Source of the DNA: Candidatus Levyibacteriota bacterium
GTDB lineage: Bacteria; Patescibacteriota; Microgenomatia; Levybacterales; UBA12049
Length of the DNA stretch: 64,000 nucleotides
Direction of reading: 5' to 3'
NCBI GenBank assembly: GCA_027459725.1
Contig: DAIDHK010000002.1
Coordinates: 35,752-99,751, forward strand
The position numbers were made by a program, and so were the translations under genes. This document shows, piece by piece, positions 1 through 64,000 of the stretch; positions within the stretch are counted from its first letter, which is position 1; every line of letters begins with the position of its first letter. The notes beneath the pieces were generated by a model that had not been told where the DNA came from, searched no databases, and was given only the letters and a program-made list of their open reading frames with translations.

Positions 1-506
1 GACTATAACCATACATCACCAGCACAAATAAGGTTACCGCCAAATAAATAATGGCATCTCCCAAGTCTGGTTGCAGATAAATAAATAGTAAGATCGGTAA
101 GATTAAAATTAAGACTAAAAACATATATTTACCTTCTGTATTGGTATGTTGTGAAAGAAATGCTGCCATGGCTAACACCAAAAGAGGTTTGCAAATCTCT
201 GAGAATTGGATACTCGCCCCAAAAAGACTTACCCATCTTACTGCTCCATGACTTTCAATACCCAAAAGAAGTACGATTCCCAGAACAATCAAAGAAAATA
301 TGTATATAGGAAGTGAAAATGACTTTAGACGCTCAAAAGACAAATTAGCTACAATAAAAAAAATAATAATTACCAAAACTGCAGAAAATAACTGAGATTT
401 AAACAACGATACGTTTATAGAAGACATAATGATTAAGCTGAACGTTAATAACACAAGCATGGGGATAAATAGCCACCAGTCGACAAAGAAAATCTGTTTT
501 TTCATA
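1..506 (-). CDS. SEDS-family peptidoglycan glycosyltransferase (RodA/FtsW-like), N-terminal part; continues beyond the window start
   Basis: Not in the ORF track because it runs off the edge. Manual reverse translation from the ATG at 506 gives MKKQIFFVDWWLFIPMLVLL...GIESHGAVRWVSLFGASIQFSEICKPLLVLAMAAFLSQ, which is the SEDS signature (G-x-E-x-xGA-xRW-x-LG-x-S-xQPSE-xxK). A second SEDS protein (ftsW) lies in the dcw cluster, so this one is probably rodA. Confidence 0.7.
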
Positions 507-577
507 GCAGGAGTTAAACATGCAGGTGGTTGTAATTGGAACATAACATTATATTCCCAACCCCTACAGAAAAAATA

Positions 578-3460
578 TTAACTAATTGTTTTTACCACAA
601 AACTATCACCTATTTCCAAAATCCCTACTAAGGCATTTTGTTTAATGTAATCTGTAAAATCCTCAGGCCACTGTGTAAGAGTGACGTTAACCATTTCATC
701 AAGCCTAGTTCCCAGCTTCTTTCTTTCTTCTTGAATCTGTCGGACAATATCTCTGGCTTGTCCTTCAGCTTTCAAATCAGGAGTAATTACTGTGTCCAAT
801 TCAAGATAAGCTTCTTTAGCAGCAGGATCATGCTTATATATTATTTTCTTAATATTAACTTCCTCAAGAATAATTCTATTCGCTTCCACTGAAAGTTCGT
901 CTATAAATCTGTTCTTATTTTTGCTAAATTTTCCTACTTTGAAGTTTTCTGGTATCACAAAGGTAATACTTGCAAGAGGTTGACGCACTCTAAGTCCCAA
1001 CTCTTTCCTTTTCGCTAAAGCCATTTCTACTATTTGTTGTGCCATAAATAATTCATTATGCTCAACTAAATACTTATCCATAATATCATGATTAAAATTT
1101 GGCCAGTCAGTTAAATGTACAGACTCATTTCCTGTTATATTTCGGTAAATCTCTTCTGAAATAAATGGTGTAATAGGCGCCATGAGTTTACAGATTGTAA
1201 TGAGCACATATGTTGCTGTCCTATAAAAAGATTCTTTATCATTCTGATCTTTAGCAGTTATACCTACTCTATCTCTACTGCGACGAATATACCAGGTAGA
1301 AAATCTTGTAATAAATATTCTAATATCACTTATTGCAAAAACACTATTATAATCTTCCAACGCCATTGTTATATTTCTAATCTGCATTTGCAAATCACAT
1401 AAAATATCTTTATCTAATATATTAGTTGGTGTAAATTCTTTCTTTTGATATATCCACTTATCAATTCCTGCATACATAGCAACAAAGTTATAAGTATTCA
1501 ATAATATAAGCAATGTTCCACGAACTTGGTTGCGGTATTGTTCTTCGGAAATCAAAATATCTTCACCTTCCATTACTGGACTACCCAGTAAATATAGCCT
1601 TAATGCATCTCCACCATACTTTTGCAGCATTTCTTTCGGATCAGGATAATTCTTGAAATTCTTACTCATTTTTCTACCATCTGTACCCAGGATTACACCT
1701 TCGACTAATACATTTTTAAAGGCAACCGATTTATATAATGCAGCACCAATGACATGTAAAACATAAAACCAGGCACGAATCTGACCGGTATACTCAGCAA
1801 TAAAATCCGGAGGGAAAAAATTCTCCAGTTTTTCAGATTTATTGAAAGGAAAATGTCTTTCTGCAAAAGAAGCAGAACCAGCTTCAATCCAACTATCTAA
1901 AACCTCAGGTGTTCTATGCATTGTTTTACCACACTTGCCACATTTAACTGTTATTTCATCAATTTCAGGCTTATGTAACGAAGTGATCTTTTGTCCAGAA
2001 GCTTCTTCCAATTCTTTGATTGAACCAGGTACGAATCGTTCACCACATTCACATTCCCAAACAGGAACAGGACTTCCCCAATAACGATTGCGGGAAATAT
2101 TCCAGTCAGGAGCAAATTCTAGGCTTTTCAAAAATCTTCCATATTTAAAATGACGAGGGAACCAGTTTACATGCTCGTTGGTTTCTTTCATTAAAGGTTT
2201 TAAAGATTTCACATCAACATACCAGGCATTTTGAGGTGCGTAATATAAACGAGTATGACAACGCCAGCAGAGTGGTACGACATGTTTGTAATCAAATTCC
2301 TGATAAATAAGACCCCGTTCACGTAAATCTTCATTCACAAACTTGTTAGCTTTAAGATAATACATCCCACCAAATTTTGGAATATCTGGGAAAATATTGC
2401 CTTCTTCATCCACGTGCATGGCAATATGTACATTTTGTTCTTTCATAACCACTAAATCTTCTTCTCCATAGGCTGCTATGGTTACCACACCTGTCCCTTC
2501 TTCAGCGGTCACAAAATCTCCGGGAATAATTTGAAATGCTTTTTCTTCAGCTTTTATATTTTTCTTATAATAATCATAATGAGGCTCAAATCTCTTACCA
2601 ACTAGCTTAGAACCCTTTATTTCTTCTATAACTTTATATTTTGGCTCTTTTTTAAGCATCTTCAACGTGGTTTTGGCTAGTATATAGTATTCATTACCCT
2701 GCCTGACTTTAACATAGGTGAATTTAGGATTTACCGCCAAAGCGGGTGTAACAATTTTATTCCAGGGAGTGGTTGACCAGGCTAAGATATATGTATTATC
2801 CTCATCGAGTAGTTTATACTTATATGTTGCTGCCAAATCAGGCATCTCCTTATGATTATCTGCATCCATTGCCACTTCAAAGTTTGAGATGGGAGTCGAG
2901 CAGTGCGGACAATAAAGTGAAACGCGCAAACCCTTGTAAATATAACCCTTGTCATACATCTGCTTAAATACCCACATTACTGATTCCATATAGGGTAAAT
3001 CCCATGTTTTGTAGGCATGTTTAAAATCAACCCAACGCCCTACATGATCTACATACCATTCCCATTCACTCGAAACTTGATTTACATAATGAAGACAACG
3101 ATTGATAAAGACTTTTATGCCAATTTTTTCTTCTATATCTTTCTTGCGCTGAATATTTAATTCTCCTTCAACTTTATTTTCAATAGGCAGACCATGTCCA
3201 TCCCACCCCCAGACTCTTCTGACATGATAACCTTTCATTGTCCAATAACGGCCAAATAAGTCTTTAGGTAGACTAGAAAGCAGAGAACCATAATGAGGCA
3301 TACCCGTAACAAATGGTGGTCCATCCAAAAATGTCCAGCGTTTATTCATTGGTCTCTGCTCGACAGATTTTTCAAATGTCCTATTTTCTTTCCAGTACTG
3401 AAGCGTTTTTTCTTCTAATTCCGGTAAAGTAACTTTTGGGTCAATTGGTTTAAAAGACAT
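578..3460 (-). CDS. ileS: Isoleucyl-tRNA synthetase, eukaryote/archaeal-like type 2
   Basis: 960 aa. Class I aaRS motifs FLDGPPFVTGMPHYGSLL (HIGH-like), GWDGHGLPIE and KMSKNFKNYPDP (the KMSK-x-x-NYPDP pattern is typical of type-2 IleRS rather than ValRS/LeuRS). Confidence 0.8.
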   Translation of the reverse strand: MSFKPIDPKVTLPELEEKTLQYWKENRTFEKSVEQRPMNKRWTFLDGPPFVTGMPHYGSLLSSLPKDLFGRYWTMKGYHVRRVWGWDGHGLPIENKVEGELNIQRKKDIEEKIGIKVFINRCLHYVNQVSSEWEWYVDHVGRWVDFKHAYKTWDLPYMESVMWVFKQMYDKGYIYKGLRVSLYCPHCSTPISNFEVAMDADNHKEMPDLAATYKYKLLDEDNTYILAWSTTPWNKIVTPALAVNPKFTYVKVRQGNEYYILAKTTLKMLKKEPKYKVIEEIKGSKLVGKRFEPHYDYYKKNIKAEEKAFQIIPGDFVTAEEGTGVVTIAAYGEEDLVVMKEQNVHIAMHVDEEGNIFPDIPKFGGMYYLKANKFVNEDLRERGLIYQEFDYKHVVPLCWRCHTRLYYAPQNAWYVDVKSLKPLMKETNEHVNWFPRHFKYGRFLKSLEFAPDWNISRNRYWGSPVPVWECECGERFVPGSIKELEEASGQKITSLHKPEIDEITVKCGKCGKTMHRTPEVLDSWIEAGSASFAERHFPFNKSEKLENFFPPDFIAEYTGQIRAWFYVLHVIGAALYKSVAFKNVLVEGVILGTDGRKMSKNFKNYPDPKEMLQKYGGDALRLYLLGSPVMEGEDILISEEQYRNQVRGTLLILLNTYNFVAMYAGIDKWIYQKKEFTPTNILDKDILCDLQMQIRNITMALEDYNSVFAISDIRIFITRFSTWYIRRSRDRVGITAKDQNDKESFYRTATYVLITICKLMAPITPFISEEIYRNITGNESVHLTDWPNFNHDIMDKYLVEHNELFMAQQIVEMALAKRKELGLRVRQPLASITFVIPENFKVGKFSKNKNRFIDELSVEANRIILEEVNIKKIIYKHDPAAKEAYLELDTVITPDLKAEGQARDIVRQIQEERKKLGTRLDEMVNVTLTQWPEDFTDYIKQNALVGILEIGDSFVVKTIS

Positions 3461-3561
3461 AGCTTCAATTGTAGCTTAAATTACCTTCTTCATCAAGCAA
3501 ATTTGCATCTTTTAATTTAATATCTGAAATTTACTATATTTCTTAAGCTAAGATACTTAAT

Positions 3562-3957
3562 ATGGTAGACGAAAAGCGTTTCTATGTAGGACTAAAGGCT
3601 TTTTTAAAAAAAGGTAACCAAATACTCATTCTTACATCATCAGATCGTGCTGAAATTGGCTTGGATTTTCCCGGAGGTAAGATTAACCAAGAAGAGACAA
3701 ATCTACTAGAAGCGTTAAAACGTGAGGTACGTGAAGAGACCAGCCTGGAAGTTAAAGTCGGGACACCGTTTGCAGTATGGACTAATGACTGGAGCACTAG
3801 CAAATATGCTAAAGATGAAATCTTCCTTGTAGGATACATATGTGACTATGTCTCAGGAGAGGTAAAACTTAGCTCCGAGCATACGGATTATAGATGGATA
3901 GATAAAAATACTTATCAAGAACTGAATGAGGGAAGTAATTATTATCTAGCGTTGTAG
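3562..3957 (+). CDS. NUDIX hydrolase
   Basis: 131 aa. Nudix box GGKINQEETNLLEALKREVREETSLEV (G-x5-E-x7-REVxEEtG). Confidence 0.75.
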   Translation: MVDEKRFYVGLKAFLKKGNQILILTSSDRAEIGLDFPGGKINQEETNLLEALKREVREETSLEVKVGTPFAVWTNDWSTSKYAKDEIFLVGYICDYVSGEVKLSSEHTDYRWIDKNTYQELNEGSNYYLAL

Positions 3958-4300
3958 AAATATTTTGCCTTACCTCTTTTTTTACAATGACTTAAACTTA
4001 AAAACCTTGCTTTATTCATATACTAATTATTTATATTCCACCACTTATTCTCATTTCTTTATAAAACATTTTCATAGCTTCCTCAACCGTTTTAGGAGCA
4101 GGTTTATTTTTTAATTTATTATACGCAATTTTAATATCAATCTTTAGATTTGGATGCTTAAGCAGCAGAGCATTCATGGCAATATAGAAAATATTCATAT
4201 TCTTAATTCCCAATCTTAGCTGAATACTTTTAAGAAGGCAACAGATATCATCCTTTATGCCACGCTTATTTTAAAGTATGGCATAAAGGAATGTATATAC

Positions 4301-5182
4301 TTACAAGCTATGTACTGCCGGAATAATTTTTTCACCAAAAATTCTGATAGGCTCAATCTCTTCAACATTTCTAATGCCGAAGATAACATGTGAAACCCCA
4401 AATTCTTTGAGATGCTTACACTTTTCGATTGCATCTTGTACATTTACTTTCCCATTCTCCGGTCTTATCTGTTCAAGCACTGTAATCTCAATATCATTAA
4501 AATCACGACCTACATCTTGACAATGTTTTTTTAGAACATCTATCTTATGTTTCAATTCCTCATCACCCGATCTGGCAAACAGATTACAAGCATCAGCATA
4601 CTTCGCAACTAATTTTAAGGTTTTTTGTTCACCACCACCACCAATCAGAATAGTTGGATGAGGTTTGGATATTGCTTGCGGGTAATTCATGGGCCACTTT
4701 GCATTCACATGCCTACCCACAAATTCTTTATCATCTCCTTTCCACATCTGTAATGCCATTTGCAATGTATCTTCCAGCCTCTCAAATCTTTCTTTCAAAG
4801 GAGGAAATGGGAAACCTAAAGCATTGGATTCTTGCTCATTCCAGGCTGCGCCTATTCCCATATATGCTCTCCCGTTACTTAAGACATCAAGAGTAGTGAC
4901 TGCTTTTATAAGCAAAGCTGGATGACGATAAATTACTCCAGTTACCATCGTTCCTAATTTGGTATTTTTTGTTAAGCCAGCAAGATAACCTAATGTAGTA
5001 TATGCTTCCAACATAGGCTCTTGCGGTTCACCTATATGCTGAATCTGAAAGAAATGATCCATCACCCAAATACTATAAAAACCAGCTTTATCTGCAGTAG
5101 TTGCTATTTCAGCTAATTTCTTACTAATATTTTTATTTCCCCCTTCCCAGGTAAAACGATTAATCTGTAACCCTATTTTCAT
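4301..5182 (-). CDS. Luciferase-like monooxygenase (LLM) family oxidoreductase, probably F420-dependent
   Basis: 293 aa. TIM-barrel LLM features (WVMDHF, GIGAAW, ILIGGGG). Adjacent to cofD and cofE in a co-directional operon. Confidence 0.7.
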   Translation of the reverse strand: MKIGLQINRFTWEGGNKNISKKLAEIATTADKAGFYSIWVMDHFFQIQHIGEPQEPMLEAYTTLGYLAGLTKNTKLGTMVTGVIYRHPALLIKAVTTLDVLSNGRAYMGIGAAWNEQESNALGFPFPPLKERFERLEDTLQMALQMWKGDDKEFVGRHVNAKWPMNYPQAISKPHPTILIGGGGEQKTLKLVAKYADACNLFARSGDEELKHKIDVLKKHCQDVGRDFNDIEITVLEQIRPENGKVNVQDAIEKCKHLKEFGVSHVIFGIRNVEEIEPIRIFGEKIIPAVHSL

Positions 5183-5210
5183 AATTTCACCTCCTTCCCA
5201 AAAATATTAA

Positions 5211-6131
5211 TTATTCAATTTTTATTGTCTTTTGCGCAAGTGATCTTTTAACGTCCAATGTTTTCATTATGGTATTAGTGACTATAACTTCTATATTCAT
5301 TTTCTCAATATCAACCTTTTGATCTTTATCTTTCTCATCAATGACAATAGTATCCAAAAAATCTTTATAATACTCTGCCACACCGTTTGCAGAAACTTGC
5401 ATACCCATACTCCTCATCATCTTGTCCGCTGGTCCTTTAATAGTCATACCTCCAACAATCGGACTAACTGCTATCACCTTGGCTTGAGTTTTTTTTAATG
5501 CGTCCTTGATCCCTTCAACCGCTAAAATACTACCTATACTTACTAAGGGATTACTTGGAGCTATGAGAACTTTATCCGCTTTTATAATAGAATCCAAAAC
5601 ACCCGGAGCTGGTTTTGCTGCTGTTATACCTAGAAACTCGATTCCATGTACTTCATCTTCCGTTTGGTTTTTTACCATATATTCTTGAAAATGGATTTTC
5701 CCTTTTGGAGTTAAAATGTACGTAGAAACAGGATCATCACTCATGGGTAATAACTTAAACTTTAATCCATAATTGTCTAAAATTATTTGAGTAACTTTAG
5801 TTAAACTTTTTCCTTTTTTCAATATGTCAGTACGCAAAATATGGGTGGCAAGATCTTTATCACCGATTTTAAACCAGTCAGCATATCCCATCTTCGTGAG
5901 CTGTTCCATTGTACAAAACGTATCATTTTTTATCCCCCAGCCGGTAGTTTCATTAACCACTCCCGCTAAGGTATACGTAACAATGTCTAAATCGGGTGAT
6001 ACATGCAGACCATAGAATTCTTTATCATCGCCTGTGTTTCCGATGACAATTAAATCTTCTTCATCAATTACTTGTACAACGCCCTGTAAAAATCTCGCTG
6101 CACCCACACCACCTGCTAATACTGTAATCAT
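5211..6131 (-). CDS. cofD: 2-phospho-L-lactate transferase CofD (F420 biosynthesis)
   Basis: 306 aa. N-terminus MITVLAGGVGAARFLQGV...VIGNTGDD is typical of the CofD/UPF0052 family. Adjacent to cofE. Confidence 0.75.
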   Translation of the reverse strand: MITVLAGGVGAARFLQGVVQVIDEEDLIVIGNTGDDKEFYGLHVSPDLDIVTYTLAGVVNETTGWGIKNDTFCTMEQLTKMGYADWFKIGDKDLATHILRTDILKKGKSLTKVTQIILDNYGLKFKLLPMSDDPVSTYILTPKGKIHFQEYMVKNQTEDEVHGIEFLGITAAKPAPGVLDSIIKADKVLIAPSNPLVSIGSILAVEGIKDALKKTQAKVIAVSPIVGGMTIKGPADKMMRSMGMQVSANGVAEYYKDFLDTIVIDEKDKDQKVDIEKMNIEVIVTNTIMKTLDVKRSLAQKTIKIE

Positions 6132-6136
6132 AATAT

Positions 6137-6898
6137 TTAACGAAACATATCGGTATTCGCACTACGGATTAAATCTTGACCTGTTTTATTAGCTGATATA
6201 AAGTTATATCCCCTTATAAGTGCTACTGGCACTTTTTCTGTTTTGCCCATCACAAGTTCAGCTGCAGCTGCCAGTTCATCAGCCGCAGCTATAATGGTTG
6301 CTTGTAAAAATTGTCCGTTAGTATCCTGCTTACCCCGATAGTCACAGATCGCTTGCATACCAGAAACGCCTATCGCATTATTAACTTGACCTTCTCTCCA
6401 GGGCCTACCCCACGTATCAGTTATAATTACAGCTAATTTAAGATGTTGTCCATTTAAGTAAATAAGTTTTTTTCGAATATCATCTGCTGAACGATCAGGA
6501 TCTTCTGGCAAAATAGATAGTATTTCACTGTCGTCTAAGTTTGAAGCATCTACACCTGCATTGGCACAGATGAATCCCTGTTTGGTTTCACAAATTAATA
6601 CATTATGATCCATTCGTACTATCCTTTTAGTTTGCTGTAAAACTACCTCAATATGGCGTGGATCTTTGTTTGCTTTTATAGCAATTTGTCTGGCAAATTC
6701 GGAAGGAATTATTGTCTTCAAATTAATAATTCTACCTTCTGCCTTGGAAATAATTTTTTGTGTAATAACGATAATATCACCAGCTTGTAAATTAAGATCC
6801 TGTTTTTGCAGTGCAGAATAAATAATATCTGCTATCGAGTCCTTAGATTTAATATTCTTAATATTTCTAATAGGAATGATTGTTAAAGAAGTTGTCAT
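6137..6898 (-). CDS. cofE: Coenzyme F420-0:L-glutamate ligase CofE
   Basis: 253 aa. DIIVITQKIISKAEGR ... ANAGVDASN motifs of the CofE family. The stop/start overlaps the upstream LLM gene (ATGA), suggesting translational coupling. Confidence 0.75.
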   Translation of the reverse strand: MTTSLTIIPIRNIKNIKSKDSIADIIYSALQKQDLNLQAGDIIVITQKIISKAEGRIINLKTIIPSEFARQIAIKANKDPRHIEVVLQQTKRIVRMDHNVLICETKQGFICANAGVDASNLDDSEILSILPEDPDRSADDIRKKLIYLNGQHLKLAVIITDTWGRPWREGQVNNAIGVSGMQAICDYRGKQDTNGQFLQATIIAAADELAAAAELVMGKTEKVPVALIRGYNFISANKTGQDLIRSANTDMFR

Positions 6899-7881
6899 AG
6901 AACTTTTAAACTAGGTAACACTTTTGTACCCAACATTTTAATAAGTTCCTCCTGACGATTATTAGAAGTCGTTTGAATAACTACTGTATCGACTGTCAAC
7001 TTTGTGATTAATGGAGAATATACTTTTATATAATCCTCTGCTGATGAAAGAATAGAATACTTGCTTAAGATTTCTTCCCTAGGCAAATCGTCTGCTTCCT
7101 CTTGTAATAATTTCGGTTCAACTATCGTACTTCTGTGCGGCGCGCGTAAACCTCTCCAAGGACCTAATGCATTCCATGCTTCTTGATTATCGTCAGCAAA
7201 AACACTCCAATGAGTGGCAACTAAGCCAAAACCTATTCTACCTAATCCACTTGCTTTCTCGCTTGCTGGTTGAACAAGTTCGTTCAAAGTATCCTCAACG
7301 TTTTTTACACTGCATATTAAACCATCTGAATACTCAGCTGCCAGTAATGCTGATTTATGCCCTCCCGCAGCTAATAAAATGGGGACTTTATGCAACGGTG
7401 GACTATATAGTTTCAGCTTGTCCGCTTTATAAAATTGACCGTTTTCGTTTAGTTCTTCTCCATCTAACAACTTTCTCATTATTCTAAGAGCTTCCTTCAT
7501 TCTTGCTGAACGCTCTTTATAATTTGGATAGGTATAACCAAGCGGAACCTCATTAATTGCTTCTCCCGTTCCCACTCCTAAAATAAACCTTCCATGAGAT
7601 AAACGGTCAATAGTCGCAGCAGCTTGAGCAACAACTGCCGGGTGATAACGAAATAGAGGAGTTACTACACCCGTCATTAAATCTATCTTTTTGGTTGAAA
7701 CTGCTATGGCTCCCAAAGTTGAAAAAGCGAAACCAGCTGCAGATTGATCATCCACCCATGGATTAAAATGTTCTGAAACAAAAACTCCATCAAATCCCAC
7801 ATTCTCGGCAAGAACTGCATGTTTTACTAAATCTTCAGGTTGAAATTGCTCATGGCCACAAAAGTAATAAATTTTTGCCAT
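6895..7881 (-). CDS. LLM-class F420-dependent oxidoreductase, Fgd (F420-dependent glucose-6-phosphate dehydrogenase)-like
   Basis: 328 aa. N-terminus YYFCGHEQFQPEDLVKHAVLAENVGFDGVFVSEHFNPW and GVGTGEAINE resemble the Fgd family. Confidence 0.65.
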   Translation of the reverse strand: MAKIYYFCGHEQFQPEDLVKHAVLAENVGFDGVFVSEHFNPWVDDQSAAGFAFSTLGAIAVSTKKIDLMTGVVTPLFRYHPAVVAQAAATIDRLSHGRFILGVGTGEAINEVPLGYTYPNYKERSARMKEALRIMRKLLDGEELNENGQFYKADKLKLYSPPLHKVPILLAAGGHKSALLAAEYSDGLICSVKNVEDTLNELVQPASEKASGLGRIGFGLVATHWSVFADDNQEAWNALGPWRGLRAPHRSTIVEPKLLQEEADDLPREEILSKYSILSSAEDYIKVYSPLITKLTVDTVVIQTTSNNRQEELIKMLGTKVLPSLKVL

Positions 7882-7993
7882 AGTCTAGCTTATCATTTAT
7901 ATAAAAATAATAACTGAATGTAAAGCAAGAATTATGCAAGAAACTCAGATTTATATTTCAAAAATATTCTGTTATACTCATTTCTGATTTGAT

Positions 7994-9511
7994 ATGAAAG
8001 TTCCTAAAAGAGTAATTCCCTCCACTATGGCCTCTCAGCACCCAGACCATGCGGATAAACCATATTGGTACCATAAGCACTTTATTGATGTCCATGCTGA
8101 ATCTGAAGAGTGTTTTAGAATGTTTTCTGAACTTGGAATAGATGAATATAAATGGGATTGGGAAGGAAAATTAGTAGATGAATCGGTTATGGAAAGAATG
8201 CTTGGTGAGCATTTCGATTTTTTTAAACGTTATCCACTTGGCGAAAAAAAATTTATAACATTTCGTTTACCAAATCCTAAAGTTGAAACAGAATTCCGGC
8301 TGGGCAGAGCTTTTCTGGGAATATTAAGTGCTGCAGCCATGGCTAAAAAAGTTGGTTTTGTGCACGCCCCTCTTTTTGAAGTAATTCTCCCAATGACTGA
8401 AACTTCTGAAGAGATGTTGGACATACAAAGTGCATTCCAGGAAATTAGTGGTCTAAAACACAAATTATATAAATTAGACAATAACATATTGGATAACATT
8501 GAATTAATACCTTTATTCGAACAGGTACAAACAATTATTAATTCCGATACGATTTTAAAGGAATATATTGAAGGATATAAGAAAATGTTTAAAAGTAAAC
8601 CTGAATATATGCGTCCTTACATAGCCCGCTCAGATCCAGCTCTCAACTCAGGATTGGTTCCTACAGTATTAGCTATAAAGATTGCTTTATCAAAATATAA
8701 AGAATTGACCAAACAACTTGATATCCCTTTCTATCCAATTATTGGCACTGCGGCTTTGCCTTTCCGTGGTGGATTAACTCCAGATAATGTTGAGTCTTTT
8801 GTTAGAGAATATAAAGGAATTAGAACAGTTCTTATCCAAGGAGGATTTCGTTACGACTACCCCAAAGATCTTGTTATCTCTGGTATTAAGAAACTTGATA
8901 CTTTATTAAGTAAACAAGCTGCTGTTGATGTTCCCAAAGTCGATGAGAAAGAAATTCAACACATCATCCCTTTTTTTGAGACATATTATAGAAAAACAGT
9001 AGAAGAAATAGCACCTGTTATCAACCAGCTTGCCTCTTTTCTACCAAAACGACGAGAGAGAGTACAACACATCGGACTGTTTGGATATTCTAGAGGTTTA
9101 GGAAAAGTTTCTCTGCCCAGAGCTATTGGTTTTACAGGAGCGCTTTATTCAGTTGGAATCCCGCCAGAATTAATAGGCACTGGTCGAGGCTTACGAATTA
9201 TTCATTCACTTGGCAAACAAAATTTAATAGATAGATATTATATAAACTTTAAAGCAGATATTATAAGAGCAGGCAAATATTTAAACAGGGAGAATCTAGC
9301 TGACTTAACACAAAATTCTCCTGTTTGGGGAGAAATTATTGATGACATTGATGCATTAGAAAAATATTTAAAGATTGATTTGGTACCAGTTACTAAAGAA
9401 GAAAAAGAACATCAAAAACTGACATCAAAAATCTACACAAATCTTAATAAAGGAGGAGATTTTCAAGACCTTATAGTAAAAGCTGGTATTCTTCGTAAAA
9501 GTCTCGGATAA
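7994..9511 (+). CDS. ppcA: Archaeal-type phosphoenolpyruvate carboxylase (PpcA/PEPcase_2 family)
   Basis: 505 aa. N-terminal IPSTMASQHPDHADKPYW matches the conserved MSTQHPDN start of archaeal-type PEPC. The size (~500 aa) also fits. Confidence 0.7.
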   Translation: MKVPKRVIPSTMASQHPDHADKPYWYHKHFIDVHAESEECFRMFSELGIDEYKWDWEGKLVDESVMERMLGEHFDFFKRYPLGEKKFITFRLPNPKVETEFRLGRAFLGILSAAAMAKKVGFVHAPLFEVILPMTETSEEMLDIQSAFQEISGLKHKLYKLDNNILDNIELIPLFEQVQTIINSDTILKEYIEGYKKMFKSKPEYMRPYIARSDPALNSGLVPTVLAIKIALSKYKELTKQLDIPFYPIIGTAALPFRGGLTPDNVESFVREYKGIRTVLIQGGFRYDYPKDLVISGIKKLDTLLSKQAAVDVPKVDEKEIQHIIPFFETYYRKTVEEIAPVINQLASFLPKRRERVQHIGLFGYSRGLGKVSLPRAIGFTGALYSVGIPPELIGTGRGLRIIHSLGKQNLIDRYYINFKADIIRAGKYLNRENLADLTQNSPVWGEIIDDIDALEKYLKIDLVPVTKEEKEHQKLTSKIYTNLNKGGDFQDLIVKAGILRKSLG

Positions 9512-9515
9512 TAAA

Positions 9516-9989
9516 CTATTCATGATTCTTTGGCCATGTATCCATAACTTGACGCAATATGGCAAATTCACCTATGTGATATGATGTGTGATCAATTGCT
9601 AAAAGAACTTCATGTAAAAATGTCTGTCCGTTACCGTTTGGAACTTTAGCTTCCAGATCTAAATCTTCCTTGTTTAATAAATCGACAATTTTATTTAAAT
9701 CAGTTTCATATTCCACTGTTGTTTTTTGCCAGTCATTAGCCGTAGATCTTTTATCTCTTGTAGGCCAATAATCTTACGGCCAATTTAATTCTTTATAATG
9801 CTTGGCTGTCATAAATTCTAATAAATCTTTCTGAGTACGACGAATATGTTCCAGCAAATCCCAAGGAGAATAAGCCACATTGGGAGGAGTATTATTGATC
9901 TTACCCAGGGGAAAATCCTTTATTGCATCTATAAATGACATATGTGCTTGAGAGGTGGTAAGAAAAGAAATCAACTCCTTACGTATCAC
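9516..9989 (-). pseudogene. DinB/YfiT-like (DinB_2 superfamily) gene interrupted by an in-frame TAA
   Basis: Track ORFs 9774..9989 and 9516..9716 lie in the same frame (both end coordinates are 0 mod 3). They are separated only by a TAA at 9774-9776. Translation continues sensibly across it: ...KELNWP*DYWPTRDKRSTANDWQKTTVEYETDL... Confidence 0.6.
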
Positions 9990-10256
9990 GTTATTCTCAT
10001 CCTTAATATATCACCGTAAAAGTAAAAAACATAAGTTATACAGAGTAAGTTTAATGTAATTTTTTATATTTAAACTTATTTAAAAATTCATCTTGCAAAA
10101 AAATTGTTAATTTGAATATAATGAATTATCTATTTAGATGATTCTTAAGTGTGATACGTCCTCAACTTATAATATCTTTAGTATATACTTACTCTATTTT
10201 TCTGTCCTTAATTATTATCTCGCTTCTAGATTAGGGTTATTTAATCGATACGACAC

Positions 10257-11042
10257 ATGGCAATAGCCGAATCAGAGTTATTAAGAGCACAAAGATTTTT
10301 GGGGCATATTAGAAGAGAATATGGTGCTCCTAAATCCTTCCGCTCGACCACAGATTCACCTACAATAACCTATCAAAGTACTGATAATCGTGGATTAGGA
10401 AAAGTTCGGAGCATACGACGATTAATTCTTCCAGATCCACTAGATGTTCGGGACGACTCAAATGCTTTTTTTTCTGAATGGGCAACAAAAATTTGTTTAG
10501 AGAATCTGCTTAAACAGTATAATATGGTAGTTAACTTTGCTCCTCCAGATCTTGAAAGACCCGATATGACAAGAAAAGGTGTGGATATAATTATTGCTGA
10601 AAAAAACGCGGATAACGAATTAATCCCAATGTTAGGAATAGATATTAAGTTACGTGAATTGGACTCGGTTTATTCTACGGAACGCCATGCATTTGACACA
10701 AAACTTATTGCTCCCGCAATTCATGTTTCATTAGGTAATTGGACGATTAATACGAGAGAACAAGAAGCAGTTAAAATTAGAGAATGGACATCTGATGTAG
10801 CATGTCCAAATATACTAAGATCAGGAAAATTACCACATCTGGAAGAGTTAACTAAACATATTTGCAAACGAGTTGATTATACTCTTAGCACATACGTTGC
10901 TAAGACTAACGGCCATATAACAAATACCTATATCCCCACACCGGAAGAAAAGCATCTCTTTCCAATTTTTGGTAAGAACTTTGATACTTTCTATGAAAAA
11001 TTACTAGTTATGCAAACTATCTTTACAAATTTAAATCACTAA
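10257..11042 (+). CDS. Hypothetical protein; possible PD-(D/E)xK-type nuclease fold
   Basis: 261 aa, no confident family. The motif RPDMTRKGVDIIIAEK...LGIDIKLRE weakly resembles PD...(D/E)xK. Local GC looks higher than neighbouring DNA. Confidence 0.4.
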   Translation: MAIAESELLRAQRFLGHIRREYGAPKSFRSTTDSPTITYQSTDNRGLGKVRSIRRLILPDPLDVRDDSNAFFSEWATKICLENLLKQYNMVVNFAPPDLERPDMTRKGVDIIIAEKNADNELIPMLGIDIKLRELDSVYSTERHAFDTKLIAPAIHVSLGNWTINTREQEAVKIREWTSDVACPNILRSGKLPHLEELTKHICKRVDYTLSTYVAKTNGHITNTYIPTPEEKHLFPIFGKNFDTFYEKLLVMQTIFTNLNH

Positions 11043-11507
11043 TTCATCTTGGTGATGATTTATCCAAGCTCTATGTGCTGAATAGCCCGGCATTACTTTC
11101 CTAACTTGTATCCAGAAGTTTTGTGAATGATTTTTTACCATCGTATGAGCTAATTCATGCACGACTACAGAATCCAATACTGCAGGGGGTACCATAATTA
11201 ACCGCCAATTAAATTGCAGGCGATTATCATGTGTACATGCACCCCATCTCGATTTTGTGTCAACTACTGATACTGACCCATAATTTACATTCATTCTGTA
11301 CGCATAATACTCAACTCTTTTTTTTATGTGTTGTAATGACTGTTGCAAATACCAGACTTTTAGTTCTTTTTGAACTCTAAACTTTAAAAATTGAGGAAAA
11401 AATAAAAAATTGTTTAAAATATGGATTGATTTATAATTACCAAACATTAATTTACGCTGTTCACCTAAAAATAAGAACTCTTCACCCTCTATATATTTTT
11501 TTATCAT
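11031..11507 (-). CDS. DUF45/YgjP-family metal-dependent hydrolase (M48-like zincin)
   Basis: 158 aa. C-terminal HELAHTMVKNHSQNFW zincin-like motif characteristic of DUF45. Convergent with and overlapping the 3' end of 10257..11042. Confidence 0.6.
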   Translation of the reverse strand: MIKKYIEGEEFLFLGEQRKLMFGNYKSIHILNNFLFFPQFLKFRVQKELKVWYLQQSLQHIKKRVEYYAYRMNVNYGSVSVVDTKSRWGACTHDNRLQFNWRLIMVPPAVLDSVVVHELAHTMVKNHSQNFWIQVRKVMPGYSAHRAWINHHQDELVI

Positions 11508-12094
11508 CTATTAATTATACCCTAATCAGAAAACTACAAATGACATACTAAACCGCATTAGATATAAATCACATATGCCTACCGAAAGAATCAGAACTCC
11601 ATATGATATCGTTTTAAATAAATCAGTTACTTTTATTAATATCCAGAATCTTTCAATAACAATTATACTTTTTTCCTACAGCACCATGAGCATAGAAGTT
11701 ACAACTCCTCTAGGATATTCCACTTTAATCTTAACAGTCTCCATTCCAAATATCATTGGCTTGGGAGGATACTAATTAAGCGTGCAGAAAAAGGAAGACG
11801 TTAGCAAAATCTTATCTTTATTCAACAGATTTTTTCAATTTCTTCATAATATAAATTATTAAAGAGAAAATGCATTTGATTTTCAAATTGCCTTCTATAT
11901 ATTTTTGGATTAAACATTAATAGACAACTGAATAACTTCTCTGCCCTCTCTGGTACTGATATTGGCCTTGTATCATATTTAAGTGAAAAATAAGTCAAAA
12001 ATATTAATTAATAAAGTGTGTTTTTTGCTAACTCAACTGTCTCATGAAATCTTTTCATTTCTTTGGCAAATATACCTCTACTTTTTTCAGTTAA

Positions 12095-12337
12095 CTAATA
12101 ATATTTACGTTTGGAGAGATGGATGTCAGTCTCTCGAATCATTTTATCCTCCAACATGCGCTTAATAGCGCCATATAAACTACCAAATCCCAATTTAACT
12201 TTTCCATAAGAGTCTGCTTCAATCTGTTTCAAAATGTCATATCCATGACGATTCTGCGTAACCAGTGAAAGCAAAATATAAAAAATAGCCGGAGTTAAAG
12301 AATTATTTTGCTCTAAAAATTGTCTAAGTTTACTCAT
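12095..12337 (-). CDS. PadR-family transcriptional regulator (short)
   Basis: 80 aa. AIFYILLSL...HGYDILKQIE...GSLYGAIKRM winged-helix PadR pattern. Confidence 0.55.
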   Translation of the reverse strand: MSKLRQFLEQNNSLTPAIFYILLSLVTQNRHGYDILKQIEADSYGKVKLGFGSLYGAIKRMLEDKMIRETDIHLSKRKYY

Positions 12338-12420
12338 GAATCTCCTATATCGTAATTCGATATATTGTCAATAGATATATAAAGATACTCAGCTTTTTAG
12401 TTCAGCAAAAGACTGTAACT

Positions 12421-13125
12421 TTGTCACTTGAGATTGATTTTTGCCAGTTTTGGGCATATACTCCAGCTATGGAAAGACTAAAATTTTCCCCAAACCAAGA
12501 TATTATCAGTAAAACTCTTACTACTGGTGTCACCATTGAGGCTAAAATAGAGCTACCAACCACTATTATGGCTTCGGATACAGCCAATCATGAAGCCAAA
12601 CACGTAGTTGCAGCAGGTGAAATTGAAGAAGCGAGCATTGTCCCAAGAGGAAACGCGTTAGGTATTACAAGACCAAAAGTTTTGACGGCTGCCGCCGCCG
12701 CTGCTCCAGCAGCAGATGGACATGATGGTTATGGCTGGGACAAAAGAATAACAGTAACATATCTGGGAGTTAACTGGGAATCTGCACTAAGTATGGGACG
12801 TCAGGCTCTTGCAGGTAAAACCAGACTGGTGGGATTGATCGCTGCACAACTAGACAGAAAAGGTACTATATATCAGACAGATGTAGATAAAGCAAAACAA
12901 AAATTTGAAGACGAAAACAATGGTATGTATTATGCGTTCGTTCGCATAATAAGCTCTGATGGAAAGATTAGATTAATACAGAAAAAAACTTATCAACACG
13001 AATTAAAAATAAATAAAAAAGAATTACCTATAAACACGACAGGAGAATCAAACAAAAAACAGTCCAATATAAGTTACTATTCAAATATAAATAATCAAGC
13101 TAAAATAATTCCATTCAAACCATGA
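12421..13125 (+). CDS. Stand-alone FtsH-like (peptidase M41) zinc-protease domain protein; start uncertain
   Basis: HEAKHVVAAGEIEEASIVPRGNALGIT resembles the FtsH M41 HEAGH...IIPRGRALG zinc-binding region. No AAA+ module or TM segment. Alanine-rich linker and low-complexity C-terminus. Confidence 0.45.
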   Translation: MSLEIDFCQFWAYTPAMERLKFSPNQDIISKTLTTGVTIEAKIELPTTIMASDTANHEAKHVVAAGEIEEASIVPRGNALGITRPKVLTAAAAAAPAADGHDGYGWDKRITVTYLGVNWESALSMGRQALAGKTRLVGLIAAQLDRKGTIYQTDVDKAKQKFEDENNGMYYAFVRIISSDGKIRLIQKKTYQHELKINKKELPINTTGESNKKQSNISYYSNINNQAKIIPFKP

Positions 13126-13392
13126 GAAGGCCATAAGATTTCGGCCTACTAATATCAAGTAAAAATGGAGAGGACGAAAACACCACTTCATTGGAAACTG
13201 CACTGAAGGTTTCCAAAACTTACCAAACGTACAGTAATTTAATTCATACTTATATAATTGACTAAGGTAATATGTTTAATCAGATCTCAGGTATAGGTAT
13301 AAAAGGAGAGTCAGGTAGGTTTAATTTAGTAGGGATTGATCTTAATTGTTTAATCGTAGAAATAATCTTAAATATAAGTTAGCTTAACCCTA

Positions 13393-14364
13393 TTAATTTT
13401 GACTTACACCCAAGTATCGATGTCTTAATCTAAATTCTTCAAAATACTCTGTTAATCCAGGAATAATATCTGATAAATGAACTAATTTGCCCTTTACTTT
13501 TACCCACGGATCAACAAATCTGGGTTTGTTCGGACCCAGAAATTCAGCACTTTCTTCTCCGGAATAATGGAAATACTTACCTGGCTTTAAACGTAGTAAA
13601 TAGTTATCAATATCGTCATTATGGGCAGATTTTAATTTCTTCATGACATAATCATCTGTTTTAAACAAATCATCTTCTGTTAAGTACCCTTTCTTTAAGG
13701 CGATTTTAATCGACTCTGCTAGGAGAAAGAACGATCCATGAGAAGTGGGATCAAGCCAAATCAAACGAGAAGAATTCATAAACATGATTGCGAACAAACT
13801 TGCAATTTTAACATCTGTAAAATAAAATCGTTGTTTCTCTTCTTTGATTGACTTAAGAAATAATCTAACCGTTTCAAGTGGAATAAGGTCGAATGTATAA
13901 CCATCACGCATAAAGTAATCCCAACGATCCACAGAAATATCAGGTAATTTGTTATCTAATAAGTAAAAATGTTCTTTATGTAAAACTTTTTCGATGTTTA
14001 ACCCATGCCTTTGACAGATAGCCGGAATTTCGGAATTAAGAATGACTTGTTTAGTAAATTTATCATGAAACTCATGATTTTCGTCATGCATAACAAAATC
14101 AATTACATGAGAGAAAGCTGTATGGGGTACATCATGTAAAAGAGAGGCAACCTGTTCTTCAAGCGGACGATTAAACTTATTGGATAAATACCATGCTCCT
14201 ACACTATGTTCAAATCTCGTTTCATCTCTAAACGGTTCTATGAAGTGAACAGCTCCATCCTGGCTAATTTTTTTTAAACGCTGAAGAGGTTGTGAATTTA
14301 TTAAGTCGATTATTAACTTGTTCTCTATATTAATCGTACCGTATATTCTGTCGTTAATAATCAT
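13393..14364 (-). CDS. HD-domain phosphohydrolase, dNTP triphosphohydrolase (dGTPase/SAMHD1)-like
   Basis: 323 aa. N-terminus IINDRIYGTINIE...PLQRLKKISQDGAVHFIEP...TRFEHSVGAWYL and LLHDVPHTAFSH match the HD motif organisation of dNTPases. Shorter than canonical dGTPases. Confidence 0.6.
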   Translation of the reverse strand: MIINDRIYGTINIENKLIIDLINSQPLQRLKKISQDGAVHFIEPFRDETRFEHSVGAWYLSNKFNRPLEEQVASLLHDVPHTAFSHVIDFVMHDENHEFHDKFTKQVILNSEIPAICQRHGLNIEKVLHKEHFYLLDNKLPDISVDRWDYFMRDGYTFDLIPLETVRLFLKSIKEEKQRFYFTDVKIASLFAIMFMNSSRLIWLDPTSHGSFFLLAESIKIALKKGYLTEDDLFKTDDYVMKKLKSAHNDDIDNYLLRLKPGKYFHYSGEESAEFLGPNKPRFVDPWVKVKGKLVHLSDIIPGLTEYFEEFRLRHRYLGVSQN

Positions 14365-14393
14365 GTTAGCATTATATCATTCGAGAAAAATTT

Positions 14394-14945
14394 TTATTGA
14401 ATCGAATTAATAATATCCAACAATAAAGGAAACTCTTTTTTGTAAATAGTGTCACTATTAAAATGCCCTCCATGGGGAATTACAATTGGATCAACATTTA
14501 GATCCTTCGCCAATAATCTTAAATTGTGTTGTGGAACATGTGGATCGTCATCTGCATAAATCACAAAACATTTTTGTACATGTTCTTTTACTTTAATAAA
14601 ATCTATTGTTTTCTCTTTCATGAAAAAGTTATTAATAGAACTTCCATAATTATCAGAAAAACCTGAGACAGATATAAAAGCCTTAATTTTACCTCCCACC
14701 TCTTCCAAAAAATCTAATGCAGCCGGTACTCCCAAGGAGTGTCCAACAATAATTAATTCAGAGATATTAACATCCTTCACTGCAGTTTTAATTTCATGTA
14801 ACCATTCTTTCCGGTTTGGATGATCTGATTTAGGTAGAGAAGGCATGATAACCTGATATTCTTCATTAACCAATTCATCACGAAGCCACTTTTGCCAATG
14901 TATTCCGGCATATCCAGAAACTCCATGTAAGATTAAGACAGTCAT
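14394..14945 (-). CDS. Alpha/beta hydrolase, YdeN/RBBP9 serine-hydrolase family
   Basis: 183 aa. MTVLILHGVSG...HWQKWL and nucleophile elbow VGHSLG. Confidence 0.6.
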   Translation of the reverse strand: MTVLILHGVSGYAGIHWQKWLRDELVNEEYQVIMPSLPKSDHPNRKEWLHEIKTAVKDVNISELIIVGHSLGVPAALDFLEEVGGKIKAFISVSGFSDNYGSSINNFFMKEKTIDFIKVKEHVQKCFVIYADDDPHVPQHNLRLLAKDLNVDPIVIPHGGHFNSDTIYKKEFPLLLDIINSIQ

Positions 14946-15179
14946 GTTTCAAGTATAGACTTACACAATACTTTTAACAATACAAAATGTTTTTATGTTA
15001 CGTATAAAAGATTTATTTATGTTTAGGTACCTTCGCTCCCTCCTGTCTGGCCTTAGATAATACAATAGCAATTAATTGTTGGGAATTTTTCACTTTCTGA
15101 CTGCCATTTTTTAATTTACAGTCATGCATTGCATTCCTGACCTCTTTTTTTGCTTTTTTACCATATTTTGCTGTGTTAA

Positions 15180-15231
15180 ATAAAAATCCTACCGCTAAAT
15201 AGACTTACCCTTTGCCTACTTAGCGGTAGGC
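15180..15231 (-). terminator. Rho-independent terminator candidate downstream of the 15243..15479 gene
   Basis: 11-bp perfect inverted repeat cctaccgctaa / ttagcggtagg (15188-15198 and 15220-15230). On the minus strand it is followed by GGATTTTTATTT. Confidence 0.6.
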
Positions 15232-15242
15232 ATTCCTGAGAC

Positions 15243-15479
15243 TTACTTTCTATATGAACGCTTGACATTTTTACCCTTATCCTCTCTAAAGTCTGGATTA
15301 TCATTAATGACATCCTGATCGTTTACAAAATCAGTCTCCTCGTAATTTCTAACCGCTTGTCCCCCTTTAGAACCTTTTGGTGAATAATTCAAACCATCTT
15401 CTCCTATGGGATTATCATAATCAATATTATCCAAATCATTTTCATCCAAATTAGATTCTATTTTTTTGTTCTTGGCCAT
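15243..15479 (-). CDS. Small acidic hypothetical protein
   Basis: 78 aa, D/E/N-rich. Strong RBS (aggaggtgat) 8 nt upstream of the ATG. Terminator hairpin downstream. Confidence 0.55.
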   Translation of the reverse strand: MAKNKKIESNLDENDLDNIDYDNPIGEDGLNYSPKGSKGGQAVRNYEETDFVNDQDVINDNPDFREDKGKNVKRSYRK

Positions 15480-15712
15480 TTTTTATCACCTCCTGTTTCA
15501 TTAACAGAATAATCATAATATTTATTAGTAAAATATAATTCGTAGTCAAGTAAGAGAGATATAAGAACTATAGAAGATAATTAGATTTATCAATTTAATG
15601 TATTACACTACCACCCTAAGATAATCTTTTACTATAACTATCATTATTTTCTTCAAAAATAATTAAGTAAATCAAAGCTTAGAATGAACTATAACGATGA
15701 GACATAAATAGA

Positions 15713-16288
15713 TCAAATAACATTCACACTAACTTTGTTCGCTCCCAGAGGCTGATACCAATTTGTTCCATCTTGTGTCCAGGTAACCCAAATATTCTCT
15801 ATCCCGGTAGTATTCCAGCTTCCGACGTTATTGGCTGTATAAGTTTGGCCGGGTGCTAAATTGATCCCCCAATCACATCCAAAATTTCCTGCAGTACTTT
15901 CAAAACACAATGCCTGAATCATCTTATTATAAGTAGCTACGTTTTTGACAGTCACGCTAAATGTAGCCCAATCATCGACTTGGATAGTTGACCGGTTAAC
16001 CGTAAGAGGAGACGACTCTGAAATATCATTTTGTGGTCCTCCATCATTTGTAGGTAAAGGTGTGTAATTAAAAGAATTAGTAATTGGAGTAGGAATGGAG
16101 TTAATACTAGAAGTGGATAAATTATTTGTACCTGAGGAATTAGCGGGAATAGTTGTTGAGGAAGACGTTGACAATGATGAGGTTGAGGATGAAATTTGCT
16201 GCGCGTGAGCAAATGGATTATAAAAGAACAAATTTAATCCAATCATTAACCCCAAAACAAAAAACAACATAAATTCTTTTTTTGCCAT
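15713..16288 (-). CDS. Secreted Ser/Thr-rich hypothetical protein
   Basis: 191 aa. N-terminal signal-like hydrophobic segment ending AHAQQ, followed by a long S/T-rich tract. Confidence 0.5.
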   Translation of the reverse strand: MAKKEFMLFFVLGLMIGLNLFFYNPFAHAQQISSSTSSLSTSSSTTIPANSSGTNNLSTSSINSIPTPITNSFNYTPLPTNDGGPQNDISESSPLTVNRSTIQVDDWATFSVTVKNVATYNKMIQALCFESTAGNFGCDWGINLAPGQTYTANNVGSWNTTGIENIWVTWTQDGTNWYQPLGANKVSVNVI

Positions 16289-16291
16289 ATA

Positions 16292-16630
16292 CTAATTAAC
16301 CCGTATTATGCTTAATGAAAATAATGATATGAAGATAAATTGGTAAAATAAACGTAAGAGAAAGGTTTTTTTAAAATTTAGTAGTTGATGATTGTAAGAG
16401 GAATTATTGGCGATGCATCCTAAAGGTCTTCGATTTGGTATATCAGTTGGTATAGAGGGATTTATTTGTACACTCTCAGCTCTTAAACATCCCCCACTAT
16501 TTAATTTACCCATACCAGCAATAAGATCCTTAACAAAAGACTGTGCTCCTATACCAACCACAATTCCAATCACACCTGCCGAAGCCAGCAGTGGTGCTAT
16601 GTTAAGATAATAAAAGTTATATGTAATGTA
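16292..16630 (-). pseudogene. Remnant of an MscS-family mechanosensitive channel gene
   Basis: The minus-strand frame reads ...LLASAGVIGIVVGIGAQSFVKDLIAGMGKL...DIPNRRP, resembling the MscS TM3/beta-domain consensus (GxxGxAxGFGAQ-L-KDxxSG). It has no start codon or N-terminal TM region, and the flanks are AT-rich and non-coding. Confidence 0.45.
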
Positions 16631-16893
16631 ATATACAAAAGTATAATAGTAATCACATTACGTAATACTATTACATAGATTTTCCCTCTCCTAACATTTA
16701 ATAAAGATGGGACTTTAATCAAAGATCTTAGAATAGCATTGAGAAATAAAGCTATGATAATCGTTATTAAGATAATTACAACTTCACAAACACCTTTGGA
16801 AGATAAATTAAAAAATTACATCAGCCATATTTTTACAGACGGGAGTTAGATTTGATCGATGATAAAAAAGTAAGAGTTAAGTAGATATTCTGA

Positions 16894-17448
16894 TTATTTT
16901 TTTAACCAATCTCGGACTGAAATCACTTCTGCTTGACGTGGGAATATTTTTGTAAGTAATACATTATGAACTTCTTCATCATTATCGGCACAACAGTCTG
17001 ATAAAACTGTTAATTTATAATCCTTATCCGCTGCCTCCCGTATTGTAGAAAGCACAACTCCGCTGGTAGAAATGCCACATAGTACCAAATGATTAATTTG
17101 TTGTCCACGTAATACAACTTCTAAATCGCTTCCTGTAAATGCACTTATTCTTCTTTTAACTACGACAATATCATTTTTTTCTGGAGTTATATCAGGTAAT
17201 ATCTCGCTAAGAGCTAGATCAGAAAAACGATTTGGATTCGCTTTTATGATCGAGAAAGATTTATTATTCTCACTTATTTCAGGAAAGCCCGGACGGAATG
17301 TAACACGTACATAAATAATCTTCATAGATGCTATTCTTGCAGTTTTAATTGCTAATTTAATATTTTCTATCAATTTTTCCTGACCCGAAACATTTTTGAC
17401 AATATTATTTTGTACATCCATTACCAGGAGAGCACTCTTATTATTCAT
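16894..17448 (-). CDS. Isochorismatase-family cysteine hydrolase
   Basis: 184 aa. ALLVMDVQN at the N-terminus and the catalytic-Cys region LVLCGISTSGVVLST. Confidence 0.65.
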   Translation of the reverse strand: MNNKSALLVMDVQNNIVKNVSGQEKLIENIKLAIKTARIASMKIIYVRVTFRPGFPEISENNKSFSIIKANPNRFSDLALSEILPDITPEKNDIVVVKRRISAFTGSDLEVVLRGQQINHLVLCGISTSGVVLSTIREAADKDYKLTVLSDCCADNDEEVHNVLLTKIFPRQAEVISVRDWLKK

Positions 17449-18226
17449 AATTTATATTCTACCATGAAATATAAATAAAATCATAATAATAATATACCAT
17501 CACTGTGGTGTAATTGGTTGAGTTGACATATCCCAAATCTGAATTTCTGTAATCTGAGAATTATTGCAAGTCTGTATGTTCTGTATAGCATTGTGATTAT
17601 ATGAATTAACAAAAGTAACCTCATTTACGGACGATATCGCATAGATAAACTTTACAGGAGTCAGTATAGTTGCAGTACTACATTGAGGACCATCGGGAGA
17701 ATGAACTTGCGAATAGATTATTTGTCCGGGATATAGTGTAAGAGTCGGCTTAGGAATGGCACCTAGATCAATAACTTTTATGTTACTGACTTTTTGTATA
17801 TCATATGATACTTGAATGTAAGTTGCTACTATAGACAGTTAATTATTGAAATATTTTTTTATGTCTAAATGTTCCATATACATTGCCAGCTCCTGGACTA
17901 AAATATGCATTAGATTGTAACTGACTTGGAATACAATAAAAGACCGCAGCGTAAATTTTTTCGGATGAGACGTTGGGAGAATTATTAGGTGAAATTAATA
18001 CATTGGGTGTGAGACTGAGAGTCAAATTATTAGACATTACATTATCTAACAAAGTATAAACAAATCCAAAAACTACTAATAAAATTATTATGAGAATTGT
18101 TTGTGTCCTTCTTAAAAAAGACTCAATATCAAATAGTATTTATTAAATGTATAATCTGTATAAGAAAAATGGGGATATATCTTGAGAATATGAAAATACC
18201 TTCTATATTCTTGTTATAATAAATTT

Positions 18227-18965
18227 ATGCAAAAAAGAAGCAAGATCATAGTTAGCGCTCACGAACTAAATAACTACGTGTTTTGCAAACGAGTATGGTG
18301 GTTAAGATTTCATGGTTTTGATCAGGAATCTAACAAGTTAGAACTTGGTACACTAAGACACGATCGTTTAGTATGGCAAGCGCTAATATCACGTAAAATA
18401 TTTATTGTGGGTTTCATACTCTTAATTATTGGCCTTGTAATTCTTGTTTATGCTTTATTATCTAATCTCAATTTATAACATGAATCCTCTCTTATTTATC
18501 TCATTTATCATTATAATATCTGGTGTAATACTAATTTTTGTTTTCAACTTTTTAGAAAATATACTTGGATCCTTGACTGGTAAAATTATCTACCATGATG
18601 CCACTCAACTTCCGGGGAAGACACTAAGAGCTAAAACTTTGCCCCTAATTGGTAAACCAGATTATATCTTAAAAGAAAACGGAGAATACTTACCTTTGGA
18701 ATTTAAAAGTGGAAAAACACCAAAACACCCATATTCTAGCCATAAAGCACAACTTATGGCTTATTGCCTTCTGATAGAAGAAAATTATCATCATCGTCCT
18801 TCTGTTGGTATTTTAAAATACCCTCAAAAAGAATTTAGAATTAAATATACTATCGAAGAAGAATCTTTAACAAGACGATTAGTCAATGAAATAATACATT
18901 TAAAAATAAGTGGTGAAGAACCACATTGTGATCACCCTCAACATAACGTTAATCTAATTGATTAA
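18227..18965 (+). pseudogene. Cas4/RecB-like PD-(D/E)xK nuclease (DUF83-like), split into two overlapping frames
   Basis: ORF 18227..18478 carries the Cas4 N-terminal NNYVFCKRVWWL (YxxCxRxxWL) motif. ORF 18444..18965 carries LIGKPDYILKENGEYLPLEFKSGK (motifs II/III), QLMAYCLL (QxxxY) and a C-terminal EPHCDHPQH. The ORFs are in different frames with a 35-nt overlap inside a hydrophobic stretch. No CRISPR array is nearby. Confidence 0.5.
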
Positions 18966-19332
18966 TTAATATTCAAGACAAAGAAAATAGATTACTCCGT
19001 TTTACTTAATTGGTTGCTTTACATGTGTTACTGTATGCAAAGGGAACCCCTAGCTTTTTGCAATACTTCATGAAATAAGTTGTTAGCAACATGCAATATT
19101 CCATAAGTAGGTGCCATATTCTGCTCGATGTAATATGTTCGTAACCATAAACGAAGGAGCCCTTACACCTGTTCTATATATATCACTTCCTTAACTTACA
19201 ACATCTATCGTTTTGTCCCAACTGAAACGTTTATAGAGGCTATATATAAAAATTTTCAGCCATGTAATTTGAGGGCTAATATAAAGAAAAAGTCTTTTTA
19301 TGTAAAGATAGACTTAATAGAAAATATTTCTT

Positions 19333-19908
19333 TTAATTTTTTCCTAATCTAAAACTGACTGATATATATATTAACAATGAAATTATAAATAAGTAAACTG
19401 GAAAAGCTAAAGATGCATAAGTAAATGTTTTTAAAGTCATTATTGTTATAGTGGAGCTAATACTATTGGTTAAATAAGTCCAACCTTTCTCAGTATCTGG
19501 ATATCTGTATGCTTTAATCAATGTTGGTAAGGCAGCTAATCCATCTGCCAAAATACTAAAAGTTATGGCTATATTACCTACTTTAGTAATAAACCAAAAA
19601 ACTATACCTGCAACAGACAAGGCTCCACATATCAAATCGAACTTAGTAACATGCCATTCTGATTTTTTGTTGAAAAAAGAGGCAATAAAGATCAAAAGAG
19701 GTAAAAATCCCACAATGAAAGTCAGTAATGACTGAATCCCAACACCCTGTTGAATTTCAGCAAAGAATGCCACTAAGGGAGCAATCGCCCATAACAGATA
19801 AGTTATTTTATTCGGTTTTACTTTACCACTGATGGTATAAAATAAATAGCTTAATCCTCCAAGACCGGCAATAGCTACTGCTACATAGGTAAAATTTTCA
19901 TTCAGCAC
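19333..19908 (-). CDS. Integral membrane protein, unknown function
   Basis: 191 aa with about six hydrophobic helices. Short hairpin downstream (aagtct...agactt). Confidence 0.5.
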   Translation of the reverse strand: MLNENFTYVAVAIAGLGGLSYLFYTISGKVKPNKITYLLWAIAPLVAFFAEIQQGVGIQSLLTFIVGFLPLLIFIASFFNKKSEWHVTKFDLICGALSVAGIVFWFITKVGNIAITFSILADGLAALPTLIKAYRYPDTEKGWTYLTNSISSTITIMTLKTFTYASLAFPVYLFIISLLIYISVSFRLGKN

Positions 19909-19984
19909 AGATTTATTATAACAATTAAACTACCAACCTGTAGAACCTATAATGCTGAGTCTTACTGGCGTCAATGAGGCACTT

Positions 19985-20480
19985 CTATAATTCTTTAATC
20001 ATTTTCATATTAAAATCAGGAATATCATCCGGTTTACGGGATGTTACCATCCCTTCATGAACTACTATTTGTTCATCTATCCACTGTGCACCAGCATTGC
20101 GTAAATCAGTTTGCAACAAAGACCAAGAAGTTAATCTGCTACCACGTAATACATTAGCTTCAGCCAGTAACCAAGCTGCATGATAGATCGCAACTACTGG
20201 CTTACCTTTATCAAAAAACTTCAAAACAAATTCTACCACTTTTGGATTCATGCGCGTTCAAGATTCATTGCACCTGGTAGCATCAATGGATCATAATCTG
20301 AAGCATCTAGGTCATCTATGATCATATCTACGTCAAAATCTTTCCACCACTATTTCATATTTCAGACCTTAATTTTACCATCATGTATAGAGATTAATTC
20401 AGATTTTATTTCGTTTTTATTCAGAGCCATACGAGGCTCTTCCAATGGAGCCTGTTCAACACCATCTGTGGCTAAAATAG
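19985..20480 (-). pseudogene. DJ-1/PfpI-family (class I glutamine amidotransferase-like) gene, frameshifted
   Basis: N-terminal piece (20362..20577 ORF: SIAILATDGVEQ...) and C-terminal piece (19985..20251: KPVVAIYHAAWLL...DLRNAGAQWIDE...) are both PfpI-like. The middle segment (VDMIIDDLDASDYDPLMLPGA) is readable only in a third frame. Confidence 0.6.
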
Positions 20481-20642
20481 CTATACTTTCACTCTTTAAT
20501 CGTTGAATCATGGGAAAAATTATAGAAAGAAATAAAAGTTTTGGATAATAGATAACTAAGTTTTTGTAAAAAAGCATTTATACATTTTCTTATATGAATC
20601 CTACTAATTTTTAATAGAATATATACTTAATAGTTTAATAAT

Positions 20643-21236
20643 GTGTCTATTATGACCAAGTTAAATGATTTTAAGAAGATTTACGAGAAAATCAATAGAT
20701 ATATTAACCCACATTATCTGCTCCCACTTCTCTTCATACCATTTATCATGTCAGCAGGTAGTATTTTACTTCCCCAAACTACTAATGCACAAAATACTAA
20801 TTTCCAGGAAATATCTAATTCCATGTTAATTAAACCCTCCCATACACATATAACTTATAATGACAATTTGCCCTCACCCCATAATCCAAATCGAGCAATC
20901 TGGTATCCCGTAACACTAACGAACAGCAACATGAGTTCTTATTATTTTTCTTCCTCGCATAACACTACCTTTTCAGGTACCATAGAAAATTACTCATATA
21001 ATCAACAACATAATGTATTGATTTTGATAAGCATGATTAATAGTAATAATATGACTGTCGCAAAAAAAAGCTGGAAAAATATAAGTCTTGCTCCCTTCCA
21101 AATGTTGAATATCAGACTTACTTCCCCCTTAAATCTAAATAGTGGTAAATATTATGTTAATATAGGAGTTTATACTCCTGAAGGGAGTAAATTACTCGGC
21201 TGGTACCCTCATTATCAAACCTTTATCGTCAGCTAG
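20643..21236 (+). CDS. Secreted hypothetical protein
   Basis: 197 aa. Hydrophobic signal-like segment ending TTNAQ. Confidence 0.45.
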   Translation: MSIMTKLNDFKKIYEKINRYINPHYLLPLLFIPFIMSAGSILLPQTTNAQNTNFQEISNSMLIKPSHTHITYNDNLPSPHNPNRAIWYPVTLTNSNMSSYYFSSSHNTTFSGTIENYSYNQQHNVLILISMINSNNMTVAKKSWKNISLAPFQMLNIRLTSPLNLNSGKYYVNIGVYTPEGSKLLGWYPHYQTFIVS

Positions 21237-21297
21237 TAACTTCATATAACTTAATATATAATTTCTACTTTTTTCTTCTTGCTCAGTTAATTAAACT

Positions 21298-24200
21298 GTG
21301 TACATAATAAATTTAATACTTCAGATTATTATGTGGCATTTAAGATACTTAGTTATAGTTTTCATTTTTAGTCTTTTTTTTCTGTTAAATTCATCTTATG
21401 CATTTGCGACTGATGGATATTTTGTAATTGGAACGGGTGCAGGCGGGGGTGGAGCTGGAGGTTCCACAGGAGCAACCGGAGGTAACGGCGGAAACGCGGA
21501 TGTAACTATAAACCTAGCCACTAGTTCAGCAAATAATGTAATTTTTGGCAACGGAAGTGGCGGTGGGGCAGGTGGCAGATCTATTGGGTTCACCCCGGAT
21601 GTACGTGGGGGACATGGGGGTAGTGGCAATAACACACTTATAGGGGGATCTGGCAATGATATAATTTTCGGCCACGGATTTAATGGCAGAGACACCTCAG
21701 ATGGAGCATATTTTGCTGGCAATGGGGGTCTGGGTGGAGGAGGAGGCGGTGGTGGCGGCGGTGGATTTGGTATTTCTCCAGGTGGTGCAGGAGGTGGTAT
21801 ATGTGGGGGTGGTGGCGGAGCAGGGACTGATAACGGTGGCGGCGGTGGAATTCTAGTTACATGTAATGGAGCTAATATAGGAGGTAATGCCAATTACAGC
21901 TATGGTGGTAATGGAGGAAACTCTGGATATGATTGGCTAAACAGCCAGGGACTGGGTGGTACATATTCTAGCTACAATGGAGGAGGAGGAGGAGGATTTG
22001 GAGGAGCTACAGGAGGAACCGGATCTACCCCAGCAGGTAATGGTGACACCAAACAACACTGGTACTATGATGCGAATGGTTTAATTTATAAATACTTTAC
22101 TTTATCTGTATTACAGAACATTATGACCAACTACCCTAATTATGGTACTGGAAGCGCCACCATTAACGGTAAAGGAGGAAGTAATGAATTATATGGGCTT
22201 GGTACTGACACTACATTTATTATTGATTCAGCTGATAATGCAACTCAGGATAGAATTTGGGATTTTCATGGTAACGATAAACTATTGTTAGAAACAAATG
22301 GTCAAACAGTGGCAACTGTTGACGTAAATCATATAGTTTCAGGTGCTACTACTGGCGATTATGGATCAGGCGTCGCCAACAATGATACTCAATTTACTTT
22401 TGGAAATACCACAGTTGATCTGATAGGAGTAACATATTCTTTAAGCGCTAGTCCTAATGGAACTGTTAATGCAGTTAACCATCCTCCTACTATCTCATTA
22501 AATAGTACACCCTTAGCTTATACTCCTAGTGCAAGTGCAACTCAACTTGACTCTTCCGGATCTGTCAATGATCCAGACGGAGATAGCAACTGGAATGGTG
22601 GAACGCTGGTGGCCCAAATAACATCTAACTCCATTAGCCAAGACACATTATCCCTAAGCGGGACTAATATTTCCATAGATGGGACGATATTGAAATATAA
22701 TGGTAACCCTGTTGGTGCTATCTATCCCAGTGGCGGTTCTGTAACTGGCAATGGAATATTAACCTTAACTTTTGATAGTGGGGCTACTAATGCCATTGTC
22801 CAGGATATGTTGCAAAATATACGATTTTATACAAATACAGCTGGAACTTATAATCGCATTGTGACTGTGACTGCAACCGATTATGCGGGTGCATCTGCAT
22901 CGGCATACCGGGAAGTCGATGTTGCCGGCGCAGGATCTATTACACTTTATACAGTAAACGCAAATGCCGCTGTAGGAGGCTCAATAAGTCCCACTAGCTG
23001 GAATGTTGTTAGCGGCAGTACTTATCAGTTCAGTATCACACCATCCACTGGATATAGTATCGGCTCTGTGACAGGCTGTAGCGGCTCAATCAGTGGTAAT
23101 ACATATACCACAGGAAATATAGGCTCAGCCTGTGACATTTCAGCCAGCTTTACCCCCAATACTTACACTATGGATTTCAACAGCCAAGGAGGCAATTCTG
23201 TGAGCTCTATCTCTCAAGGTTACAATTCATCATTGACATTGCCAAGCGCTACAAAAGGGGGTTACACATTGTCTAGCTGGAATACAGCCCCAGACGGTAG
23301 TTTAACTTCGTACTCTCCTGGATCAAGCATCAATATGCCCTATAATGGAATTACTCTTTACGCACAATGGGTCATCGAAAATACATCTTCCAACAGCAGC
23401 TCATCAAGTAATAATTCAAATTCCATTAATAGTACTAATCCACCTGCATGTTCTGAAGCCATTCCTACCGGCACTCCTAATATTTATGAATTGAATCCCA
23501 CCACTAATTCAGTAATACTGTATTTTACTCCTGTTTCGAATGCTAATAGTTATTATATTCGCTATGGGACTGATTCCAGCGAGAATCAATTTGCTACTTC
23601 ATTTTCTGATTCAGATCATAGTGGTGCGGTGAGTTTTACCATAAACGATTTGCTACCTGGTTTAACATATTATTTTTCTGTCAGAGGTGGAAATGGCTGC
23701 GCACCAGGAGATTGGTCAACTACATCTTCAGTACGAACAACTTCTATTCAAAGTCTTTCTACCGGGCTATCGGCTAGTCCATCAAATGTCATTCCCACTC
23801 CCGATCAAAACAAAAAAATCAATATTGTTTCTGAAAAGCTGACGACTCAACCCTCAAGTGTTTGTTCATATACTGTACAGTCCGGAGATAGCTTGTGGGA
23901 AATTGCTCAAAATAAACTCAACAATGGTACTCAATACCAAATCTTGGAAAAATTAAATAATTTAACTTCACCTTTAATCTCTTCCGGGCAAGTTTTAAAA
24001 TTACCATGTAATAATCAGCCACAAACATTAGTCCAGGCACAAAATGAAATAAAGCAAACAGGTATAGATTTAAATGTTCAGGTTTTGAGTATGGCTGGTA
24101 CTCCAATGTCAGGTGTCTGGGTAACTCTTCATTCCAAGGTACAGAAAGCCTTAACTGATAAAAACGGAGTTGCACACTTTATAAATATAGATACTGGTCA

Positions 24201-24426
24201 CCATCAGGTAATATTGGCTTACAATGGATTTAACGGTGAACAAAATATTTCTATTACCGGTAAACAAAAACAACAGACTTTAACATTAAGAGTACAGCTA
24301 AATAATACAACACTAACACCTTATGTATGGGGTTTGATAGGCGCTCTAATATCTATAATAATTGTTTTAGTATTAATAATATTCTTACTTTTTAAGAAAA
24401 AACACAAAACTAAAAAGATTGAGTAA
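21298..24426 (+). CDS. Large multi-domain cell-surface protein (Gly-rich RTX-like repeats, InlB B-repeats, Fn3-like, LysM, C-terminal TM anchor)
   Basis: 1042 aa. Signal peptide. About 200 codons of GGxGG repeats including the RTX-like nonapeptide GGSGNDIIFG. A divergent InlB B-repeat (VNANAAVGGSISP...GYSIGSVTGC) and a Listeria-Bacteroides repeat (GYTLSSWNTAPDGS...TLYAQW). LysM (YTVQSGDSLWEIAQ...). C-terminal helix LIGALISIIIVLVLIIFLLFKKKHK. Confidence 0.75.
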   Translation: MYIINLILQIIMWHLRYLVIVFIFSLFFLLNSSYAFATDGYFVIGTGAGGGGAGGSTGATGGNGGNADVTINLATSSANNVIFGNGSGGGAGGRSIGFTPDVRGGHGGSGNNTLIGGSGNDIIFGHGFNGRDTSDGAYFAGNGGLGGGGGGGGGGGFGISPGGAGGGICGGGGGAGTDNGGGGGILVTCNGANIGGNANYSYGGNGGNSGYDWLNSQGLGGTYSSYNGGGGGGFGGATGGTGSTPAGNGDTKQHWYYDANGLIYKYFTLSVLQNIMTNYPNYGTGSATINGKGGSNELYGLGTDTTFIIDSADNATQDRIWDFHGNDKLLLETNGQTVATVDVNHIVSGATTGDYGSGVANNDTQFTFGNTTVDLIGVTYSLSASPNGTVNAVNHPPTISLNSTPLAYTPSASATQLDSSGSVNDPDGDSNWNGGTLVAQITSNSISQDTLSLSGTNISIDGTILKYNGNPVGAIYPSGGSVTGNGILTLTFDSGATNAIVQDMLQNIRFYTNTAGTYNRIVTVTATDYAGASASAYREVDVAGAGSITLYTVNANAAVGGSISPTSWNVVSGSTYQFSITPSTGYSIGSVTGCSGSISGNTYTTGNIGSACDISASFTPNTYTMDFNSQGGNSVSSISQGYNSSLTLPSATKGGYTLSSWNTAPDGSLTSYSPGSSINMPYNGITLYAQWVIENTSSNSSSSSNNSNSINSTNPPACSEAIPTGTPNIYELNPTTNSVILYFTPVSNANSYYIRYGTDSSENQFATSFSDSDHSGAVSFTINDLLPGLTYYFSVRGGNGCAPGDWSTTSSVRTTSIQSLSTGLSASPSNVIPTPDQNKKINIVSEKLTTQPSSVCSYTVQSGDSLWEIAQNKLNNGTQYQILEKLNNLTSPLISSGQVLKLPCNNQPQTLVQAQNEIKQTGIDLNVQVLSMAGTPMSGVWVTLHSKVQKALTDKNGVAHFINIDTGHHQVILAYNGFNGEQNISITGKQKQQTLTLRVQLNNTTLTPYVWGLIGALISIIIVLVLIIFLLFKKKHKTKKIE
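21430..22030 (+). repeat. GGN codon-repeat tract (poly-Gly coding) inside the surface-protein gene
   Basis: Runs of ggt/ggc/gga/ggg codons. It is locally GC-rich and strand-asymmetric, and it creates a spurious Pro-rich antisense ORF. Confidence 0.7.
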
Positions 24427-24497
24427 ACTTGGTGATGAAACTTTGTTGTACTTTGACAGAAAAATCTCCTTATATTCTGTTAAACTATACATTCGTA

Positions 24498-25037
24498 ATG
24501 AAAAAAATCTTAGCACACTACTGGCGTTATTTGAGGCTTCCCAAACATATTCAATTCTTTATTATGCGTTTTTTAAATGATGAGTTTTTAGTAGGAGTAA
24601 TAGCCGTCATTTTTAATAATAAAAATCAAATTTTGCTACTAGAACATACATATAGACAAACTCCTTGGAGCCTGCCTGGAGGATATCTAAAAGCAGGTGA
24701 ACATCCTAAAGAAGGTGCTGAACGTGAGATTCGGGAAGAAACAAGTATGAAAGTAAAAGTGGATAAGTTACTGGAGACTTCTACGGACCCGCAGACTGCA
24801 CGATTAGAAATAAGTTGTTATGGTAAATTTATTTCAGGTAAATTCAAACCATCAGATGAGGTAATAAATTTTGGCTTTTTTGATTACGATAGTCTGCCCA
24901 TGATTGGCAAAAGACAAAAAAAGTTAATTGAAAAAGCTATGCGATATAGTAACAGATCAGTACGTTTAAGCAAAAAACAACAACTCAAGAAGATATTACT
25001 AAACAGTTTTTATAAGGTATTCTCCAATATCCACTAA
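24498..25037 (+). CDS. NUDIX hydrolase (start uncertain; track ORF begins at TTG 24429)
   Basis: Nudix box LPGGYLKAGEHPKEGAEREIREETSMKV. Confidence 0.65.
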   Translation: MKKILAHYWRYLRLPKHIQFFIMRFLNDEFLVGVIAVIFNNKNQILLLEHTYRQTPWSLPGGYLKAGEHPKEGAEREIREETSMKVKVDKLLETSTDPQTARLEISCYGKFISGKFKPSDEVINFGFFDYDSLPMIGKRQKKLIEKAMRYSNRSVRLSKKQQLKKILLNSFYKVFSNIH

Positions 25038-25041
25038 TGAA

Positions 25042-26466
25042 TTATTTAAAACTAGATAACTCTCCCCAACGCTTACCGGTCTTAACTTCAACAACTAATG
25101 GAACAGCCAAAGGATAAACACAACAAAGAACATCTTTTATTTCATTAATTACTTTCTTCATTCTGTGATTATCCTTCTCAGGGATTTCAAATACCAAATC
25201 GTCATGAATCTGAAGTAGCAAAAAAACATCTGGATATATATCTAGAATCTTTTCTTGGACATCCACCATAGCTTTTTTCATGAGATCAGCTGCAGATCCT
25301 TGTACCGGGTAATTCATTAATACACGTCTCATATTGTTACTGATAAATTTCTGACCAGGAAATTCGAAGACATAGCGTCGACGGCCAAGCAATGTTTCGA
25401 CTACTCCATTGAGTTTCGCATTTTTTAAGTACTCATCATAGTATGTCTTGATACTGGGATAAGAGATATAAAAATTTTTAATAAACTGTGCCGCATCAGC
25501 TTCGGAAATATGTAATCCTGTACTCATCCCGTAGCTACTCATACCATAAATGATGCCAAAATTAATTGTTTTACCAACTGCTCTTTGTTGCTTGGAGACC
25601 TGTTCGTAAGAAATATTAAATAATTTGCTGGCTGTCAGTGTATGTACGTCTTGGTTATTTTTAAATGCTTTAATTAATTCTTTTTCATCTGCTAAATGCG
25701 CCAGAACTCTTAACTCCTGCTGTGAATAATCAAAAGAGACTAAATTCATTCCCTCGGAAGCAACAAAACATGATTTTATTTCCAGTCCAATCGGAGAAGA
25801 TACAGGAATATTTTGCAGATTCGGATTAGATGAAGCTAAACGGCCAGTGTTTACATAAACCTGGTTATATGTAGTATGCACACGATCATTTTGATCTGTT
25901 TTTGTTATTAAACTTTCTACGTAAGTCGATCTTAGCTTAGTTAATTCTCGATAACTCAGTATATGTGAGATTATAGCAAACTGATCATTATATAATGATA
26001 ATTCTGATTCATTGGTTGCATATTTGCCCGTTTTAGTCTTACCTAATGGCACTCCGACTTTTTCAACCAAAAAATGTCCCAACTGAATAGGTGAATTAAT
26101 ATTTAATCCCCCACCTGTTTGCTTATTAATCTCTTCTTCTAAGTCTAAGATCATTCCCTCAATCTCTTTTCCAACTTGCTTTAATTGTTTGGTATTAAGT
26201 AGTATTCCTCGTTGCTCCATCTTAAATAGAACTTTAGCTAGAGGCATTTCAATCTTATTAAATAATTTTTTAAGTTGAGAATTTTTGTCAAGTAGTTGTT
26301 CTTGAACACGAGCCAATTCCAATAAGTTATCAACTTTGTATTTTTTAAAGGTTTCTTCTTGAGTACCAATAGAATGACCATCACTAAGCAAAGCCTCGGC
26401 AATATAGCAATCAAAGTTTGCCGAAAAATCTTTGGAAGTTTTGCTATCCCAGATTGGTTTAAGCAT
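25042..26466 (-). CDS. polA: DNA polymerase I, polymerase domain only (no 5'-3' exo and no complete 3'-5' exo domain)
   Basis: 474 aa. Begins near the ExoIII-like DCYIAEAL motif, followed by IEMPLAKVLFKMEQRGI. Family-A motifs RRxxK (RAVGKTINFGIIYG), QIHDDLVFE and YPVQGSAAD are present. An in-frame TGA lies 8 codons upstream of the ATG. Confidence 0.8.
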   Translation of the reverse strand: MLKPIWDSKTSKDFSANFDCYIAEALLSDGHSIGTQEETFKKYKVDNLLELARVQEQLLDKNSQLKKLFNKIEMPLAKVLFKMEQRGILLNTKQLKQVGKEIEGMILDLEEEINKQTGGGLNINSPIQLGHFLVEKVGVPLGKTKTGKYATNESELSLYNDQFAIISHILSYRELTKLRSTYVESLITKTDQNDRVHTTYNQVYVNTGRLASSNPNLQNIPVSSPIGLEIKSCFVASEGMNLVSFDYSQQELRVLAHLADEKELIKAFKNNQDVHTLTASKLFNISYEQVSKQQRAVGKTINFGIIYGMSSYGMSTGLHISEADAAQFIKNFYISYPSIKTYYDEYLKNAKLNGVVETLLGRRRYVFEFPGQKFISNNMRRVLMNYPVQGSAADLMKKAMVDVQEKILDIYPDVFLLLQIHDDLVFEIPEKDNHRMKKVINEIKDVLCCVYPLAVPLVVEVKTGKRWGELSSFK

Positions 26467-26509
26467 CTTGCCGTTAGTATAGCGAAATCAAATGGGTTTG
26501 CCAATTATC

Positions 26510-27060
26510 TTCTGCTTTGTAATTGAGCCAAGCGCTGTGAAGCTCTTGTTACTGCCCGATCTGAGGTATAATATCCTAAAGTTTTTAGGATATTCTCTTC
26601 TAGAGTTTTACGTGGTTTAACGGTTAATTCTTTTACCACCTTATTACCAGGATTTATTTCCTCATTTTCCTGCAATTGAACCTGTTACAACTAATTTACT
26701 TATTCCCTCCTCACCCGCAGTACGCAATAAATTTAAAATTACTTCCACATTTATTCTGCAAGCAGCATCTCTATCTATAAGATTTAAACGGCAACTGGAT
26801 TGATTATTACTCCATCTTTACCCACCTCGTGGGCAAATCTATTCAAACTTTCACTATCACTTAAGTCTCCCTGAACAAAACGAATATAGGGATATTAGCT
26901 GGATGGAAACAATTTCATTGTTTCAGTAGGATCACGCACAAGAGCTACAATTTCAGTTTGGGGAGTGTAGTCTGCATATCATGTAATCTCTGCTCCAATT
27001 CCGCCTGTTACTCAAGTAAGTCCCAATCTGACTGGCAAATAAAAACCTGTCTATAAATAT
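26510..27060 (-). pseudogene. Decayed NAD-dependent epimerase/dehydratase (SDR) gene
   Basis: Manual translation of the minus strand gives SDR pieces in three frames. They are TGGIGAEI (Rossmann), YPYIRFVQGDLSDSESLNRFAHEVGKDGVII, NVEVILNLLRTAGEEGISKLVVTGSIAG and the C-terminal KELTVKPRKTLEENILKTLGYY, separated by stops and frameshifts. Confidence 0.6.
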
Positions 27061-27158
27061 GACGATTTTGGAAAAATCTGAGCATATTAATTCATCGTTA
27101 CTTAAATTTCGTATAGAATACTGCCCTTCATTAACTTAATTTCTATGTTTACTGATTT

Positions 27159-28736
27159 TTATTGAGCTATGCCTGATATGATATAAAGTGTAATGGCACG
27201 TAAAGATGTACCGTAGTAACCAGTCGGAGAGTTATTGATTAAATTAGTCAAACTTTGTTGTGCGTATGTTGAGCTCGGATTTACTTGACCGGCAGCCGCA
27301 TATGCTGCTATAAAAGTTGTATCTAAATAGGAAGTTAAAGGTTGCCCTGAAAGTGTATACCCACTCTTAAGATTGGACATTCCGACCTTACTGAAAAAAT
27401 TTGCTTGTTTCTGTAAGACATTTTCAGCATTTGGGTCGCCGTTTGATTTGTAATCCAATAATAAACGAATTGGTGTCCTTACAGCATCGTAATAAAAGTC
27501 ATTAGTATATTGATCAAAAGAAATATTGGCATTGGAAAAATTGCTATTTAACCAATCTGGTAACAATCCAGTGGAGCTATTGGCAGCTTGATTTAGCCAG
27601 GAACTGGTGGCATTTGCAATGGAATTCCACTGGCTATCACCACTGATCTGTGCAAAAGCACGATAATATGATGGTTCTAAATAAGAAGGATTTATTACGT
27701 CCGTTTGACCCCAGTTGTCACCAGGATTTAGATAGTTACCATTGATCAATTCAGTCGATTTCATATGTGTGATGAGATTACGTGCGGCGTTGTCATAACC
27801 ATTGCCCGGCCATTTAGAGTTCGCTTTAATCAAAGCATAAGTCATATCCTCATCTGCATCAGTTGCAGATCCCTGTCCTATGACATTACCATTTTGATCA
27901 ATATCCCAATTCATCAGACCTTTACCATCCATATATTTTTGTCCATACGCCCAAAGTCCATCAAATGTTGATTTATCCCCTGCAAACGCACTTAGCAACA
28001 TACCATAGCCTATCCCCTCACTCACTGTATCGTTGTTATTTTCAGGTCTAACCACTCGGAACATCCCAGAACTTACTGGTCTAACATATATTGATTTCCA
28101 TTGACTGTATGCACTTTGGGCAGCATTGTAAGCAGACAAATTAATATTTACCGCTTGTGGTGAAGAAGTAGGTGTAGAAGCAACTATTGTAGGCATAACT
28201 GCAGGATTACTAGCTACAGGAGTAGGGGTTAAATTAGATGGAGATGCGCTTGTTGTTAAACTCGTGGAAGGCTGCGTAACTACAGGACCGCATGCAGAAA
28301 AAATGGTAACAGTGGAAAGATTGGAAAACCAAGCGTAATTGCTTGACCAATTAGAGTTGAATAAACCAGCTTCAATAGTATATGTACCAGCTGGCAAAAC
28401 AGTAGTAGTTACCGAGTATGTGGTTCCTCCTGCTATACTAAATGCTTGAAATGATTTCTGGTGAGAAGAATTGTATAGTTCAATATCAATAATATTACCT
28501 TGAGGAACAGATTGTGAAAAAGTTAATGTTATATCAAGAGTGTTAGAAGTCGGAGCGGTTGTAGAGATCTGTGGAGGAGTCGTCGAAGCAGCAGAAGATA
28601 TAGGAATACGAATTAAAACGCCCGCGGATAAAATAAATAAACTTAAAAGGCCAGACAGAATAAATTTTCTCGGTCTTACTGTTTTCATAGGCAGAGAACA
28701 GAATATACCAGACGAAAAAAACATTGTCAAAGTCAA
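27159..28736 (-). CDS. Secreted glycoside hydrolase family 8 (endoglucanase/chitosanase-type)
   Basis: 525 aa. Signal/TM N-terminus and an S/T/P-rich linker. GH8 signatures TVSEGIGYGM and ATDADEDMTYALIKANSKW. Confidence 0.7.
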   Translation of the reverse strand: MTLTMFFSSGIFCSLPMKTVRPRKFILSGLLSLFILSAGVLIRIPISSAASTTPPQISTTAPTSNTLDITLTFSQSVPQGNIIDIELYNSSHQKSFQAFSIAGGTTYSVTTTVLPAGTYTIEAGLFNSNWSSNYAWFSNLSTVTIFSACGPVVTQPSTSLTTSASPSNLTPTPVASNPAVMPTIVASTPTSSPQAVNINLSAYNAAQSAYSQWKSIYVRPVSSGMFRVVRPENNNDTVSEGIGYGMLLSAFAGDKSTFDGLWAYGQKYMDGKGLMNWDIDQNGNVIGQGSATDADEDMTYALIKANSKWPGNGYDNAARNLITHMKSTELINGNYLNPGDNWGQTDVINPSYLEPSYYRAFAQISGDSQWNSIANATSSWLNQAANSSTGLLPDWLNSNFSNANISFDQYTNDFYYDAVRTPIRLLLDYKSNGDPNAENVLQKQANFFSKVGMSNLKSGYTLSGQPLTSYLDTTFIAAYAAAGQVNPSSTYAQQSLTNLINNSPTGYYGTSLRAITLYIISGIAQ

Positions 28737-28781
28737 CTGTTAGAATTTAAGTATAATATTGTAATAATAGTGTAAAAACAT

Positions 28782-29702
28782 TTAGTTCTTTGCCGATAAA
28801 ATTCTCCTTTGTAAATTTCTTTCCATGTATAAAACTTCTGGGGGGATCTGATCTTCTCTGATTATTCCTTTGGGATAAAGAATAAAATTACGATCGTGCG
28901 CTGTATGTCTTGTTGTATTAAGCATAACTGGATACATAGTATCAAAATATTGTTCTCTATCTTGATCAAGCAAGACTTGTGCTGAAACAGCAGATGAAGA
29001 TCCTTTTTTTATAGCCAAAATAGTACTTTTTTTTAGTCCTTCATTAATTCCTAAATCATAGCCTAAATTTGACAGACGACACGAAAAAAGGTCATGCGGA
29101 AGATAATTTTTATCTTTAGAATATTCCGTATCGGTTGTCCCTCGAAAAGTAGATTTAAAAATTCCTCCAGATACTAGTTTCCTATCTATCATGTCAATTG
29201 CTCGACTCGGATCAATACTATAAGCAATAGAAAATAGTGCTATTACTCCCCCCACGGAGTCATCAGCAATTCCTTCTAAAAGCTCTACCGATGTCAACTT
29301 CACATTCTCACTTCCCAGACCTTCATCTGAATCAAAAAGTGAGTGATATGCAAGATTAGTTGCTTTAAATTTTAATCCTTGTCCTTCTTTCGATCGAGAT
29401 ATAGCAGCAATTCCACGTGTTACACCAGCACCTATATCTAACACCACGTTACTGAAGGGATTATGTTTGACATAATTCAAAAAAAGACTTAATCCACCTA
29501 AATCTGCAATATAACTTTCTTCGTCTCTTGCTCTATTAAATAAACTTTTTCGCTCTAACGTTCTTACCATGCTCAATTGTTTTGCTAAAACTTTTCTTTC
29601 GTATGAGTATTTTATATGATATGGATCACCACTTAATGATTCTGTCATTATTTTGTTTTGTTCTATATCTAGACTATGACAAATAAAGATTAATCTTAAC
29701 AA
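28782..29702 (-). CDS. Class I SAM-dependent methyltransferase (substrate unknown)
   Basis: 306 aa. Motif I VLDIGAGVTRG. No DPPY/NPPY DNA-methyltransferase motif seen. Confidence 0.5.
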   Translation of the reverse strand: MLRLIFICHSLDIEQNKIMTESLSGDPYHIKYSYERKVLAKQLSMVRTLERKSLFNRARDEESYIADLGGLSLFLNYVKHNPFSNVVLDIGAGVTRGIAAISRSKEGQGLKFKATNLAYHSLFDSDEGLGSENVKLTSVELLEGIADDSVGGVIALFSIAYSIDPSRAIDMIDRKLVSGGIFKSTFRGTTDTEYSKDKNYLPHDLFSCRLSNLGYDLGINEGLKKSTILAIKKGSSSAVSAQVLLDQDREQYFDTMYPVMLNTTRHTAHDRNFILYPKGIIREDQIPPEVLYMERNLQRRILSAKN

Positions 29703-30062
29703 ATAAAGATTAATTTGTATATATTCTTACTTTTGAAAATATATTATAAGTTCTATTTAAATTATGGGAATATATAAAAATACAAAAAATATTTTCAATA
29801 TATTAAACTACTCATAGATACGATACCACTGATAATAATCTACTAAACTAAACAATAATTTAAATGAAAGTTATATCGATAATGTATTAACTTGAGAGAA
29901 GTAAATTTTAAATAGCAAATAGTTTTTTTGTCTTAAGAATGCGGGGATTTCTAAGACATACGCTGTTTTTAGCTTCAATATCTACTATAAACACCTAATG
30001 ATAGGATATGCTTTTTCACAAATTATGTCAACTAGAGTATAATTATAATAAAGATTAATTAT

Positions 30063-30989
30063 ATGAGCTGGAACGAAGTTTTAAATGATTTTATTTTACA
30101 AGCACAACAAAATAACCTAAAAACTTCAACGTATCCAAAAGAGTGGGATAGCTTAAGATTGAGAATATCTTTTGGTATGGGAGCACCTGCAAGAATTCCT
30201 TGGGTTGCATTTGTAGCTCCTGATATGGAAGTTAGTAAAGGATTTTATCCGGTTTATTTGTATTATAAAGACTCAAATACCCTAATACTCTCGTACGGCA
30301 TAAGCGAAACAGAGGAATTTGGGAAATCTTGGCCTTCGGAAATAATGAGCTCCGCACAAACTATAACAGCTTATTTTGATAAAAAAGTTGCCAGATACGG
30401 AGACTCATTTGTTTTTAAAGCTTATAAAGTAAATGTTAAGGGAAATAAGGTTGAACTTGCTTATCCGGAAAGTAAAAAAGTTGCAAGTTCACAAGATATT
30501 GAATCAGATTTAGATACTCTTTTAGATTATTACAAAAATGCAGTTAACCTTAGTTCAAGTAGAATATCTCCTGAACTAAGTCAGGGTTTATTTTATATGG
30601 AAAAGCAATTAGAGGATTTTCTGATTGCTAACTGGCCACATACTGAACTTGGAAAGAAATTAGATTTAATAATTGAAGAAGGAGAATTATTAAGCCAACA
30701 ATATAAAACTGATTTAGGACCAATTGATATTTTAGCAAAGGATAAAAAAACCGGAAGTTATGTTGTAATTGAGCTTAAAAAGAACCAAACCAGTGATGAC
30801 ACCATTGGACAATTAGCTCGATATATGGGTTGGATAAGACTTAATAAGAAAGATGATAAAGTAAGAGGCATTATTATCGCCGGTCAATATGACAAAAAAT
30901 TAGATTATGCTTTAAAAATGGTTCCCAATACAGAGGTGTTTATTTATGAGGTTGATTTTAAATTAAACTCTTTTGAAAGAGTGTCATAA
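30063..30989 (+). CDS. DUF3578 (McrB-N-like modified-DNA recognition domain) fused to a NucS/DUF91-like PD-(D/E)xK nuclease domain; candidate modification-dependent (type IV-like) restriction endonuclease
   Basis: 308 aa. N-terminal half LRISFGMGAPARIPWVAFVAPDMEVSKGFYPVYLYYKDSNTLILSYGIS matches the DUF3578/MrcB_N pattern (SFGxG...IPWIAF...KGxYxVYLF...LSL). C-terminal half GPIDILAKDKKTGSYVVIELKK...IGQLARYMGW...VRGIIIAG matches the NucS C-terminal nuclease core (GxIDIL-x-D...VVIELK...Q...Y...RGILIA). Preceded by a ~360-bp AT-rich intergenic region. Confidence 0.6.
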   Translation: MSWNEVLNDFILQAQQNNLKTSTYPKEWDSLRLRISFGMGAPARIPWVAFVAPDMEVSKGFYPVYLYYKDSNTLILSYGISETEEFGKSWPSEIMSSAQTITAYFDKKVARYGDSFVFKAYKVNVKGNKVELAYPESKKVASSQDIESDLDTLLDYYKNAVNLSSSRISPELSQGLFYMEKQLEDFLIANWPHTELGKKLDLIIEEGELLSQQYKTDLGPIDILAKDKKTGSYVVIELKKNQTSDDTIGQLARYMGWIRLNKKDDKVRGIIIAGQYDKKLDYALKMVPNTEVFIYEVDFKLNSFERVS

Positions 30990-31227
30990 AAAAACGCTTT
31001 ATGTCGCACAATCAATGTAGTGCGACGCGAATTTGAGACTAGAGAGAAATTGTAAAAATAAGTTTGAGGCTAATTAACTTACTATGAGTTATAGATTTTA
31101 ATGTTGTTTCTTTTACCAAGATTCTTGTAATTCGCCAACTATTTACGAATTATGGAATATATGCCAGAATCTGAACAGGAAATATATTCCAGACTTAGCT
31201 TCAGCTTTGAAGCTAGATAGATGAATT

Positions 31228-31605
31228 ATGGAAGAACTAATACTTAAAGCTGGAACATTAGGATTTAGTGTATTAGTTTATTCGAATAGGATTGAATATA
31301 AGCCTATTTTTGGCAAAAATATTATTCCTCTTAACAAAATAAACGATATTGAAACTCCTCCAGTTTGGGGCACAAGCTGGGTAAACATAGTCTTAAATAG
31401 CGGAGAGAAAATTCAGCTTACAGTAGGCACGAATAATGTTAAGAAATTTGTTAGTGTCGTCTCTGGACTATTAGAACAAAACAGCAACCCCAAAGCCCCT
31501 ACAAACACCCTAGATGACCTTGAAAAACTGTCTAAGTTGAAAGATAAGGGAATTATTACTCAAAAAGAATTTGATAAGAAGAAAAAACAACTTCTAAACC
31601 TCTAA
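31228..31605 (+). CDS. SHOCT-domain protein with N-terminal PH-like domain
   Basis: 125 aa. C-terminus LEKLSKLKDKGIITQKEFDKKKKQLL is the SHOCT pattern. Nested inverted repeats lie upstream (31153-31190 and 31196-31215). Confidence 0.5.
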   Translation: MEELILKAGTLGFSVLVYSNRIEYKPIFGKNIIPLNKINDIETPPVWGTSWVNIVLNSGEKIQLTVGTNNVKKFVSVVSGLLEQNSNPKAPTNTLDDLEKLSKLKDKGIITQKEFDKKKKQLLNL

Positions 31606-31614
31606 TTCCAGATT

Positions 31615-32070
31615 TTGTCCGACGCTAAAATCGACTCGCGATATAATTGTATTATGGATACGAACACAGTTGGCAAACCAGCGCTAACTCAGGAACAAAT
31701 TGATGAAGTATTCCGCAAAATAGAACCTTATCTTAAAACCGGAGTAAGTCTTAATAAAGCTTGTCTTTCTGCTGGAATTGCAAAATCAACGGCTTACGAT
31801 TTATATAGAGAAAATGAGTCATTTGCGGAAAAAGTTGATACAGCTAGAAACTATTGCTCAATTCTTGCAAATAGCGTATTTTTAAAGTCTCTTGAGAGAA
31901 TAAATTCAATTGCCGGAACAAGAGAATTAACAGATGGAGAGCTAAAACTACTTGAATGGCTGATTGCCCTACCAATATTCCTTCACGTTTCAACTCCTCC
32001 TGAATCTCATACTTTGACTTCTCAAGATCAGATACTCGTATATCATAAACTCTTTGTTGTATCCACTTAG
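31615..32070 (+). CDS. HTH-domain protein (3' part probably spurious read-through into the transposase fragment)
   Basis: 151 aa. Predicted HTH GVSLNKACLSAGIAKSTAYDLYRE. The C-terminal ~40 codons overlap the antisense transposase ORF. Confidence 0.4.
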   Translation: MSDAKIDSRYNCIMDTNTVGKPALTQEQIDEVFRKIEPYLKTGVSLNKACLSAGIAKSTAYDLYRENESFAEKVDTARNYCSILANSVFLKSLERINSIAGTRELTDGELKLLEWLIALPIFLHVSTPPESHTLTSQDQILVYHKLFVVST

Positions 32071-32350
32071 GTGTCGTCATCTCTCGCACTTTATGTGGCC
32101 TTCGTGTGTGTTTATCATCCTCCAATGTCTGAAGATTCCGTGGATTGTATCTCTTCTTCCAGCGATAAAATACACTTTTTGATATTCCAAAATGTCGACA
32201 CGTTCCCTCTGCATTTTTATCATGACTGAAATACCAATCAATCCAGAGCAAACGTCTCTGTGCATCTTTAGAAAGCTGTGCCGCTTGAATAACTGGGACT
32301 GGTAATATGTTGTAGTGACGCATAACTGCGTCATTGTATCGTTTGGACAA
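31844..32350 (-). mobile_element. Truncated IS transposase, N-terminal HTH only (IS481/IS3-like), no DDE domain
   Basis: CRHFGISKSVFYRWKKRY is the classic transposase HTH. DDKHTRRPHKVREMTTPKWIQQRVYDIR...GQSAIQVVLALH follows. No catalytic rve region downstream; its 3' part is out-of-frame read-through. Confidence 0.5.
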
Positions 32351-32459
32351 TTTACTCTCAACCGTTCTTTATCTATCCCAACCTAGACAAATAGAAGCTT
32401 GGATTTCTCTAAGCCTCTATTCAACTTCCCCAGTGTTCCCCTAATGGTTTCTCGCTGCC

Positions 32460-32490
32460 AATAAAAAAACACCTTTTTACAGGTGTTTCG
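32460..32490 (-). terminator. Rho-independent terminator downstream of ftsZ
   Basis: Stem aacacct / aggtgtt (32468-32474 and 32481-32487) with a 6-nt loop. On the minus strand it is followed by TTTTTTTATT. Confidence 0.6.
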
Positions 32491-32511
32491 CGTAAATCGT
32501 AGCTAATTAGA

Positions 32512-33753
32512 CTAGTTTTTTTGTCTTAGAAATGCAGGGATGTCCCAGGCATCTTCATCAGAAGCTTCTTCTGATCCATTCTGCTTAGGAGTTGTTGCTT
32601 GATTGTTATTACCATTATTATTCATTGCATTCCCATTATTCAAGAATGGGTTAGGTAACGTTTGGTTATTGTTTGTATTTTGAGAAGAAGCTGAATTATT
32701 ATTTTGTTGAGACTGAGGAGCCGACTGGGCTTTTTCTTCAGTTATCCAACGATTAGCTGGAGGCACCATAAATTGCTGTAAATGCTGTTTGGAGTTATCA
32801 AAACCCGTTGCTACTACAGTGATACGCATAGAACTATTCATCGTCTCATCGATAGTAGCACCAAAAATAATATTGGCATCTGGATCAGCAGAACTAGCAA
32901 TAATTTTAGCCGCTTCATCTACTTCTGTCATTGTTAAGTCACTACCACCTACGATATTAAATAATACCCCTCGCGCTCCCTCCATAGAAATCTCTAAAAG
33001 AGGTGAGGCAATAGCAGCACGTGCAGCTGCTTGAGCACGATTCTCACCATCAGCTATACCAATACCCATGAGAGTAGAGCCTGCGTTAGCCATAATAGCT
33101 TTCACATCGGCAAAATCAACATTAATCAAACCGGGAAGTGTAATAATCTCTGAAATACCCTGTACACCTTGATTCAAAACAGAATCAGCTACTTTAAAAG
33201 CCTCTAACAATGATAATTTTCGATCAACTACATCCAGTATTCGCTGATTAGGAATCACAATTAATGTATCAACTTTATCTTTAATATTTTCAATTCCTTC
33301 TTCTGCAGCGACCATACGACGTGTACCTTCAAATGAAAACGGCTTGGTTACTACGGCCACGGTTAGCGCTCCTACCTCTTTAGCTATTTGGGCGACTACT
33401 GGGGCAGCCCCTGTTCCTGTTCCTCCACCCATCCCGGCTGTGATAAAAACCATATCAGATCCTTGTAAGGTTTGTTTAATTTTTTCTGCTGACTCTTCAG
33501 CAGCTTGACGTCCAGTTTCTGGATCTCCCCCTGAACCTAATCCCTTGGTATATTGTTCTCCTATTTGAATTTTGGTTTCAGAATTATTACGCAATAATGC
33601 CTGGGCATCTGTATTCATTGCCACGAAATCAACTCCTTGAATATTTCCGTTGGCAATCATTGAGTTGACAGCATTTCCACCACCACCACCTACTCCTATA
33701 ACTCTGATTTTGGCGAAATTTGAAGTTTGAGGTCGTATCAGCATGTTGCACAA
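32512..33753 (-). CDS. ftsZ: Cell division GTPase FtsZ
   Basis: 413 aa. GGGGGNAVN and tubulin signature [15 protein letters not shown]-rich disordered linker, then the C-terminal peptide DIPAFLR. Confidence 0.95.
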
Positions 33754-33885
33754 ATCCTAGCAGATAGAAAGTCCAATTGCAAGCGAAGTAAAACCAACCT
33801 CCGAACAAATGATAAACATAAAAAGAGATCTAACTAGAAGTTGTACTTATTATAAGTTTACCATTAGAACTATGCAACTTTAATT

Positions 33886-35190
33886 TTATGGCATGAATGA
33901 TTTAATTAAGGAAAAGATCTTTTTAACTAATTTCTTACTTCCACCTAATGACAGGCCCATCTTAAAGTTACCAAGATTTAGACTCTTGCCACCTGTGCTC
34001 TCTCCTCCAGTTGTCGATAAAGTCAAACCAATCACACTAGCAAAAGCAGGACTCTGCACTTCATCAATGATACCTTTAATATTATTAGGACCTCCCGTTC
34101 TTACTGGCATCGCCAATACACGTTTAGCTGATTCTTTTACGCCTACTGTCAATGCACCCCCACCTGTAATTACGATTCCAGCCGGAGTCTGTCCACCAAA
34201 ACCACTCTTTTTAATTTCAAGCCCTATCATAGTAAAAATTTCATTCAAACGAGGACGAATGATTCCTTCTATTAAAGTTTTTTGTGACACCATGCGCAAT
34301 TCTTCCGGCAAATTCAAACTGGACAAGTCGATTTCATCTGATGGTCTTTCTCTCCTTTTACCCTCAACAGCCACTTCTTCCACTTGTACTTGTCTGGCGC
34401 GCTTATTAGCCAAATGAGTAAGATATAGTTTGATTTTTTCTGCACTTTCCAATGAAATACGCAAACCAATTGCTAAATCATTAGTAATATGCCTTGCTCC
34501 AATTGCCAACACAGAAGAGTAAGAAATAGATCCTTCTGTATAGATAGAAATATCTGTAGTTGCAGCACCGATATCAACCAGAATAACACCCAATTCTTTT
34601 TCTGTATCAGTCAGAACCGACTGAGAACTAGAATATCCATTAAAAACAAAATTTGTCACATCAACACCTACTTCTGAGAAGGCCTTTTCCAGATTACGTA
34701 CAGAAATACTATTAGCAGATATAATATGCGTGTCAACTTCTAGGCGAACACCGGACATGCCAATAGGATCTTTAATCCCCTCTTGACCATCTACAATATA
34801 GTTACGAGGTAAAACATGAATAATTTCACGAGTAGAAGGCATAGAGATAGCTCGTGCAGCATCAATAACTCTAGCTAAGTCGTTTTCAGTAATCTCACCA
34901 TTTTGATTTGCCACCGCAACTACACCCCGAGAATTCTGCGATTCAATCTGACTTCCTCCAATAGAAACTACTACATGAGATGCCGAATATCCAGCCATTC
35001 TCTCCGCAGCTTCTAAAGATGTATTGATAGCATTTACTGCATCTTCAATATCCACTATTTGCCCTTTTCGTATTCCTGCAGATTTGACTTCAGATACTCC
35101 TAAAACATTTATTGATTCATCAACTCTTACGATTACACTAACAATCTTATAGCTTCCTACATCTATAGCAACAACAATTTTACCTTCCAT
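33886..35190 (-). CDS. ftsA: Cell division protein FtsA
   Basis: 434 aa actin-like ATPase (VAIDVGSYKI..., DIGAATTDISIY). Immediately upstream of ftsZ. Confidence 0.9.
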   Translation of the reverse strand: MEGKIVVAIDVGSYKIVSVIVRVDESINVLGVSEVKSAGIRKGQIVDIEDAVNAINTSLEAAERMAGYSASHVVVSIGGSQIESQNSRGVVAVANQNGEITENDLARVIDAARAISMPSTREIIHVLPRNYIVDGQEGIKDPIGMSGVRLEVDTHIISANSISVRNLEKAFSEVGVDVTNFVFNGYSSSQSVLTDTEKELGVILVDIGAATTDISIYTEGSISYSSVLAIGARHITNDLAIGLRISLESAEKIKLYLTHLANKRARQVQVEEVAVEGKRRERPSDEIDLSSLNLPEELRMVSQKTLIEGIIRPRLNEIFTMIGLEIKKSGFGGQTPAGIVITGGGALTVGVKESAKRVLAMPVRTGGPNNIKGIIDEVQSPAFASVIGLTLSTTGGESTGGKSLNLGNFKMGLSLGGSKKLVKKIFSLIKSFMP

Positions 35191-35213
35191 AATTCTTTAA
35201 AAAAATATAATTA

Positions 35214-35666
35214 TCAAAATAATATCACAGGTTTCTCATCGCGCAAATCGAGGCGAGAAAACCTCTTCCCTTCCATTGTAAGACGTGACGTTATAAGTTG
35301 TAAAGAGGCTATTTGCATAGACAGGTCAGTTTGCGGGTCAATCACTACTTTTTCATCTCCATCTATTGTAATAATATAAGTCGCATCATCAACTTTATTA
35401 ATACTATCATAATTTATCTTATTTTGGTTAAGTAAATTCTCAATTTCAGACTGTACATCAATTACAGAAGGAGTTTTATTACTGGCCAAATTAACTTTCA
35501 ACATGGACATAGGAGAAATGTAGGGGCTTTTATGTAAAAATAAGTAAACGCTCCCACAAAAGGACGTAACAATCACTAATACACCCAATGAACATGAGAA
35601 AAAAAATAATCGTTTATTACGCGATTCAATTTTTCGATTTTTGACTGGCTTTTTTTTCATATACAC
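35214..35666 (-). CDS. Short FtsQ/DivIB-like cell division protein
   Basis: 150 aa with an N-terminal TM helix. Occupies the ftsQ slot between murG and ftsA. Overlaps murG by 41 nt. Confidence 0.5.
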   Translation of the reverse strand: MYMKKKPVKNRKIESRNKRLFFFSCSLGVLVIVTSFCGSVYLFLHKSPYISPMSMLKVNLASNKTPSVIDVQSEIENLLNQNKINYDSINKVDDATYIITIDGDEKVVIDPQTDLSMQIASLQLITSRLTMEGKRFSRLDLRDEKPVILF

Positions 35667-36759
35667 TCTTAACTATCTCATACATTTTTTTGCTAGCATT
35701 AAGATGAAGATCTAAATTTACATTTTTTATCTTAAAAGATGCTAAATTCTCCATGATCTTTTCTATTAGAGAAACAAAAACATCCTTAGTAGCTTCATCT
35801 TGAAGGAGTATCTGAGCTAATCCAACGTTTTTCAGATAAATGGCATTTTCTAATTGTTCTCCATGCTGACCGTTTTCTAAAGGAATTAGTAAGCAGGGTT
35901 TATTCAGTAACAATAACTCAGTCATGGTATTTCCACCACAACGACCAATGATTAAGTCACTACGTATATAAACATCTGCAATTTTCTCAGGCTTAATGAA
36001 CTCATATAACTCATAATTTTTAGCTAAATCTTTAGAAAATTTGCTTTTAATTTCTGTTAATCTTTCAAAATCTTTGAATTGCTGATTGTTACCTGTCTGA
36101 TGAATAACTATATACTTTTTAAGTAATTCTTCTAAACTATTTTCAATTATCAAATTAATTGCGTGTGAACCGGAGCTTCCTCCTGTAACATATATGACCT
36201 TTTTGCCAATATGTTTTTTCTGACTTTTATAAACTGTATCGAACATATTTATAATTTCATTTCTTATTAAATTACCCGTTAGAATACTTCTTTTTTTAGG
36301 AAAATATTTAAACGAAGAGTCCCATGAAAGACAAATTTTTTCCGCAAAGCGACTAATCAGTTTATTTGCCATACCCGCCTTAGTTGTCTGTTCATGTATA
36401 ACTACGGGAATTCTTAAGGATCTTGCTGCTAAACATACTGGAACAGATAAGTACCCACCAAAACCCACCACAACCGATGGTCTATAACGCATTAAGATAC
36501 TTAATGCCTGTAAATATCCATAAGGGAATTTGCTAGCAGAAGAAAATGTATGACGAGTAAATCTTCTTTGCAATCTGCCGGTTGTTAGAGAAAAAAATCT
36601 GATCCTTTCCTGTTGCATAGTTGTATATTCCAGAGATAATGACTTATCTCCTTCAAAAGTGTATTTTTTACCTATGAAGATTATTTCATCTTTAGGAGAG
36701 ATTTGCTGCAAAAACGCCAAAGCTGGCGATAAGTGACCACCGATTATAGCTATTTTCAT
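35626..36759 (-). CDS. murG: UDP-GlcNAc:lipid I N-acetylglucosaminyltransferase MurG
   Basis: 377 aa. MKIAIIGGH N-terminus and the GGSSGSHAIN donor-binding motif. dcw context. Confidence 0.85.
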   Translation of the reverse strand: MKIAIIGGHLSPALAFLQQISPKDEIIFIGKKYTFEGDKSLSLEYTTMQQERIRFFSLTTGRLQRRFTRHTFSSASKFPYGYLQALSILMRYRPSVVVGFGGYLSVPVCLAARSLRIPVVIHEQTTKAGMANKLISRFAEKICLSWDSSFKYFPKKRSILTGNLIRNEIINMFDTVYKSQKKHIGKKVIYVTGGSSGSHAINLIIENSLEELLKKYIVIHQTGNNQQFKDFERLTEIKSKFSKDLAKNYELYEFIKPEKIADVYIRSDLIIGRCGGNTMTELLLLNKPCLLIPLENGQHGEQLENAIYLKNVGLAQILLQDEATKDVFVSLIEKIMENLASFKIKNVNLDLHLNASKKMYEIVKSVYEKKASQKSKN

Positions 36760-36786
36760 AGATATGTTAAATATTATAAACTACTT

Positions 36787-37863
36787 TCATCTCTTTTCTA
36801 CACTTGAAGAGATGTTAAGCAGTATACCAATTGCCACTAAATCTACTACTAAAGCTGATCCTCCATATGAGACAAAGGGCAATGGAACGCCAGTTAAGGG
36901 CAGTAAAGCTGTCATGGATGCCATATTAATCAACACCTGAATTCCAATAAAGACTGTTATACCCGCTGCTAATAACTTACCAAATGGATCCTTAGCTTTA
37001 CCAGCGATCATAAATCCTCTCCAAATAAAAACGACATAAACCAAAATTAAAACAAAGCATCCTAAATAGCCCAATTCTTCAGCGATAATAGCAAAGATTG
37101 AGTCTGTAACATTTTCAGGCAAATAAGCATATTTTTGTAGAGAATTACCCAGTCCCAAGCCAAAAATACCACCTGACCCGAATGCAATTAATATCTGTTT
37201 CATATGATAAGAAGCTGATGAGATTGAATTATCTACTGATAGAAATGATGTCAAACGTGCAGCCCGGTAAGGAGCAATTTTTATTAAGAGAAAACCTACA
37301 ACCGCAAGAATCGGTGCCACTACATAAAAATATTTTACATCCCCTCCCGATAAAACATATATTGTCATTGCCTCTGCAAAAATAATCATGCCAGTTCCCA
37401 TATCAGGTTGTAACATGATTAACAACATAACAAAGCCAATTAATAAACTGAATGCCAGAAATCTTCCTTTTTCTTTCTGAGAAAACCATGCCGCTAAATA
37501 AATAGCCAATGAAAGCTTAACGAATTCAGTGGGCTGAAAAACAAATATATGAAGATTTATCCAGCGGCTAGCTCCTAATTCATTTATACCTACCCCAGGA
37601 ATAAACACCAAAATTAACATCAAGATTGAAGCCACAAGAAGAATAGGAGAAAAATTAAAAAAGAACTTATAGTTAATTTTAGTAAAAATAAACAACAAAA
37701 TTATTCCCATCAAAGCCCATATTAATTGTTCACGGATATAATGGAATGAATCACCGTGAAAATCTCTAAAAGCAATAACTGACGAGGCATCATAAATCAT
37801 CAACAAACCGAAAAGAGTTAAGCCTATTGTTATTAGCAGCAAGAATGAATCAATTTTTTTCAT
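36787..37863 (-). CDS. ftsW: SEDS-family peptidoglycan glycosyltransferase FtsW
   Basis: 358 aa polytopic membrane protein. dcw position between mraY and murG. Confidence 0.85.
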   Translation of the reverse strand: MKKIDSFLLLITIGLTLFGLLMIYDASSVIAFRDFHGDSFHYIREQLIWALMGIILLFIFTKINYKFFFNFSPILLVASILMLILVFIPGVGINELGASRWINLHIFVFQPTEFVKLSLAIYLAAWFSQKEKGRFLAFSLLIGFVMLLIMLQPDMGTGMIIFAEAMTIYVLSGGDVKYFYVVAPILAVVGFLLIKIAPYRAARLTSFLSVDNSISSASYHMKQILIAFGSGGIFGLGLGNSLQKYAYLPENVTDSIFAIIAEELGYLGCFVLILVYVVFIWRGFMIAGKAKDPFGKLLAAGITVFIGIQVLINMASMTALLPLTGVPLPFVSYGGSALVVDLVAIGILLNISSSVEKR

Positions 37864-37918
37864 CTTTATCCATTATAAAGAGGATCGAAGCCAGCAACAA
37901 GTGTGAAGAAAGTTTATA

Positions 37919-38986
37919 CTAAGGCTGTCCAATAAAAGCAATATATAGACCTAAAATGGCAAAAAATATTCCTACCAGCCATACCCGCATAACAATTTTG
38001 GGTTCTTCCCATCCCTTTTTTAGCAACCACAAATGTAATGGAGCAGCTGGAAAAACCTTTCTCCCCCAATATTTTTTACTTAATACCTGAATTAAAGAAG
38101 AGGCAATTTCAATAACAAATACTCCACCAATAACCATCAAGGCTAATGTTTTTCCGCTAAGCAGACCTATAACAGCTAGTGACGCACCCAAAGATAAAGA
38201 ACCAACATCACCCAACCAAATTCTTGCTTTGAAAATATTGAAATATAGAAAAGCCATCGTCGAACCAATCAAGACTGCTATAAATATACCCAGCGGTTGA
38301 TCAACTTGCTGCATACTAATGGTCAAAAAAGCCAACAAACAAATCAACAATAATCCTGGAGCCAAACCATCCAAACCATCGGTAACATTAAAAGCATTAG
38401 CAAAAGAAACAATAATAAGAGCAGCAAAAGGAATAAAGAAGAACTCTAATCGTAGTGTACCGAATCCATGAATAAAAATGAAAGCATACTTAAGCTGAGT
38501 ATAAAATATGGTGGCAATAATCAATGCTAAAATCCATTGAATGATAAACTTATGACGAAAACGCAGTCCCCAAAAGGCATTCTTACTATCTACATTGACC
38601 AGTTTTTTCATATCGTCATACAATCCCAATAAACCAAAGCTTATCAGCGTGAAGAAAATTACAAATGCTTCCCAGGGATTGACCTGTATCCCCAAGATTC
38701 CATATGCCCATAGAGTGATAATGGACACTATTAAAATTATTAGAATTCCTCCACCAAAAGGAGTACCCACTTTCCAAGAATTATATTTGTCAAAAATAGG
38801 GGTATGATGATTAAACATGTCCCTCGTAACCTGTTTTTGTCTTTGCAATTTAATACGATACAAGAAGTCGATAAAAGGAACGATCAAAATGGCAGAAATT
38901 ACAAGTGAAAGTAAAATGAGTCCCAAAAATTGTGCCATAGTATTGCCTAACTTTCTAATTATACACTCGCTACTATCATAAAACAA
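37919..38986 (-). CDS. mraY: Phospho-N-acetylmuramoyl-pentapeptide transferase MraY
   Basis: 355 aa. NAFNVTDGLDGLA motif. Confidence 0.9.
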   Translation of the reverse strand: MFYDSSECIIRKLGNTMAQFLGLILLSLVISAILIVPFIDFLYRIKLQRQKQVTRDMFNHHTPIFDKYNSWKVGTPFGGGILIILIVSIITLWAYGILGIQVNPWEAFVIFFTLISFGLLGLYDDMKKLVNVDSKNAFWGLRFRHKFIIQWILALIIATIFYTQLKYAFIFIHGFGTLRLEFFFIPFAALIIVSFANAFNVTDGLDGLAPGLLLICLLAFLTISMQQVDQPLGIFIAVLIGSTMAFLYFNIFKARIWLGDVGSLSLGASLAVIGLLSGKTLALMVIGGVFVIEIASSLIQVLSKKYWGRKVFPAAPLHLWLLKKGWEEPKIVMRVWLVGIFFAILGLYIAFIGQP

Positions 38987-39133
38987 CTAATCTATGGCTA
39001 TCTTCAGATCAAATTTTCTCAAAAAATACATTACAGGGGGTATATTTTATGACTTATTATCTCGTGAAATTATATTATTATCACATTTAGAATTAAAAAT
39101 TTCATCCTTCTTGTTCTTTTATCAAAATAAACA

Positions 39134-40945
39134 TTATTTAACAGTCACGCTCTTAGCTAAATTACGAGGTTTATCCGGATCTAATTTTTTGAGCAATGCC
39201 ATATGATAAGCTAGTAGTTGTATTGGAACAATTTGAGCGATTATTGAAGCTTCGCCTAGATTTTTAACTTCCAACCAATAATCAAATACACTATTATTAA
39301 AAGGACTAATACCAATGATTACTCCTCCACGTGATTTAATTTCTGTAGCATTGGAAATAATTGCGTCATACGTTTCATCATTTGGAGCAAACACAATACA
39401 TGGGCTACCTTTACTAATTAGTGCCAGTGGTCCATGTTTTAACTCGCCGCCCGACAACCCTTCTGTATGGACATAACTTACTTCCTTAATTTTCATTGCT
39501 GCTTCTAAAGCTGTGGGATAAGAGGCACCTCTGCCAATGGTGTAGATATGTATCGCATTTTTTAAAAACTTTGCAATCTTTTCAATTTCTTTTGCAAATT
39601 TAGGTTCAAGAATTCGCTCAATTTCGTGAGCTACTGTTAATAAATCCCCCTTTGCTTTATCTGTTTCTCCTATCATTGAAAAAGAGAGGGAATATAGAAC
39701 AGCCAATTTAGCCACATACGCCTTGGTAGAAGCAACAGCTTTTTCCGGACCGGCACCCAGTAACAATTTATAATCTGCCATACGATACAGAGTAGAACCT
39801 AGTACGTTTACAATTGCTACTATTTTACTTTTTTTACTCTTTGCTCTTGTCAATGGCTCTACAATATCAATTGTTTCACCTGATTGAGAAAGTGCAATAA
39901 TCAAACTTTTACTATTTAGAAAATCTTCCAAATAATTAAATTCCGAAGCGAAGGCCATATTGACATGCAGTCGTGCAATTTTCGAAAAAAGATAAGTTCC
40001 GCTTAAACAAGCATATGCTGCACTTCCTGCTCCTATAAAAAACGTACCTTTCGACTTTTTAATTATCTGGCCCAGTGTATGTATTTGTTGAGTATAATTT
40101 TCTGCAATATTGCGGATAACTTTCGGCTGTTCATAGATTTCCTTCAACATATAATGTTGGTATTTACCCAAAGATGTATCCTCTATTTTCCAATTTACTT
40201 TTGTAAAATGGGGAGTTATTTTCTTACCATCTGGTAATGTTAACAAAGTAATATTTTTGCCCAAAATAACCATCTCGTCATCTTTAATAAACAAAACTTC
40301 GTTAGTATATTTTATGATTCCCGCTGTATCTGAAGCGATCATAAACCCATCTGAACTCTTGCCAACCACCAACGGAGAACCATTTTTGGCTGCAACGATT
40401 TCTGATGAAAGAGAATATGCCACAACCACAGCATTCATTCCTTTTAATTGATTAAAAGTATCTCTAACAGAAGTCGCAAAACCTTTAGTTTTCAAATTTT
40501 CTTCAATCAAATGAGGAATAATCTCTGTATCTGTTTCTGAAGTAAATTGATGTCCTTTACGCAGTAACAATTCTTTTAATTCAACATAATTCTCGATTAT
40601 ACCATTATGTACAACAGCAATATTTTTACTACAATCTAAATGAGGGTGAGCATTTTTTTCTAAGACTCCACCATGAGTAGCCCACCGGGTATGACCGATA
40701 GACAGATTTGAGGTATATTTTAATTTTCTTGATAATATGGCATCACCAATCTTACCTACATGTTTCTCAACCTCAAATTGTGATTTATTTTCATTCTTTC
40801 TTTTGTCACTTGTCTTGCGGATAGTTTGCATTTTACTTGCAACTCCCCAGGAATCATACCCTCGATACTCCATCAGTTTTAAACCTAATAAAACTAATTC
40901 AGAAGCATTGTTTTTTCTCCCGATATAGGCAAAAATTCCGCACAT
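39134..40945 (-). CDS. glmS: Glutamine--fructose-6-phosphate aminotransferase GlmS
   Basis: 603 aa. N-terminal MCGIFAY (Ntn Cys) and two SIS domains. Confidence 0.9.
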   Translation of the reverse strand: MCGIFAYIGRKNNASELVLLGLKLMEYRGYDSWGVASKMQTIRKTSDKRKNENKSQFEVEKHVGKIGDAILSRKLKYTSNLSIGHTRWATHGGVLEKNAHPHLDCSKNIAVVHNGIIENYVELKELLLRKGHQFTSETDTEIIPHLIEENLKTKGFATSVRDTFNQLKGMNAVVVAYSLSSEIVAAKNGSPLVVGKSSDGFMIASDTAGIIKYTNEVLFIKDDEMVILGKNITLLTLPDGKKITPHFTKVNWKIEDTSLGKYQHYMLKEIYEQPKVIRNIAENYTQQIHTLGQIIKKSKGTFFIGAGSAAYACLSGTYLFSKIARLHVNMAFASEFNYLEDFLNSKSLIIALSQSGETIDIVEPLTRAKSKKSKIVAIVNVLGSTLYRMADYKLLLGAGPEKAVASTKAYVAKLAVLYSLSFSMIGETDKAKGDLLTVAHEIERILEPKFAKEIEKIAKFLKNAIHIYTIGRGASYPTALEAAMKIKEVSYVHTEGLSGGELKHGPLALISKGSPCIVFAPNDETYDAIISNATEIKSRGGVIIGISPFNNSVFDYWLEVKNLGEASIIAQIVPIQLLAYHMALLKKLDPDKPRNLAKSVTVK

Positions 40946-40996
40946 ACTAGTTAAAGATGGGTTTCATTGTAGTTCTTTCTACCACAAAATCAAGTA

Positions 40997-42259
40997 CTAA
41001 TCTTCCATGGTGGAGGATACAATTTCTTGAAATTTAGTATAATATCTAGTTTTATCTGGAATATTAGATTTTATCATAGTATTAGGTCCCACTATCGTAT
41101 TATTTCCGATAATAGAGCCTGGTAGAGAAGATACATTTATACCAATTTTGATATTATCTCCGGCAATCACCCCCAAATTTTTAACTCCTGTGTTAAGAAC
41201 ATTTTCACCAATTTTAACAATAACTTCTTGTCGATCAAATCTTTTGTTGCCTGTGTTAAAACCAGCACCTACTCGACAATGTTGTCCAAAAACAGAGTCT
41301 CCGACAAATCCGGAATGAAAATGGGTATCTGAACTAATAATCGAATTACGTATCTCCATATTTGCACCTGCAATACAATTCTCACTTAGAATTGTACCTT
41401 CGCGTAGGATAGCATTATTTCCTACTACTGCCCTTCTCCCTATATAAACGGGCCCTTTCAAAACCGCGTTTTCCATTATTTTCGCACCTTCTTCAATTAT
41501 CACATCTCCATCTATAGTTGAATTTACTGCTATTTCTGCGGTATTAGAGATATATCTTTTTAAAGAATTAAATAAATATTTTTTTACCGAGAATATATCC
41601 CATGGGTATTTCAATGAAATACTCTCTTGATGAGTTTCAACATATGAAACAAGATTATTTTTAGCAAAATTAGAAAGTGAGGATTCAAAGTTATAATGTT
41701 CTAATTTGCTTTGTTCTAAAATTTCCAAGAATTTTAAAGGTATTAAATATATTCCTACTAATCTTAAGTTTGAAAGCTGGTCTTCTTGTCTAGGTTTTTC
41801 TATGATCTGTAGAACTCTATTATGCTCAACTTTTAAAACTCCAAACTTTGATATATCTCGTTCTTTTTTTGCTAATAGAACAGTTTGATCTTTGTGTACT
41901 TTTTCATTGATCATTACTTCTTTGAATTCCGGAAAGTCAACGTGATGAGCATGCATGACAAAAAATTCATCCTCTAAAAAATCTCTGGCTTGCAATAAAG
42001 CATCTCCCATTCCTAATGCTTGTGGTTGTTCTACTATTTTTATCTCTAACTGTAAATCCGGACATTTACTCATTAACTCTTTAAATTGTGCTGCTTTTTT
42101 AACAACAACCACCACATTTTTTATTCCGCTACGTTGTATCGACTTAAGGGTATGATAGATAATTGGTTTATCGAACAAAGGGAAAAAAGATTTATGTCCA
42201 TAATTTAAATAAGGATAAAATCTGCTTGAGTTTCCCGCTCCCAATAAAACTACTTGCAT
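40997..42259 (-). CDS. Bifunctional sugar-1-phosphate nucleotidyltransferase / hexapeptide (LbH) acyltransferase, archaeal-GlmU-like
   Basis: 420 aa. N-terminus VVLLGAGNSSRF (NTP-transferase fold). The C-terminus has left-handed beta-helix hexapeptide repeats. Confidence 0.6.
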   Translation of the reverse strand: MQVVLLGAGNSSRFYPYLNYGHKSFFPLFDKPIIYHTLKSIQRSGIKNVVVVVKKAAQFKELMSKCPDLQLEIKIVEQPQALGMGDALLQARDFLEDEFFVMHAHHVDFPEFKEVMINEKVHKDQTVLLAKKERDISKFGVLKVEHNRVLQIIEKPRQEDQLSNLRLVGIYLIPLKFLEILEQSKLEHYNFESSLSNFAKNNLVSYVETHQESISLKYPWDIFSVKKYLFNSLKRYISNTAEIAVNSTIDGDVIIEEGAKIMENAVLKGPVYIGRRAVVGNNAILREGTILSENCIAGANMEIRNSIISSDTHFHSGFVGDSVFGQHCRVGAGFNTGNKRFDRQEVIVKIGENVLNTGVKNLGVIAGDNIKIGINVSSLPGSIIGNNTIVGPNTMIKSNIPDKTRYYTKFQEIVSSTMED

Positions 42260-42269
42260 ATCATTAAAA

Positions 42270-43040
42270 TTATTTTTGATTATATACTTTTTGTGCCATT
42301 TCTAAATCAGCGAATGTATTGATACCAAACCAGGGCAGTTTTCCTGCACGCAAAATACCAACCTTAAAATTGCTTTTGAAAGCTATCTCGATTAAATCTG
42401 TCAAGTAGTACTCTTGGGACACCGAATTAACTTGTATAACTGGCAAATATTTCTGCAAGAATTGTTTATTAAAAATATATAGACCAGAATTAATTTCTTT
42501 TATTTTCTTCTGTTCTTCGGTTGCATTCTTCTCTTCCACAACTCCAATAATTTTGTTTTTTTTCCTCAAAATACGTCCTAATCCCTTAGGATTTTCTACT
42601 AAAAAACTAACTAGGGTTAATACATTTTTTTCTTTATGATGCTGATTTATGAATTCTTTTAGCAAGGTTAATGGATACATAGATGCATCATCACCATAAA
42701 TAACTATGACATCAGAAATGCCTTTAGAGACTTTCTCAAACCCTAGTTGCGTGGCATGACCAGTACCCAACTGTTGTTCCTGATCAGCAAAGATAACTTG
42801 AGTACCTTGTAAAGACGTAATCACTGAATCTCTAGCATAGCCAACGACTACAATAATAGATCCTAGGTACAAATTTTCAAACATCTTTACAATTCGTAAT
42901 ATAAGAGGCTGATCGTTTAAATAATGGGTCACCTTATTTTTATTTTCTGAATGCATTCTGGTACCTTTACCAGCTGCTAAAACAACAGCAGCAATATTTG
43001 AATAATTTTCCATCCTATTATATAAATTTAAAACGATCAT
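42270..43040 (-). CDS. Stand-alone GlmU-N-like UDP-GlcNAc pyrophosphorylase domain protein
   Basis: 256 aa. AAVVLAAGKGTRM and QEQQLGTGHA match the GlmU uridyltransferase-domain motifs. No LbH domain. Confidence 0.6.
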   Translation of the reverse strand: MIVLNLYNRMENYSNIAAVVLAAGKGTRMHSENKNKVTHYLNDQPLILRIVKMFENLYLGSIIVVVGYARDSVITSLQGTQVIFADQEQQLGTGHATQLGFEKVSKGISDVIVIYGDDASMYPLTLLKEFINQHHKEKNVLTLVSFLVENPKGLGRILRKKNKIIGVVEEKNATEEQKKIKEINSGLYIFNKQFLQKYLPVIQVNSVSQEYYLTDLIEIAFKSNFKVGILRAGKLPWFGINTFADLEMAQKVYNQK

Positions 43041-44377
43041 TCATCTTGCTCTTTTTTAATATTTGCCCCAAGCTTCTTTAACCGTTCGTCAAAATCTTCA
43101 TACCCCCGTCTAATAGTGTGCACACCATGAACTACGCTTTCACCATTAGCGATCAATGCAGCAACAACTAATGATGCTCCTGCTCGTAAATCAGAAACAC
43201 CAACTACACCATCATGTAATTTAGCAGGACCATAAATTCTTGCCGCATGGAAAAATTCGGGTCGATCATCATCAAAATTGAAATTATAAAACGCTTTTTT
43301 ATCTCTCACTTCAGGATTAAATAATTCAATTTTGGCACCCATTTTTTTTAACTGTGTAACATAACTGAAGCGATCTTCAAAAACGGTTTCGTGAATTACT
43401 GATTCACCTTCGGCTTGAGTCATTAAAACTGCCCATGGTGCTTGCCAATCGGTCATAAACCCTGGATAAGGTTGTGTCGTGACATCAACTGGTTTTAAAG
43501 GACCTTTATAGAAATACCTAATTCCATTTTCTTTTATTTCCAAACCTCCACCCGCTTGCGCTAATGCCTCATTAAACTCTTTAAGCCCGATTTCACTAAC
43601 TCCTTCAATAAAAACATCTCCTTTTGATGCCACAGCTGCAATAGCAAAAGTTACTACTTCATTTCTATCAGGAGCAATAGTAAATTCAGTACCATGCAAA
43701 CTCTCTACACCCTCAACTTCAATTTCTCGTATAGTATTCCTCTTTATTTTGGCACCCATTTTATTCAACAAATCAATTAACTCGTCAATCTCAGGCTCAG
43801 CCGCTGCATTATGCAAAAATGTTTTTCCCTTTGCTAAGGTAGCGGCAATCAACAAAGTTTCAGTACCAGTATGAGTATTTTTATTAAATCTATACGCACA
43901 TCCCCGCAGACCTCTTGTTTCGGCATGGAAGTATCCATCTTCGCTTTCATAATTAACTGTTGCTCCCAATTTAATTAATCCTTCAACTGTTCTATCAATA
44001 GGTCGCGCTCCTAGTCGACAACCTCCTGGATTTGGAATCACGGCATGATGTAAACGTGCTAACAATGGAGAGAGAAACATAGACGATGTACGTATATGTG
44101 CAGCTTGATCTAGAGTTATTTTATCCTTGATAAACTCTTTAACTTGAATTGTGGCAGTATGATCCTGCAAATCAACTGTTCCCCCCAATTCTTTGATAAT
44201 TTCTGCCATCACAAAGAAATCAGAAATCAATGGGACATTATGTATAATGACTGGCTCCGGCGTTAAACAAGCCGCAACAATAGCCTTTAAAGCCACATTT
44301 TTAGCTCCAGAAGGACGGACTGATCCTTTCAGAGCATTACCGCCGATAATAATATATTTTTGATTTCTGTTTTCCAT
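43037..44377 (-). CDS. murA: UDP-N-acetylglucosamine 1-carboxyvinyltransferase MurA
   Basis: 446 aa. Active-site-loop Cys in NPGGCRLGARPID. Confidence 0.9.
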   Translation of the reverse strand: MENRNQKYIIIGGNALKGSVRPSGAKNVALKAIVAACLTPEPVIIHNVPLISDFFVMAEIIKELGGTVDLQDHTATIQVKEFIKDKITLDQAAHIRTSSMFLSPLLARLHHAVIPNPGGCRLGARPIDRTVEGLIKLGATVNYESEDGYFHAETRGLRGCAYRFNKNTHTGTETLLIAATLAKGKTFLHNAAAEPEIDELIDLLNKMGAKIKRNTIREIEVEGVESLHGTEFTIAPDRNEVVTFAIAAVASKGDVFIEGVSEIGLKEFNEALAQAGGGLEIKENGIRYFYKGPLKPVDVTTQPYPGFMTDWQAPWAVLMTQAEGESVIHETVFEDRFSYVTQLKKMGAKIELFNPEVRDKKAFYNFNFDDDRPEFFHAARIYGPAKLHDGVVGVSDLRAGASLVVAALIANGESVVHGVHTIRRGYEDFDERLKKLGANIKKEQDE

Positions 44378-44441
44378 AAGTAAACAAACCCTAAAATACG
44401 AAATGTAAGGTTATTTTCTTATTCCTTCTACCTGGTATCGC

Positions 44442-45854
44442 TTAAGATATATCATCAATAATCTTATACACATCTCCCGCTCCAATAGTCACGATCAGAG
44501 TTTTAGGGGGATAAGAATGATTGTTAATGTATTTTACCACATCTACCAAATTTGCCTCATATTTTACTTTTTTACTTTTTGCTTCTATCGCTTCCGCCAA
44601 CATCAGAGAAGAAACACTAAAATCTGACTGCTCACGGGCCGAGGCAAAAATGTCCGTCAAAATAATTTCATCGGCTTCAGAAAAAGATTTTGAAAAATCA
44701 TCAAAAAAAGCCTTAGTACGCGAAGCTGTATGAGGTTGAAAAATGCAAACCAAATAATATCCAGGGAACATACTCCTTAGTGTCTTAAGACTAGCTTTTA
44801 TTTCCGTCGGATGATGACCATAATCATCATATAAGACATAACCTCTTCTACTATCTCCTCTATATTCCAATCTTCGTTTACTACCGCGGAAAATCTGCAT
44901 ATACATCTTAATATCGTCTATAGATATTCCCGCATTAATGCCAACAATTATTGCTGCTGCTGAATTCAATATATTATGCTCACCAGAGACATGCAGTATA
45001 AATTTATCCAAATCCTCACTTTTCCGTGCCAATGTAAATGTAGTTTCATGGGTTTTTACTTGTACATTTTTGATTTGATATTCATTTCGTTCGGAAAAAC
45101 CAAAACTTATTACTTGCGCGGGAGAATTCCCGCTTAGATCTAATAAATTTTTATCATCACCATTAATTATTAATAAACCAGTAGGATCTAGCTGCTGAAT
45201 AAAATTGGCGAATGCTTTTTTGACACTTTCGAGATCGGGATAGACATCAGGATGATCGTGTTCTAGATTTGTCATTACCAAAACTCTAGGATGCTGCCAG
45301 AGAAATTTAATTGTCCTGTCATACTTTGACTCAGTTACGTATTCATCTGCTTCTGCCACAAAGTAATCACCCTTACCCAGATGCCCTGCATATCCTAATG
45401 AGGGAATACTCGCCGTACCCACGACATAACTCGGATCTTTCCCTGCCGTAGTAAGTAAAGACGCTATCATTGCGCTAGTCGTAGTTTTGCCGTGTGTACC
45501 TGTAATTGAGATGCCGATAAACTTGCGATCCAAAATCTCACCTTGCATAAATTCGCCCACTGCTTGCGCCTGAGAAATAACTTGAATCCCTCGTTTCTTA
45601 GCAGCCACAACCTCAACATTGTCATAGCCTCCGTGTGCATTTGTTGTAATAACTAAATCAGGTTGACCAATATGATCAGCTGAAAATCCTTCAAAAACTT
45701 TAATATCATTTTTTGCCAACACAGAATCTGTAATAAAAACCTGAGGTATATCCGAACCTGTAACGTTAATTCCGGCTTGTTTAGCAATTATCGCTAGCGG
45801 TGTCATACCCACCCCCTTGATTCCTACGAAATGAATTGATTTAATTTTTTGCAT
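44442..45854 (-). CDS. murC: UDP-N-acetylmuramate--L-alanine ligase MurC
   Basis: 470 aa. IHFVGIKGVGMTPLAIIAKQAGINVTGSD is typical of the MurC N-terminus. Mur ligase central domain (GTHGKTTT). Confidence 0.85.
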   Translation of the reverse strand: MQKIKSIHFVGIKGVGMTPLAIIAKQAGINVTGSDIPQVFITDSVLAKNDIKVFEGFSADHIGQPDLVITTNAHGGYDNVEVVAAKKRGIQVISQAQAVGEFMQGEILDRKFIGISITGTHGKTTTSAMIASLLTTAGKDPSYVVGTASIPSLGYAGHLGKGDYFVAEADEYVTESKYDRTIKFLWQHPRVLVMTNLEHDHPDVYPDLESVKKAFANFIQQLDPTGLLIINGDDKNLLDLSGNSPAQVISFGFSERNEYQIKNVQVKTHETTFTLARKSEDLDKFILHVSGEHNILNSAAAIIVGINAGISIDDIKMYMQIFRGSKRRLEYRGDSRRGYVLYDDYGHHPTEIKASLKTLRSMFPGYYLVCIFQPHTASRTKAFFDDFSKSFSEADEIILTDIFASAREQSDFSVSSLMLAEAIEAKSKKVKYEANLVDVVKYINNHSYPPKTLIVTIGAGDVYKIIDDIS

Positions 45855-45883
45855 ATTTAATTTATGAATAAAAGCAAAAATTT

Positions 45884-46621
45884 TTATATACCCACTACAG
45901 TTGCAAAAACCTCACCTGTATCTTTTCTATCTCTGGCTCGAAAAGAAAAGAACTCATCTGCATGATCCTGTGTACACATCATAGCATCAAAAATATTCAC
46001 TTCCAGCAAACCAGCTGCAATCAATTGCCATTTTACCAGACTTTGTAAGCTCAAAAAAGGTTTATTATCTTCATAAGTTAAATAACCAATCGATTCTGAA
46101 TATTTGTTTTTAAATCTCATTGCCCGATCTTTTTTAATCGAGTAACAACATTCACGGATAGAAGGCCCAATTGCTGATACAATATCAACAGGGTCACTAC
46201 CCAAACTAATCATTTTATCTACTGTGTGCTTAACAATATTGGTGTATACTCCTTTGTATCCTGCATGTATTGCAGCAATAGTTTTAATTTTGTAATCGAA
46301 TAAAATTATAGGTAAACAGTCAGCAGTTTTTATAATTAAAAAAAGACCTTTCTCTTTTGTCAGCAAACCATCTGTTTCATTTTTTATAGAATTCTTATCC
46401 GATAACTTCACGAACTCTAAATTCGTTCCATGCACTTGATTCATGCCAACCACTCCTTGATAATCGGAGTCTACTAGTGAGGTAAAACTTTTTATTTTAC
46501 TTAAACTATCTCCCGATCCAAACTGCATGTCTTTCAACTCAACAGTTGAAAATCCATGTCGTAATCCCAAGTCATTAAGTTCTGATATCTGGTAAAACCC
46601 CCGTTTATTTTTTCTTAACAT
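45884..46621 (-). CDS. pgeF: Peptidoglycan editing factor PgeF (YfiH/DUF152 family)
   Basis: 245 aa. MNQVHG, TADCLPI and AIHAGYKG motifs. Confidence 0.75.
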   Translation of the reverse strand: MLRKNKRGFYQISELNDLGLRHGFSTVELKDMQFGSGDSLSKIKSFTSLVDSDYQGVVGMNQVHGTNLEFVKLSDKNSIKNETDGLLTKEKGLFLIIKTADCLPIILFDYKIKTIAAIHAGYKGVYTNIVKHTVDKMISLGSDPVDIVSAIGPSIRECCYSIKKDRAMRFKNKYSESIGYLTYEDNKPFLSLQSLVKWQLIAAGLLEVNIFDAMMCTQDHADEFFSFRARDRKDTGEVFATVVGI

Positions 46622-47828
46622 TCTTCCTCTTTTCCATCGCCTTTTCTACTGCCTCGTGGTCATCCCAATGAATTTCACCATAACCGAAATTCATAGAATT
46701 TTCATGACCTTTGCCAGTAATTACAACTATGTCACCTTTCTTCGCCAGGCTTATAGCTTTATCTATTGCTTCCTGTCTATCAGGTATTTCCAACAAATGT
46801 CCATCTTTAAATTTTTTATCAGTAATTCCAACCTTAATTTGATAATTTATTTCTTCTACTTTTTCACTACGAGGATCTTCTGAAGTGATAATAATAATAT
46901 CAGAATATTTACTGCTAGCTTCCCCCATTAATGGTCTTTTAGTGTGATCCCGAAGGCCTGCCGCACCAAAAACGTGTATAATTCTCCCTACACTATGCAT
47001 ATCTTCTTTAACGGATGACAATATTTGTTTTATTGCATTAGGAGTATGCGCAAAATCGATCATCACAGCGAAATCTTCATTATAGACAATTTCTTCCCGA
47101 CCAACCGGTGCACTAAAATCTAACAATGCGTTACGCACTTGGTCAGAATCAATTCCCAACTGCAAACAAACCGATATCGCTGCAAGGCAGTTATAAATGT
47201 TAAATTCGCCTATTAAATGATTTTTAAAAGGGAAAACTCTCGGATTTACATCGGATTTTGAATCTAGACCGTATGTGACAACTTTCAATCTTTTTTTTGT
47301 TTTAAGCCTTTCTATTTTAGAATTTATTTTTACGAAAGACTGATCATCTCGATTGATAACCGCAATCCGCGAATTCTGTAATAATTTAAATTTAGCTGAG
47401 ACATAGTTATCATAAGTTTTATGATAATCCATATGTTCATGAGTAATATTTGTAATTACACCAATTTTGAAAGGAATTCCAAAAACCCTATGCTGATCGA
47501 GACCATGTGAAGTTACTTCTAAAACGATATATTCAGATTTTGCTTTTACTGCTAATTTTATATATCGAAGTAAAGCCAAGGAATCTGGATTAGTAACATG
47601 AAATCCAGTATCATATGATTTCCCATCAATAACAGCTGCAACAGTAGAAACTAAAGAAACTTTCTTACCTGCTTGGCGTAAAATATGATAAATCATATTA
47701 GAAGTTGTAGTCTTACCATCTGTTCCTGTTATCCCTATAAATGTTACTCCTCGGGCAGGAAAACCATTTGCTACATGTGCTGAGATAGCTTGACCTAAAT
47801 GATAAACATTTTTTGCTCGTTGCCACAT
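46605..47828 (-). CDS. murE: Mur ligase, probably MurE (UDP-MurNAc-L-Ala-D-Glu:diamino acid ligase), lacking the usual N-terminal domain
   Basis: 407 aa. GITGTDGKTTT P-loop, plus EVTSHGLDQHRV and ITNITHEHMDYH (MurE-like; MurD/MurF carry SSFQL instead). Confidence 0.55.
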   Translation of the reverse strand: MWQRAKNVYHLGQAISAHVANGFPARGVTFIGITGTDGKTTTSNMIYHILRQAGKKVSLVSTVAAVIDGKSYDTGFHVTNPDSLALLRYIKLAVKAKSEYIVLEVTSHGLDQHRVFGIPFKIGVITNITHEHMDYHKTYDNYVSAKFKLLQNSRIAVINRDDQSFVKINSKIERLKTKKRLKVVTYGLDSKSDVNPRVFPFKNHLIGEFNIYNCLAAISVCLQLGIDSDQVRNALLDFSAPVGREEIVYNEDFAVMIDFAHTPNAIKQILSSVKEDMHSVGRIIHVFGAAGLRDHTKRPLMGEASSKYSDIIIITSEDPRSEKVEEINYQIKVGITDKKFKDGHLLEIPDRQEAIDKAISLAKKGDIVVITGKGHENSMNFGYGEIHWDDHEAVEKAMEKRKNVKKK

Positions 47829-47898
47829 AATTAATATTATATCGCTTTAAACACTTATATTATATACAAAATTAAATTAAAAGTGGTTTACGCATCAA

Positions 47899-48477
47899 TT
47901 ATTGTGCAATCTGGTGGATAAGTATCAAAAATTGATGGTAGTGAGTATAAAAAATATATCCACAGACTATCATTAGTATAGGAAAAACTACTAAGCGTTC
48001 AACCCAACTTCCCGTTTGTACACGAAAATCTTTATAAGGAGGAAAACCAAACCGATATGGAAGTGGTAACAGCCATGGCACACCTTCTCTAGTAATCGTG
48101 TCCATAACTAAATGTGAAAAATAGCCAATAATAAAGGCCCACCAAATAATATTCATATTTAAGTGCGGAAAGCTGGGAGTAAGTAGTATCAAAATATAGT
48201 GAAAACCAAATCCAAATATAGCAGCACCAATTAACGAATGTGAAAGAAAACGATGACCACCCAATAATTTATCAAATACACGCCCGAATAATCCTCCAAT
48301 TGGTAAGTTCTTCCAGAGTGGCGCTGTGGGTTGATCGATGTCGGGAGCAATGCCTCCTACTAAATTGGCAGTAATAGCCACTAATCCCGTAGCCAAAGAA
48401 ACAGAGTGAACAGGATGTGTAACTATAATATAAGACAGTGTTGTGAATGCTGCTAAATCATGTGTTCGTCCTGTCAT
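47899..48477 (-). CDS. Membrane-bound metal-dependent hydrolase (YdjM/DUF457 family)
   Basis: 192 aa. MTGRTHDLAAF N-terminus, His-rich, polytopic. Confidence 0.55.
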   Translation of the reverse strand: MTGRTHDLAAFTTLSYIIVTHPVHSVSLATGLVAITANLVGGIAPDIDQPTAPLWKNLPIGGLFGRVFDKLLGGHRFLSHSLIGAAIFGFGFHYILILLTPSFPHLNMNIIWWAFIIGYFSHLVMDTITREGVPWLLPLPYRFGFPPYKDFRVQTGSWVERLVVFPILMIVCGYIFYTHYHQFLILIHQIAQ

Positions 48478-48551
48478 ATTGCAATTATAAATTAAGTATA
48501 GTGTATTATATTAAAAGAGTAAATCAAAGTTAATTATTCTAAAATATCCGA

Positions 48552-48866
48552 ATGAAAACCATCACGATTACCAATGTCACAACTGCTATTAACTTAAAAG
48601 ATAAGATAATTGGTCTTCTAAATACCGCAGAAGCAAAACCTATTTTTTTTCAAACCCGCTGGGGAATTCATACTTTTGGAATGAAATATCCAATTGACGT
48701 TTTAATTCTGGATGACCAATATATTATTAAAGATTTAAGACAAAACCTTAAACCCTGGAGGTTGTTTACTTGGAATCCTATTTACCAATACGTAATCGAA
48801 CTGCCTTCAGGTATGATTAAAAATAAATCTTATACTAAAAATTGTAAAGTAATTCTTAAATTTTAA
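48552..48866 (+). CDS. DUF192 (COG1430) family protein
   Basis: 104 aa. RWGIHTFGMKYPIDVLILDDQ...YQYVIELPSG pattern. Confidence 0.55.
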   Translation: MKTITITNVTTAINLKDKIIGLLNTAEAKPIFFQTRWGIHTFGMKYPIDVLILDDQYIIKDLRQNLKPWRLFTWNPIYQYVIELPSGMIKNKSYTKNCKVILKF

Positions 48867-49075
48867 TCATCTTCTGCCAGTCTTGAGGCATGTCTCCATT
48901 CCTCAGAAGATTTTATATTATGTGTCTTTATCGCTTTCATTAAATCTCTTCCATAAACAACAGTCTTATCTGAAAGTCTGGTATCCTGTGGGTACAGTCT
49001 ATATTTGAATCGCAAAAATTCCCAATAGCGCTTTTGACAATTATGACATCCACAACCAATTGCATGCTTAAGCAA
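48863..49075 (-). CDS. Small Cys-containing hypothetical protein (frame stays open about 45 codons upstream with no ATG)
   Basis: HAIGCGCHNCQ motif. The track start is a TTG. Confidence 0.3.
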   Translation of the reverse strand: MLKHAIGCGCHNCQKRYWEFLRFKYRLYPQDTRLSDKTVVYGRDLMKAIKTHNIKSSEEWRHASRLAEDD

Positions 49076-49272
49076 CGAGTTACCCTCTTTTACAACAAAT
49101 TTATCAACAGCAGATCCTGCTTGTCCAGGTAAGGATTCCGAATATCCAGAACGAATATATCTATCAGGATTCTCATCGGGTGCATGCGGAATATATGTAA
49201 ATTCTAATCTTCTTATTAGCGTAAGATATCACTGTTTATACTCAATTTCAACTAGAATTAAAAAATGCTATA

Positions 49273-49617
49273 ATGCAAAATATGATGAAACCTATTATTA
49301 CTTTAGAAGATTTTGCAAAACTTGACTTGAGAGTTGGTAAAGTGTTAAAAGTCGAAGAAAAAGAAGGATCAGAAAAATTACTTAGACTTACAGTAGATTT
49401 TGGTGAAGAAGGAAGAAGAAATATTCTTTCAGGAATTAAACAATGGTACAAAGCCGAAGAGTTAGAAAATAAACAATTTATTTTTGCTTTTAATCTGGAG
49501 CCACGCAAAATGATGGGTGAAGAATCAGAAGGTATGATTTTGGCTGCTGAAGGAGAGGAAAAACCTCTACCACTGCAACCCCTCAAAGAGACCAAACTTG
49601 GTGCAACCATTAGGTAA
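49273..49617 (+). CDS. tRNA-binding domain protein (CsaA/Trbp111/EMAP-II-like OB fold)
   Basis: 114 aa. DLRVGKVLKVEEKEGSEKLLRLTVDFGEE...SEGMIL pattern. tgctataat -10-like element 12-20 nt upstream. Confidence 0.7.
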   Translation: MQNMMKPIITLEDFAKLDLRVGKVLKVEEKEGSEKLLRLTVDFGEEGRRNILSGIKQWYKAEELENKQFIFAFNLEPRKMMGEESEGMILAAEGEEKPLPLQPLKETKLGATIR

Positions 49618-49671
49618 TAACATATAGTTATTTTAAATTTATTTTAAGTTCCTATACCCCGGATAAATAGT

Positions 49672-51360
49672 TTAATTATCTCCTCCAGTAGGTGGAATAT
49701 TGTAATATGTAAGCATATCTTTAGTGATATTAAACCATGTAGGTGCTGCAGTTTCTGATCCCCATTCATACAAGGTCGGCTTATTTACAATTACCAGCAT
49801 AGCGAACTTTGGATCATCAGCAGGAGCGTAACCTATAAAGGAAGCAATAGTATTTGTCGGGTCATAATGGCCGTTTATAGGTATTTGAGCTGTTCCTGTT
49901 TTACCTGCGATTCTATATCCATGAATACGATAAAACTGTGCTTCTCCATGATCAACGGAATTTACCAGAATTTCATTCATCGTCTTTGCGGTTTGGACTG
50001 ATACGGTCCTTCTGACCTCCTTTGGCGCAATATTAACCACACTACCATCCGGATTTATAATCTGTTTTACAACCTCTGGCTGCATCATAACCCCATTATT
50101 AGCCAAACTTGAAAAGCCCGTTAATAATTCGATTGGAGTCATCGCAATCCCTTGCCCGAAACTTGCAGTTGCAACATCAATTGGATACCACTGATTTTCT
50201 GGTTTTATATCAGCAGACGCCTCTCCTTGTAAATCAATTCCAGTAATGTCTTTGATGCCAAATCTATTTAAAACATCTTCCATACCGGACAATCCCAGTT
50301 TTTCACTAACAAATGTCATTCCAGTATTATCAGAATTCTGAATTACATCAATCATATCAATACCTGGAATATATTTATCATTCCAGGTATGAATTTGATA
50401 TCCACCAATAGATACAGGTCCGCCGCAAATAGTACACTTGGTATATGGCGTAACTAGACCCTTATCTATTGCAGTCGCCATGACAAGCGGTTTGAAAGTT
50501 GATCCCGGCTCATATGTATCTGATATAAAACCATTTATATAATCCTGATCTGTATAATTTGCATAATGCGCGGGATCAAAACTAGGATATTGAGCCATAG
50601 CTAATATACCTCCAGTTTTTGGATCAATAGCTGCTGCCATAATACTCTTGCCCCCATATAAAGCTAAGCCTTTTCTCAGTTCTTTTTCCATTGTATATTG
50701 AAATGCTCTATCGATATTAAGGACTAACGTTCTACCTTCCTGATCAGGTGTATAATTTTGTAACTTTGAGAGAATAGGTCTGCCAAATGCATCATGAATT
50801 TCCATCTCATAAGTAGACTGTCCTGCTAAAAGTCTATTGTAGAAGCCTTCCAGGCCAAAGTATCCTTTATCGTTGCCGTTTGCATCTTTGCCCACAAACC
50901 CTAACAAATTTGCTGCCATCGAAGCTTCCGGATAATATCGGCCATATTTTTCTTCAAACCCAACTCCAGGTAAGTTAAGTTTACTAATCTTTTCTTCCAC
51001 GCTGTTATCTACACTGGGAGCAAGCGAAACCCAGAAACGGTCTAAGTTTAATAATGCGCTTATTGATGCCGGATCTTCGTTAAGAATTGGACTTAAAGCA
51101 TTTGCTACCAAGTTTGGATTACTTATCAGTTTTGGATTTGCGTAGACAGTATAATCAACCTTATCAGCAGCTATGGCATATCCATCCGAAGTTTCTATCT
51201 CACCTCTTTTTGGAGTTACCTTAACGTAGTTTCCATATTGCGCATTACCCATGTTTACTAGTTCATTGGCTCTCACTACTTGCCAATAAAACAATCGCAA
51301 CGCAACAAGCAGAAAAAGTACAGTAAAAGCTATTAAGGTCAAGCGATATCGGCGGCTCAT
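49672..51360 (-). CDS. ftsI: Class B penicillin-binding protein (FtsI-like transpeptidase)
   Basis: 562 aa. N-terminal TM, then SXXK (GSTFKP), SXN (NSDNTG) and KTG (AGKTGTA) motifs. Confidence 0.9.
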   Translation of the reverse strand: MSRRYRLTLIAFTVLFLLVALRLFYWQVVRANELVNMGNAQYGNYVKVTPKRGEIETSDGYAIAADKVDYTVYANPKLISNPNLVANALSPILNEDPASISALLNLDRFWVSLAPSVDNSVEEKISKLNLPGVGFEEKYGRYYPEASMAANLLGFVGKDANGNDKGYFGLEGFYNRLLAGQSTYEMEIHDAFGRPILSKLQNYTPDQEGRTLVLNIDRAFQYTMEKELRKGLALYGGKSIMAAAIDPKTGGILAMAQYPSFDPAHYANYTDQDYINGFISDTYEPGSTFKPLVMATAIDKGLVTPYTKCTICGGPVSIGGYQIHTWNDKYIPGIDMIDVIQNSDNTGMTFVSEKLGLSGMEDVLNRFGIKDITGIDLQGEASADIKPENQWYPIDVATASFGQGIAMTPIELLTGFSSLANNGVMMQPEVVKQIINPDGSVVNIAPKEVRRTVSVQTAKTMNEILVNSVDHGEAQFYRIHGYRIAGKTGTAQIPINGHYDPTNTIASFIGYAPADDPKFAMLVIVNKPTLYEWGSETAAPTWFNITKDMLTYYNIPPTGGDN

Positions 51361-51665
51361 TGTTGATAGGCAAGCGGCATAGAATTTTGTGCAGAAAATG
51401 CTACAGTATTTTTGTCCGCTACAAATCCCATTTTAGCAGCCTCTGAAGCAATTTGCGTATACGAGGACATAGACAGTACTTTCTGCTCCATGTTGGTGTC
51501 TTGAAGCTGCAGTCTACTTAACTGTGTTTGCAATTTGTCCAGACTTATACCGCCTGTGGACATCATATTAGATACTGTCAAATTAACAATTAATAGTGAT
51601 ATAACTGTAAATATTAATAATGTTAATATAATAACGGGCAGTTTCATATATTTATTTTTTTTCAA
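51357..51665 (-). CDS. ftsL: FtsL-like cell division protein
   Basis: 102 aa with a single TM helix. Sits between rsmH and ftsI and overlaps both (4 nt and 14 nt). Confidence 0.6.
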   Translation of the reverse strand: MKKNKYMKLPVIILTLLIFTVISLLIVNLTVSNMMSTGGISLDKLQTQLSRLQLQDTNMEQKVLSMSSYTQIASEAAKMGFVADKNTVAFSAQNSMPLAYQQ

Positions 51666-52545
51666 AAGCTCTTAATTTCGCACTTCTACTTCTAACATTT
51701 GCTGAGATCTCAACTTCAGTCGCCAATACCGGTTGATGTGTAATAACAACACCAAGACTTTTTCGTTCAAAGTCCGAAAACAAATGTTTTACTATCCTAT
51801 CTTCCAATGAATGAAAAGATATAACGACTAATCTTCCCTTACTTTGCAATAAACTACATGCTGCAGGCAATGCTTCTTCAAGGGAGTGAAGCTCATCATT
51901 TACAATTATTCTCAATGACTGAAATATCCTTGCTGCAGCAGCCGTTCGATTTAACTTCGCTGGCATTACACTCTCAATAATCTCTATCAGTTGCTTAGTC
52001 GTCTTTATTGTATTATCCTTTCTTACCTTAACAATTTCTGTTGCAATACCATGAGCAAACCTTTCCTCACCAAATCTACTAAATATCTCTATCAATTCGT
52101 TTCTATGCAAACCATTCACCAAATCCTTGGCGGTTACCGATAAATTACTGTCCATACGCATATCTAAGGGTCCTTCTTTGCTAAAACTGAATCCTCGATT
52201 AGGGTCATCAATCTGATGACTTGAAACACCAAGATCAAAAATAATTCCTGCAACGTTTTTAAAACCATATTCTTCAGCAATTGTTGCAATATTCCTAAAA
52301 TTACCCTTAGCTAGAACAATTTCTTTCCCAATCTTAAAATTTGAATTTTGAATTTCAAAAGTTTTTTTAGCCTCATCCAATGCTTCCTGGTCTACATCAA
52401 TTCCTAAAACTCTTCCACCCTTATTTAATATTTTTAAACTATGTCCTCCACCGCCCAATGTTGCATCAATGTACATTCCTGCAGCTTTTACATTTAAAAA
52501 TCCAATCGATTCTTCTGGCAAAACGCTGATATGGTACTTATTCAT
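51652..52545 (-). CDS. rsmH: 16S rRNA (cytosine1402-N4)-methyltransferase RsmH (MraW)
   Basis: 297 aa. HISVLPEE and DATLGGGGHS motifs. Confidence 0.9.
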   Translation of the reverse strand: MNKYHISVLPEESIGFLNVKAAGMYIDATLGGGGHSLKILNKGGRVLGIDVDQEALDEAKKTFEIQNSNFKIGKEIVLAKGNFRNIATIAEEYGFKNVAGIIFDLGVSSHQIDDPNRGFSFSKEGPLDMRMDSNLSVTAKDLVNGLHRNELIEIFSRFGEERFAHGIATEIVKVRKDNTIKTTKQLIEIIESVMPAKLNRTAAAARIFQSLRIIVNDELHSLEEALPAACSLLQSKGRLVVISFHSLEDRIVKHLFSDFERKSLGVVITHQPVLATEVEISANVRSRSAKLRAFEKK

Positions 52546-52975
52546 GTTTTTCTTCTCTGGACAGGCGTTCTGCGATATTTATTGCATTCTCACTCAAACG
52601 ATTCTGCTGGTCCTCCCAACCTTTTTTGTTCCAAATTTCCACAAAGCGTGAGATACCGGCAAAAATAATTTCATCTGATATCTGGGCGTATTCACGTAGA
52701 TATGCAGGCAGCACACATCTACCTTTATTATCCAGTTCCACAAATGTTGCGTTTCCAAGTAAAAATCTTTGTATCTCTCTTGCCGATTTCTCTGTAAAAG
52801 GTCTCCCCTCAGTCCCTTCTAGCAGCGTCTTCCACATGCCTTCAGAAACCACGATAAGACAATGTTCAAATCCTTTAGTAAGAATTATTCTCTCACCAAG
52901 TATCTGTCTAAATTTGCTGGGCAGGCTAATCTGTTGTTTGTTAGTTATAGTTCCCTCGTACTGTCCCAGTAGCAT
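52538..52975 (-). CDS. mraZ: Transcriptional regulator MraZ
   Basis: 145 aa. MLLGQYEGTITNKQQISLPSKFRQ (MraZ double SpoVT/AbrB). Confidence 0.85.
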   Translation of the reverse strand: MLLGQYEGTITNKQQISLPSKFRQILGERIILTKGFEHCLIVVSEGMWKTLLEGTEGRPFTEKSAREIQRFLLGNATFVELDNKGRCVLPAYLREYAQISDEIIFAGISRFVEIWNKKGWEDQQNRLSENAINIAERLSREEKHE

Positions 52976-52982
52976 ATCTTTA

Positions 52983-53010
52983 TCCTACTTTTTCCTACTT
53001 TGTACTATTT
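52983..53010 (-). promoter_or_regulatory. Three 10-bp-phased direct repeats (AAGTAGGA on the mraZ strand) between the mraZ start and a TTGACT -35-like element; candidate MraZ operator
   Basis: Plus strand tcctacttt / tcctacttt / tgtactatt at 52983, 52993 and 53003. MraZ proteins bind three 10-bp-spaced repeats upstream of their own gene. Confidence 0.45.
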
Positions 53011-53106
53011 ATTTTGCTCCTATTATTAGTAAAAGTCAATACAAAAATCTACGAAAACAAGCAAGAAGATTAAAGAAAATTAAACAATTATCAGAAGATG
53101 AAGAAT

Positions 53107-53649
53107 TTAACCTTGAGGTATATTAATTGAGTCGTCAACTTTATAAATAGATCCATCTAACTTAGTTATTTTCATCTCCAGCTGTACTGAAGTAACTCCT
53201 GTATCATAACGACAAACTCCACTAGAACAAGTACCTAATTCCCTAAATTGAGATGAATATGAAGTCTTACCATTAAGTATTACAGGATTATCGCTACCAA
53301 ATTCCTGAGTGACCTTCTGACCTTGGTTATATTGATTTTGATCACTTAGTGGAATATCAGCCTGATAAGTGAAGTTCCATTCCAAAGACTTAATTCCCTC
53401 TAGCTTATTTGCAACAAACTTGATTGCCTTATTGTCATTTCTTAAAACCAATTGTAGACCAATATCAGATGGAGACAGCGTACCAATGATTTGCATCTGA
53501 TCTCCACTTTGAGACCCAGATTGTGTCTGACCTGCTTGATTGCTTAAACCCTTAGAACCTAAGAAAAACCAAGCACCACCGCTAACGATAAGGATAGCAA
53601 GAATTGCTATTACACCAAATAGGACTTTACGATTTTGCAAATATTTCAT
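53107..53649 (-). CDS. Membrane-anchored hypothetical protein
   Basis: 180 aa. N-terminal TM and a Q/S-rich linker. Confidence 0.45.
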   Translation of the reverse strand: MKYLQNRKVLFGVIAILAILIVSGGAWFFLGSKGLSNQAGQTQSGSQSGDQMQIIGTLSPSDIGLQLVLRNDNKAIKFVANKLEGIKSLEWNFTYQADIPLSDQNQYNQGQKVTQEFGSDNPVILNGKTSYSSQFRELGTCSSGVCRYDTGVTSVQLEMKITKLDGSIYKVDDSINIPQG

Positions 53650-53685
53650 AGATCTAGATTAATTTTACCAGCCGTACCGCTTTTG

Positions 53686-54402
53686 TCAACTAATTGAAGT
53701 AGTTACGGAGATATTAGACAAATGTATTTTATTTGAGAAAAAAACTTCAATGGCGTCTGCGTAAAAAGAACTCTCATTTAAAGGTGATATTCTGAAGGGT
53801 AAATTTCTTGACCATGCTTCTACCGCTTTATAAGCAACCACAGGAGTCTTACCCTTCGTAGTAAATCTTATACGAGGATCTGCCGGACGAGGGAGGTCAA
53901 TAACAATTTCTGCACTTCTCGTTTCAATTGCTTTACCTGGAGAAATATATCTATCTAAGTAAATTGACATATCTCCTTCCTTTGAAAATCTTTTTAATGT
54001 ATTTACTGCATTTCTCAAAGATACTGTTGAGTATTCATTATAGAAGGCAAACATAATTTTTTGGTACTTAATCATTAAATTAATAAGAGATTGATTTTTA
54101 ACCTTGGTAAACTCTGGTTCTTCAGCCCATTTTCCGCTTATATAATATGCATAAAATTTCTCAAGCTCTTCAGCTGCAGGAATTGGTATATGTAAACTTG
54201 GAGATGATATTGAAGATGTATCAATATAACCATGAAATTTTTTCCCTTTAAAGACACCTGAACTAGAGTCTCCAACAAAGGATGCACGATATCCTATCGT
54301 TTCACTTGCACCTCCACCGTTTGAGGAAAACGCAACCTGACTCCAATCTTTTGCAGTAGTATCTCTATATTTATTCTTAAATCTATATTTTTCTAAACTC
54401 AC
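53686..54402 (-). CDS. Hypothetical protein
   Basis: 238 aa. No recognisable motifs. Confidence 0.4.
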   Translation of the reverse strand: MSLEKYRFKNKYRDTTAKDWSQVAFSSNGGGASETIGYRASFVGDSSSGVFKGKKFHGYIDTSSISSPSLHIPIPAAEELEKFYAYYISGKWAEEPEFTKVKNQSLINLMIKYQKIMFAFYNEYSTVSLRNAVNTLKRFSKEGDMSIYLDRYISPGKAIETRSAEIVIDLPRPADPRIRFTTKGKTPVVAYKAVEAWSRNLPFRISPLNESSFYADAIEVFFSNKIHLSNISVTTSIS

Positions 54403-54449
54403 TATGTGGGAATTATAGTAAATTTTACAAAATAAGGCAAAATTTTGAA

Positions 54450-55832
54450 CTAAATTGTAATCAGCAGTCGATTAAAATGTGAAGTTAGGTCTTCAATCTT
54501 TATTCTGTCTTGTTGTGTAGTGTCACGATTACGAACAGTAACCATTCCGTCCTCTAAGCTTTGAAAATCCACCGTAATACACCATGGAGTTCCAATTTCA
54601 TCCTGCGCCAGGTATCTTTTTCCAATATTCCCTCGATCATCCCAGATTATTTTTCCATTTATGTTATTTTGCAAATCATTATATACTTCCCGCGCTGTTT
54701 CTATTAACTCCGGTTTATTATGCAATAATGGAAATACTGCAACTTTTACAGGGGCCAAAGAAGGAGCTATTTTCAAGAAAACCCGCTTATCATCCTCTGT
54801 ATATGCATTAGATAAAATCATAAGTATACTTCTAGTAATACCTAACGCTGGTTCAATTACATGAGGTAAGAATTTTTTACCTGTTTGTGGATCTATATAA
54901 CTTAAATCCTTTCTTGAGTATTCCTGTTGTTGATGCAAATCATAATCGGTTCTATAAGCAAGTCCCCATAATTCCTTAAAACCAAAAGGAAAATTGTATT
55001 CTAAATCTACTGTTTTTTTACTATAAAATGATCTTTCCTTCTCCGTATGCTCACGCCAGCGCAAATCATTTTCGCTAATCTTTAATTTATTAACTACAAA
55101 TTCCCACATCTCCTCTTGCCAATCTGCAAATAACTTCTCCCATTTTGTAGACTCAGGATCAAAGAAATATTCTATCTCTCCTTGTACAAACTCTAATGTA
55201 CGAAAGACTGAATTTCCCGGAGTAATTTCATTCCTAAAACTTTTTCCTAACTGAGCTACTCCAAATGGCAACCTAATCCTAGTAGAATCAATAATATTTT
55301 TAAAGTTTACAAACATTCCCTGTGCAGTTTCCCCACGTAAGTATGCCTTCGCATCATCACCTTGGACTAAACCTAATTCAACTCCAAAAAGCTGGTTAAA
55401 TTTACGTATTGGTGTCCAGTCAAATTCTCCGCATACAGGACAAACAACTTTATTTTCATTCAGCAAACTTTCTAATTCAACTAGCGGCATCCCCTCAACA
55501 TTCTTATTCAACGAATCTTCTAATAAATGATCTGCTCGCATTCGATGTCGGCAATTTCTACAATCAATCATCGCGTCTGCAAACGTAGCTACATGTCCAG
55601 ATGCTTCCCATATTTTATGATGAGAAATAATGCTTGCATCCAAACCTACCATATCTTCTCTTTTTTCTACAAAATTTACCCACCATAAATTTTGAAGATT
55701 GCGCAATAATTCAACCCCCATTGGTCCATAATCGTAGGTGTTCGCTACACCTCCGTATATCTCAGATCCTGGGTAAATAAATCCTCGTCTTTTGCAAAGT
55801 GCAATTAATTTTTCCATGATGTTATTTGCCAT
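54450..55832 (-). CDS. glyQS: Glycyl-tRNA synthetase, alpha2 (archaeal/eukaryotic-like) type
   Basis: 460 aa. N-terminus RRGFIYPGSEIYGGVANTYDYGPMG and class II motifs. Confidence 0.85.
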   Translation of the reverse strand: MANNIMEKLIALCKRRGFIYPGSEIYGGVANTYDYGPMGVELLRNLQNLWWVNFVEKREDMVGLDASIISHHKIWEASGHVATFADAMIDCRNCRHRMRADHLLEDSLNKNVEGMPLVELESLLNENKVVCPVCGEFDWTPIRKFNQLFGVELGLVQGDDAKAYLRGETAQGMFVNFKNIIDSTRIRLPFGVAQLGKSFRNEITPGNSVFRTLEFVQGEIEYFFDPESTKWEKLFADWQEEMWEFVVNKLKISENDLRWREHTEKERSFYSKKTVDLEYNFPFGFKELWGLAYRTDYDLHQQQEYSRKDLSYIDPQTGKKFLPHVIEPALGITRSILMILSNAYTEDDKRVFLKIAPSLAPVKVAVFPLLHNKPELIETAREVYNDLQNNINGKIIWDDRGNIGKRYLAQDEIGTPWCITVDFQSLEDGMVTVRNRDTTQQDRIKIEDLTSHFNRLLITI

Positions 55833-55878
55833 ATACGTATCATAGCAAAAAAATTAGCTTTAATAAAATGGAATATAA

Positions 55879-56421
55879 TTATTTATGAAGAAAGATCTCT
55901 TTAGCTTTAAGTTTTTTTTCCATCAAGCTTTCAATATAATATTGTACATTGAAATATTCGCTCATCCACATCCTTTGGTTAGCAAAACCCAATAATTCTA
56001 ATAGACTTAATTCGAAGTTTCTCATTAATTCGTGTGGCTCACAATTTAGACAAAGCCTATCTAATGTTTCGATTAATAGATTAAATACATTTTCATTCTC
56101 TTCATTTTCCGGACAAAGTCCGTCAATTATTTCGCAGATATGATAACCAAACCCAATCTTTAATAAATCACTTTTTATGAACTTATAATCAGAAATCATT
56201 TCTGCTTCAGACAATAGAGGAATATTACCATTATTATATAAAGTTAATTTTGTACGATTTAACAACTCCACATGTGGTGAGCGTCTACTTGAAATTTTAC
56301 GAATTCCAGGAGCCTTTACAATAATTTTGCCATTAGATCTGGTAAAAATCGTTAAAATTTTATCCGCCTCACTATAATTTTTCCTTTTTATAACAATACC
56401 CTCAGTTTTAATGACTCGCAT
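55879..56421 (-). CDS. recO: DNA repair protein RecO (short form)
   Basis: 180 aa. MRVIKTEGIVIKRKNYSEADKILTIFT...GKIIVKAPGIRK N-terminal OB-fold pattern. Confidence 0.6.
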   Translation of the reverse strand: MRVIKTEGIVIKRKNYSEADKILTIFTRSNGKIIVKAPGIRKISSRRSPHVELLNRTKLTLYNNGNIPLLSEAEMISDYKFIKSDLLKIGFGYHICEIIDGLCPENEENENVFNLLIETLDRLCLNCEPHELMRNFELSLLELLGFANQRMWMSEYFNVQYYIESLMEKKLKAKEIFLHK

Positions 56422-56451
56422 AATCTATAACAAATACTATTCTCTATGAGA

Positions 56452-58440
56452 TTACTTCAATTGTAAAGTTCTATCAGTCAATAAGGGGAACTGATCTAAT
56501 TGTCTGCCGTTATAAACTATAGTGTATTCGTTATCATTTGTACCTGCCTGTTTCTGAATCATTAAAGGCAAAGAAGATCCATTTTGTAATTTGAAAGGTA
56601 ACTTATAGGTCACCGTTAATGTGGCCTTCCCTAAAGGTCTAATTACGGTATATCCTTCAAATACTGTCTTTCCAAGTTGGTTGTATGTTTTCATTGTAAC
56701 TTGTGAGCCAGTATTAGATACCAACTGACTACCTTGAGGAACATAAATTCTGATCCAATCTCTTAAATCAGCATTTAAACATAGCCCACCACTGGCCAAA
56801 CTACAATTAGAAGGTGCATGATCGTTAGTGTAATTAATAGTAACTGTTTTAGTAATAGTTCTATCAGATCCAACAGTATAATCACTTTCTACCGCTTCAT
56901 TAGTAAACAAATTAGCCTTATCTCCCCCGAAGTTAGCATCATTAATAGCCAGATAGTCTCCACTAAAGGGTAATATTTGTCCAGCCGCATTCAATGACTC
57001 CAAACCCTTCTGCGCCTGCGGATCATTTAGGTCAAATAAAATATGTTTTTGTGCTGTTAAAGTTATCATGGACTGAAAAAGAGGCCCCCAGTACTTTTTT
57101 GGTGATGACTGCAAAGCTTTCTGCATAATAGACACTAGTAATGCGCCTAACAGACTTTTCCTGTCAGTTCTCAAATAGTTAACTGGCCTAGATATATCAT
57201 TCTCAAGTTGATATATAACCTGGGGACAATCGCATCTTGGGTCATTGTTTGTTGTAAATTCAGTACCATTCGCATATACAGAGTTATCTAAAATCTTAAT
57301 GGTTGAAGTTAACACATACGTGTCAATAGCAATATATCCATCTACAGGCTCATAATTAGGAGATTTAGCATACATCTGTTTGAACAGTCTCATATTCGTC
57401 AAGAAATCAGGAGATAAATTAGAGTCACGCAAATTATAGACAGGATCGGTCAAATGTAGATATTCCACCAGTGGAGCAGGAGCGGGAGGCTTATTTGGAA
57501 TTGAATCATCAAGCGGATATATATCTGCTGAGGTTTCAGGAGTAATTACACCCTTATCGACGGAGAATATGGAATAGCCAGTTATAAAACCACCACCAGG
57601 ACGAAGTTCTTTATCATTCTGGAAAATAATAAAATATTTCTGAGGACTATTCTCGCCCATTAATGCAGGAAGCTCGGTAATAAAAGGTCTAGCCTGATTT
57701 ACTGCAACTACACCCTCATCTACATAAGTCTGAATTTGAGTTATATCGGAACCAATTGTCTTCCCAAATAACCAGGAAGGATAATGATTAGGATCAATAC
57801 CATCCACCTCGGTTTTTACCTGTTCTAAGCTGGATGCAATATTACCAATGTCAGGAGTAATTTTACCAAGTGTCAAAACTGCTGTTGATATACGTGAAGC
57901 GGCTGAACCACCCACGAAACTTCCTTTACCTTTTAAACCTAATAGATCTGCATAAGGTTTTAAATCGTTGATTACGACTTGTGCGGTATTTAAACTGGCA
58001 CTTCCAGCCTTCATGGCATGCTGGGCGTCGGAATAGTACATGTTTGCAATTGGAACAAATTGCAAATATCCCATCGCATCCAGTTTTTTTGCAGTATCTG
58101 CCATTGCAAGTTTACTCTGCTGCAATTGAGTATCCGCAACGTCTATATTTTGTGATTTAATTGCCGCATAAAAAGCGGTTAAGGAAGCTTTCGTGACCTT
58201 TGCAGAAGCAACTAGATTTTTAACAGGAATACCCACAGCGAAAATGAGTATAATTATAACCACCGCTAATATTGTTACAACAATACCAACATTTTTTTTC
58301 CAATTCTTATTTTTTCTTTTACTTCTCATAAGTTGATTAGAAATAGGTTCTAAACCATGTTTCTCTAAAACTTGTTTATCAGCAAAATCAATTTTTTTAA
58401 ATCCGTCCATTACAGTAATAATATTACTTAACACTAACAT
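56452..58440 (-). CDS. Membrane-anchored extracytoplasmic protein, DUF4012-like
   Basis: 662 aa. One N-terminal TM. ELRPGGGFITGYSI motif. Lies at the head of a glycan-synthesis gene block. Confidence 0.4.
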   Translation of the reverse strand: MLVLSNIITVMDGFKKIDFADKQVLEKHGLEPISNQLMRSKRKNKNWKKNVGIVVTILAVVIIILIFAVGIPVKNLVASAKVTKASLTAFYAAIKSQNIDVADTQLQQSKLAMADTAKKLDAMGYLQFVPIANMYYSDAQHAMKAGSASLNTAQVVINDLKPYADLLGLKGKGSFVGGSAASRISTAVLTLGKITPDIGNIASSLEQVKTEVDGIDPNHYPSWLFGKTIGSDITQIQTYVDEGVVAVNQARPFITELPALMGENSPQKYFIIFQNDKELRPGGGFITGYSIFSVDKGVITPETSADIYPLDDSIPNKPPAPAPLVEYLHLTDPVYNLRDSNLSPDFLTNMRLFKQMYAKSPNYEPVDGYIAIDTYVLTSTIKILDNSVYANGTEFTTNNDPRCDCPQVIYQLENDISRPVNYLRTDRKSLLGALLVSIMQKALQSSPKKYWGPLFQSMITLTAQKHILFDLNDPQAQKGLESLNAAGQILPFSGDYLAINDANFGGDKANLFTNEAVESDYTVGSDRTITKTVTINYTNDHAPSNCSLASGGLCLNADLRDWIRIYVPQGSQLVSNTGSQVTMKTYNQLGKTVFEGYTVIRPLGKATLTVTYKLPFKLQNGSSLPLMIQKQAGTNDNEYTIVYNGRQLDQFPLLTDRTLQLK

Positions 58441-58485
58441 TACTTGTCAACTTGACAAGTCACAAAAACATATAATTACAGCATT

Positions 58486-59157
58486 CTACAGAGCATTTTT
58501 ACCCGAAATCATAGCCCAGGGAGTTTTAAGTATAATCCAAAAATCATAAATAATCGACTTACGACGAGCATATTCTGCATCCATACTTATACGTTTATCA
58601 AAATTTAACATACTTCTACCCGAAACCTGCCAATAACCAGTAACTCCCGGTTTTACGGATAACACTTCGTTCACTAGTTGTTTAGTCTCAGGATAGCGCT
58701 TTTGTTGCTTTTCTAATTCTTCTGGATAATAAGGTCGCGGACCTACAAGGCTCATATCACCCTTTAGAACATTTACTAATTGTGGAACCTCATCAAGAGA
58801 ATATTTACGAATAAATTTCCCTATTTTTGTAATTCTAGGATCGTCTTTTATCTTGTAATTTCCTCCTTTTTGCTGTTCTTCATAAGCTTTACTAAATTTA
58901 GGATCAGTTCTCAACAAATAATACGCATTAGTGATCATAGAACGAAATTTATAAGGATAGAAACGCTCTCCATTTCTCCCTACTCTTTTGGGGGTATCAG
59001 CAAAAATTGGGCCTTCTGAATCCAGACTAATCAATAATGCCACTATAAGTATTACCGGAGAAAAAATGATTAATAGAATAAATGCCAGGACTATATCCAT
59101 TAATCTTTTAATAAAATTATAAAACTTATGCTGTTTAAACTCATCTGTAGACGTCAT
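58486..59157 (-). CDS. Polyprenyl-phosphate sugar-phosphate transferase (bacterial sugar transferase family, PglC/WbaP-C-like)
   Basis: 223 aa. One [25 protein letters not shown] motif. Confidence 0.8.
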
Positions 59158-60239
59158 GTAAGATGCTCATGCTCCGTTCCTTTTAAACTAGCTACAAATT
59201 TTTTTATTTTCGGCACTGACTCTTTCGGACAAATTAAAATAACGTCTTCAGTACTAACTGCCACAAGACCTTCTAAGTCTATACCCACTATTAACTGCTC
59301 TGTCTCATTGTGAACAATCGAATCTTTGCAGTCTTCAAGAATAACTTTCCCTTTCGTAACATTAGCATCAACCGTATCGCTTAATGCTTCTTTCATAGCC
59401 TCCCAAGCTCCAATATCACTCCATCCAATATCCTCAGAAATAACACAGCCATAACTTGTGTCCATTTTTTCCAAAATAGCATTATCAAACGATATTTTCT
59501 CAATTGTTGAATAGACATTCTTAAGAACTTTTTCATAATCTTGTGTCCCATAAGCATTACTAATTAGTTTTAACTTATTAAATATTTCTGGCGAAAGAGT
59601 CTCAAACAATTGCCATAGAAACCTGGGGGTTGTGGCAAAATAACCTAGATTCCAGGCATGTTTACCATCTGTTGCGTATTTTTTTGCTACTTCCAGAGGC
59701 GGGCTGTACTGAAATCCAGTAAATTTATAAATGTTAACATCTTCATTTTTGCTTACTTGCTCTCCAAATTCAATATATCCAACATTTTGATTTCCGTAAC
59801 GTGGTTTTTGCCCGATAAAAACAATACGATGTGGATCTTCTTCTATTAATTTTCCTGCAACTCTTAAGATTTTTCTGAATTTAGCTTCTTCTTTAACCAA
59901 ATGATCGCTTCCCCACAACAAAACAATTGGCTCATCAGGATTTGTCTTAACTAATCTTGAAATTACAAGCCCTACTGCAGGACCTACATCTCTCATTTCT
60001 GGTTCAACAATAATGTTTTCTTTAGCAAGCTTGGGTAATTGTTCGTGGATAATATCCTGATAACGCTCTCCTGTAGAAATATAGATATCTCTCCATTCAA
60101 AACTAGGAAAGAGTTTATGAACTGCGATCTGCAACATAGAACGATCCTGTATAATTTTACCAAATTGTTTAGGAGTATTTTTACGAGATAAAGGCCACAA
60201 TCTTGAACCTACTCCACCAGCAAAAACAATAATTTTCAT
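59154..60239 (-). CDS. Mannose-1-phosphate guanylyltransferase-like nucleotidyltransferase
   Basis: 361 aa. IIVFAGGVGSRLWPLSRKNTPKQF. No cupin/PMI domain. Confidence 0.7.
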   Translation of the reverse strand: MKIIVFAGGVGSRLWPLSRKNTPKQFGKIIQDRSMLQIAVHKLFPSFEWRDIYISTGERYQDIIHEQLPKLAKENIIVEPEMRDVGPAVGLVISRLVKTNPDEPIVLLWGSDHLVKEEAKFRKILRVAGKLIEEDPHRIVFIGQKPRYGNQNVGYIEFGEQVSKNEDVNIYKFTGFQYSPPLEVAKKYATDGKHAWNLGYFATTPRFLWQLFETLSPEIFNKLKLISNAYGTQDYEKVLKNVYSTIEKISFDNAILEKMDTSYGCVISEDIGWSDIGAWEAMKEALSDTVDANVTKGKVILEDCKDSIVHNETEQLIVGIDLEGLVAVSTEDVILICPKESVPKIKKFVASLKGTEHEHLT

Positions 60240-61321
60240 ATAATTAAATTACTTATAGCAATCTTAAATTCTTTCTCAAAGCCTTTCAGACTAAATTTTT
60301 CCGCTTGTTTTCTACAGATATTTGGATTATAACGGAATTTAACAAATTTCGTCAACGCTTCAGCTAAGGACTCAACACTTAGATTATCAAAAAACATACC
60401 AGTCTGCCCATTTATAACAATTTCTTTAACTCCACCTTGATTATATGCCAAAACAGGTTTGCCATAATATTGTGCTTCTAGCGCTGTTAAACCAAAATCC
60501 TCTCTACCCGGAAATATAAAACCGCTGCAGTTTTTATAATACGTTATTAATTCACTATCACTCAACCCCCCCAAAAAATTAATTGTAGGGCCTGACATCA
60601 TCTGTAAACGATAATAGTCATTACCGGTACCAATTATGTACAACGGTAACTTTAATCTATTACAGGCTTTTATAGCTAAATCTATTCGTTTGTAATTAAC
60701 TAACCTTGATACAATTAATAAATAGGGCTTTGAGTTTACATTTTTTATCTGATGATCTTTGGCCAAATTTGTCAGTAACAAAGGCGGATAAATAACCTGG
60801 GATTCCCTATTATAAAATGTCTTAATTTGTGATTGGATTTCTTTAGAAATTGCCACCATTTTATCAGGCCTGCTACTGGCGATTTTATCCCAATTTCTTA
60901 GATAATTAACTGCTGGTTTTGTGAAAAATTTGAAGCTGTGATTTGAAAAATACGTTTCATATCCGCTCCATAAATATCTTGTAGGAGTTAGGCAGTAACA
61001 CAAATGTTTTGTTTTCCCACTAGTAATAATTCCTTTTGCTGCCTCACTAGTCACGGAAATTACTAAGTCATATGAACTAAAATTGAATTGCTCAAAAGCT
61101 AAAGGCATTAAAAATGGTACCAACTCATGTCGACGTCTGATAAGAGGAATTCTTTGCAAAAAAGATGTATGAACTGTAAAAACGTTAGCCCAAGGAGCAG
61201 AGCGGGGATTATATACTGATGTGTAAAGAGGAGCCTGCGGGAACATCTTGTGTAAAGCAAGTAGTACCCTTTCGGCACCTCCCCATTTATTTACCCTATC
61301 GTACACGAATGCAACTTTCAT
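60236..61321 (-). CDS. Glycosyltransferase family 4
   Basis: 361 aa. GT-B GT4 features (KWGGAERV, EDFGLTALEA). Confidence 0.7.
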   Translation of the reverse strand: MKVAFVYDRVNKWGGAERVLLALHKMFPQAPLYTSVYNPRSAPWANVFTVHTSFLQRIPLIRRRHELVPFLMPLAFEQFNFSSYDLVISVTSEAAKGIITSGKTKHLCYCLTPTRYLWSGYETYFSNHSFKFFTKPAVNYLRNWDKIASSRPDKMVAISKEIQSQIKTFYNRESQVIYPPLLLTNLAKDHQIKNVNSKPYLLIVSRLVNYKRIDLAIKACNRLKLPLYIIGTGNDYYRLQMMSGPTINFLGGLSDSELITYYKNCSGFIFPGREDFGLTALEAQYYGKPVLAYNQGGVKEIVINGQTGMFFDNLSVESLAEALTKFVKFRYNPNICRKQAEKFSLKGFEKEFKIAISNLII

Positions 61322-62414
61322 AGATTTTGACCGTTTTTATTGCCATTGTAGTCCAAGAATATTTTTTTGCGTGTTTAATTCCTCTGTCTAATAATATTTT
61401 CTTTTTGCCTGCAGGTAAGTTTATTACTTCTTCCATGGTATTTGCAATACTCTCCTCATCATAGGGATCAAAATAATAAGCGTTATCAGCACAAACTTCT
61501 TTAAGTGCTGGAATGTCTGATGCTATCACCAAACATGAATTTGTTAGTGCTTCCAAAGCTGGCAAACCAAATCCTTCCATCAATGATGGTATTACTACTC
61601 CTATCGCATTTCTATAATAAGAACTCAATTGTTCATCTGTTATTTTACCGGTAAAAACCACATTTTTTCCTATATTTATTTTTTTTACTTCATTTTTTAA
61701 TTGTTGCATAAAAAAATCTTCCCTTCCTATGAAAATCATTTTTACGTCTGGATTTTTGTTGATTATTTGTTTGAACGATTTAATTAGACGATTACAGTTT
61801 TTGTGAGGGTAGACATTTCCTACATGTAAAAAATACTTTTTATATCCAAAGGTGCTATTATTTTTTTTGTTGTCAATCTTTTCAGGACTTCCTTCATAAG
61901 TTACAGTTACTTTAATATCATTCAAATGAAATTTATTTAATACATCTTTTTTTACGGAATTCAGGGGTACGATAATTTTACAACTGCTTTTTAATGCATG
62001 ATTAATGACAGCGGAATATCCCAACCTCTTCATTTGATAAACAAAAAAAGGTAAAGTAGAAGCCTTTCCTGTAGAAAAACTATTAATTATAAGGTCATGA
62101 ATAGTAACAACAAAAGGATAATTATATAAAATAGGTACTGAAAAATAAGGAAAATGCATTAGATCTAAATCCTCATTCTTAATACACATTGGGAACAGAA
62201 ACTGCTCTTCAAGACTATGCCAATGAAAATCTGCTTCTACAATCTTAAATGTGTCTTTCGAAATAACCTCCTTTACTTCATTGATATTCTTCGATAAGCA
62301 AAAAAGTACATAAGAATTTTTCTTATCAACTTTTGATAAATTTGTTACCAATTCTCTGATATATCTTCCTACTCCTGTTTCATCCCAAAGTCGAACATCA
62401 ATTCCAATTTTCAT
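61296..62414 (-). CDS. Glycosyltransferase family 4
   Basis: 372 aa. GT4 features (GVGRYIREL, EGFGLPALEAL). Confidence 0.7.
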   Translation of the reverse strand: MKIGIDVRLWDETGVGRYIRELVTNLSKVDKKNSYVLFCLSKNINEVKEVISKDTFKIVEADFHWHSLEEQFLFPMCIKNEDLDLMHFPYFSVPILYNYPFVVTIHDLIINSFSTGKASTLPFFVYQMKRLGYSAVINHALKSSCKIIVPLNSVKKDVLNKFHLNDIKVTVTYEGSPEKIDNKKNNSTFGYKKYFLHVGNVYPHKNCNRLIKSFKQIINKNPDVKMIFIGREDFFMQQLKNEVKKINIGKNVVFTGKITDEQLSSYYRNAIGVVIPSLMEGFGLPALEALTNSCLVIASDIPALKEVCADNAYYFDPYDEESIANTMEEVINLPAGKKKILLDRGIKHAKKYSWTTMAIKTVKIYESCIRVR

Positions 62415-62521
62415 ATACGGCTAGTATACCACAAGAGCTTAATTTAAAATTTTCAAAACTAAACTTAAGCAATATTGTATAAATTCTTGCAATTTCGAGG
62501 AAATTATTCTTTAATTACTAT

Positions 62522-63940
62522 ATGAAATATATCATTTTCACTTATACGGGTGAAGGCCTACCAATTGCACATAAGTTACTAGAAGAAGGACAAGAAGTTA
62601 CTGTCGGGATAGTAGAAGATAAAAGAATGACATTAACAAAAGTAGAGAAAAGATCGAACGAATACGAAACATCACTTGAGAAAAAAAGACGACTATCTTT
62701 ATACAAAAATATGTTAAATAAAATATCGGCAGTAAAACTGTTAAAACAGATGAAAAAGATCAGAGATAAAGAAAATTATTTTCTTTTCTTTGATTACAAT
62801 AATTTATTCCGTTTCGCAGATTATGCCAAATCTCTGGGTTTTATTCATGGAAACTTTCCAACTGAGAAAGATCGCTTATTCGAAGTAGATAGAGACTACG
62901 CAAAAGATTTCGTCAAAAAATATTATAAGGATATTAAAACTGCAGAGAAGGCAGAATTTAGAACTATTAGAAGGGCAACAAAATTTTTGAAAGAACATAA
63001 TAGAGAGAAAGTATGGGTACTTAAGGGTAAAAATTTATTGGCTCCAACTTTTATTCCTAATACCGATGATCCCGAACTTGCAAAATGGCAAATAATTGAA
63101 ACGTTAGAAGCCTTTAAAGATTATTATGAAGATGCGGGATTTATTCTTGAACGAAAAATTACCTCGGTAGCTGAAATTACTCCAGAAAGAATTTATTATA
63201 ACGGTAAGCTCTTATCACTAACTATAAATTTTGAAAATAAACAAATAGGGAGTGGTAATTTGTCACTACAGACAGGTTGTGCAGCCGATTTAGTCTTTCC
63301 TATTGCTCTTGATAACAAAATAAATAATCTTACATTTCCCCCTATCGTTGACAAACTAGCCAAAAGACATAAGGGTCTTTTCATCTGGGATGCCTCCTTA
63401 TTAATTGATAAAAAAACAGGAGAGATGTATTTTGGAGAATTTTGTCCAAATAGACCTGGCTATAACTCATTTTTTACCTGTCTATCACAATTACCCTCTG
63501 TTCATTACTTTTTTGAAAAAATAGTAGCACAAGAAAATCCATTTGAACTAGGTACAGTTGGCGCATCGACGACATTATTCAATTTATTACGCGATCCTAC
63601 TGAAAGACATCTCATGTCAGGTGCATCTGTAAATTACACTCCAAAAGCTGCTAAATATATATGGTCTTGGGACATATACAAAAAAAAGAAAAATGATAAA
63701 ATGAGGATTGTCGGTTATGATTGGCAGTTGGCTCCCATAACGGGTGTTGGCCATTCAATAGAAGAAGCAACAAGAATGCTATTTGAAAATATAGAGGAAT
63801 TTTCGTTAGCTGGAATATACTATCGTCCAAAATCAGATTTTCTTTCTATGGATTATCCAACCTCAATCTTAAATCGTTTAAGGTATGGTTTACAAAAAAA
63901 ATTGTATTCTCTACCCTTTTCTGTAACTTTTAAATCATGA
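62522..63940 (+). CDS. ATP-grasp-like protein, PurD (GAR synthetase)-like C-terminal region
   Basis: 472 aa. The C-terminus MRIVGYDWQLAPITGVGHSIEEATRMLFENIEE resembles the PurD C-domain. Confidence in a PurD function is low. Confidence 0.35.
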   Translation: MKYIIFTYTGEGLPIAHKLLEEGQEVTVGIVEDKRMTLTKVEKRSNEYETSLEKKRRLSLYKNMLNKISAVKLLKQMKKIRDKENYFLFFDYNNLFRFADYAKSLGFIHGNFPTEKDRLFEVDRDYAKDFVKKYYKDIKTAEKAEFRTIRRATKFLKEHNREKVWVLKGKNLLAPTFIPNTDDPELAKWQIIETLEAFKDYYEDAGFILERKITSVAEITPERIYYNGKLLSLTINFENKQIGSGNLSLQTGCAADLVFPIALDNKINNLTFPPIVDKLAKRHKGLFIWDASLLIDKKTGEMYFGEFCPNRPGYNSFFTCLSQLPSVHYFFEKIVAQENPFELGTVGASTTLFNLLRDPTERHLMSGASVNYTPKAAKYIWSWDIYKKKKNDKMRIVGYDWQLAPITGVGHSIEEATRMLFENIEEFSLAGIYYRPKSDFLSMDYPTSILNRLRYGLQKKLYSLPFSVTFKS

Positions 63941-64000
63941 AATATATAGTAATAGGCTTCGATGGCTTCATATTCGCTCTAGCACATAAACTTCAAATAG
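63938..64000 (+). CDS. Start of a paralogue of the preceding ATP-grasp-like gene; continues beyond the window
   Basis: MKYIVIGFDGFIFALAHKLQ matches MKYIIFTYTGEGLPIAHKLL of the upstream gene. ATGA stop/start overlap. Confidence 0.4.

Follow-up and report, generated by a model that had tools for sequence, protein, structure and literature searches.

The stretch of DNA analysed here (the window) covers 64 kb, about a third, of a 204,891-bp contig, and carries on its minus strand, from 7881 down to 4301, the four co-directional and tightly packed genes that the earlier note had described. These genes, together with the spacer and the intergenic region on which parts of the argument depend, are listed below.

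6895..7881, minus strand: LLM1, an FGD/fHMAD/Adf-family F420-dependent luciferase-like dehydrogenase of 328 aa, operon gene 1 (TIGR03557, PF00296)
6137..6898, minus strand: CofE, a single-domain F420-0:L-glutamate ligase of 253 aa (TIGR01916, PF01996)
5211..6131, minus strand: CofD, a 2-phospho-L-lactate (or enolpyruvyl) transferase of 306 aa (TIGR01819, family PF01933)
5183..5210, minus strand: cofD-LLM2 spacer of 28 bp with the Shine-Dalgarno sequence GGAGGTG, equivalent to the cofC slot of Saccharimonadales-type operons
4301..5182, minus strand: LLM2, an Rv1855c-family F420-dependent LLM oxidoreductase of 293 aa, the last gene (TIGR03560)
7882..7993, no strand: AT-rich divergent intergenic region of 112 bp between LLM1 and an archaeal-type PEPC, the presumed operon promoter region

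LLM1 and cofE share a 4-bp ATGA start/stop overlap at 6898..6895, as originally reported, while cofE and cofD are separated by a gap of 5 bp and cofD and LLM2 by 28 bp, with the strong Shine-Dalgarno sequence before LLM2. All four genes score above curated NCBIfam cutoffs in profile searches, which bears out the identities first proposed for them (an LLM oxidoreductase, cofD, cofE and an Fgd-like gene). A consensus promoter scan of the divergent intergenic region found one weak plus-strand site, and promoter-like sites are overall rarer than in shuffled sequence, so the placement of the operon promoter follows from the gene layout; no terminator after LLM2 was found in the promoter/terminator scan. 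Judged from its sequence, the module is an intact F420 locus predicted to be transcribed as a unit.

Identity of the biosynthetic enzymes

The assignment of CofD, which might have been confused with a YvcK-family paralogue, is settled by a score of 365.3 bits against TIGR01819 (cutoff 257.45) compared with 39.6 bits against the YvcK model TIGR01826 (cutoff 196), and the paralogue is thereby ruled out. The window protein matches the M. mazei CofD 3C3D with 265 bits and 41% identity, and the mycobacterial FbiA with 195 bits. The metal ligands of FbiA are Asp45 and Asp57 (PMC7253369); Asp35 and Asp47 of the window CofD align with them and are invariant in four CPR CofDs.

CofE likewise withstands the profile test, scoring 267.9 bits against TIGR01916 (cutoff 180.65) and matching profile positions 4-218 of the 218 in PF01996, and its residues 6-253 align end to end with the A. 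fulgidus CofE 2PHN at 38% identity. Profile scores rule out a folate ligase. No FMN nitroreductase domain of the FbiB C-terminal type, or adjacent to the ligase, is present in the window CofE or in the 5-bp gap between cofE and cofD.

The two luciferase-like oxidoreductases

LLM1 matches PF00296 with E = 1.2e-48 and is 36% identical to the M. tuberculosis Fgd1 (3B4Y). Because it exceeds the cutoff of the F420_G6P_family model TIGR03557 by only about 7 bits (217.6 against 210.4, a marginal match) and falls below that of the FGD equivalog TIGR03554 (183.8 against 420), its substrate is uncertain. In Fgd1 the catalytic residues are His40, Trp44 and Glu109, and the phosphate pocket is formed by Lys198, Lys259 and Arg283 (PMC5352752). 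The catalytic residues correspond to His38, Trp42 and Glu107 of LLM1, and the pocket positions to Asn194 (with Lys193 adjacent), Arg250 and Lys274, so that the pocket is basic but rearranged, in an arrangement that is kept in all the CPR-context orthologues. LLM2 scores 281.5 against TIGR03560 (cutoff 231.4) and is better conserved than the other three genes, with 88% identity to the orthologue in the closest relative and a dN/dS of about 0.03.

Host and inheritance of the module

That closest relative, locus L001, comes from a MAG labelled Candidatus Levyibacteriota and was the only return of a scan of a genome collection with CofD; this label, the synteny of L001 with the window and the similarity of the two IleRS proteins make the CPR-like host that had been proposed probable. 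A metagenome scan with CofD returned three short contigs at 54-57% identity and no further members of the clade, in which cofD is kept in three members (the window, L001 and P0002). The order PEPC / LLM1-cofE-cofD-LLM2 / NUDIX / IleRS is the same in the window and in L001, an independent assembly in which the cofD-LLM2 spacer measures 64 bp. Identity to L001 is 71-88% for the F420 genes and 79% for IleRS; within the module CofD (74%) and CofE (71%) are the least conserved, the other two genes being at 79-88%. The dN/dS values of the F420 genes against L001 lie between 0.03 and 0.14, that of cofD being about 0.07 with synonymous sites saturated at this distance, and GC3 is 23-29% in the F420 genes and 27% in IleRS. 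The F420 genes are ameliorated to the GC3 of the host and under purifying selection, and the combination of host-like GC3 with a divergence from L001 like that of housekeeping genes indicates that the module is old and has been vertically inherited in the clade.

Further along the same window lies a bacterial dcw cluster, and the host is bacterial. The three genes to which the earlier note had drawn attention are indeed present: an archaeal-type PEPC (TIGR02751, 474 bits) that adjoins LLM1 divergently, an IleRS of type 2 with a DUF5915 C-terminus, and an alpha2 GlyRS (the dimeric form, NF003211). The archaeal flavour which they, together with the F420 genes, had been taken to suggest is not supported, nor is an archaeal donor, since the window CofE and CofD are only 38-41% identical to the archaeal enzymes, compared with 57-63% for Ktedonobacteria-like ones, and GC3 is host-like. 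PEPC was also considered as a part of the module and rejected, because its adjacency is kept only in L001 and not in L010, L012, L015 or other loci; it is treated here as a neighbour. Scans of viral contigs with CofD and LLM2 alignments found nothing and so provide no evidence for a phage vehicle, and tRNA and Rfam scans of the window found no tRNA or rRNA gene that could serve as a direct taxonomic marker.

Pathway genes that are absent

The absence of cofC and of an FO synthase from the window, claimed at the outset, was confirmed. Searches by tblastn with the proteins of relatives found no match in the window for cofC, a nitroreductase or an FDOR, three Ktedonobacteria-like nitroreductase (NTR) proteins among the queries included, and no radical-SAM FO synthase is present among the window ORFs of at least 300 aa. 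Nor was cofC found in the 21-kb L001 locus, where tblastn also found no nitroreductase. The gene tables of seven CPR-context loci, with flanks of about 10 kb each, contain no FO synthase, a dehydro-F420 reductase is absent from the CPR loci examined as well as from the 64-kb window, and no transporter for FO or F420 was identified.

CofC makes a labile product that probably reaches CofD by channelling (PMC8764529, PMC6450877), so that the absence of cofC is a bigger problem than that of an FO synthase. Since cofD is conserved, the lability and probable channelling of its substrate suggest that a CofC-like activity exists.

A CPR operon type and its variants

The order LLM1-cofE-cofD-cofC-LLM2 is found at the Saccharimonadales-labelled loci L012 and L013 (GCA_964464865.1 and GCA_035479415.1) and at L010, on a scaffold of 1.14 Mb; in all three, cofC (192-197 aa, PF01983) lies between cofD and LLM2. 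The window and L001 have the same order minus cofC. Locus L015 reads PNPOx-LLM1-cofE-LLM2 and has no cofD, L014 (putatively CPR) has LLM1-LLM2 alone, and L016 and L017 (also putatively CPR) have only divergent LLM pairs. Judged by this gene order, the window module represents a cofC-less variant of an operon type found in CPR, a point that the earlier note had missed.

Among the best 120 matches of LLM1 and of LLM2, 20 contigs, paired by their length, are putatively shared, five of them verified by gene context, and both proteins are 63-70% identical to proteins on contigs that are labelled Patescibacteria or Saccharimonadales or that have the operon context. Trees were built by neighbour joining from Kimura-corrected p-distances with sampling biased to best hits, and only well-supported nodes were used. 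LLM2 groups with the operon-context copies and those labelled Patescibacteria/Saccharimonadales in a clade of 83% bootstrap support, apart from the Anaerolineae-labelled ones; the CofE tree has the same CPR-context grouping with weak support, and CPR monophyly is not resolved in the CofD and LLM1 trees. The CofC of L012, which is not a window protein, has Gly at the diagnostic Ser162 position, which rules out the 3PG-F420 route for this enzyme and makes it one of the 2-phospholactate/PEP type.

Proposed function and alternatives

The reading that we consider probable is that the window encodes a module for completing and using F420 which depends on external FO and on a CofC activity supplied elsewhere. 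For the remaining steps the organism would probably rely on other parts of its genome or on cells nearby, and FO scavenging is plausible. FO would be obtained from F420-producing neighbours or hosts, and 2-phospholactate or PEP would be activated in trans by a CofC-type gene elsewhere in the genome. CofD would then join FO, the deazaflavin, to its phospho-acid linker, and CofE would add the glutamate tail, trapping the cofactor by glutamylation for use by the operon itself. LLM1, as an FGD-family dehydrogenase, would reduce F420 by hydride transfer, the donor most likely being a phosphorylated sugar, and LLM2, the second predicted F420-dependent oxidoreductase, would presumably consume F420H2; direction is predicted for both enzymes and substrate for LLM1. 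As for ancestry, cofC would have become absent from the operon in a Levyibacteriota-like lineage, and the other four genes would then have been inherited vertically under purifying selection.

It is also possible, although unlikely, that the organism has a complete de novo pathway of which the window shows the clustered part, while cofC, FO synthase (cofG/cofH or fbiC) and perhaps a reductase lie at other places in the genome. The window takes in roughly a third of a single contig, scattering of F420 genes is common (cofC is apart from cofD in L003 and L006), and, since cofD is intact and under purifying selection, the cell must itself produce the labile substrate of CofD. Against this, FO synthase is missing from all seven CPR-context loci and their flanks, and the graded series around a constant LLM pair, running from cofC, cofD and cofE through cofD and cofE, and cofE, to none, resembles erosion and not scattering, the direction of loss being read from five kinds of locus rather than from a species tree. 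To our knowledge, moreover, CPR genomes generally lack the riboflavin-pathway precursor supply. In another alternative, the biosynthetic half of the module would itself be decaying, cofD being functionless after the loss of cofC, with F420 or F420-0 imported and only CofE, for extending the tail and retaining the cofactor, and the two LLM proteins mattering. The retention of cofE in L015, which has no cofD, the LLM-only loci L014, L016 and L017, and the fact that CofD and CofE are the genes least conserved relative to L001 are in keeping with such decay. We nevertheless judge it very unlikely, because cofD is full length, keeps both metal-binding aspartates, has a low dN/dS at saturated synonymous divergence and persists in the window, L001 and P0002, and a useless gene would not last that long in a streamlined genome.

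A recent horizontal gain from archaea, or archaeal-like content more generally, could be argued from the higher score of CofD against the M. mazei enzyme than against FbiA, from the single-domain form of CofE that is shared with archaea, and from the adjoining archaeal-type PEPC, and a binning or assembly chimera would be a related explanation. Identity to the bacterial homologues (CPR and Chloroflexota) is 52-70%, however, well above that to the archaeal enzymes; GC3 is host-like; the genes are contiguous with IleRS and the dcw cluster in the same window; the synteny recurs in an independent assembly; and PEPC is unlinked to the module in other CPR loci. These observations leave both explanations very remote and effectively refute them.

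A wider proposal, which we offer only tentatively, is that CPR bacteria may run a scavenging-based deazaflavin economy, in which FO, F420-0 or F420 is taken from producing hosts or neighbours (Actinomycetota, Chloroflexota, methanogens). Under it, the series cofC-cofD-cofE, cofD-cofE, cofE and none would represent stepwise outsourcing around the constant LLM1/LLM2 pair, the CofD of the window lineage would have no cognate CofC and would rely on a non-orthologous guanylyltransferase or on a novel donor, and in some Saccharimonadales (L010) the module may feed a minimal chain from F420H2 through quinone to cytochrome bd.

Significance

The bacterial F420 lineages named in a 2021 review are the Actinobacteria, the Chloroflexi, a few candidate phyla and some Proteobacteria, and CPR/Patescibacteria are not among them (PMC8498797). 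A term search gave no occurrence of F420 in a 2025 paper on Saccharimonadia metabolism or a 2026 review of the phylum, and we found no paper that describes F420 in CPR. If several lineages of CPR do share a conserved F420 module, organisms believed to have minimal redox metabolism would gain a low-potential hydride carrier, and the graded gene content would offer a specific, testable example of cross-feeding of a cofactor and of dependence on a host. The range of hosts used by CPR might follow the distribution of F420 producers. The lack of a dehydro-F420 reductase is relevant to whether, in organisms other than mycobacteria, the pathway draws on 2-phospholactate or on PEP as its phospho-acid.

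Comparison with known systems

The mycobacterial system (FbiA, FbiB, FbiD and FbiC with Fgd1) follows the same logic, in that tail synthesis is coupled to an FGD-type F420 reductase, and the metal ligands of FbiA and the catalytic His, Trp and Glu of Fgd1 are kept in the window proteins. It differs in that FbiB is a two-domain ligase-reductase whereas the window CofE has a single domain, in that the PEP/dehydro-F420 route is obligatory and FbiC is present in mycobacteria, and in that LLM1 fails the FGD equivalog model and has the pocket position of Lys198 shifted by one. The archaeal CofD and single-domain CofE, which have no fused reductase, align over their full length with the window proteins; a 2-phospholactate route with no requirement for a reductase would fit the window layout (PMC8764529). 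Archaea do, however, encode CofC and CofG/CofH, of which the window has none, and the archaeal enzymes are the more distant ones, the window being bacterial with bacterial nearest relatives.

Outside the clade of the window, the nearest CofD and CofE are those of Ktedonobacteria-like Chloroflexota (57-63% identity), where CofE is again single-domain. Their clusters consist of cofE, a stand-alone nitroreductase, cofD, in some cases an SDR gene, and cofC, and the nitroreductase (PF00881), whose gene follows cofE and precedes cofD, presumably acts as dehydro-F420-0 reductase; a reductase of this kind has been described for Actinobacteria and Thermomicrobia (PMC8764529). The window has neither the nitroreductase nor cofC, whereas these clusters lack the flanking LLM1/LLM2 pair and have a GC content of 51-53% compared with 35% for the window. 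At L003 and L006, other genes lie between cofD and cofC.

The Saccharimonadales-labelled operon, which is known from database annotation only and for which we found no published description, has the same gene order and orientation as the window module, with LLM1 and cofE abutting or overlapping slightly, by 4 bp in both L010 and the window and by 1 bp in L012. Its LLM proteins are orthologous to those of the window (63-66% identity, with LLM2 in the same clade), its CofE is likewise single-domain, and no reductase or FO synthase lies nearby. The CofD and CofE proteins are only 52-56% identical between the two, the window host probably belongs to another CPR class (Levyibacteriota/Microgenomates-like), and L010, unlike the window, has cydAB and a Ddn-like FDOR adjoining the operon. 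Where this operon carries cofC, the window has its 28-bp spacer.

Gene content of the F420 operon

The operon consists of four minus-strand genes, in which two luciferase-like F420-type oxidoreductases, here called LLM1 and LLM2, enclose cofE and cofD.

Genes of the F420 operon (window coordinates, strand, gene and ORF length)
7881..6895, minus strand, LLM1, 328 aa
6898..6137, minus strand, cofE, 253 aa
6131..5211, minus strand, cofD, 306 aa
5182..4301, minus strand, LLM2, 293 aa

The end of LLM1 and the start of cofE share an ATGA at 6898..6895, cofE is separated from cofD by 5 bp, and the 28-bp spacer between cofD and LLM2 contains a GGAGGTG Shine-Dalgarno sequence. In profile searches CofD scored 365.3 bits against TIGR01819 (cutoff 257.45), CofE 267.9 bits against TIGR01916 (cutoff 180.65), LLM2 281.5 bits against TIGR03560, the Rv1855c family (cutoff 231.4), and LLM1 217.6 bits against TIGR03557, “F420_G6P_family”, a marginal pass over the cutoff of 210.4, so that the four gene assignments made from sequence alone in an earlier note are confirmed by matches above curated thresholds. 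The possibility considered there that CofD is a YvcK paralogue is rejected, as the YvcK model reaches only 39.6 bits against 365.3 for TIGR01819; LLM1 as a strict FGD equivalog falls below threshold (183.8 bits, cutoff 420). No match to CofC, FO synthase, nitroreductase or FDOR was found among the ORFs of the 64-kb window, which for cofC and FO synthase agrees with the same note, and the window has neither a trace of, nor room for, a dehydro-F420-0 reductase gene.

Inheritance and origin of the module

The window carries the bacterial genes rsmH, PBP, murE, murC, murA, glmU, glmS, mraY, ftsW, murG, ftsA and ftsZ, and its host is bacterial; tRNA genes and Rfam families gave no match in the window. 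The nearest relative outside the source genome is another Candidatus Levyibacteriota contig, DAIDHL010000001.1 (locus L001), with which the window has in common the gene order PEPC / LLM1-cofE-cofD-LLM2 / NUDIX / IleRS and protein identities of 88% for LLM2, the best conserved of the four module genes, 86% for PEPC, 79% for IleRS and LLM1, 74% for CofD, 71% for CofE and 68% for NUDIX. At 23-29%, the F420 genes have the same GC3 as IleRS (27%), and their dN/dS is 0.03-0.14 (Nei-Gojobori, with synonymous sites saturated). Since synteny is conserved, GC3 host-like and dN/dS low, the module is neither a chimera nor a recent import, and it has been vertically inherited and kept functional within this clade of the candidate phyla radiation (CPR).

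The earlier note had proposed a CPR host and an archaeal flavour for these genes. The syntenic Levyibacteriota relative bears out the former; the latter is not upheld, because archaeal identities of 38-41% stand against 52-70% for bacterial homologues. CofD shares 41% identity with both M. mazei CofD and M. smegmatis FbiA, and CofE 38% with the A. fulgidus enzyme. The best CofD matches beyond the clade itself are 59-63% identical, the named ones being from Ktedonobacteraceae, while the best matches of LLM1 and LLM2 (62-70%) include proteins labelled “Patescibacteria group bacterium” and “Candidatus Saccharimonadales bacterium”, with 20 putative shared contigs among the best 120 matches of each.

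In rough NJ trees, the window copy of LLM2 groups at 83% support with every CPR-labelled or operon-context copy, in a clade that leaves out the Anaerolineae-labelled copies, and CofE gives the same grouping weakly (95/200 replicates). The window clade of CofD has 100% support and lies beside, not nested in, a Ktedonobacteria-like clade; the tree does not resolve how these two clades and the Saccharimonadales copies branch relative to one another, and the LLM1 tree has no resolved branching. Operon architecture and the LLM2 tree argue for a single CPR-type module. As regards its source, the sequences are equally compatible with a Chloroflexota-like donor and with shared ancestry.

Arrangements among CPR and related loci

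Arrangements of the operon in the window and related loci
L012 and L013 (Saccharimonadales-labelled assemblies GCA_964464865.1 and GCA_035479415.1, n=2): LLM1-cofE-cofD-cofC-LLM2
L010 (1.14 Mb scaffold, GC 35%): cydA-cydB-LLM1-cofE-cofD-cofC-(hyp)-FDOR_A-LLM2
Window and L001 (Levyibacteriota-like clade): LLM1-cofE-cofD-LLM2
L015, 5063-8111: PNPOx-LLM1-cofE-LLM2
L014, 758-2607: LLM1-LLM2, overlapping
L016, 8973-10876: divergent LLM pair without cof genes
L017, 2240-4175: divergent LLM pair without cof genes

By this comparison the window operon corresponds to the Saccharimonadales-type operon minus cofC, with the gap at the 28-bp spacer. The LLM1/LLM2 pair is retained with ever fewer cof genes, cofE alone in L015 and none in L014, L016 and L017; in L015 a PNPOx-like FDOR gene lies directly upstream of LLM1.

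At L010:7689-15883 the F420 operon directly follows the cytochrome bd oxidase genes cydA and cydB, and a Ddn-like F420H2-dependent quinone reductase (PF04075) lies downstream in the operon region. This layout hints at a minimal chain that may run from sugar phosphate through F420H2, quinone and cytochrome bd to O2.

How the module would work

A check of LLM1 for Fgd-type residues, which had been suggested earlier, found the catalytic Fgd1 residues His40, Trp44 and Glu109 retained and, at or beside the phosphate pocket of Fgd1, the three basic residues Arg250, Lys274 and Lys193, the last displaced by one position; both sets are kept in every CPR-context orthologue. Given these catalytic residues and the basic pocket, the most likely function of LLM1 is that of a dehydrogenase which reduces F420 with a phosphorylated sugar as substrate; LLM1 is not demonstrably a glucose-6-phosphate dehydrogenase. 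We infer that LLM2 would be a consumer of F420H2; to our knowledge, its Rv1855c family (TIGR03560) has no known substrate. CofE would lengthen the glutamate tail, and this glutamylation, we infer, would also trap the cofactor in the cell.

CofD keeps the FbiA metal ligands Asp45 and Asp57, as Asp35 and Asp47. The CofC product (LPPG, EPPG or GPPG) is labile, and its channelling to CofD has been proposed (PMC8764529, PMC6450877). From this lability and the long-term conservation of cofD, a CofC-type activity would be expected to exist in the organism, presumably supplied by a gene elsewhere in the genome. No dehydro-F420 reductase was found in any CPR locus examined, and in the CofC of L012 the Ser162 position, diagnostic of 3-PG use, is occupied by Gly; both features together would be in keeping with an archaeal-like route through 2-phospholactate, or with dehydro-F420 as the product. 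Neither the 64-kb window nor the related loci, some 130 kb of sequence, yielded an FO synthase, and FO scavenging is therefore plausible.

Neighbouring genes and other features of the window

An archaeal-type PEPC (7994..9511; TIGR02751, 474 bits) is divergent from the operon; the Levyibacteriota relative shares this adjacency (86% identity), and the remaining CPR loci do not. PEP is one substrate of CofC in bacteria, and a functional link through PEP may or may not be meaningful. Further neighbours are a NUDIX gene and an IleRS with a DUF5915 C-terminus. After PEPC, at 9516-9989, two consecutive short ORFs of 66 and 71 aa on the minus strand, each with GTG as start codon and neither with a Pfam match, may be halves of one disrupted gene.

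At 25042-26466 a 474-aa DNA polymerase I has the PF00476 polymerase domain without the 5'-3' exonuclease part; L015 has a 475-aa PolA orthologue near its F420 genes, 58.5% identical to this truncated PolA. Two adjoining GlmU-like genes at 40997-43040, in the peptidoglycan-precursor cluster, comprise an archaeal-type bifunctional sugar-1-phosphate nucleotidylyltransferase/acetyltransferase (TIGR03992, 295.5 against 292.1) and a 256-aa protein whose match to bacterial GlmU is confined to the N-terminal uridylyltransferase half. An orphan Cas4-like PD-(D/E)XK nuclease (18444-18965; TIGR00372, 54.8 against 65, below cutoff) and a protein that combines the nuclease domains MrcB_N, NucS_C and YhcG_C (30063-30989) are present; the annotated window ORFs gave no sign of a CRISPR array or of a cas operon. 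A 1042-aa ORF with a LysM-like C-terminal region (21298-24426) lies where the window is richest in GC (0.37-0.40, compared with about 0.35 for the window as a whole).

Comparison with known systems

In the three Ktedonobacteria-like loci (L003:6543-13709, L005:6477-9630 and L006:5390-9362; GC 51-53%), unlike in the window, cofE and cofD are separated by the gene of a stand-alone PF00881 nitroreductase, which amounts to FbiB in split form, and cofC is about one gene further, with an SDR gene just upstream of it in two of the three. The counterpart of the stand-alone nitroreductase is the dehydro-F420-0 reductase domain of FbiB (PMC6450877), and this reductase has been described in Actinobacteria and Thermomicrobia (PMC8764529).

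CPR are missing from the bacterial F420 lineages given in a 2021 review (PMC8498797), and literature searches turned up no account of CPR making or using F420. The operon type, its occurrence in CPR and its graded reduction appear undescribed. The locus would come as something of a surprise to specialists in F420 and in CPR alike, and it opens cofactor scavenging by CPR bacteria to direct test. The proteins are already correctly annotated by database pipelines and the parts are therefore known; the locus is not a new kind of system. It is a CPR-type F420 operon in a variant form that lacks both cofC and the reductase.

Follow-up and report, generated by a model that had tools for sequence, protein, structure and literature searches.

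Two short genes make up the locus, which lies in a window of 64 kb (i.e., the whole stretch of DNA analysed). Both are on the forward strand, in different frames. The first of them (gene 1, 18227..18478), taken from a list of open reading frames, encodes 83 amino acids, with an N-terminal fragment of the Cas4 fold followed by a C-terminal transmembrane helix, and its protein has an exact match in a public collection (P0022). Its stop codon (TAA, 18476-18478) is separated by one base from the start codon of the second gene, giving the junction TAA-C-ATG (18476..18482). Gene 2 (18480..18965) encodes 161 amino acids, an N-terminal transmembrane helix followed by the C-terminal, catalytic portion of the Cas4 fold; its start at ATG 18480, in place of the TTG at 18444 given by the list of open reading frames, agrees with the database protein P0001 and with all homologues. 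No Shine-Dalgarno-like sequence is visible by eye ahead of gene 2 in the window. A promoter-like site (TTGAGA-16-TATATT, 18182..18209, forward strand) was picked up by a consensus scan 18 nt 5′ of the first start codon, and, since the count of such sites in this AT-rich region is not above chance, it is a candidate only.

The motifs of a Cas4 nuclease are shared out between the two genes, all on the forward strand. Gene 1 carries YVFCKRVWWL (18275..18304), whose cysteine, C20, aligns with that of FQFCKRQW in the Cas4 structure 8d3l; the N-terminal cysteine of Cas4 is the first ligand of its cluster. Then comes GTLRHD (18347..18364), with G41 and H45, which aligns with the G..H segment of 8d3l, so placing H45 as the putative equivalent of the metal-binding histidine of Cas4 (His62 of SSO0001, the role of which is given in PMC13621843, citing Lemak 2013). 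Gene 1 ends with transmembrane helix 1 (residues 58-78, 18398..18460), and gene 2 begins with transmembrane helix 2 (residues 4-24, 18489..18551), both with a Kyte-Doolittle mean of 3.18. Directly after helix 2 stands a family motif, Y-x-D (Y38 and D40 of gene 2, 18591..18599), invariant in alignment A1; in the alignment of 35 pairs, in joined numbering, D123 is invariant and Y121 nearly so. The remaining motifs of gene 2 are three invariant ones, namely GKPDY (motif II, 18651..18665), which holds the putative catalytic D61 (D144 in joined numbering) and falls, when aligned, on the region of motif II in Cas4 chains; P-L-E-F-K (motif III, E-x-K, with E74 and K76, 18693..18707), which corresponds in alignment to PVEYK (8d3l) and PVEIK (4r5q); and QLMAYCLL (QxxxY, with Q91 and Y95, 18750..18773), for which the aligned segments are QLVAQ (8d3l) and QLQIY (4r5q); and a clade-specific H-C-D-H-P-Q-H (i.e., C-x-H-x-x-H, 18924..18944), standing in place of the CxxCx5C cluster ligands. 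An earlier note on this DNA, made from its letters, had listed YVFCKRVWWL, GKPDY, LEFKSGK, QLMAYCLL and HCDHPQH, and all five are indeed found where it put them, in two open reading frames of different frames. It had also reported two stretches resembling transmembrane segments within 18444-18478; the stretches exist, but they flank the junction rather than lie inside that interval.

The same note took the sequence for a Cas4-like nuclease, and the profile search that it suggested bears this out. Against TIGR00372, gene 1 scores 19.4 bits, gene 2 55.1 and the two joined 71.1, so that only the joined sequence exceeds the equivalog threshold of NCBI for cas4 (65 bits); against PF01930 (cut-off 22.7) the corresponding scores are 16, 31.6 and 44.2 bits, the joined sequence matching Pfam Cas_Cas4 with E=2.8e-11. 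The two genes cover different parts of these models, gene 1 matching over profile positions 4-46 only and gene 2 over the remainder, and likewise, in a profile search of the PDB, gene 1 falls on residues 6-63 of Cas4 8d3l and gene 2 on residues 101-199. The RecB-type motifs (H45, D144, E157, K159, Q174 and Y178) are all present at the corresponding Cas4 positions. In PADLOC-DB the pair matches Cas4 models and, weakly, the PD-(D/E)XK protein DruK (E about 5e-6 over 64 residues), with no match beyond the latter to the models of known non-CRISPR defence proteins.

An AlphaFold model of the joined products, built on an alignment of 109 sequences (A5) with its rows unpaired, reached a mean pLDDT of 88.3 and a pTM of 0.80, with helices at 35-78 and 86-112; in MAFFT trials the register was kept with at most about 30 rows containing gene 2 only. 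A model made from the single sequence was poor outside the helices (pLDDT 49.9), with helix 35-78 still at pLDDT 78-95. The fold predicted for the joined products is that of Cas4, with a match of 168 residues. As the soluble part of gene 2 has about 130 residues, a match of this length needs the soluble part of gene 1, in its canonical place. By sequence, motifs and predicted fold, the pair thus belongs to the Cas4 family of RecB-like PD-(D/E)XK nucleases.

The division into two genes recurs among the relatives. When proteins were first searched with the joined sequence, 21 relatives came back, each of 136-187 amino acids, a length that corresponds to gene 2 by itself. In three loci of distant relatives a gene 1 homologue of 80-87 amino acids lies directly upstream, either overlapping the next gene by ATGA or ending 2 nt short of it. 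Scanning a single genome for each species added 70 further loci, which stem from Chloroflexota, Methanothrix and relatives, Thermoplasmata, Levyibacteriota, Thermoanaerobacterales, a Mesobacillus metagenome-assembled genome and others labelled Gammaproteobacteria. Profile searches of the translated loci place gene 1 as a separate open reading frame just 5′ of gene 2 in 56 of the 74, the window included. Beyond these loci, a profile of the joined pairs matched 1969 proteins at E<=1e-5 in a word-indexed database, the best 120 of which are nearly all 169-187 amino acids long (three are longer), and a gene-1 profile matched 271 proteins, the 120 listed all having 78-106 amino acids and no Pfam domain; among the matches listed, gene-1 relatives go under ‘hypothetical’ or, in JGI annotation, Cas4. 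When 1.84 billion cluster representatives were searched exhaustively with HMMER, 341 matched at E<=1e-30, in a list that puts proteins matching both halves on top. The membrane Cas4 family would amount to hundreds to thousands of sequence clusters.

In one Chloroflexota locus (L019, 4875-5910) about 1 kb lies between gene 1 and gene 2, with a gene bearing a YkuD-like L,D-transpeptidase motif (HG...SNGCIRL, by eye), which implies that the two halves are separable and both still kept. In another (L072, 5554-6425, Chloroflexota) both halves are broken across several frames, and this copy seems to be a genuine pseudogene within the family. Nine loci (L012, L018, L031, L037, L038, L044, L046, L050 and L061), which belong to two Chloroflexota clades (Caldilineaceae and Thermoflexus-like), have gene 2 with its helix, but a search of both strands over about 6 kb detected no gene 1, even at E<=10; here gene 1 either lies elsewhere in the genome or gene 2 works alone. 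The latter could be extended to the whole family, with gene 2 being by itself a working enzyme, N-terminally truncated and anchored in the membrane, and gene 1 a separate small membrane protein (e.g., a regulator or inhibitor) that plays no part in completing the fold. Gene 2 does carry every acidic and lysine catalytic residue, and the nine loci fit such an arrangement. We nevertheless consider it unlikely.

The best sequence and structure matches of the pair are CRISPR-associated Cas4 proteins, and it might accordingly be thought of as the adaptation Cas4 of a CRISPR-Cas system in some other part of the genome. The surroundings speak against it. The 64-kb window has no CRISPR array, as the earlier note had observed, and no tandem repeat, and a Pfam check of ten genes around the module showed no cas gene among them; nor is there an array within about 6 kb at any of the 72 other membrane-type loci. 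In the repeat scan of 75 loci the only array adjoins L073, an ordinary soluble Cas4 that served as positive control. Neighbour clustering yielded neither a cas-like neighbour conserved across loci nor any partner gene conserved across clades, the neighbours being mostly housekeeping genes that differ between clades. A membrane tether would, moreover, be hard to square with assembly on Cas1-Cas2, and we regard a role in CRISPR adaptation as very unlikely.

In the window the neighbours of the module are cellular genes (an isochorismatase-family gene, an unannotated membrane protein and a PfpI pseudogene), and further away, at 33886-63940 and 578-3460, lie ftsA, murC, a penicillin-binding protein gene, glmS, an archaeal-type glmU and aminoacyl-tRNA synthetase genes; with ileS and a dimeric glyS among its genes and a GC content of about 35%, the window is bacterial, and this combination would fit a small-genome bacterium, probably a member of the Patescibacteria. 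A tRNA scan and Rfam gave no match in the 64 kb. No viral copy was confirmed in 2.9 million viral contigs by a pattern-based scan, which distant relatives could escape. Some clades have features of their own. Promineifilaceae-type loci show, by eye, hisS, NAD kinase-like and recN-like genes downstream. In nine loci (L014, L019, L034, L049, L055, L056, L059, L065 and L066) a conserved gene of about 223 amino acids lies on the same strand about 300 nt upstream of gene 1, with a borderline match to the Translin family (PF01997; 24.5 bits, where the cut-off is 25.9), and its product may be a nucleic-acid-binding partner in those Chloroflexota. In L055, about 4 kb upstream of the module (1728-2087), a 91-nt unit stands in 4.1 tandem copies, which are not CRISPR-like, as they have no unique spacers.

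The HMMER list also contains single-chain relatives of 243-645 amino acids, which on inspection are laid out as an N-terminal segment with the cysteine and histidine, a set of hydrophobic helices (2, 4 or about 8 of them) and, after these, the catalytic part. Those inspected (e.g., L010, L021, L053, P0024, P0262 and P0273) share with the window pair the family, the point of insertion and the motifs, and differ from it in being one polypeptide and in ending, in every case, with CxxCx5C. All of them have an even number of helices except P0023 (236 amino acids, from a metagenome contig of 1.2 kb), where one hydrophobic helix separates the halves. With a single helix the two halves would face opposite sides of the membrane, and P0023 probably reflects a deletion or an error of assembly. 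In P0262, P0263 and P0280 (516-596 amino acids) and in P0385 (635 amino acids) the roughly eight helices look like repeated hairpin units, placed between the nuclease halves; P0385 has no N-terminal segment and ends in two TRAM (nucleic-acid-binding) domains.

That single chains with two helices exist (L010, P0024 and P0273) lends some colour to the view, offered in the earlier note as a frameshifted remnant, that the window holds what was once one gene, interrupted by two helices and only recently broken here. So does the presence of decay nearby: about 1 kb from the module, the DJ-1/PfpI gene (19985-20577, minus strand) has two in-frame stops (TGA and TAG), a frameshift and a change of the catalytic cysteine of ICHG to tyrosine (AIYHAAW), and is a true pseudogene. 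It stands, however, in contrast to the intact split nuclease. The split recurs in those 56 loci of several phyla, with a proper start codon for each gene 2, placed a few residues ahead of the helix. The closest relative, L074 (81% amino acid identity), has the junction TAA-T-ATG where the window has TAA-C-ATG, and keeps it in spite of many synonymous differences. Between these two, dN/dS is 0.15 for gene 2 (at dS 0.77) and 0.39 for the last 40 codons of gene 1. Seven informative pairs drawn from related loci gave 0.09-0.30 in gene 1 and 0.06-0.21 in gene 2. These values are well below 1, and both genes are under selection. Among 35 joined pairs, C20, G41 and H45 of gene 1 (invariant also in 32 gene-1 sequences) and D144, E157, K159, Q174, Y178 and C233 of gene 2 are invariant, and the catalytic residues are all intact in the window. 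A recent breakage is therefore highly improbable, and the test proposed in the earlier note, by which an intact cas4 elsewhere would turn the locus into a trivial pseudogene, becomes moot, since the comparative data exclude a pseudogene. The same data rule out a sequencing error.

The junction itself takes many forms. Eleven loci have an ATGA overlap, nine have gaps of 1-4 nt (1 nt in the window), many have spacers of 8-82 nt, and in some the two genes are in the same frame with a stop between them. In seven Promineifilaceae-type loci (L023, L025, L026, L027, L032, L033 and L041) spacers of 38-82 nt consist of short tandem GTAATYS units set out as inverted repeats, and look like a small hairpin-forming repeat element placed exactly at the gene boundary. 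The other suggestion of the earlier note, a programmed frameshift, would here be a +1 shift of the ribosome at TTA-TAA-C, giving a single polypeptide with a two-helix hairpin, and a shift at the stop would in fact read into gene 2 in frame (...NLNL-N-MNPLL...); yet the frame relation and the spacing vary from locus to locus (the ATGA overlaps put gene 2 in the other frame, and several loci have same-frame stops), one locus has another gene within its 1-kb insertion, there is no conserved slippery site, and both the gene callers and the homologues begin gene 2 at its ATG, so that this too is highly improbable.

The distribution of charged residues around the helices indicates how the two products would sit in the membrane. 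In 53 pairs, lysine and arginine average 3.75 in the 15 residues before helix 1 and 0.28 after it; around helix 2 the order is reversed, with 0.04 in the head before it and 3.04 over the 15 residues that follow. The tails left outside are short, with medians of 3 and 1 residues. Helix 1 of the window follows the same pattern, with three such residues before it and none after. By the positive-inside rule, both soluble parts would be cytoplasmic and the gene boundary would fall in the outer turn of a hairpin. The third suggestion of the earlier note, a membrane-associated derivative of Cas4, is the one that finds support, although it overlooked that the two-gene split is a conserved state.

As to the C-terminal end, the paired loci have CxxCx5C in 44 cases and C-x-H-x-x-H in nine, among them the window, and the N-terminal cysteine is kept in all nine of the latter. 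The 13 database proteins closest to the window all have C-x-H-x-x-H, and they too keep the N-terminal cysteine. The window itself has C20 and C-x-H-x-x-H only, with no CxxCx5C tail, and so falls short of the four cysteines of Cas4. In an alignment with the single-chain relatives, its H-C-D-H falls on the H-R-[DNS]-H found in the family just ahead of the three cysteines, which means that the triad was lost and that a new cysteine arose at the position of the arginine. The earlier note spoke of a degenerate Fe-S motif; the triad is indeed absent, but what took its place is, from its conservation across the clade, a replacement and not random decay. From that conservation we infer that C20 and C-x-H-x-x-H probably form a Cys2His2 metal (zinc) site in place of the cluster. 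The Solo-Cas4 of M. mazei is active without its cluster (PMC12501428). The clade with C-x-H-x-x-H could be seen as an experiment made by nature, in which another metal site may have taken over from the iron-sulfur ‘staple’ known from Cas4, Dna2 and AddB.

We conclude, with a probability of roughly 0.8, that two adjacent and separately translated genes jointly make one membrane-anchored nuclease of the Cas4 family. In the mechanism that we envisage, and which we also hold likely, one transcript would give two products, probably through coupled translation. The product of gene 1 would bring the N-terminal cysteine and the metal-binding histidine and then cross the membrane outward, and that of gene 2 would cross it inward and then bring the aspartate, E-x-K, QxxxY and the C-terminal metal ligands. 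Being inserted in opposite senses, helices 1 and 2 could pair as a hairpin, so that the cytoplasmic parts would meet and rebuild one complete Cas4-type fold on the inner face of the membrane, kept stapled, in the clade of the window, by the putative Cys2His2 site. The data establish the identity of the domain, the conservation of the split, the selection acting on both genes, the topology signal and the predicted fold; the physical assembly of the two products, the coupling of their translation and the zinc site are what we infer.

What such an enzyme would do is a matter for guessing. Cas4 enzymes work on free DNA ends, of which a circular chromosome has none, and a nuclease tethered to the membrane would encounter incoming DNA, be it phage, conjugative or transforming. 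It is possible, even if the odds are against this particular guess, that the pair cuts DNA ends at the membrane (e.g., those of such incoming DNAs) independently of CRISPR. Extended to all its parts, the interpretation would be that of a widespread, membrane-built Cas4 family, mostly split at the outer turn of the hairpin, independent of CRISPR and cutting the ends of incoming linear DNA, in which the cluster gave way to a Cys2His2 zinc site in a low-GC clade that includes the source genome; in this complete form it is doubtful, and we offer it tentatively.

Automatic annotation names gene-2 products ‘CRISPR-associated Cas4’ and gene-1 products ‘hypothetical’, and with such labels the loci are miscounted as CRISPR components or taken as broken genes. 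Recognising a membrane-inserted Cas4 of two subunits corrects these annotations. The natural split of a small enzyme fold at a membrane hairpin would also be of use for split-protein design and for the study of gene fission, and the pair is a testable candidate for the open question of what solo-Cas4 proteins do.

Several soluble nucleases share the Cas4-like fold (the Dna2 nuclease domain, AddB/AdnA, Exo5, MGME1 and ACE1), many of them fused to helicases, and we know of none that is inserted in the membrane or split. From the CRISPR-associated Cas4 (PF01930 and TIGR00372; 8d3l, 7mi4, 4ic1 and 4r5q) the window pair differs in being encoded by two genes, in having two transmembrane helices between the histidine motif and motif II, in lacking nearby cas1/cas2 or an array and, in its own clade, in having C-x-H-x-x-H for the triad; where the Cas4 family is a single soluble polypeptide, the window has two open reading frames with one hydrophobic helix each. 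Phage-encoded MGE-Cas4 is found in viral or mobile locations, whereas the pair lies among cellular genes. We found no description of a membrane-bound, transmembrane or split Cas4 in the open-access literature, which is not proof of novelty, and neither ‘transmembrane’ nor ‘split’ occurs in the 2017 survey of Cas4 phylogenomics (PMC5704561). The nearest parallel is solo-Cas4 (Hudaiberdiev et al. 2017, PMC5704561; M. mazei, PMC12501428), which, like the window pair, stands alone without CRISPR context and of which the M. mazei protein is an active metal-dependent DNA nuclease forming a large soluble oligomer (PMC12501428). The solo-Cas4 proteins described are, however, soluble single chains, whilst the pair reported here is split in two and has a predicted transmembrane helix in each half.

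Follow-up and report, generated by a model that had tools for sequence, protein, structure and literature searches.

Dependence on contact with other cells or with substrates is ascribed to CPR bacteria, yet few of their surface proteins are understood. Within a 64-kb stretch of DNA from a Candidatus Levyibacteriota bacterium (hereafter the window), one long ORF joins a Gly-rich N-terminus carrying RTX-like units to InlB-type, Fn3-like and LysM domains and a C-terminal membrane anchor, which raises the question of whether its product attaches the cell to something, coats it, remodels its wall or leaves it as a secreted RTX protein. The ORF as listed opens with a GTG, and its database copy (P0001), which is 100% identical to the ORF product, begins at the ATG at 21331 and comprises 1031 aa. 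This ATG is likely to be the true start, giving a protein of 1,031 aa; it yields a canonical signal peptide (MWHLR, hydrophobic core, SYAFA|TDG) with a predicted cleavage site at AFA|TD, and homologs carry equivalent N-termini. The initial annotation called the protein giant, which holds only in relative terms, as other carriers of the same domains reach 7,000 aa. The GC3 of the gene (0.28) equals that of the neighbouring housekeeping genes (0.26-0.29), on which ground we rejected a recent horizontal acquisition; together with the synteny of the gene in a Levyibacteriota MAG (FtsZ 92% and PolA 81% identical), this indicates a resident gene. The same synteny and identity are the basis of the taxonomic assignment. 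A tblastn search with the N-terminal head found no second copy in the window. An upstream ORF of 197 aa (20643-21236) has no Pfam match and no counterpart in any related locus, and was not counted as part of the system.

The features of the gene are given below, with residue numbers following the GTG-initiated form of 1042 aa; checks by Pfam domain annotation, motif search and hydropathy bore out nearly all of the features originally listed.

21298..24426, plus strand: whole ORF as listed, GTG start, 1042 aa, stop counted in the coordinates
21331..21408, plus strand: predicted Sec-type signal peptide MWHLRYLVIVFIFSLFFLLNSSYAFA, from sequence and hydropathy, without a lipobox Cys
21409..22149, plus strand: Gly-rich domain, residues 38-284, in which Gly blocks in conserved register alternate with variable segments
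21616..21672, plus strand: RTX-type nonapeptide pair GGSGNNTLI-GGSGNDIIF-G inside the Gly-rich domain, found by regular expression
22150..22503, plus strand: RTX block-V-like β-roll and cap, residues 285-402 (GKGGSNELYGLGTDTTFIIDS...DRIWDFHGNDKLLLE...)
22504..22935, plus strand: Ig/cadherin-like β-sandwich, residues 403-546, with an NDxDGDxxW motif
22948..23160, plus strand: Flg_new_2-like (divergent InlB B-repeat) domain, residues ~551-621, sub-threshold
23164..23367, plus strand: Flg_new (Listeria-Bacteroides repeat), residues 623-690, PF09479 at 38.9 bits against a cutoff of 27
23377..23445, plus strand: Ser/Asn-rich linker, by composition, 42% identical to the ortholog
23494..23739, plus strand: Fn3-like domain with a conserved Cys pair, residues 733-812, fn3 at 22.9 bits against 25
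23869..24006, plus strand: LysM domain between two Cys, residues 858-903, PF01476 at 42.3 bits against 20.9
24058..24306, plus strand: Ig-like/CarboxypepD_reg-like β-sandwich beside the membrane, residues 921-1003
24322..24393, plus strand: C-terminal TM helix YVWGLIGALISIIIVLVLIIFLLF, residues 1009-1032, Kyte-Doolittle 19-residue maximum of 3.48
24394..24423, plus strand: basic tail KKKHKTKKIE, predicted from sequence to be a cytoplasmic, positive-inside stop-transfer

The stalk and the anchor are built of stock modules. Of the Listeria-type B-repeats originally proposed, one Flg_new copy stands above its cutoff and a second, PF18998-like copy remains sub-threshold even on the isolated segment (19.4 bits against 23.6) and is faint in the ortholog. 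The Fn3-like assignment also falls just short in the query, as does Pur_ac_phosph_N over the same region (27.3 against 30), and PDB matches to Fn3 chains are weak (neogenin Fn3, E 0.026); the ortholog, which is 77% identical, does pass for fn3 (PF00041, 25.6 bits against 25). The LysM call, to a family of βααβ modules that bind peptidoglycan or chitin, is secure (Pfam E 7e-11), with PDB LysM chains matching at 3e-8, including the Cys-bracketed LysM of chitinase 5k2l. The membrane-side β-sandwich, which was absent from the initial annotation, scores as Ig_DR_A0283-like (30.2 bits against 27.1) and, below threshold, as CarboxypepD_reg (25.4). The C-terminal hydrophobic helix and the KKKHK stop-transfer were confirmed, and the basic tail is kept in the ortholog. 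In all, five different β-sandwich-type domains occur once each, with no tandem array, and a Pfam scan found no SLH domain in the query or the ortholog.

The N-terminus is a different matter. Gly accounts for 89 of the 214 residues from 38 to 251 (41.6%), compared with 9.4% elsewhere in the protein (binomial P 1e-35), with 19 overlapping GGxGG matches and one run of 11 Gly; its description as almost pure GGxGG was therefore right as to enrichment and overstated as to purity. The claim of RTX-like calcium-binding units likewise stands in part. Regular expressions recover a single strict GGxGxDxUx nonapeptide (GGSGNDIIF, residue 116) together with two relaxed matches, and within the nonapeptide pair the Ca-ligand Asp is kept in the second unit only. 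HemolysinCabind is unreported in the full-length Pfam scan, but this is no proof of its absence, as residues 97-144 alone score 25.6 bits against a cutoff of 23 and the homologous position scores in P0010 and P0011. The bulk of the region, however, is not a nonapeptide array. Fourier analysis of the Gly spacing gave no signal at periods 2-18, and the period-3 power was negligible in the query (z = -0.14) and in the family mean (-0.18); with no period of 9 or 3, neither a plain array of nonapeptides nor a repeat of triplets is tenable. The domain, 247 residues in length, closes with two short helices.

Behind it, a cap-type sequence, TFIIDS...DRIWDFHGNDKLLL, comes after the last turns of the roll, as in RTX β-rolls with a cap such as block V of Bordetella CyaA, and the predicted fold of the head is similar to RTX rolls, being a β-roll with a C-terminal cap. 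AF2 gave a pLDDT of 85 for the whole head, and a pLDDT of 90.5 and a pTM of 0.89 for the Gly-rich domain alone; the alignments behind these predicted models were shallow (11 and 26 sequences). About 50 of the 247 residues of the Gly-rich domain superpose on β-rolls, and no solved structure matched the roughly 200 Gly-rich residues preceding the roll. Searching PDB chains with the cap segment and the head profile produced no real sequence match; the sole hit, which we discarded, came from a methyl-coenzyme M reductase construct carrying a Gly-linker tag. The Ig/cadherin-like domain that follows belongs to a repeat family of ~150-160 aa without a Pfam or NCBIfam model, which occurs as tandem repeats in giant proteins elsewhere. 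The GGxGxDxUx motif is common to the query and the known RTX β-rolls (CyaA block V, PDB 7rah/6sus/9p6c; serralysin, LipA and the AlgE R-modules), but those proteins carry tens of nonapeptides compared with the 1-3 that are recognisable here.

On sequence grounds, the Gly-rich region is a real conserved domain and not low-complexity filler. The head aligns in register across 26 diverse members, with 33 invariant columns and, leaving aside the close ortholog, 43-56% identity to the query. A profile search returned 1,679 representative matches at E<1e-3 (part of which stems from the Ig/cadherin-like third-domain repeat alone) and 295 at E<1e-30, the best at 1e-218. Among these matches, the Gly-rich and cap unit is present in a single copy, placed N-terminally, internally or C-terminally, and is also embedded in giant proteins of many repeats that reach 7,000 aa. 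Neither Pfam nor NCBIfam has a family that covers the head or its Gly-rich region, and literature searches brought up only analogies for a bacterial Gly-rich/RTX head of this type (PGRS, gp38 and the fibrillar adhesins). Heads also stand at the N-terminus of proteins that end in SLH, PG_binding_1 or LysM plus TM, so that the unusual domain mix noted at first is unusual in the head itself and not in its combination with such anchors. In the SLH-anchored homologs of Clostridia and other Bacillota (P0004 and P0006-P0015; Ruminiclostridium cellobioparum, Thermincola and Acetivibrio), the same N-terminal head of ~520 aa follows a signal peptide and is 35-42% identical over query residues 65-558; there, the stalk is SWM_repeat plus fn3 and the anchor three SLH domains, in contrast to Flg_new, fn3, LysM, Ig and TM in the query. 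Their genes adjoin a two-component system and, in three Bacillota loci, a second SLH protein of the same layout with a BspA-type LRR in the N-terminal slot.

The two lineages differ in their putative calcium ligands. In classical RTX proteins, the Asp at nonapeptide position 6 is a Ca2+ ligand. The Bacillota homologs keep all of the RTX Asp ligands, whereas among the seven conserved Asp positions examined the query keeps only D121 (head position 84). Head positions 9, 32, 43, 48, 75 and 89 are T, V, N, N, N and H in the query but Asp in 19-24 of the 24 other family members, and the Levyibacteriota pair as a whole lacks these six. Because most ligand Asp are replaced, calcium probably matters less in the Levyibacteriota protein, and what the model says of calcium may not hold for this lineage.

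We propose, as slightly more likely than not, that the gene encodes a Sec-exported surface protein that resembles fibrillar adhesins and bears a novel type of head as its ligand-binding tip, in a CPR bacterium akin to Levyibacteriota; that it is a binding or attachment protein and not a secreted toxin is most likely. We infer that Sec export would leave a type I (N-out) membrane protein held by one TM helix and a basic cytoplasmic tail, and that the disulfide-bracketed LysM would dock it onto the cell's own peptidoglycan. The window contains a complete dcw/mur cluster; the organism thus produces the peptidoglycan to which LysM would bind. Outwards from the membrane, the order would be the Ig/CarboxypepD_reg-like domain, LysM, a linker, the Fn3-like domain, the Ser/Asn linker, two InlB-B-repeat-type domains, the Ig/cadherin-like domain and the head of ~360 residues. 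The head itself would comprise two fused parts, a compact Gly-rich domain that retains a vestigial RTX mini-roll and a capped RTX roll resembling CyaA block V, and could serve as a ligand-binding module in which the conserved Gly blocks form the scaffold and the variable segments the binding surface.

This surface-exposed, anchored architecture with a distal N-terminal head, already suspected of adhesion in the initial annotation, matches the layout described for fibrillar adhesin-like proteins of monoderms, in which the adhesive domain of Gram-positive members lies distal to the anchor and LysM is on the list of accepted anchors (Monzon et al. 2021, PMC8286594). Signal peptide, N-terminal head, Ig/Fn3/B-repeat stalk and LysM anchor are common to both, and the query adds a TM helix. 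The head fits by its position alone, as it is not among the catalogued adhesive domains, and the stalk domains are single and heterogeneous, whereas the stalks of fibrillar adhesins are tandem arrays. In favour of an adhesive role, the head stands N-terminally on proteins with differing C-terminal anchors, the neighbouring Bacillota SLH protein fills the equivalent slot with a BspA-type LRR, conservation between the two orthologs is highest in the head, and no catalytic-type residue of the head is invariant. Against an adhesive role, the short stalk lacks tandem identical repeats, and so highly conserved a tip, as judged from the two orthologs compared, would be unusual if it evolved against a variable partner.

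A rival reading, which we consider unlikely though the most durable of the alternatives, is that of an S-layer or surface-coat protein whose RTX-like head self-associates laterally, possibly in a cation-dependent manner, as in Caulobacter RsaA, with TM and LysM replacing SLH. Three SLH domains, which classically anchor S-layers, are indeed present in most close head homologs, and conservation between the orthologs peaks in the head (81-90% identity, compared with 42-53% in linkers), as expected of a self-interaction surface. However, SLH also anchors many adhesins and enzymes outside S-layers (PMC8286594), flexible Ser/Asn linkers and a beads-on-a-string arrangement make the stalk unlike a lattice, the Gly-rich and cap unit recurs within the giant multi-repeat proteins, and the Ca-ligand Asp are mostly gone in the query. 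RsaA itself, an RTX-containing S-layer protein, is T1SS-secreted, LPS-anchored, lattice-forming and Ca-dependent.

Returning to an adhesive tip, a bolder form of that proposal, which we put forward as doubtful, would make the 247-residue Gly-rich domain a new fold, namely a Gly lattice or solenoid that lacks periodicity and is nucleated by a vestigial pair of RTX turns. Such a domain would define a large family, so far undescribed, of receptor-binding heads exported by Sec. In Levyibacteriota, it would have become calcium-independent and act as the tip that holds the cell to a partner cell or a polysaccharide. The nearest analogies are the polyglycine-II sandwiches (the gp38 tip of phages S16 and PP01, and the predicted PGRS of mycobacterial PE_PGRS; snow-flea AFP is of the same type), which are likewise Gly-dominated, ordered and surface-exposed. 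In gp38, a distal tip beside a β-helix, conserved Gly motifs alternate with variable loops, and an alternation of conserved and variable segments is also present in the query; in contrast to these sandwiches, the query has no Gly period of 3 and shares no sequence relationship with them. Its poly-Gly runs could nevertheless form PGII helices. If the new fold is real, the head would be for cells what the Gly-rich gp38 tip is for phage tail fibres.

It is improbable that the protein is a wall-active enzyme whose LysM directs a catalytic head, not recognised as such, to peptidoglycan or another polysaccharide. Its gene is close to the division and wall cluster, with a GH8 gene a few kb away in the window and likewise in two related loci (L001 and L003); LysM is typical of autolysins, and NCBIfam gives partial matches to the MltD, YneA and M23 hydrolase families through LysM only. 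No catalytic domain was detected in Pfam or NCBIfam, however; the invariant head residues are almost all Gly, Asp and Phe, plus Trp, with no invariant catalytic-type His, Cys, Ser or Glu and no conserved nucleophile/acid pair. The fold matches of the head region are non-catalytic RTX rolls and Ig domains, and, of the whole protein, the head lies farthest from the wall.

Far less probable still is a classical RTX toxin or adhesin exported by a T1SS, for which the strict nonapeptide, the HemolysinCabind match on the isolated segment, the RTX fold match and one homolog named by its source 'Ca2+-binding RTX toxin-like protein' might speak. The RTX-like parts of the query are N-terminal (residues 38-402), away from the C-terminus, and stand behind a predicted cleavable Sec-type signal; classical RTX proteins end in an uncleaved C-terminal secretion signal, whereas the query ends in a TM helix followed by KKKHKTKKIE and would be membrane-anchored instead of secreted. 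No genes for an ABC exporter, HlyD or TolC were found among the ORFs scanned across the window, and pilus genes were also missing from them, so that the type I secretion or pilus genes sought nearby as a check on the initial annotation did not materialize. To our knowledge, CPR bacteria and Bacillota lack the outer membrane that a T1SS spans. Because export appears to be Sec-dependent, this is not a classical RTX protein. Finally, it is scarcely credible that the Gly-rich region is a disordered low-complexity spacer with chance motif matches, as its high Gly content, its 11-Gly run and the lack of a Pfam or NCBIfam family might suggest, because the conservation pattern (identity to the ortholog of 81% compared with 42% for true linkers, and 33 invariant columns in a register-perfect alignment) contradicts it, and the profile E-values and the confident AF2 model speak against it.

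In summary, this protein would provide a concrete, well-delimited surface candidate with a clear topology in the CPR. Our analysis also exposes a widespread head family that curated libraries have missed, one that is confidently predicted to fold despite containing 40-50% Gly and most of which has no match among solved structures. As the head appears to be Sec-exported, RTX-type architecture is here separated from type I secretion. In addition, the Asp-rich members of Bacillota and the Asp-depleted members of Levyibacteriota offer a natural comparison, which could show what calcium contributes to such rolls.

The window protein, the product of the ORF at 21298..24426 (+ strand), owes its interest to an N-terminal head: a Gly-rich domain (residues 38-284), a predicted RTX-type roll with its cap (285-402) and a third domain (403-546). 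Sequence comparison shows this head to be a conserved, unannotated yet widespread module, and structure models predict it to be folded. The ORF has 1042 codons counted from GTG, the numbering used here, and its limits agree exactly with the initial annotation. However, ATG at codon 12 (nt 21331) is more likely to be the true start, because a 1031-aa database copy (P0001) is 100% identical from that ATG and a signal peptide reads from there. This N-terminus is textbook, with MWHLR, a 14-residue hydrophobic core and the junction SYAFA-TDG. Glycine accounts for 89/214 of residues 38-251 (41.6%) versus 9.4% across the other 791 residues (binomial P 1e-35); this high content raises local GC to 52%, compared with 35% for the window, with GC3 unchanged from the genome norm. 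The region had been described as almost pure GGxGG, which is overstated, but it does hold 19 overlapping GGxGG matches and a run of 11 Gly. The RTX-like nonapeptide reported there is present as one strict copy, GGSGNDIIF, with relaxed ones either side. An antisense ORF (21396..21893, - strand; 165 aa, Pro-rich) is not a gene but the mirror image of the GGN codons.

The domain order was established by profile searches, as follows.

Profile matches of the window protein (residues; bits against cutoff)
97-144: HemolysinCabind, 25.6 against 23, passing only when the segment is scanned alone
~551-621: Flg_new_2-like, 19.4 against 23.6, sub-threshold
623-690: Flg_new, 38.9 against 27, passes
733-812: fn3, 22.9 against 25, just below; the ortholog scores 25.6
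858-903: LysM, 42.3 against 20.9, passes
921-1003: Ig_DR_A0283-like/CarboxypepD_reg, 30.2 against 27.1, passes

Among the repeats named in the initial annotation, LysM and one B-repeat (Flg_new) were therefore recovered above cutoff, as was the Ig_DR_A0283-like/CarboxypepD_reg domain, which that annotation does not list, whereas the Fn3-like domain and a second B-repeat fell below it. HemolysinCabind was missed when the full-length protein was scanned; the relatives P0010 and P0011 score as HemolysinCabind at homologous positions. A PDB sequence search confirmed LysM at 3e-8, with matches that include a chitinase LysM flanked by the same Cys pair. The proposed C-terminal helix with a Lys-rich stop-transfer was borne out: residues 1009-1032 form the one strongly hydrophobic stretch there (Kyte-Doolittle maximum 3.48), and KKKHKTKKIE closes the protein. 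The 8 Cys form four domain-internal pairs, every one conserved in the ortholog P0002, as expected of an extracytoplasmic protein. Linkers are 42-53% conserved between the two proteins versus 72-90% for domains. The stalk and anchor modules are ordinary.

In BLAST, the similarity of distant homologs (35-42% identity) is confined to the N-terminal ~520 residues, which occupy the equivalent place in each of them, after a signal peptide of its own, with Gly runs, interspersed hydrophobics and Asp residues falling in register; alignment of the Gly-rich part in 26 members gave 33 invariant columns. An exhaustive head-profile search of 1.84 billion representatives matched 1,679 proteins at E<1e-3, of which 295 reached E<1e-30, and split the head into two evolutionary units. 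The first (profile positions 2 to ~350, the Gly-rich and next β-rich parts) occurs in single copy per protein, N-terminal, internal or C-terminal. The second (positions ~350-515; ~160 aa; window 22504-22935, residues ~403-546) is repeated in tandem as many as 33 times in proteins reaching ~7,000 aa, and carries a conserved NDxDGDxxW motif also found in P0033, P0039, P0040, P0045 and others; this repeat family supplies most of the matches. Neither unit has a model in Pfam-A or NCBIfam, or a sequence-detectable relative in the PDB.

Comparison of the predicted structure of the head gave the following matches.

Predicted-structure comparison of the head (score)
CyaA RTX block V: 13.6 (119 residues aligned, 2.0 A)
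Serratia LipA: 12.1
AlgE6 R-module: 9.8
RsaA: 9.3
Aeromonas adhesin RTX-like domain: 8.9
Cohesins, pilins and cadherins: 7-8.5

Residues ~285-402 are thus modelled as an RTX roll with a cap, like that of CyaA block V, and their sequence (GKGGSNELYGLGTDTTFIIDS...DRIWDFHGNDKLLLE) shows the familiar cap pattern; residues ~403-546 are modelled as an Ig/cadherin-like sandwich. The Gly-rich domain is predicted to hold a two-plus-two-turn RTX nucleus, and ~200 of its residues match no solved structure. In contrast to a classical RTX nonapeptide array, its Gly spacing has no period of 9, nor one of 3, and the domain therefore reads as a unique fold rather than a repeat array.

At seven head positions, namely position 6 of four nonapeptides and the Asp of three 'GDG' motifs, between 19 and 24 of the other 24 family members carry Asp; such residues bind Ca2+ in RTX rolls. 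Six of the seven positions read T, V, N, N, N and H in the window protein and its ortholog, which keep only D121. Acidic residues in the first 100 head residues number 6 and 4 in this pair versus 8-15 in others. If these Asp bind Ca2+, the Levyibacteriota head would have largely given up calcium, although it keeps the Gly scaffold seen across the family.

In other bacteria, head-bearing proteins carry wall anchors (three SLH, N- or C-terminal; PG_binding_1; or LysM with TM) and stalk modules (Flg_new_2, SWM_repeat, fn3, cadherin, PKD, Big). Proteobacterial giants combine the head with DUF4347, often at their start, and further RTX repeats; four of them (P0056, P0060, P0071, P0087) have a conserved C-terminal ~200 aa after the Gly-rich and cap unit, in which 'VNLNDAIAILKMIVGL...DFDGNG' motifs resembling dockerins occur in duplicate. 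Genome matches are mostly from Bacillota (Ruminiclostridium, Thermincola, Acetivibrio, MAGs), plus one MAG labelled Fibrobacter. In three Bacillota loci (L005 88-11528; L006 207-10130; L013 44-9626), a conserved gene set directly precedes the head gene: a two-component system (histidine kinase and BTAD-containing response regulator) together with another SLH protein, of 1,500-1,700 aa (BspA-type LRR, Calx-beta, Ig, fn3). The arrangement resembles a regulated cassette of two surface-protein genes. This second SLH protein has an identical layout, with the BspA-type LRR, a recognised adhesin-type module, in the N-terminal slot. Gram-positive fibrillar adhesins place the adhesive domain N-terminally and the anchor, which may be SLH, LysM or PG_binding_1, C-terminally (PMC8286594); head and LRR in the N-terminal slot with C-terminal anchors fit this polarity rule.

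The SLH anchors of homologs, the RsaA fold match and head conservation would also suit an S-layer or coat role, which we nevertheless consider rather unlikely. A hidden enzyme is very unlikely, as the head has no conserved catalytic-type residues. The fold of classical RTX proteins is found in the predicted head, but the window protein lacks their secretion signal, T1SS linkage and most of their Asp ligands. No ABC exporter, HlyD, TolC homolog or pilus component, sought as possible neighbours, occurred among the 50 larger ORFs scanned in the 64-kb window; with topology and gene context against it, a classical T1SS RTX protein is extremely improbable. Conservation and model confidence leave a negligible chance that the Gly-rich region is a disordered spacer.

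P0002 is a 77%-identical, full-length syntenic ortholog from a 'Candidatus Levyibacteriota' MAG, whose NUDIX, PolA, GH8 and FtsZ share 73-92% identity with those flanking the gene here, with GC of 35% at both loci; the window therefore comes from a close relative of this MAG, a CPR/Microgenomates bacterium. The division/wall cluster in the window is complete (MraW, a PBP, Mur ligases, MurA, MraY, FtsW, MurG, FtsA, FtsZ), so that peptidoglycan is available to LysM in this cell. Several other genes were observed.

Other genes in the window
4301-7881 (-): F420-related cluster (CofD, F420-0:gamma-glutamyl ligase, two luciferase-like monooxygenases)
18444-18965 (+): stand-alone nuclease-type gene, Cas4/PD-(D/E)XK-like
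20643-21236 (+): 197-aa ORF with an N-terminal hydrophobic segment, directly preceding the head gene
25042-26466 (-): family A DNA polymerase, 474 aa, polymerase domain alone
27159-28736 (-): GH8
30063-30989 (+): stand-alone nuclease-type gene, MrcB_N with NucS_C/YhcG-like

The head gene has a GH8 gene only a few kb away here, in the Levyibacteriota MAG (L001 15241-16767) and in the unrelated MAG labelled Fibrobacter (L003 125-2542), which could be coincidence or hint at a polysaccharide ligand. The orphan upstream ORF, possibly encoding a secreted protein, has no Pfam match and no counterpart at the ortholog locus or any related locus. No exonuclease domains were detected in the polymerase, and that of the MAG (L001 13725-15149) has the same length and is 81% identical. 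F420-related genes are unexpected in an apparent CPR genome, given such reduced metabolisms, and the flanking nuclease-type genes may mark defence-related islands.

The surface protein described in the initial annotation is thus real and its description largely correct; the interpretation given there is right in part. It would be exported by Sec and cleaved after AFA, the C-terminal helix retaining it in the membrane with the Lys-rich tail inside; LysM would bind the cell's own peptidoglycan, the Ig, Fn3 and B-repeat domains and two low-complexity linkers would serve as spacer, and the head would be an exposed interaction module. This architecture and topology are very probable; for an adhesive or binding role, the chances are roughly even. 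In the Gly-rich domain, variable segments separate conserved blocks of Gly. By analogy and not homology, this logic is shared with surface-exposed PGRS domains and with the Gly-rich gp38 tip of T-even phage fibres, whose receptor is bound by variable loops mounted on a Gly scaffold. It is unlikely that the head has a new Gly-lattice fold and serves as a receptor-binding tip independent of calcium, and links to an attachment organelle and episymbiosis are speculation. As a whole, the window protein joins the fibrillar-adhesin-like class as a new member, and its head represents RTX architecture made new: N-terminal, by prediction Sec-exported, Gly-expanded, mostly without a solved-structure match and Asp-depleted in this lineage.

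Follow-up and report, generated by a model that had tools for sequence, protein, structure and literature searches.

DNA polymerase I (Pol I) is usually pictured as a three-domain enzyme of which the 5'-3' nuclease is the indispensable part. The polymerase domain of the E. coli, Taq and Bst enzymes shares one fold and the sequence motifs A, B and C, and in Taq and Bst the 3'-5' exonuclease fold is complete though inactive. Forms that remain active after removal of the 5'-3' nuclease (FEN) domain are familiar as the Klenow, KlenTaq and Stoffel fragments, which are engineered and keep the whole 3'-5' exonuclease fold. Among about 3000 complete bacterial genomes a FEN domain, either fused or solo, was found in 99.8%, and the same survey, in which candidate phyla are not mentioned, describes genomes that combine a PolA1-like polymerase having no 5'-3' exonuclease of its own with a solo FEN (PMC12926913), so that a polymerase without FEN plus a solo FEN is an already known solution. 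Two further natural variants come from mobile genomes. CCPol of staphylococcal mobile elements is a family-A polymerase with an incomplete exonuclease domain, of which three helices are kept, and it has nearby partners (MP and Cch2) and a priming activity, while in the split T7-like phage PolA the detached exonuclease is encoded by the adjacent gene (PMC10201439). In text searches of the literature that combined Pol I with CPR, Patescibacteria or Microgenomates, a polymerase-only architecture was nowhere described; the databases already contain hundreds of such short PolA sequences, which carry generic names.

The gene described here lies in a 64-kb stretch of DNA, referred to below as the window, and encodes a protein of 474 residues. 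The protein passes the tests for a family A DNA polymerase, and with neither a FEN domain nor a whole 3'-5' exonuclease fold it is most aptly called a reduced Pol I orthologue. The positions of the gene and its features are compiled in Table 1. The only Pfam domain in the protein is PF00476 (DNA_pol_A), which covers residues 93–469 with an E-value of 3.4e-125, scores 418.4 bits where the cut-off is 34.3, and is matched from profile position 2 to position 381 of 381. Membership of family A is thus given on both counts, by a PF00476 score above the gathering threshold and by the presence of motifs A, B and C. In a tblastn search of the 64-kb window with full-length Taq Pol I, only Taq residues 420–827 were matched, at 42% identity. 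The NCBIfam Pol I model NF004397 is matched over positions 458–888 of 889 with 511.6 bits, and the Pol I equivalog models are by far the top-scoring NCBIfam families for this protein, with no accessory PolA family ahead of them. The scores stay below the equivalog cut-offs (511.6 bits against 720 for NF004397, and 501 against 600 for TIGR00593), since each model finds no counterpart over half of its length.

Table 1. Features of the polA locus; positions are those of the window, and all features lie on the reverse (-) strand.
Feature	Position	Strand	Basis
polA coding sequence, 474 aa plus stop	25042..26466	-	ORF list, ATG start, PF00476, NF004397, identity to Taq
Residues 1–62, C-terminal remnant of the 3'-5' exonuclease domain	26281..26466	-	AF2, hhalign, MAFFT, invariant columns
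Residues 63–474, thumb, palm and fingers	25045..26280	-	Profile against PDB, Foldseek
Motif A, FDYSQQELR, residues 245–253	25708..25734	-	Alignment; catalytic D246, steric-gate E251
Motif B (O-helix), RAVGKTINFGIIYG, residues 295–308	25543..25584	-	R295, K299, F303, Y307
Motif C, QIHDD, residues 419–423	25198..25212	-	Alignment; catalytic D422; also H421, and D423 in place of the usual Glu
In-frame TGA, 8 codons 5' of the ATG	26488..26490	-	Sequence
Promoter-like TTGGCA-17 nt-TATACT	26476..26504	-	Scan; 9 nt from the end of the -10 box to the ATG
Decayed NAD-dependent epimerase/dehydratase pseudogene	26505..27035	-	Three-frame translation, PF01370

The absence of the 5'-3' exonuclease domain, proposed in a preliminary description of this DNA, is borne out by every search that bears on it. 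The tblastn match to Taq and the Pfam match both lie in the polymerase part, the NCBIfam match starts at model position 458, and neither PF02739 nor PF01367 matches the 474-residue protein. Taq residues 1–300 used as a tblastn query match nothing in the 64-kb window, and with the same query the domain is picked up in 100 control loci. Nor did Pfam searches of nearly all ORFs of at least 120 aa bring up a 5_3_exonuc domain, a DNA_pol_A_exo1 domain, a DnaQ-like exonuclease or a second polA anywhere in the 64 kb. None of the tRNA or Rfam elements of the window bears on polA.

In contrast to what has been lost, the polymerase domain is orthologous to that of Pol I throughout, with motifs A, B and C intact and the polymerase catalytic residues all present in the alignment. 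A profile built from 40 members of the clade described below matches KlenTaq residues 126–535 and Bst large fragment residues 147–579 with an E-value of 1e-124, the part of the window protein corresponding to KlenTaq 126–535 being residues 58–467. The AlphaFold2 model of the protein has a pLDDT of 88.7 and a pTM of 0.86, and Foldseek superimposes the predicted fold on KlenTaq and the Bst large fragment with TM scores of 0.85–0.89; when M. smegmatis Pol I is included together with KlenTaq and Bst the range is 0.79–0.89. The KlenTaq and Stoffel fragments are about 60 residues longer than the window protein, and these fragments and Klenow are its closest structural matches, the difference being that the window protein is natural. 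Two positions depart from the Pol I pattern, in which motif A carries Ile or Val and motif C reads HDE. Gln 250 in motif A occupies the position of Taq I614 and is invariant in the 40 clade members, and Asp 423 takes the place of the usual Glu of HDE throughout the clade; a functional effect of either change is something we only infer. In Taq the I614 position controls fidelity and sugar selection, and the I614K enzyme incorporates rNTPs 150–1500-fold better, with lower fidelity (PMC5627062).

Residues 1–62 form a stub of the 3'-5' exonuclease domain with the order strand-helix-strand-helix-helix-helix (pLDDT 83–97 in the AF2 model), so that about 60 residues remain of a fold that is complete in Taq and Bst. 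The stub has neither the ExoI motif nor the β-sheet core nor the ExoIII Y-x3-D stretch, in agreement with the earlier claim that there is no working 3'-5' exonuclease, and about 160 positions of the Pol I model belonging to this domain are missing in the NCBIfam comparison. Residue 1 of the protein corresponds approximately to Taq residue 354. The preliminary description had also placed the start of the gene at an ExoIII-like motif, DCYIAEAL. This sequence is present, at residues 19–26, but its assignment needs revision: FDCYIAEALLSDG aligns with FDTMLAAYIL, EDTMLISYVLDAG and DDPMLLAYLLDPS, both in MAFFT alignments with full-length relatives and in hhalign (probability 95.7%, E-value 1e-8), which makes it the conserved helix that lies between ExoII and ExoIII (Taq 371–380). 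In the same hhalign and MAFFT alignments the true ExoIII 'YAAEDA' stretch of full-length PolAs falls inside the deletion. Ten stub residues are invariant in the clade (W6, D7, K9, F18, D19, A23, E24, L26, L27 and G30). The stub is much like that of CCPol, and as in CCPol it may have been retained for structural reasons.

The short form is widespread among relatives of this protein. The best 120 homologues show 57–81% identity, have 435–517 aa, contain PF00476 only and share a common N-terminus; the names among them are Levybacteria, which are part of the Microgenomates group of Patescibacteria, Roizmanbacteria, Saccharimonadales and Patescibacteria (group), along with one Acidoferrales. When representatives at 50% identity were searched exhaustively with HMMER, only two clusters of the short type were recovered (480 and 478 aa, with 587 and 432 bits, respectively), and the next proteins below these were Pol I sequences mostly of 800–1000 aa scoring 375 bits or less. 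The same division is seen in metagenome loci. Those with 47–73% identity span residues 1–470 and have no FEN within reach, whereas those at 46% identity or below are mostly PolAs of 870–950 aa that carry the FEN domain fused in the same ORF and align from about residue 40–60 onwards. These comparisons indicate that the short polA is one compact, discrete clade, and that throughout a Microgenomates-type group of the candidate phyla polA is normally polymerase-only and conserved as such. Our preferred reading, to which we assign a probability of roughly three in four, is that the window gene encodes the functional Pol I orthologue of this clade, that an ancestral three-domain polA has here been reduced to the polymerase plus an exonuclease stub of about 60 residues, and that the FEN activity is supplied in trans. 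Read in this way, the clade functionally resembles the genomes with a PolA1-like polymerase and a solo FEN, and goes further than they do in that the 3'-5' exonuclease domain is largely deleted as well.

A candidate for the activity in trans was sought with a profile built from the FEN domains of full-length CPR-like PolAs. This profile recovers almost exclusively proteins of 290–340 aa that contain PF02739 and PF01367 alone, and a further search with one FEN sub-family added another 120 proteins. In all, the stand-alone FENs make up more than 200 clusters of 285–330 aa, and the sources that bear names are Woesebacteria, Shapirobacteria, Microgenomates bacterium DG_75 and Patescibacteria. They are complete genes located between unrelated genes, in orders such as TsaE-FEN-Fpg, TsaE-FEN-histidine kinase and FtsH-FEN-glycosyltransferase-Fpg, and they end in a tail of the form Q-x-x-L-[FLIV] that resembles a β-clamp-binding sequence. 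In NCBIfam a Microgenomates FEN of this type is matched best by the Pol I model, over positions 2–296, with the stand-alone exonuclease models scoring lower. Since the window polymerase matches positions 458–888 of the Pol I model, the two proteins together resemble a Pol I from which positions 297–457 have been removed. Since named Microgenomates lineages are rich in stand-alone FENs of about 300 aa, a separate FEN is the expected partner of the short polymerase, and we strongly infer that the source genome would carry one, as the preliminary description had put forward as one of two possibilities. Some 450 kb of sequence flanking clade members contained no FEN gene, and in no case were a stand-alone FEN and a short polA of the clade traced to one genome. 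A different arrangement occurs in loci L166–L171, where the order is TsaE, a FEN of 294 aa, a polymerase-only polA of 433 aa that overlaps the FEN gene by 4 bp (ATGA), DUF3048 and holA; here FEN and polA are adjacent, whereas in the window clade a FEN would be unlinked. The L166–L171 polymerase has 40% identity to the window polymerase and its motif A reads DYSQVELR, from which we take the split in these loci to be an independent case. With such a partner, the minimal polymerase would fill gaps in Okazaki-fragment maturation and excision repair, working without proofreading and without a flap nuclease of its own, and the stand-alone FEN, of about 300 aa, would remove 5' flaps and RNA primers in trans.

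The alternative that fares best against this evidence is that the short protein is an accessory second family-A polymerase, employed in low-fidelity repair or translesion synthesis, and that a three-domain Pol I is encoded elsewhere in the genome. Full-length CPR-like PolAs with the same FDYSQQELR motif A do occur in similar samples, and Gln at the Taq I614 position, by analogy with I614K Taq, suggests relaxed fidelity or sugar selection (PMC5627062). Against a duplication of this kind, stand-alone FENs are abundant in exactly the Microgenomates-type lineages, which fits a split better, and those exonuclease-bearing fragments of full-length PolA that carry a name (recognised by the Pfam domain of the 3'-5' exonuclease) come from Parcubacteria-type bins such as Falkowbacteria. 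The top NCBIfam match is to the Pol I equivalog, not to an accessory family, and a large gap in score sets the compact clade apart from the full-length PolAs nearest to it. We therefore regard an accessory role as unlikely, and return to the reading in which the short protein is the Pol I of its host.

The preliminary description had offered a second possibility, that this polA is an N-terminally deleted copy or fragment, and the surroundings of the gene could at first sight be taken to favour a recent, genome-specific deletion or pseudogene formation in the course of the decay to which the gene upstream fell victim. Between polA and the GH8 glycosidase gene upstream (27159–28736) lies a spacer of 692 bp (26467–27158), and it is directly occupied by the decayed epimerase of Table 1. 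Pieces of this epimerase are found on the same strand in two frames, including the Rossmann motif VTGGIG, 'GDLSDSESL', 'VVTGSIAGK' and the C-terminal 'KPRKTLEE', and the reading frame is broken by stops, frameshifts and internal deletions. Stitched together, the pieces match PF01370 with an E-value of 7e-8 and 32.6 bits against a cut-off of 20.9, so the identification of the upstream DNA as an epimerase remnant unrelated to polA stands, and the in-frame TGA reported eight codons before the ATG is likewise found at that distance. The comparison with relatives speaks against a recent event. More than 100 homologues agree with the protein in start and length. Independent clade loci with differing neighbours, about 34 in number, have an in-frame stop 3–70 codons 5' of residue 1, this being so in all loci that do not run off their contig. 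The closest relative (L001, GCA_027459745.1; 81% identity) shows the same gene order of GH8, polA, NUDIX and a surface protein of 1040 aa, with a GH8-polA spacer of only 91 bp that has no epimerase remnant; the epimerase pseudogene of the window occupies the spacer by chance. The 18 nt preceding the ATG, which include the promoter-like -10 box, are identical in the two loci, and the rest of the spacer differs. Compared with the L001 orthologue, dN is 0.13 overall, with 0.28 for residues 1–62 and 0.11 for the remainder; only dN is given, as the NG86 dN/dS ratio is undefined when synonymous sites are saturated. With a low dN at saturated synonymous sites, intact catalytic motifs and a conserved start, a deletion restricted to this genome is very improbable, and the description of the gene as a deleted copy has to be given up.

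A comparably small probability attaches to a third explanation, namely that the gene is a truncated polymerase derived from a phage or mobile element, working with an adjacent partner after the model of CCPol or of the split T7-like PolA. It is true that mobile elements and phages are known to encode truncated PolAs in which only a few exonuclease helices are left (PMC10201439), and the small conserved stub in the window protein is of the same kind as that of CCPol. The genomic context is different. No neighbour family is found in more than 4 of 37 clade loci, and around these loci there is no conserved operon partner and no detached exonuclease gene. The partner genes by which CCPol is recognised (MP and a helicase, on a mobile element) have no counterpart here, with no integrase or helicase linked to polA in the 37 loci; the gene 5' of polA in relatives is a GH8, an HTH protein, a VTT-domain protein or a sugar transporter, and where the split phage PolA has its detached exonuclease the window has an epimerase pseudogene. 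The setting of the clade genes is chromosomal, and in both the window and L001 polA lies near the dcw cell-division cluster. The top matches in the phage collection searched reach only about 40% identity and are no nearer than cellular Pol I, to which the top NCBIfam match belongs.

The start of the gene is marked by a promoter-like box in place of a ribosome-binding site. No Shine-Dalgarno sequence precedes the polA ATG, and of 31 distinct clade loci 28 carry a TATA[AC][TC] box whose end lies 6–9 nt from the ATG, a Shine-Dalgarno-like core being seen in only 4. A promoter scan of this region taken by itself is not above chance (6 matches against 9.0 expected). A -10 box at 6–9 nt from the ATG without a Shine-Dalgarno sequence suggests that the polA mRNA is probably leaderless or near-leaderless; polA probably has a promoter of its own, and the conserved spacing indicates that the annotated ATG is the true start. 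TGA is recoded in some CPR lineages, and the protein might on this account be longer than annotated, by readthrough or recoding of the TGA or by a frameshift into an upstream exonuclease frame, but this is the least credible of the explanations considered here, since the standard code leaves long ORFs unbroken throughout the window (two examples have 1042 and 960 aa), the upstream DNA yields epimerase pieces and in no frame an exonuclease, the upstream stops of other clade loci vary in their distance and include each of the three stop codons, and the -10 box lies 6–9 nt from the ATG. The promoter-like box at the start is typical of this genome: across the window it is found directly 5' of the start in 15 of 53 ORFs, and a Shine-Dalgarno sequence in 3 of 53.

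If the short protein is the Pol I of its clade, stable reduction to roughly KlenTaq minus 60 residues is open to a Pol I orthologue of cellular origin. A second lineage, that of L166–L171, has arrived at a polymerase-only form independently. For the annotation of candidate-phyla genomes it would follow that short polA genes are not to be labelled partial or broken. Polymerase engineering would gain a minimal scaffold of natural origin, equipped with a natural I614Q-type motif A. The clade would also be a testable case in which gap filling is separated from flap cutting and the clamp-binding signal is apparently carried by the nuclease. More tentatively, it is possible that lagging-strand maturation in these organisms is a two-protein process, in which a proofreading-free polymerase with Gln 250 would act beside a FEN tethered to the clamp through its Q-x-x-L-[FLIV] tail, convergent with the archaeal and eukaryotic toolbelt of PCNA and FEN1 with its PIP-box; the polymerase might be intrinsically error-prone or tolerant of ribonucleotides, and might in this way contribute to the fast evolution of sequences in these bacteria.

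Some clade members adjoin genes that are unusual for CPR, namely an RND pump, PurH and FabA, and together with the single Acidoferrales label these neighbours may point to a wider host range of the clade or to some mixed bins. A scan of contigs with the single protein as query was captured by AT-rich 8-mers and gave about 75 full-length PolAs from Pelagibacter in place of relatives; these served only as a positive control for the detection of FEN domains.

A second polymerase-only polA, independent of that in the window, is found in loci L166–L171, where it lies directly downstream of a gene for the 5'-3' flap nuclease (FEN) that forms the N-terminal domain of full-length PolA. In L166 the FEN gene encodes 294 residues and overlaps the polA gene by 4 bp (ATGA), and the 433-residue polymerase has DYSQVELR as motif A and is 40% identical to that of the window. 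The arrangement in these loci is a split Pol I from which the 3'-5' exonuclease domain has wholly gone.

Among the stand-alone FENs of the type found in candidate-phyla (CPR) bacteria (285–330 residues; set P0271–P0493), the extreme C-terminus is Q-x-x-[LMIF]-[FLIVMW] in 159 of 201 proteins, versus 1.3 in shuffled sequences, with tails such as QMSLI, QMELL, QMKLI, QMGLF and QKNLF. As judged from sequence, this tail looks like a beta-clamp-binding motif, and its analogue in archaeal and eukaryal FEN1 would be the PIP box. A similar stretch of the Q..[LM]F type occupies the equivalent place, the linker between the FEN and exonuclease domains, in several full-length CPR-like PolAs, and no motif of the Q-x-x-[LMIF]-[FLIVMW] type is present in the truncated PolA. 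In a 2026 preprint (10.64898/2026.09.19.751633), a clamp motif in Pol I is reported solely for Mycobacteriales, at a different site.

Some members of the truncated-polA clade have neighbours atypical of CPR, namely an RND efflux pump, PurH, FabA, and PQQ-repeat and FAD oxidases, and one of the bins concerned is named Acidoferrales. Either the clade reaches past typical CPR or some of the bins are mixed or mislabelled.

Features of the window and of the compared loci
Feature	Position	Strand	Remarks
Cofactor-F420-type cluster and PEPcase_2 region	4301–7881; 7994–9511	-; +	
Cas4-like PD-(D/E)XK protein	18444–18965	+	nuclease-type; 173 aa
Secreted protein	21298–24426	+	1042 aa; long Gly-rich N-terminal region
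Epimerase pseudogene	26505–27035	-	NAD-dependent type, decayed; between glycosidase gene GH8 and polA
Nuclease-type protein	30063–30989	+	308 aa; MrcB-like N-terminal, NucS/PD-(D/E)XK C-terminal domain
TsaE-FEN-polA-DUF3048-holA	L166:3234–7826		same order in L167–L171
Stand-alone FENs	L164:4918–5826; L165:2507–3379; L166:3680–4564; L177:5764–6675		
Clade loci with CPR-atypical neighbours	L172–L176; L002; L180		L172–L176: P0050, GCA_035533875.1; L002: P0031, 751-kb contig

The epimerase pseudogene contains stops, frameshifts and large internal deletions and is wholly missing from the closest relative (L001), where the spacer measures 91 bp; it is an instance of gene loss in progress. The position of the secreted-protein gene beside polA/NUDIX is kept in L001, and the orthologue there combines Flg_new, fn3 and LysM domains with a membrane anchor at its C-terminus. 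The 165-residue ORF on the strand opposite this gene (21396–21893) is probably spurious.

The F420-type cluster, comprising a CofD-family protein, the F420-0:gamma-glutamyl ligase CofE and two luciferase-like monooxygenases, adjoins an archaeal-type phosphoenolpyruvate carboxylase (PEPcase_2), and both are unexpected in a candidate-phyla bacterium of small genome. No CRISPR array accompanies the Cas4-like gene within the 64-kb window. Shine-Dalgarno sequences precede only 3 of the window's 53 ORFs and a TATAAT-like box lies directly ahead of the start codon in 15, which suggests that leaderless mRNAs are the norm in this organism.
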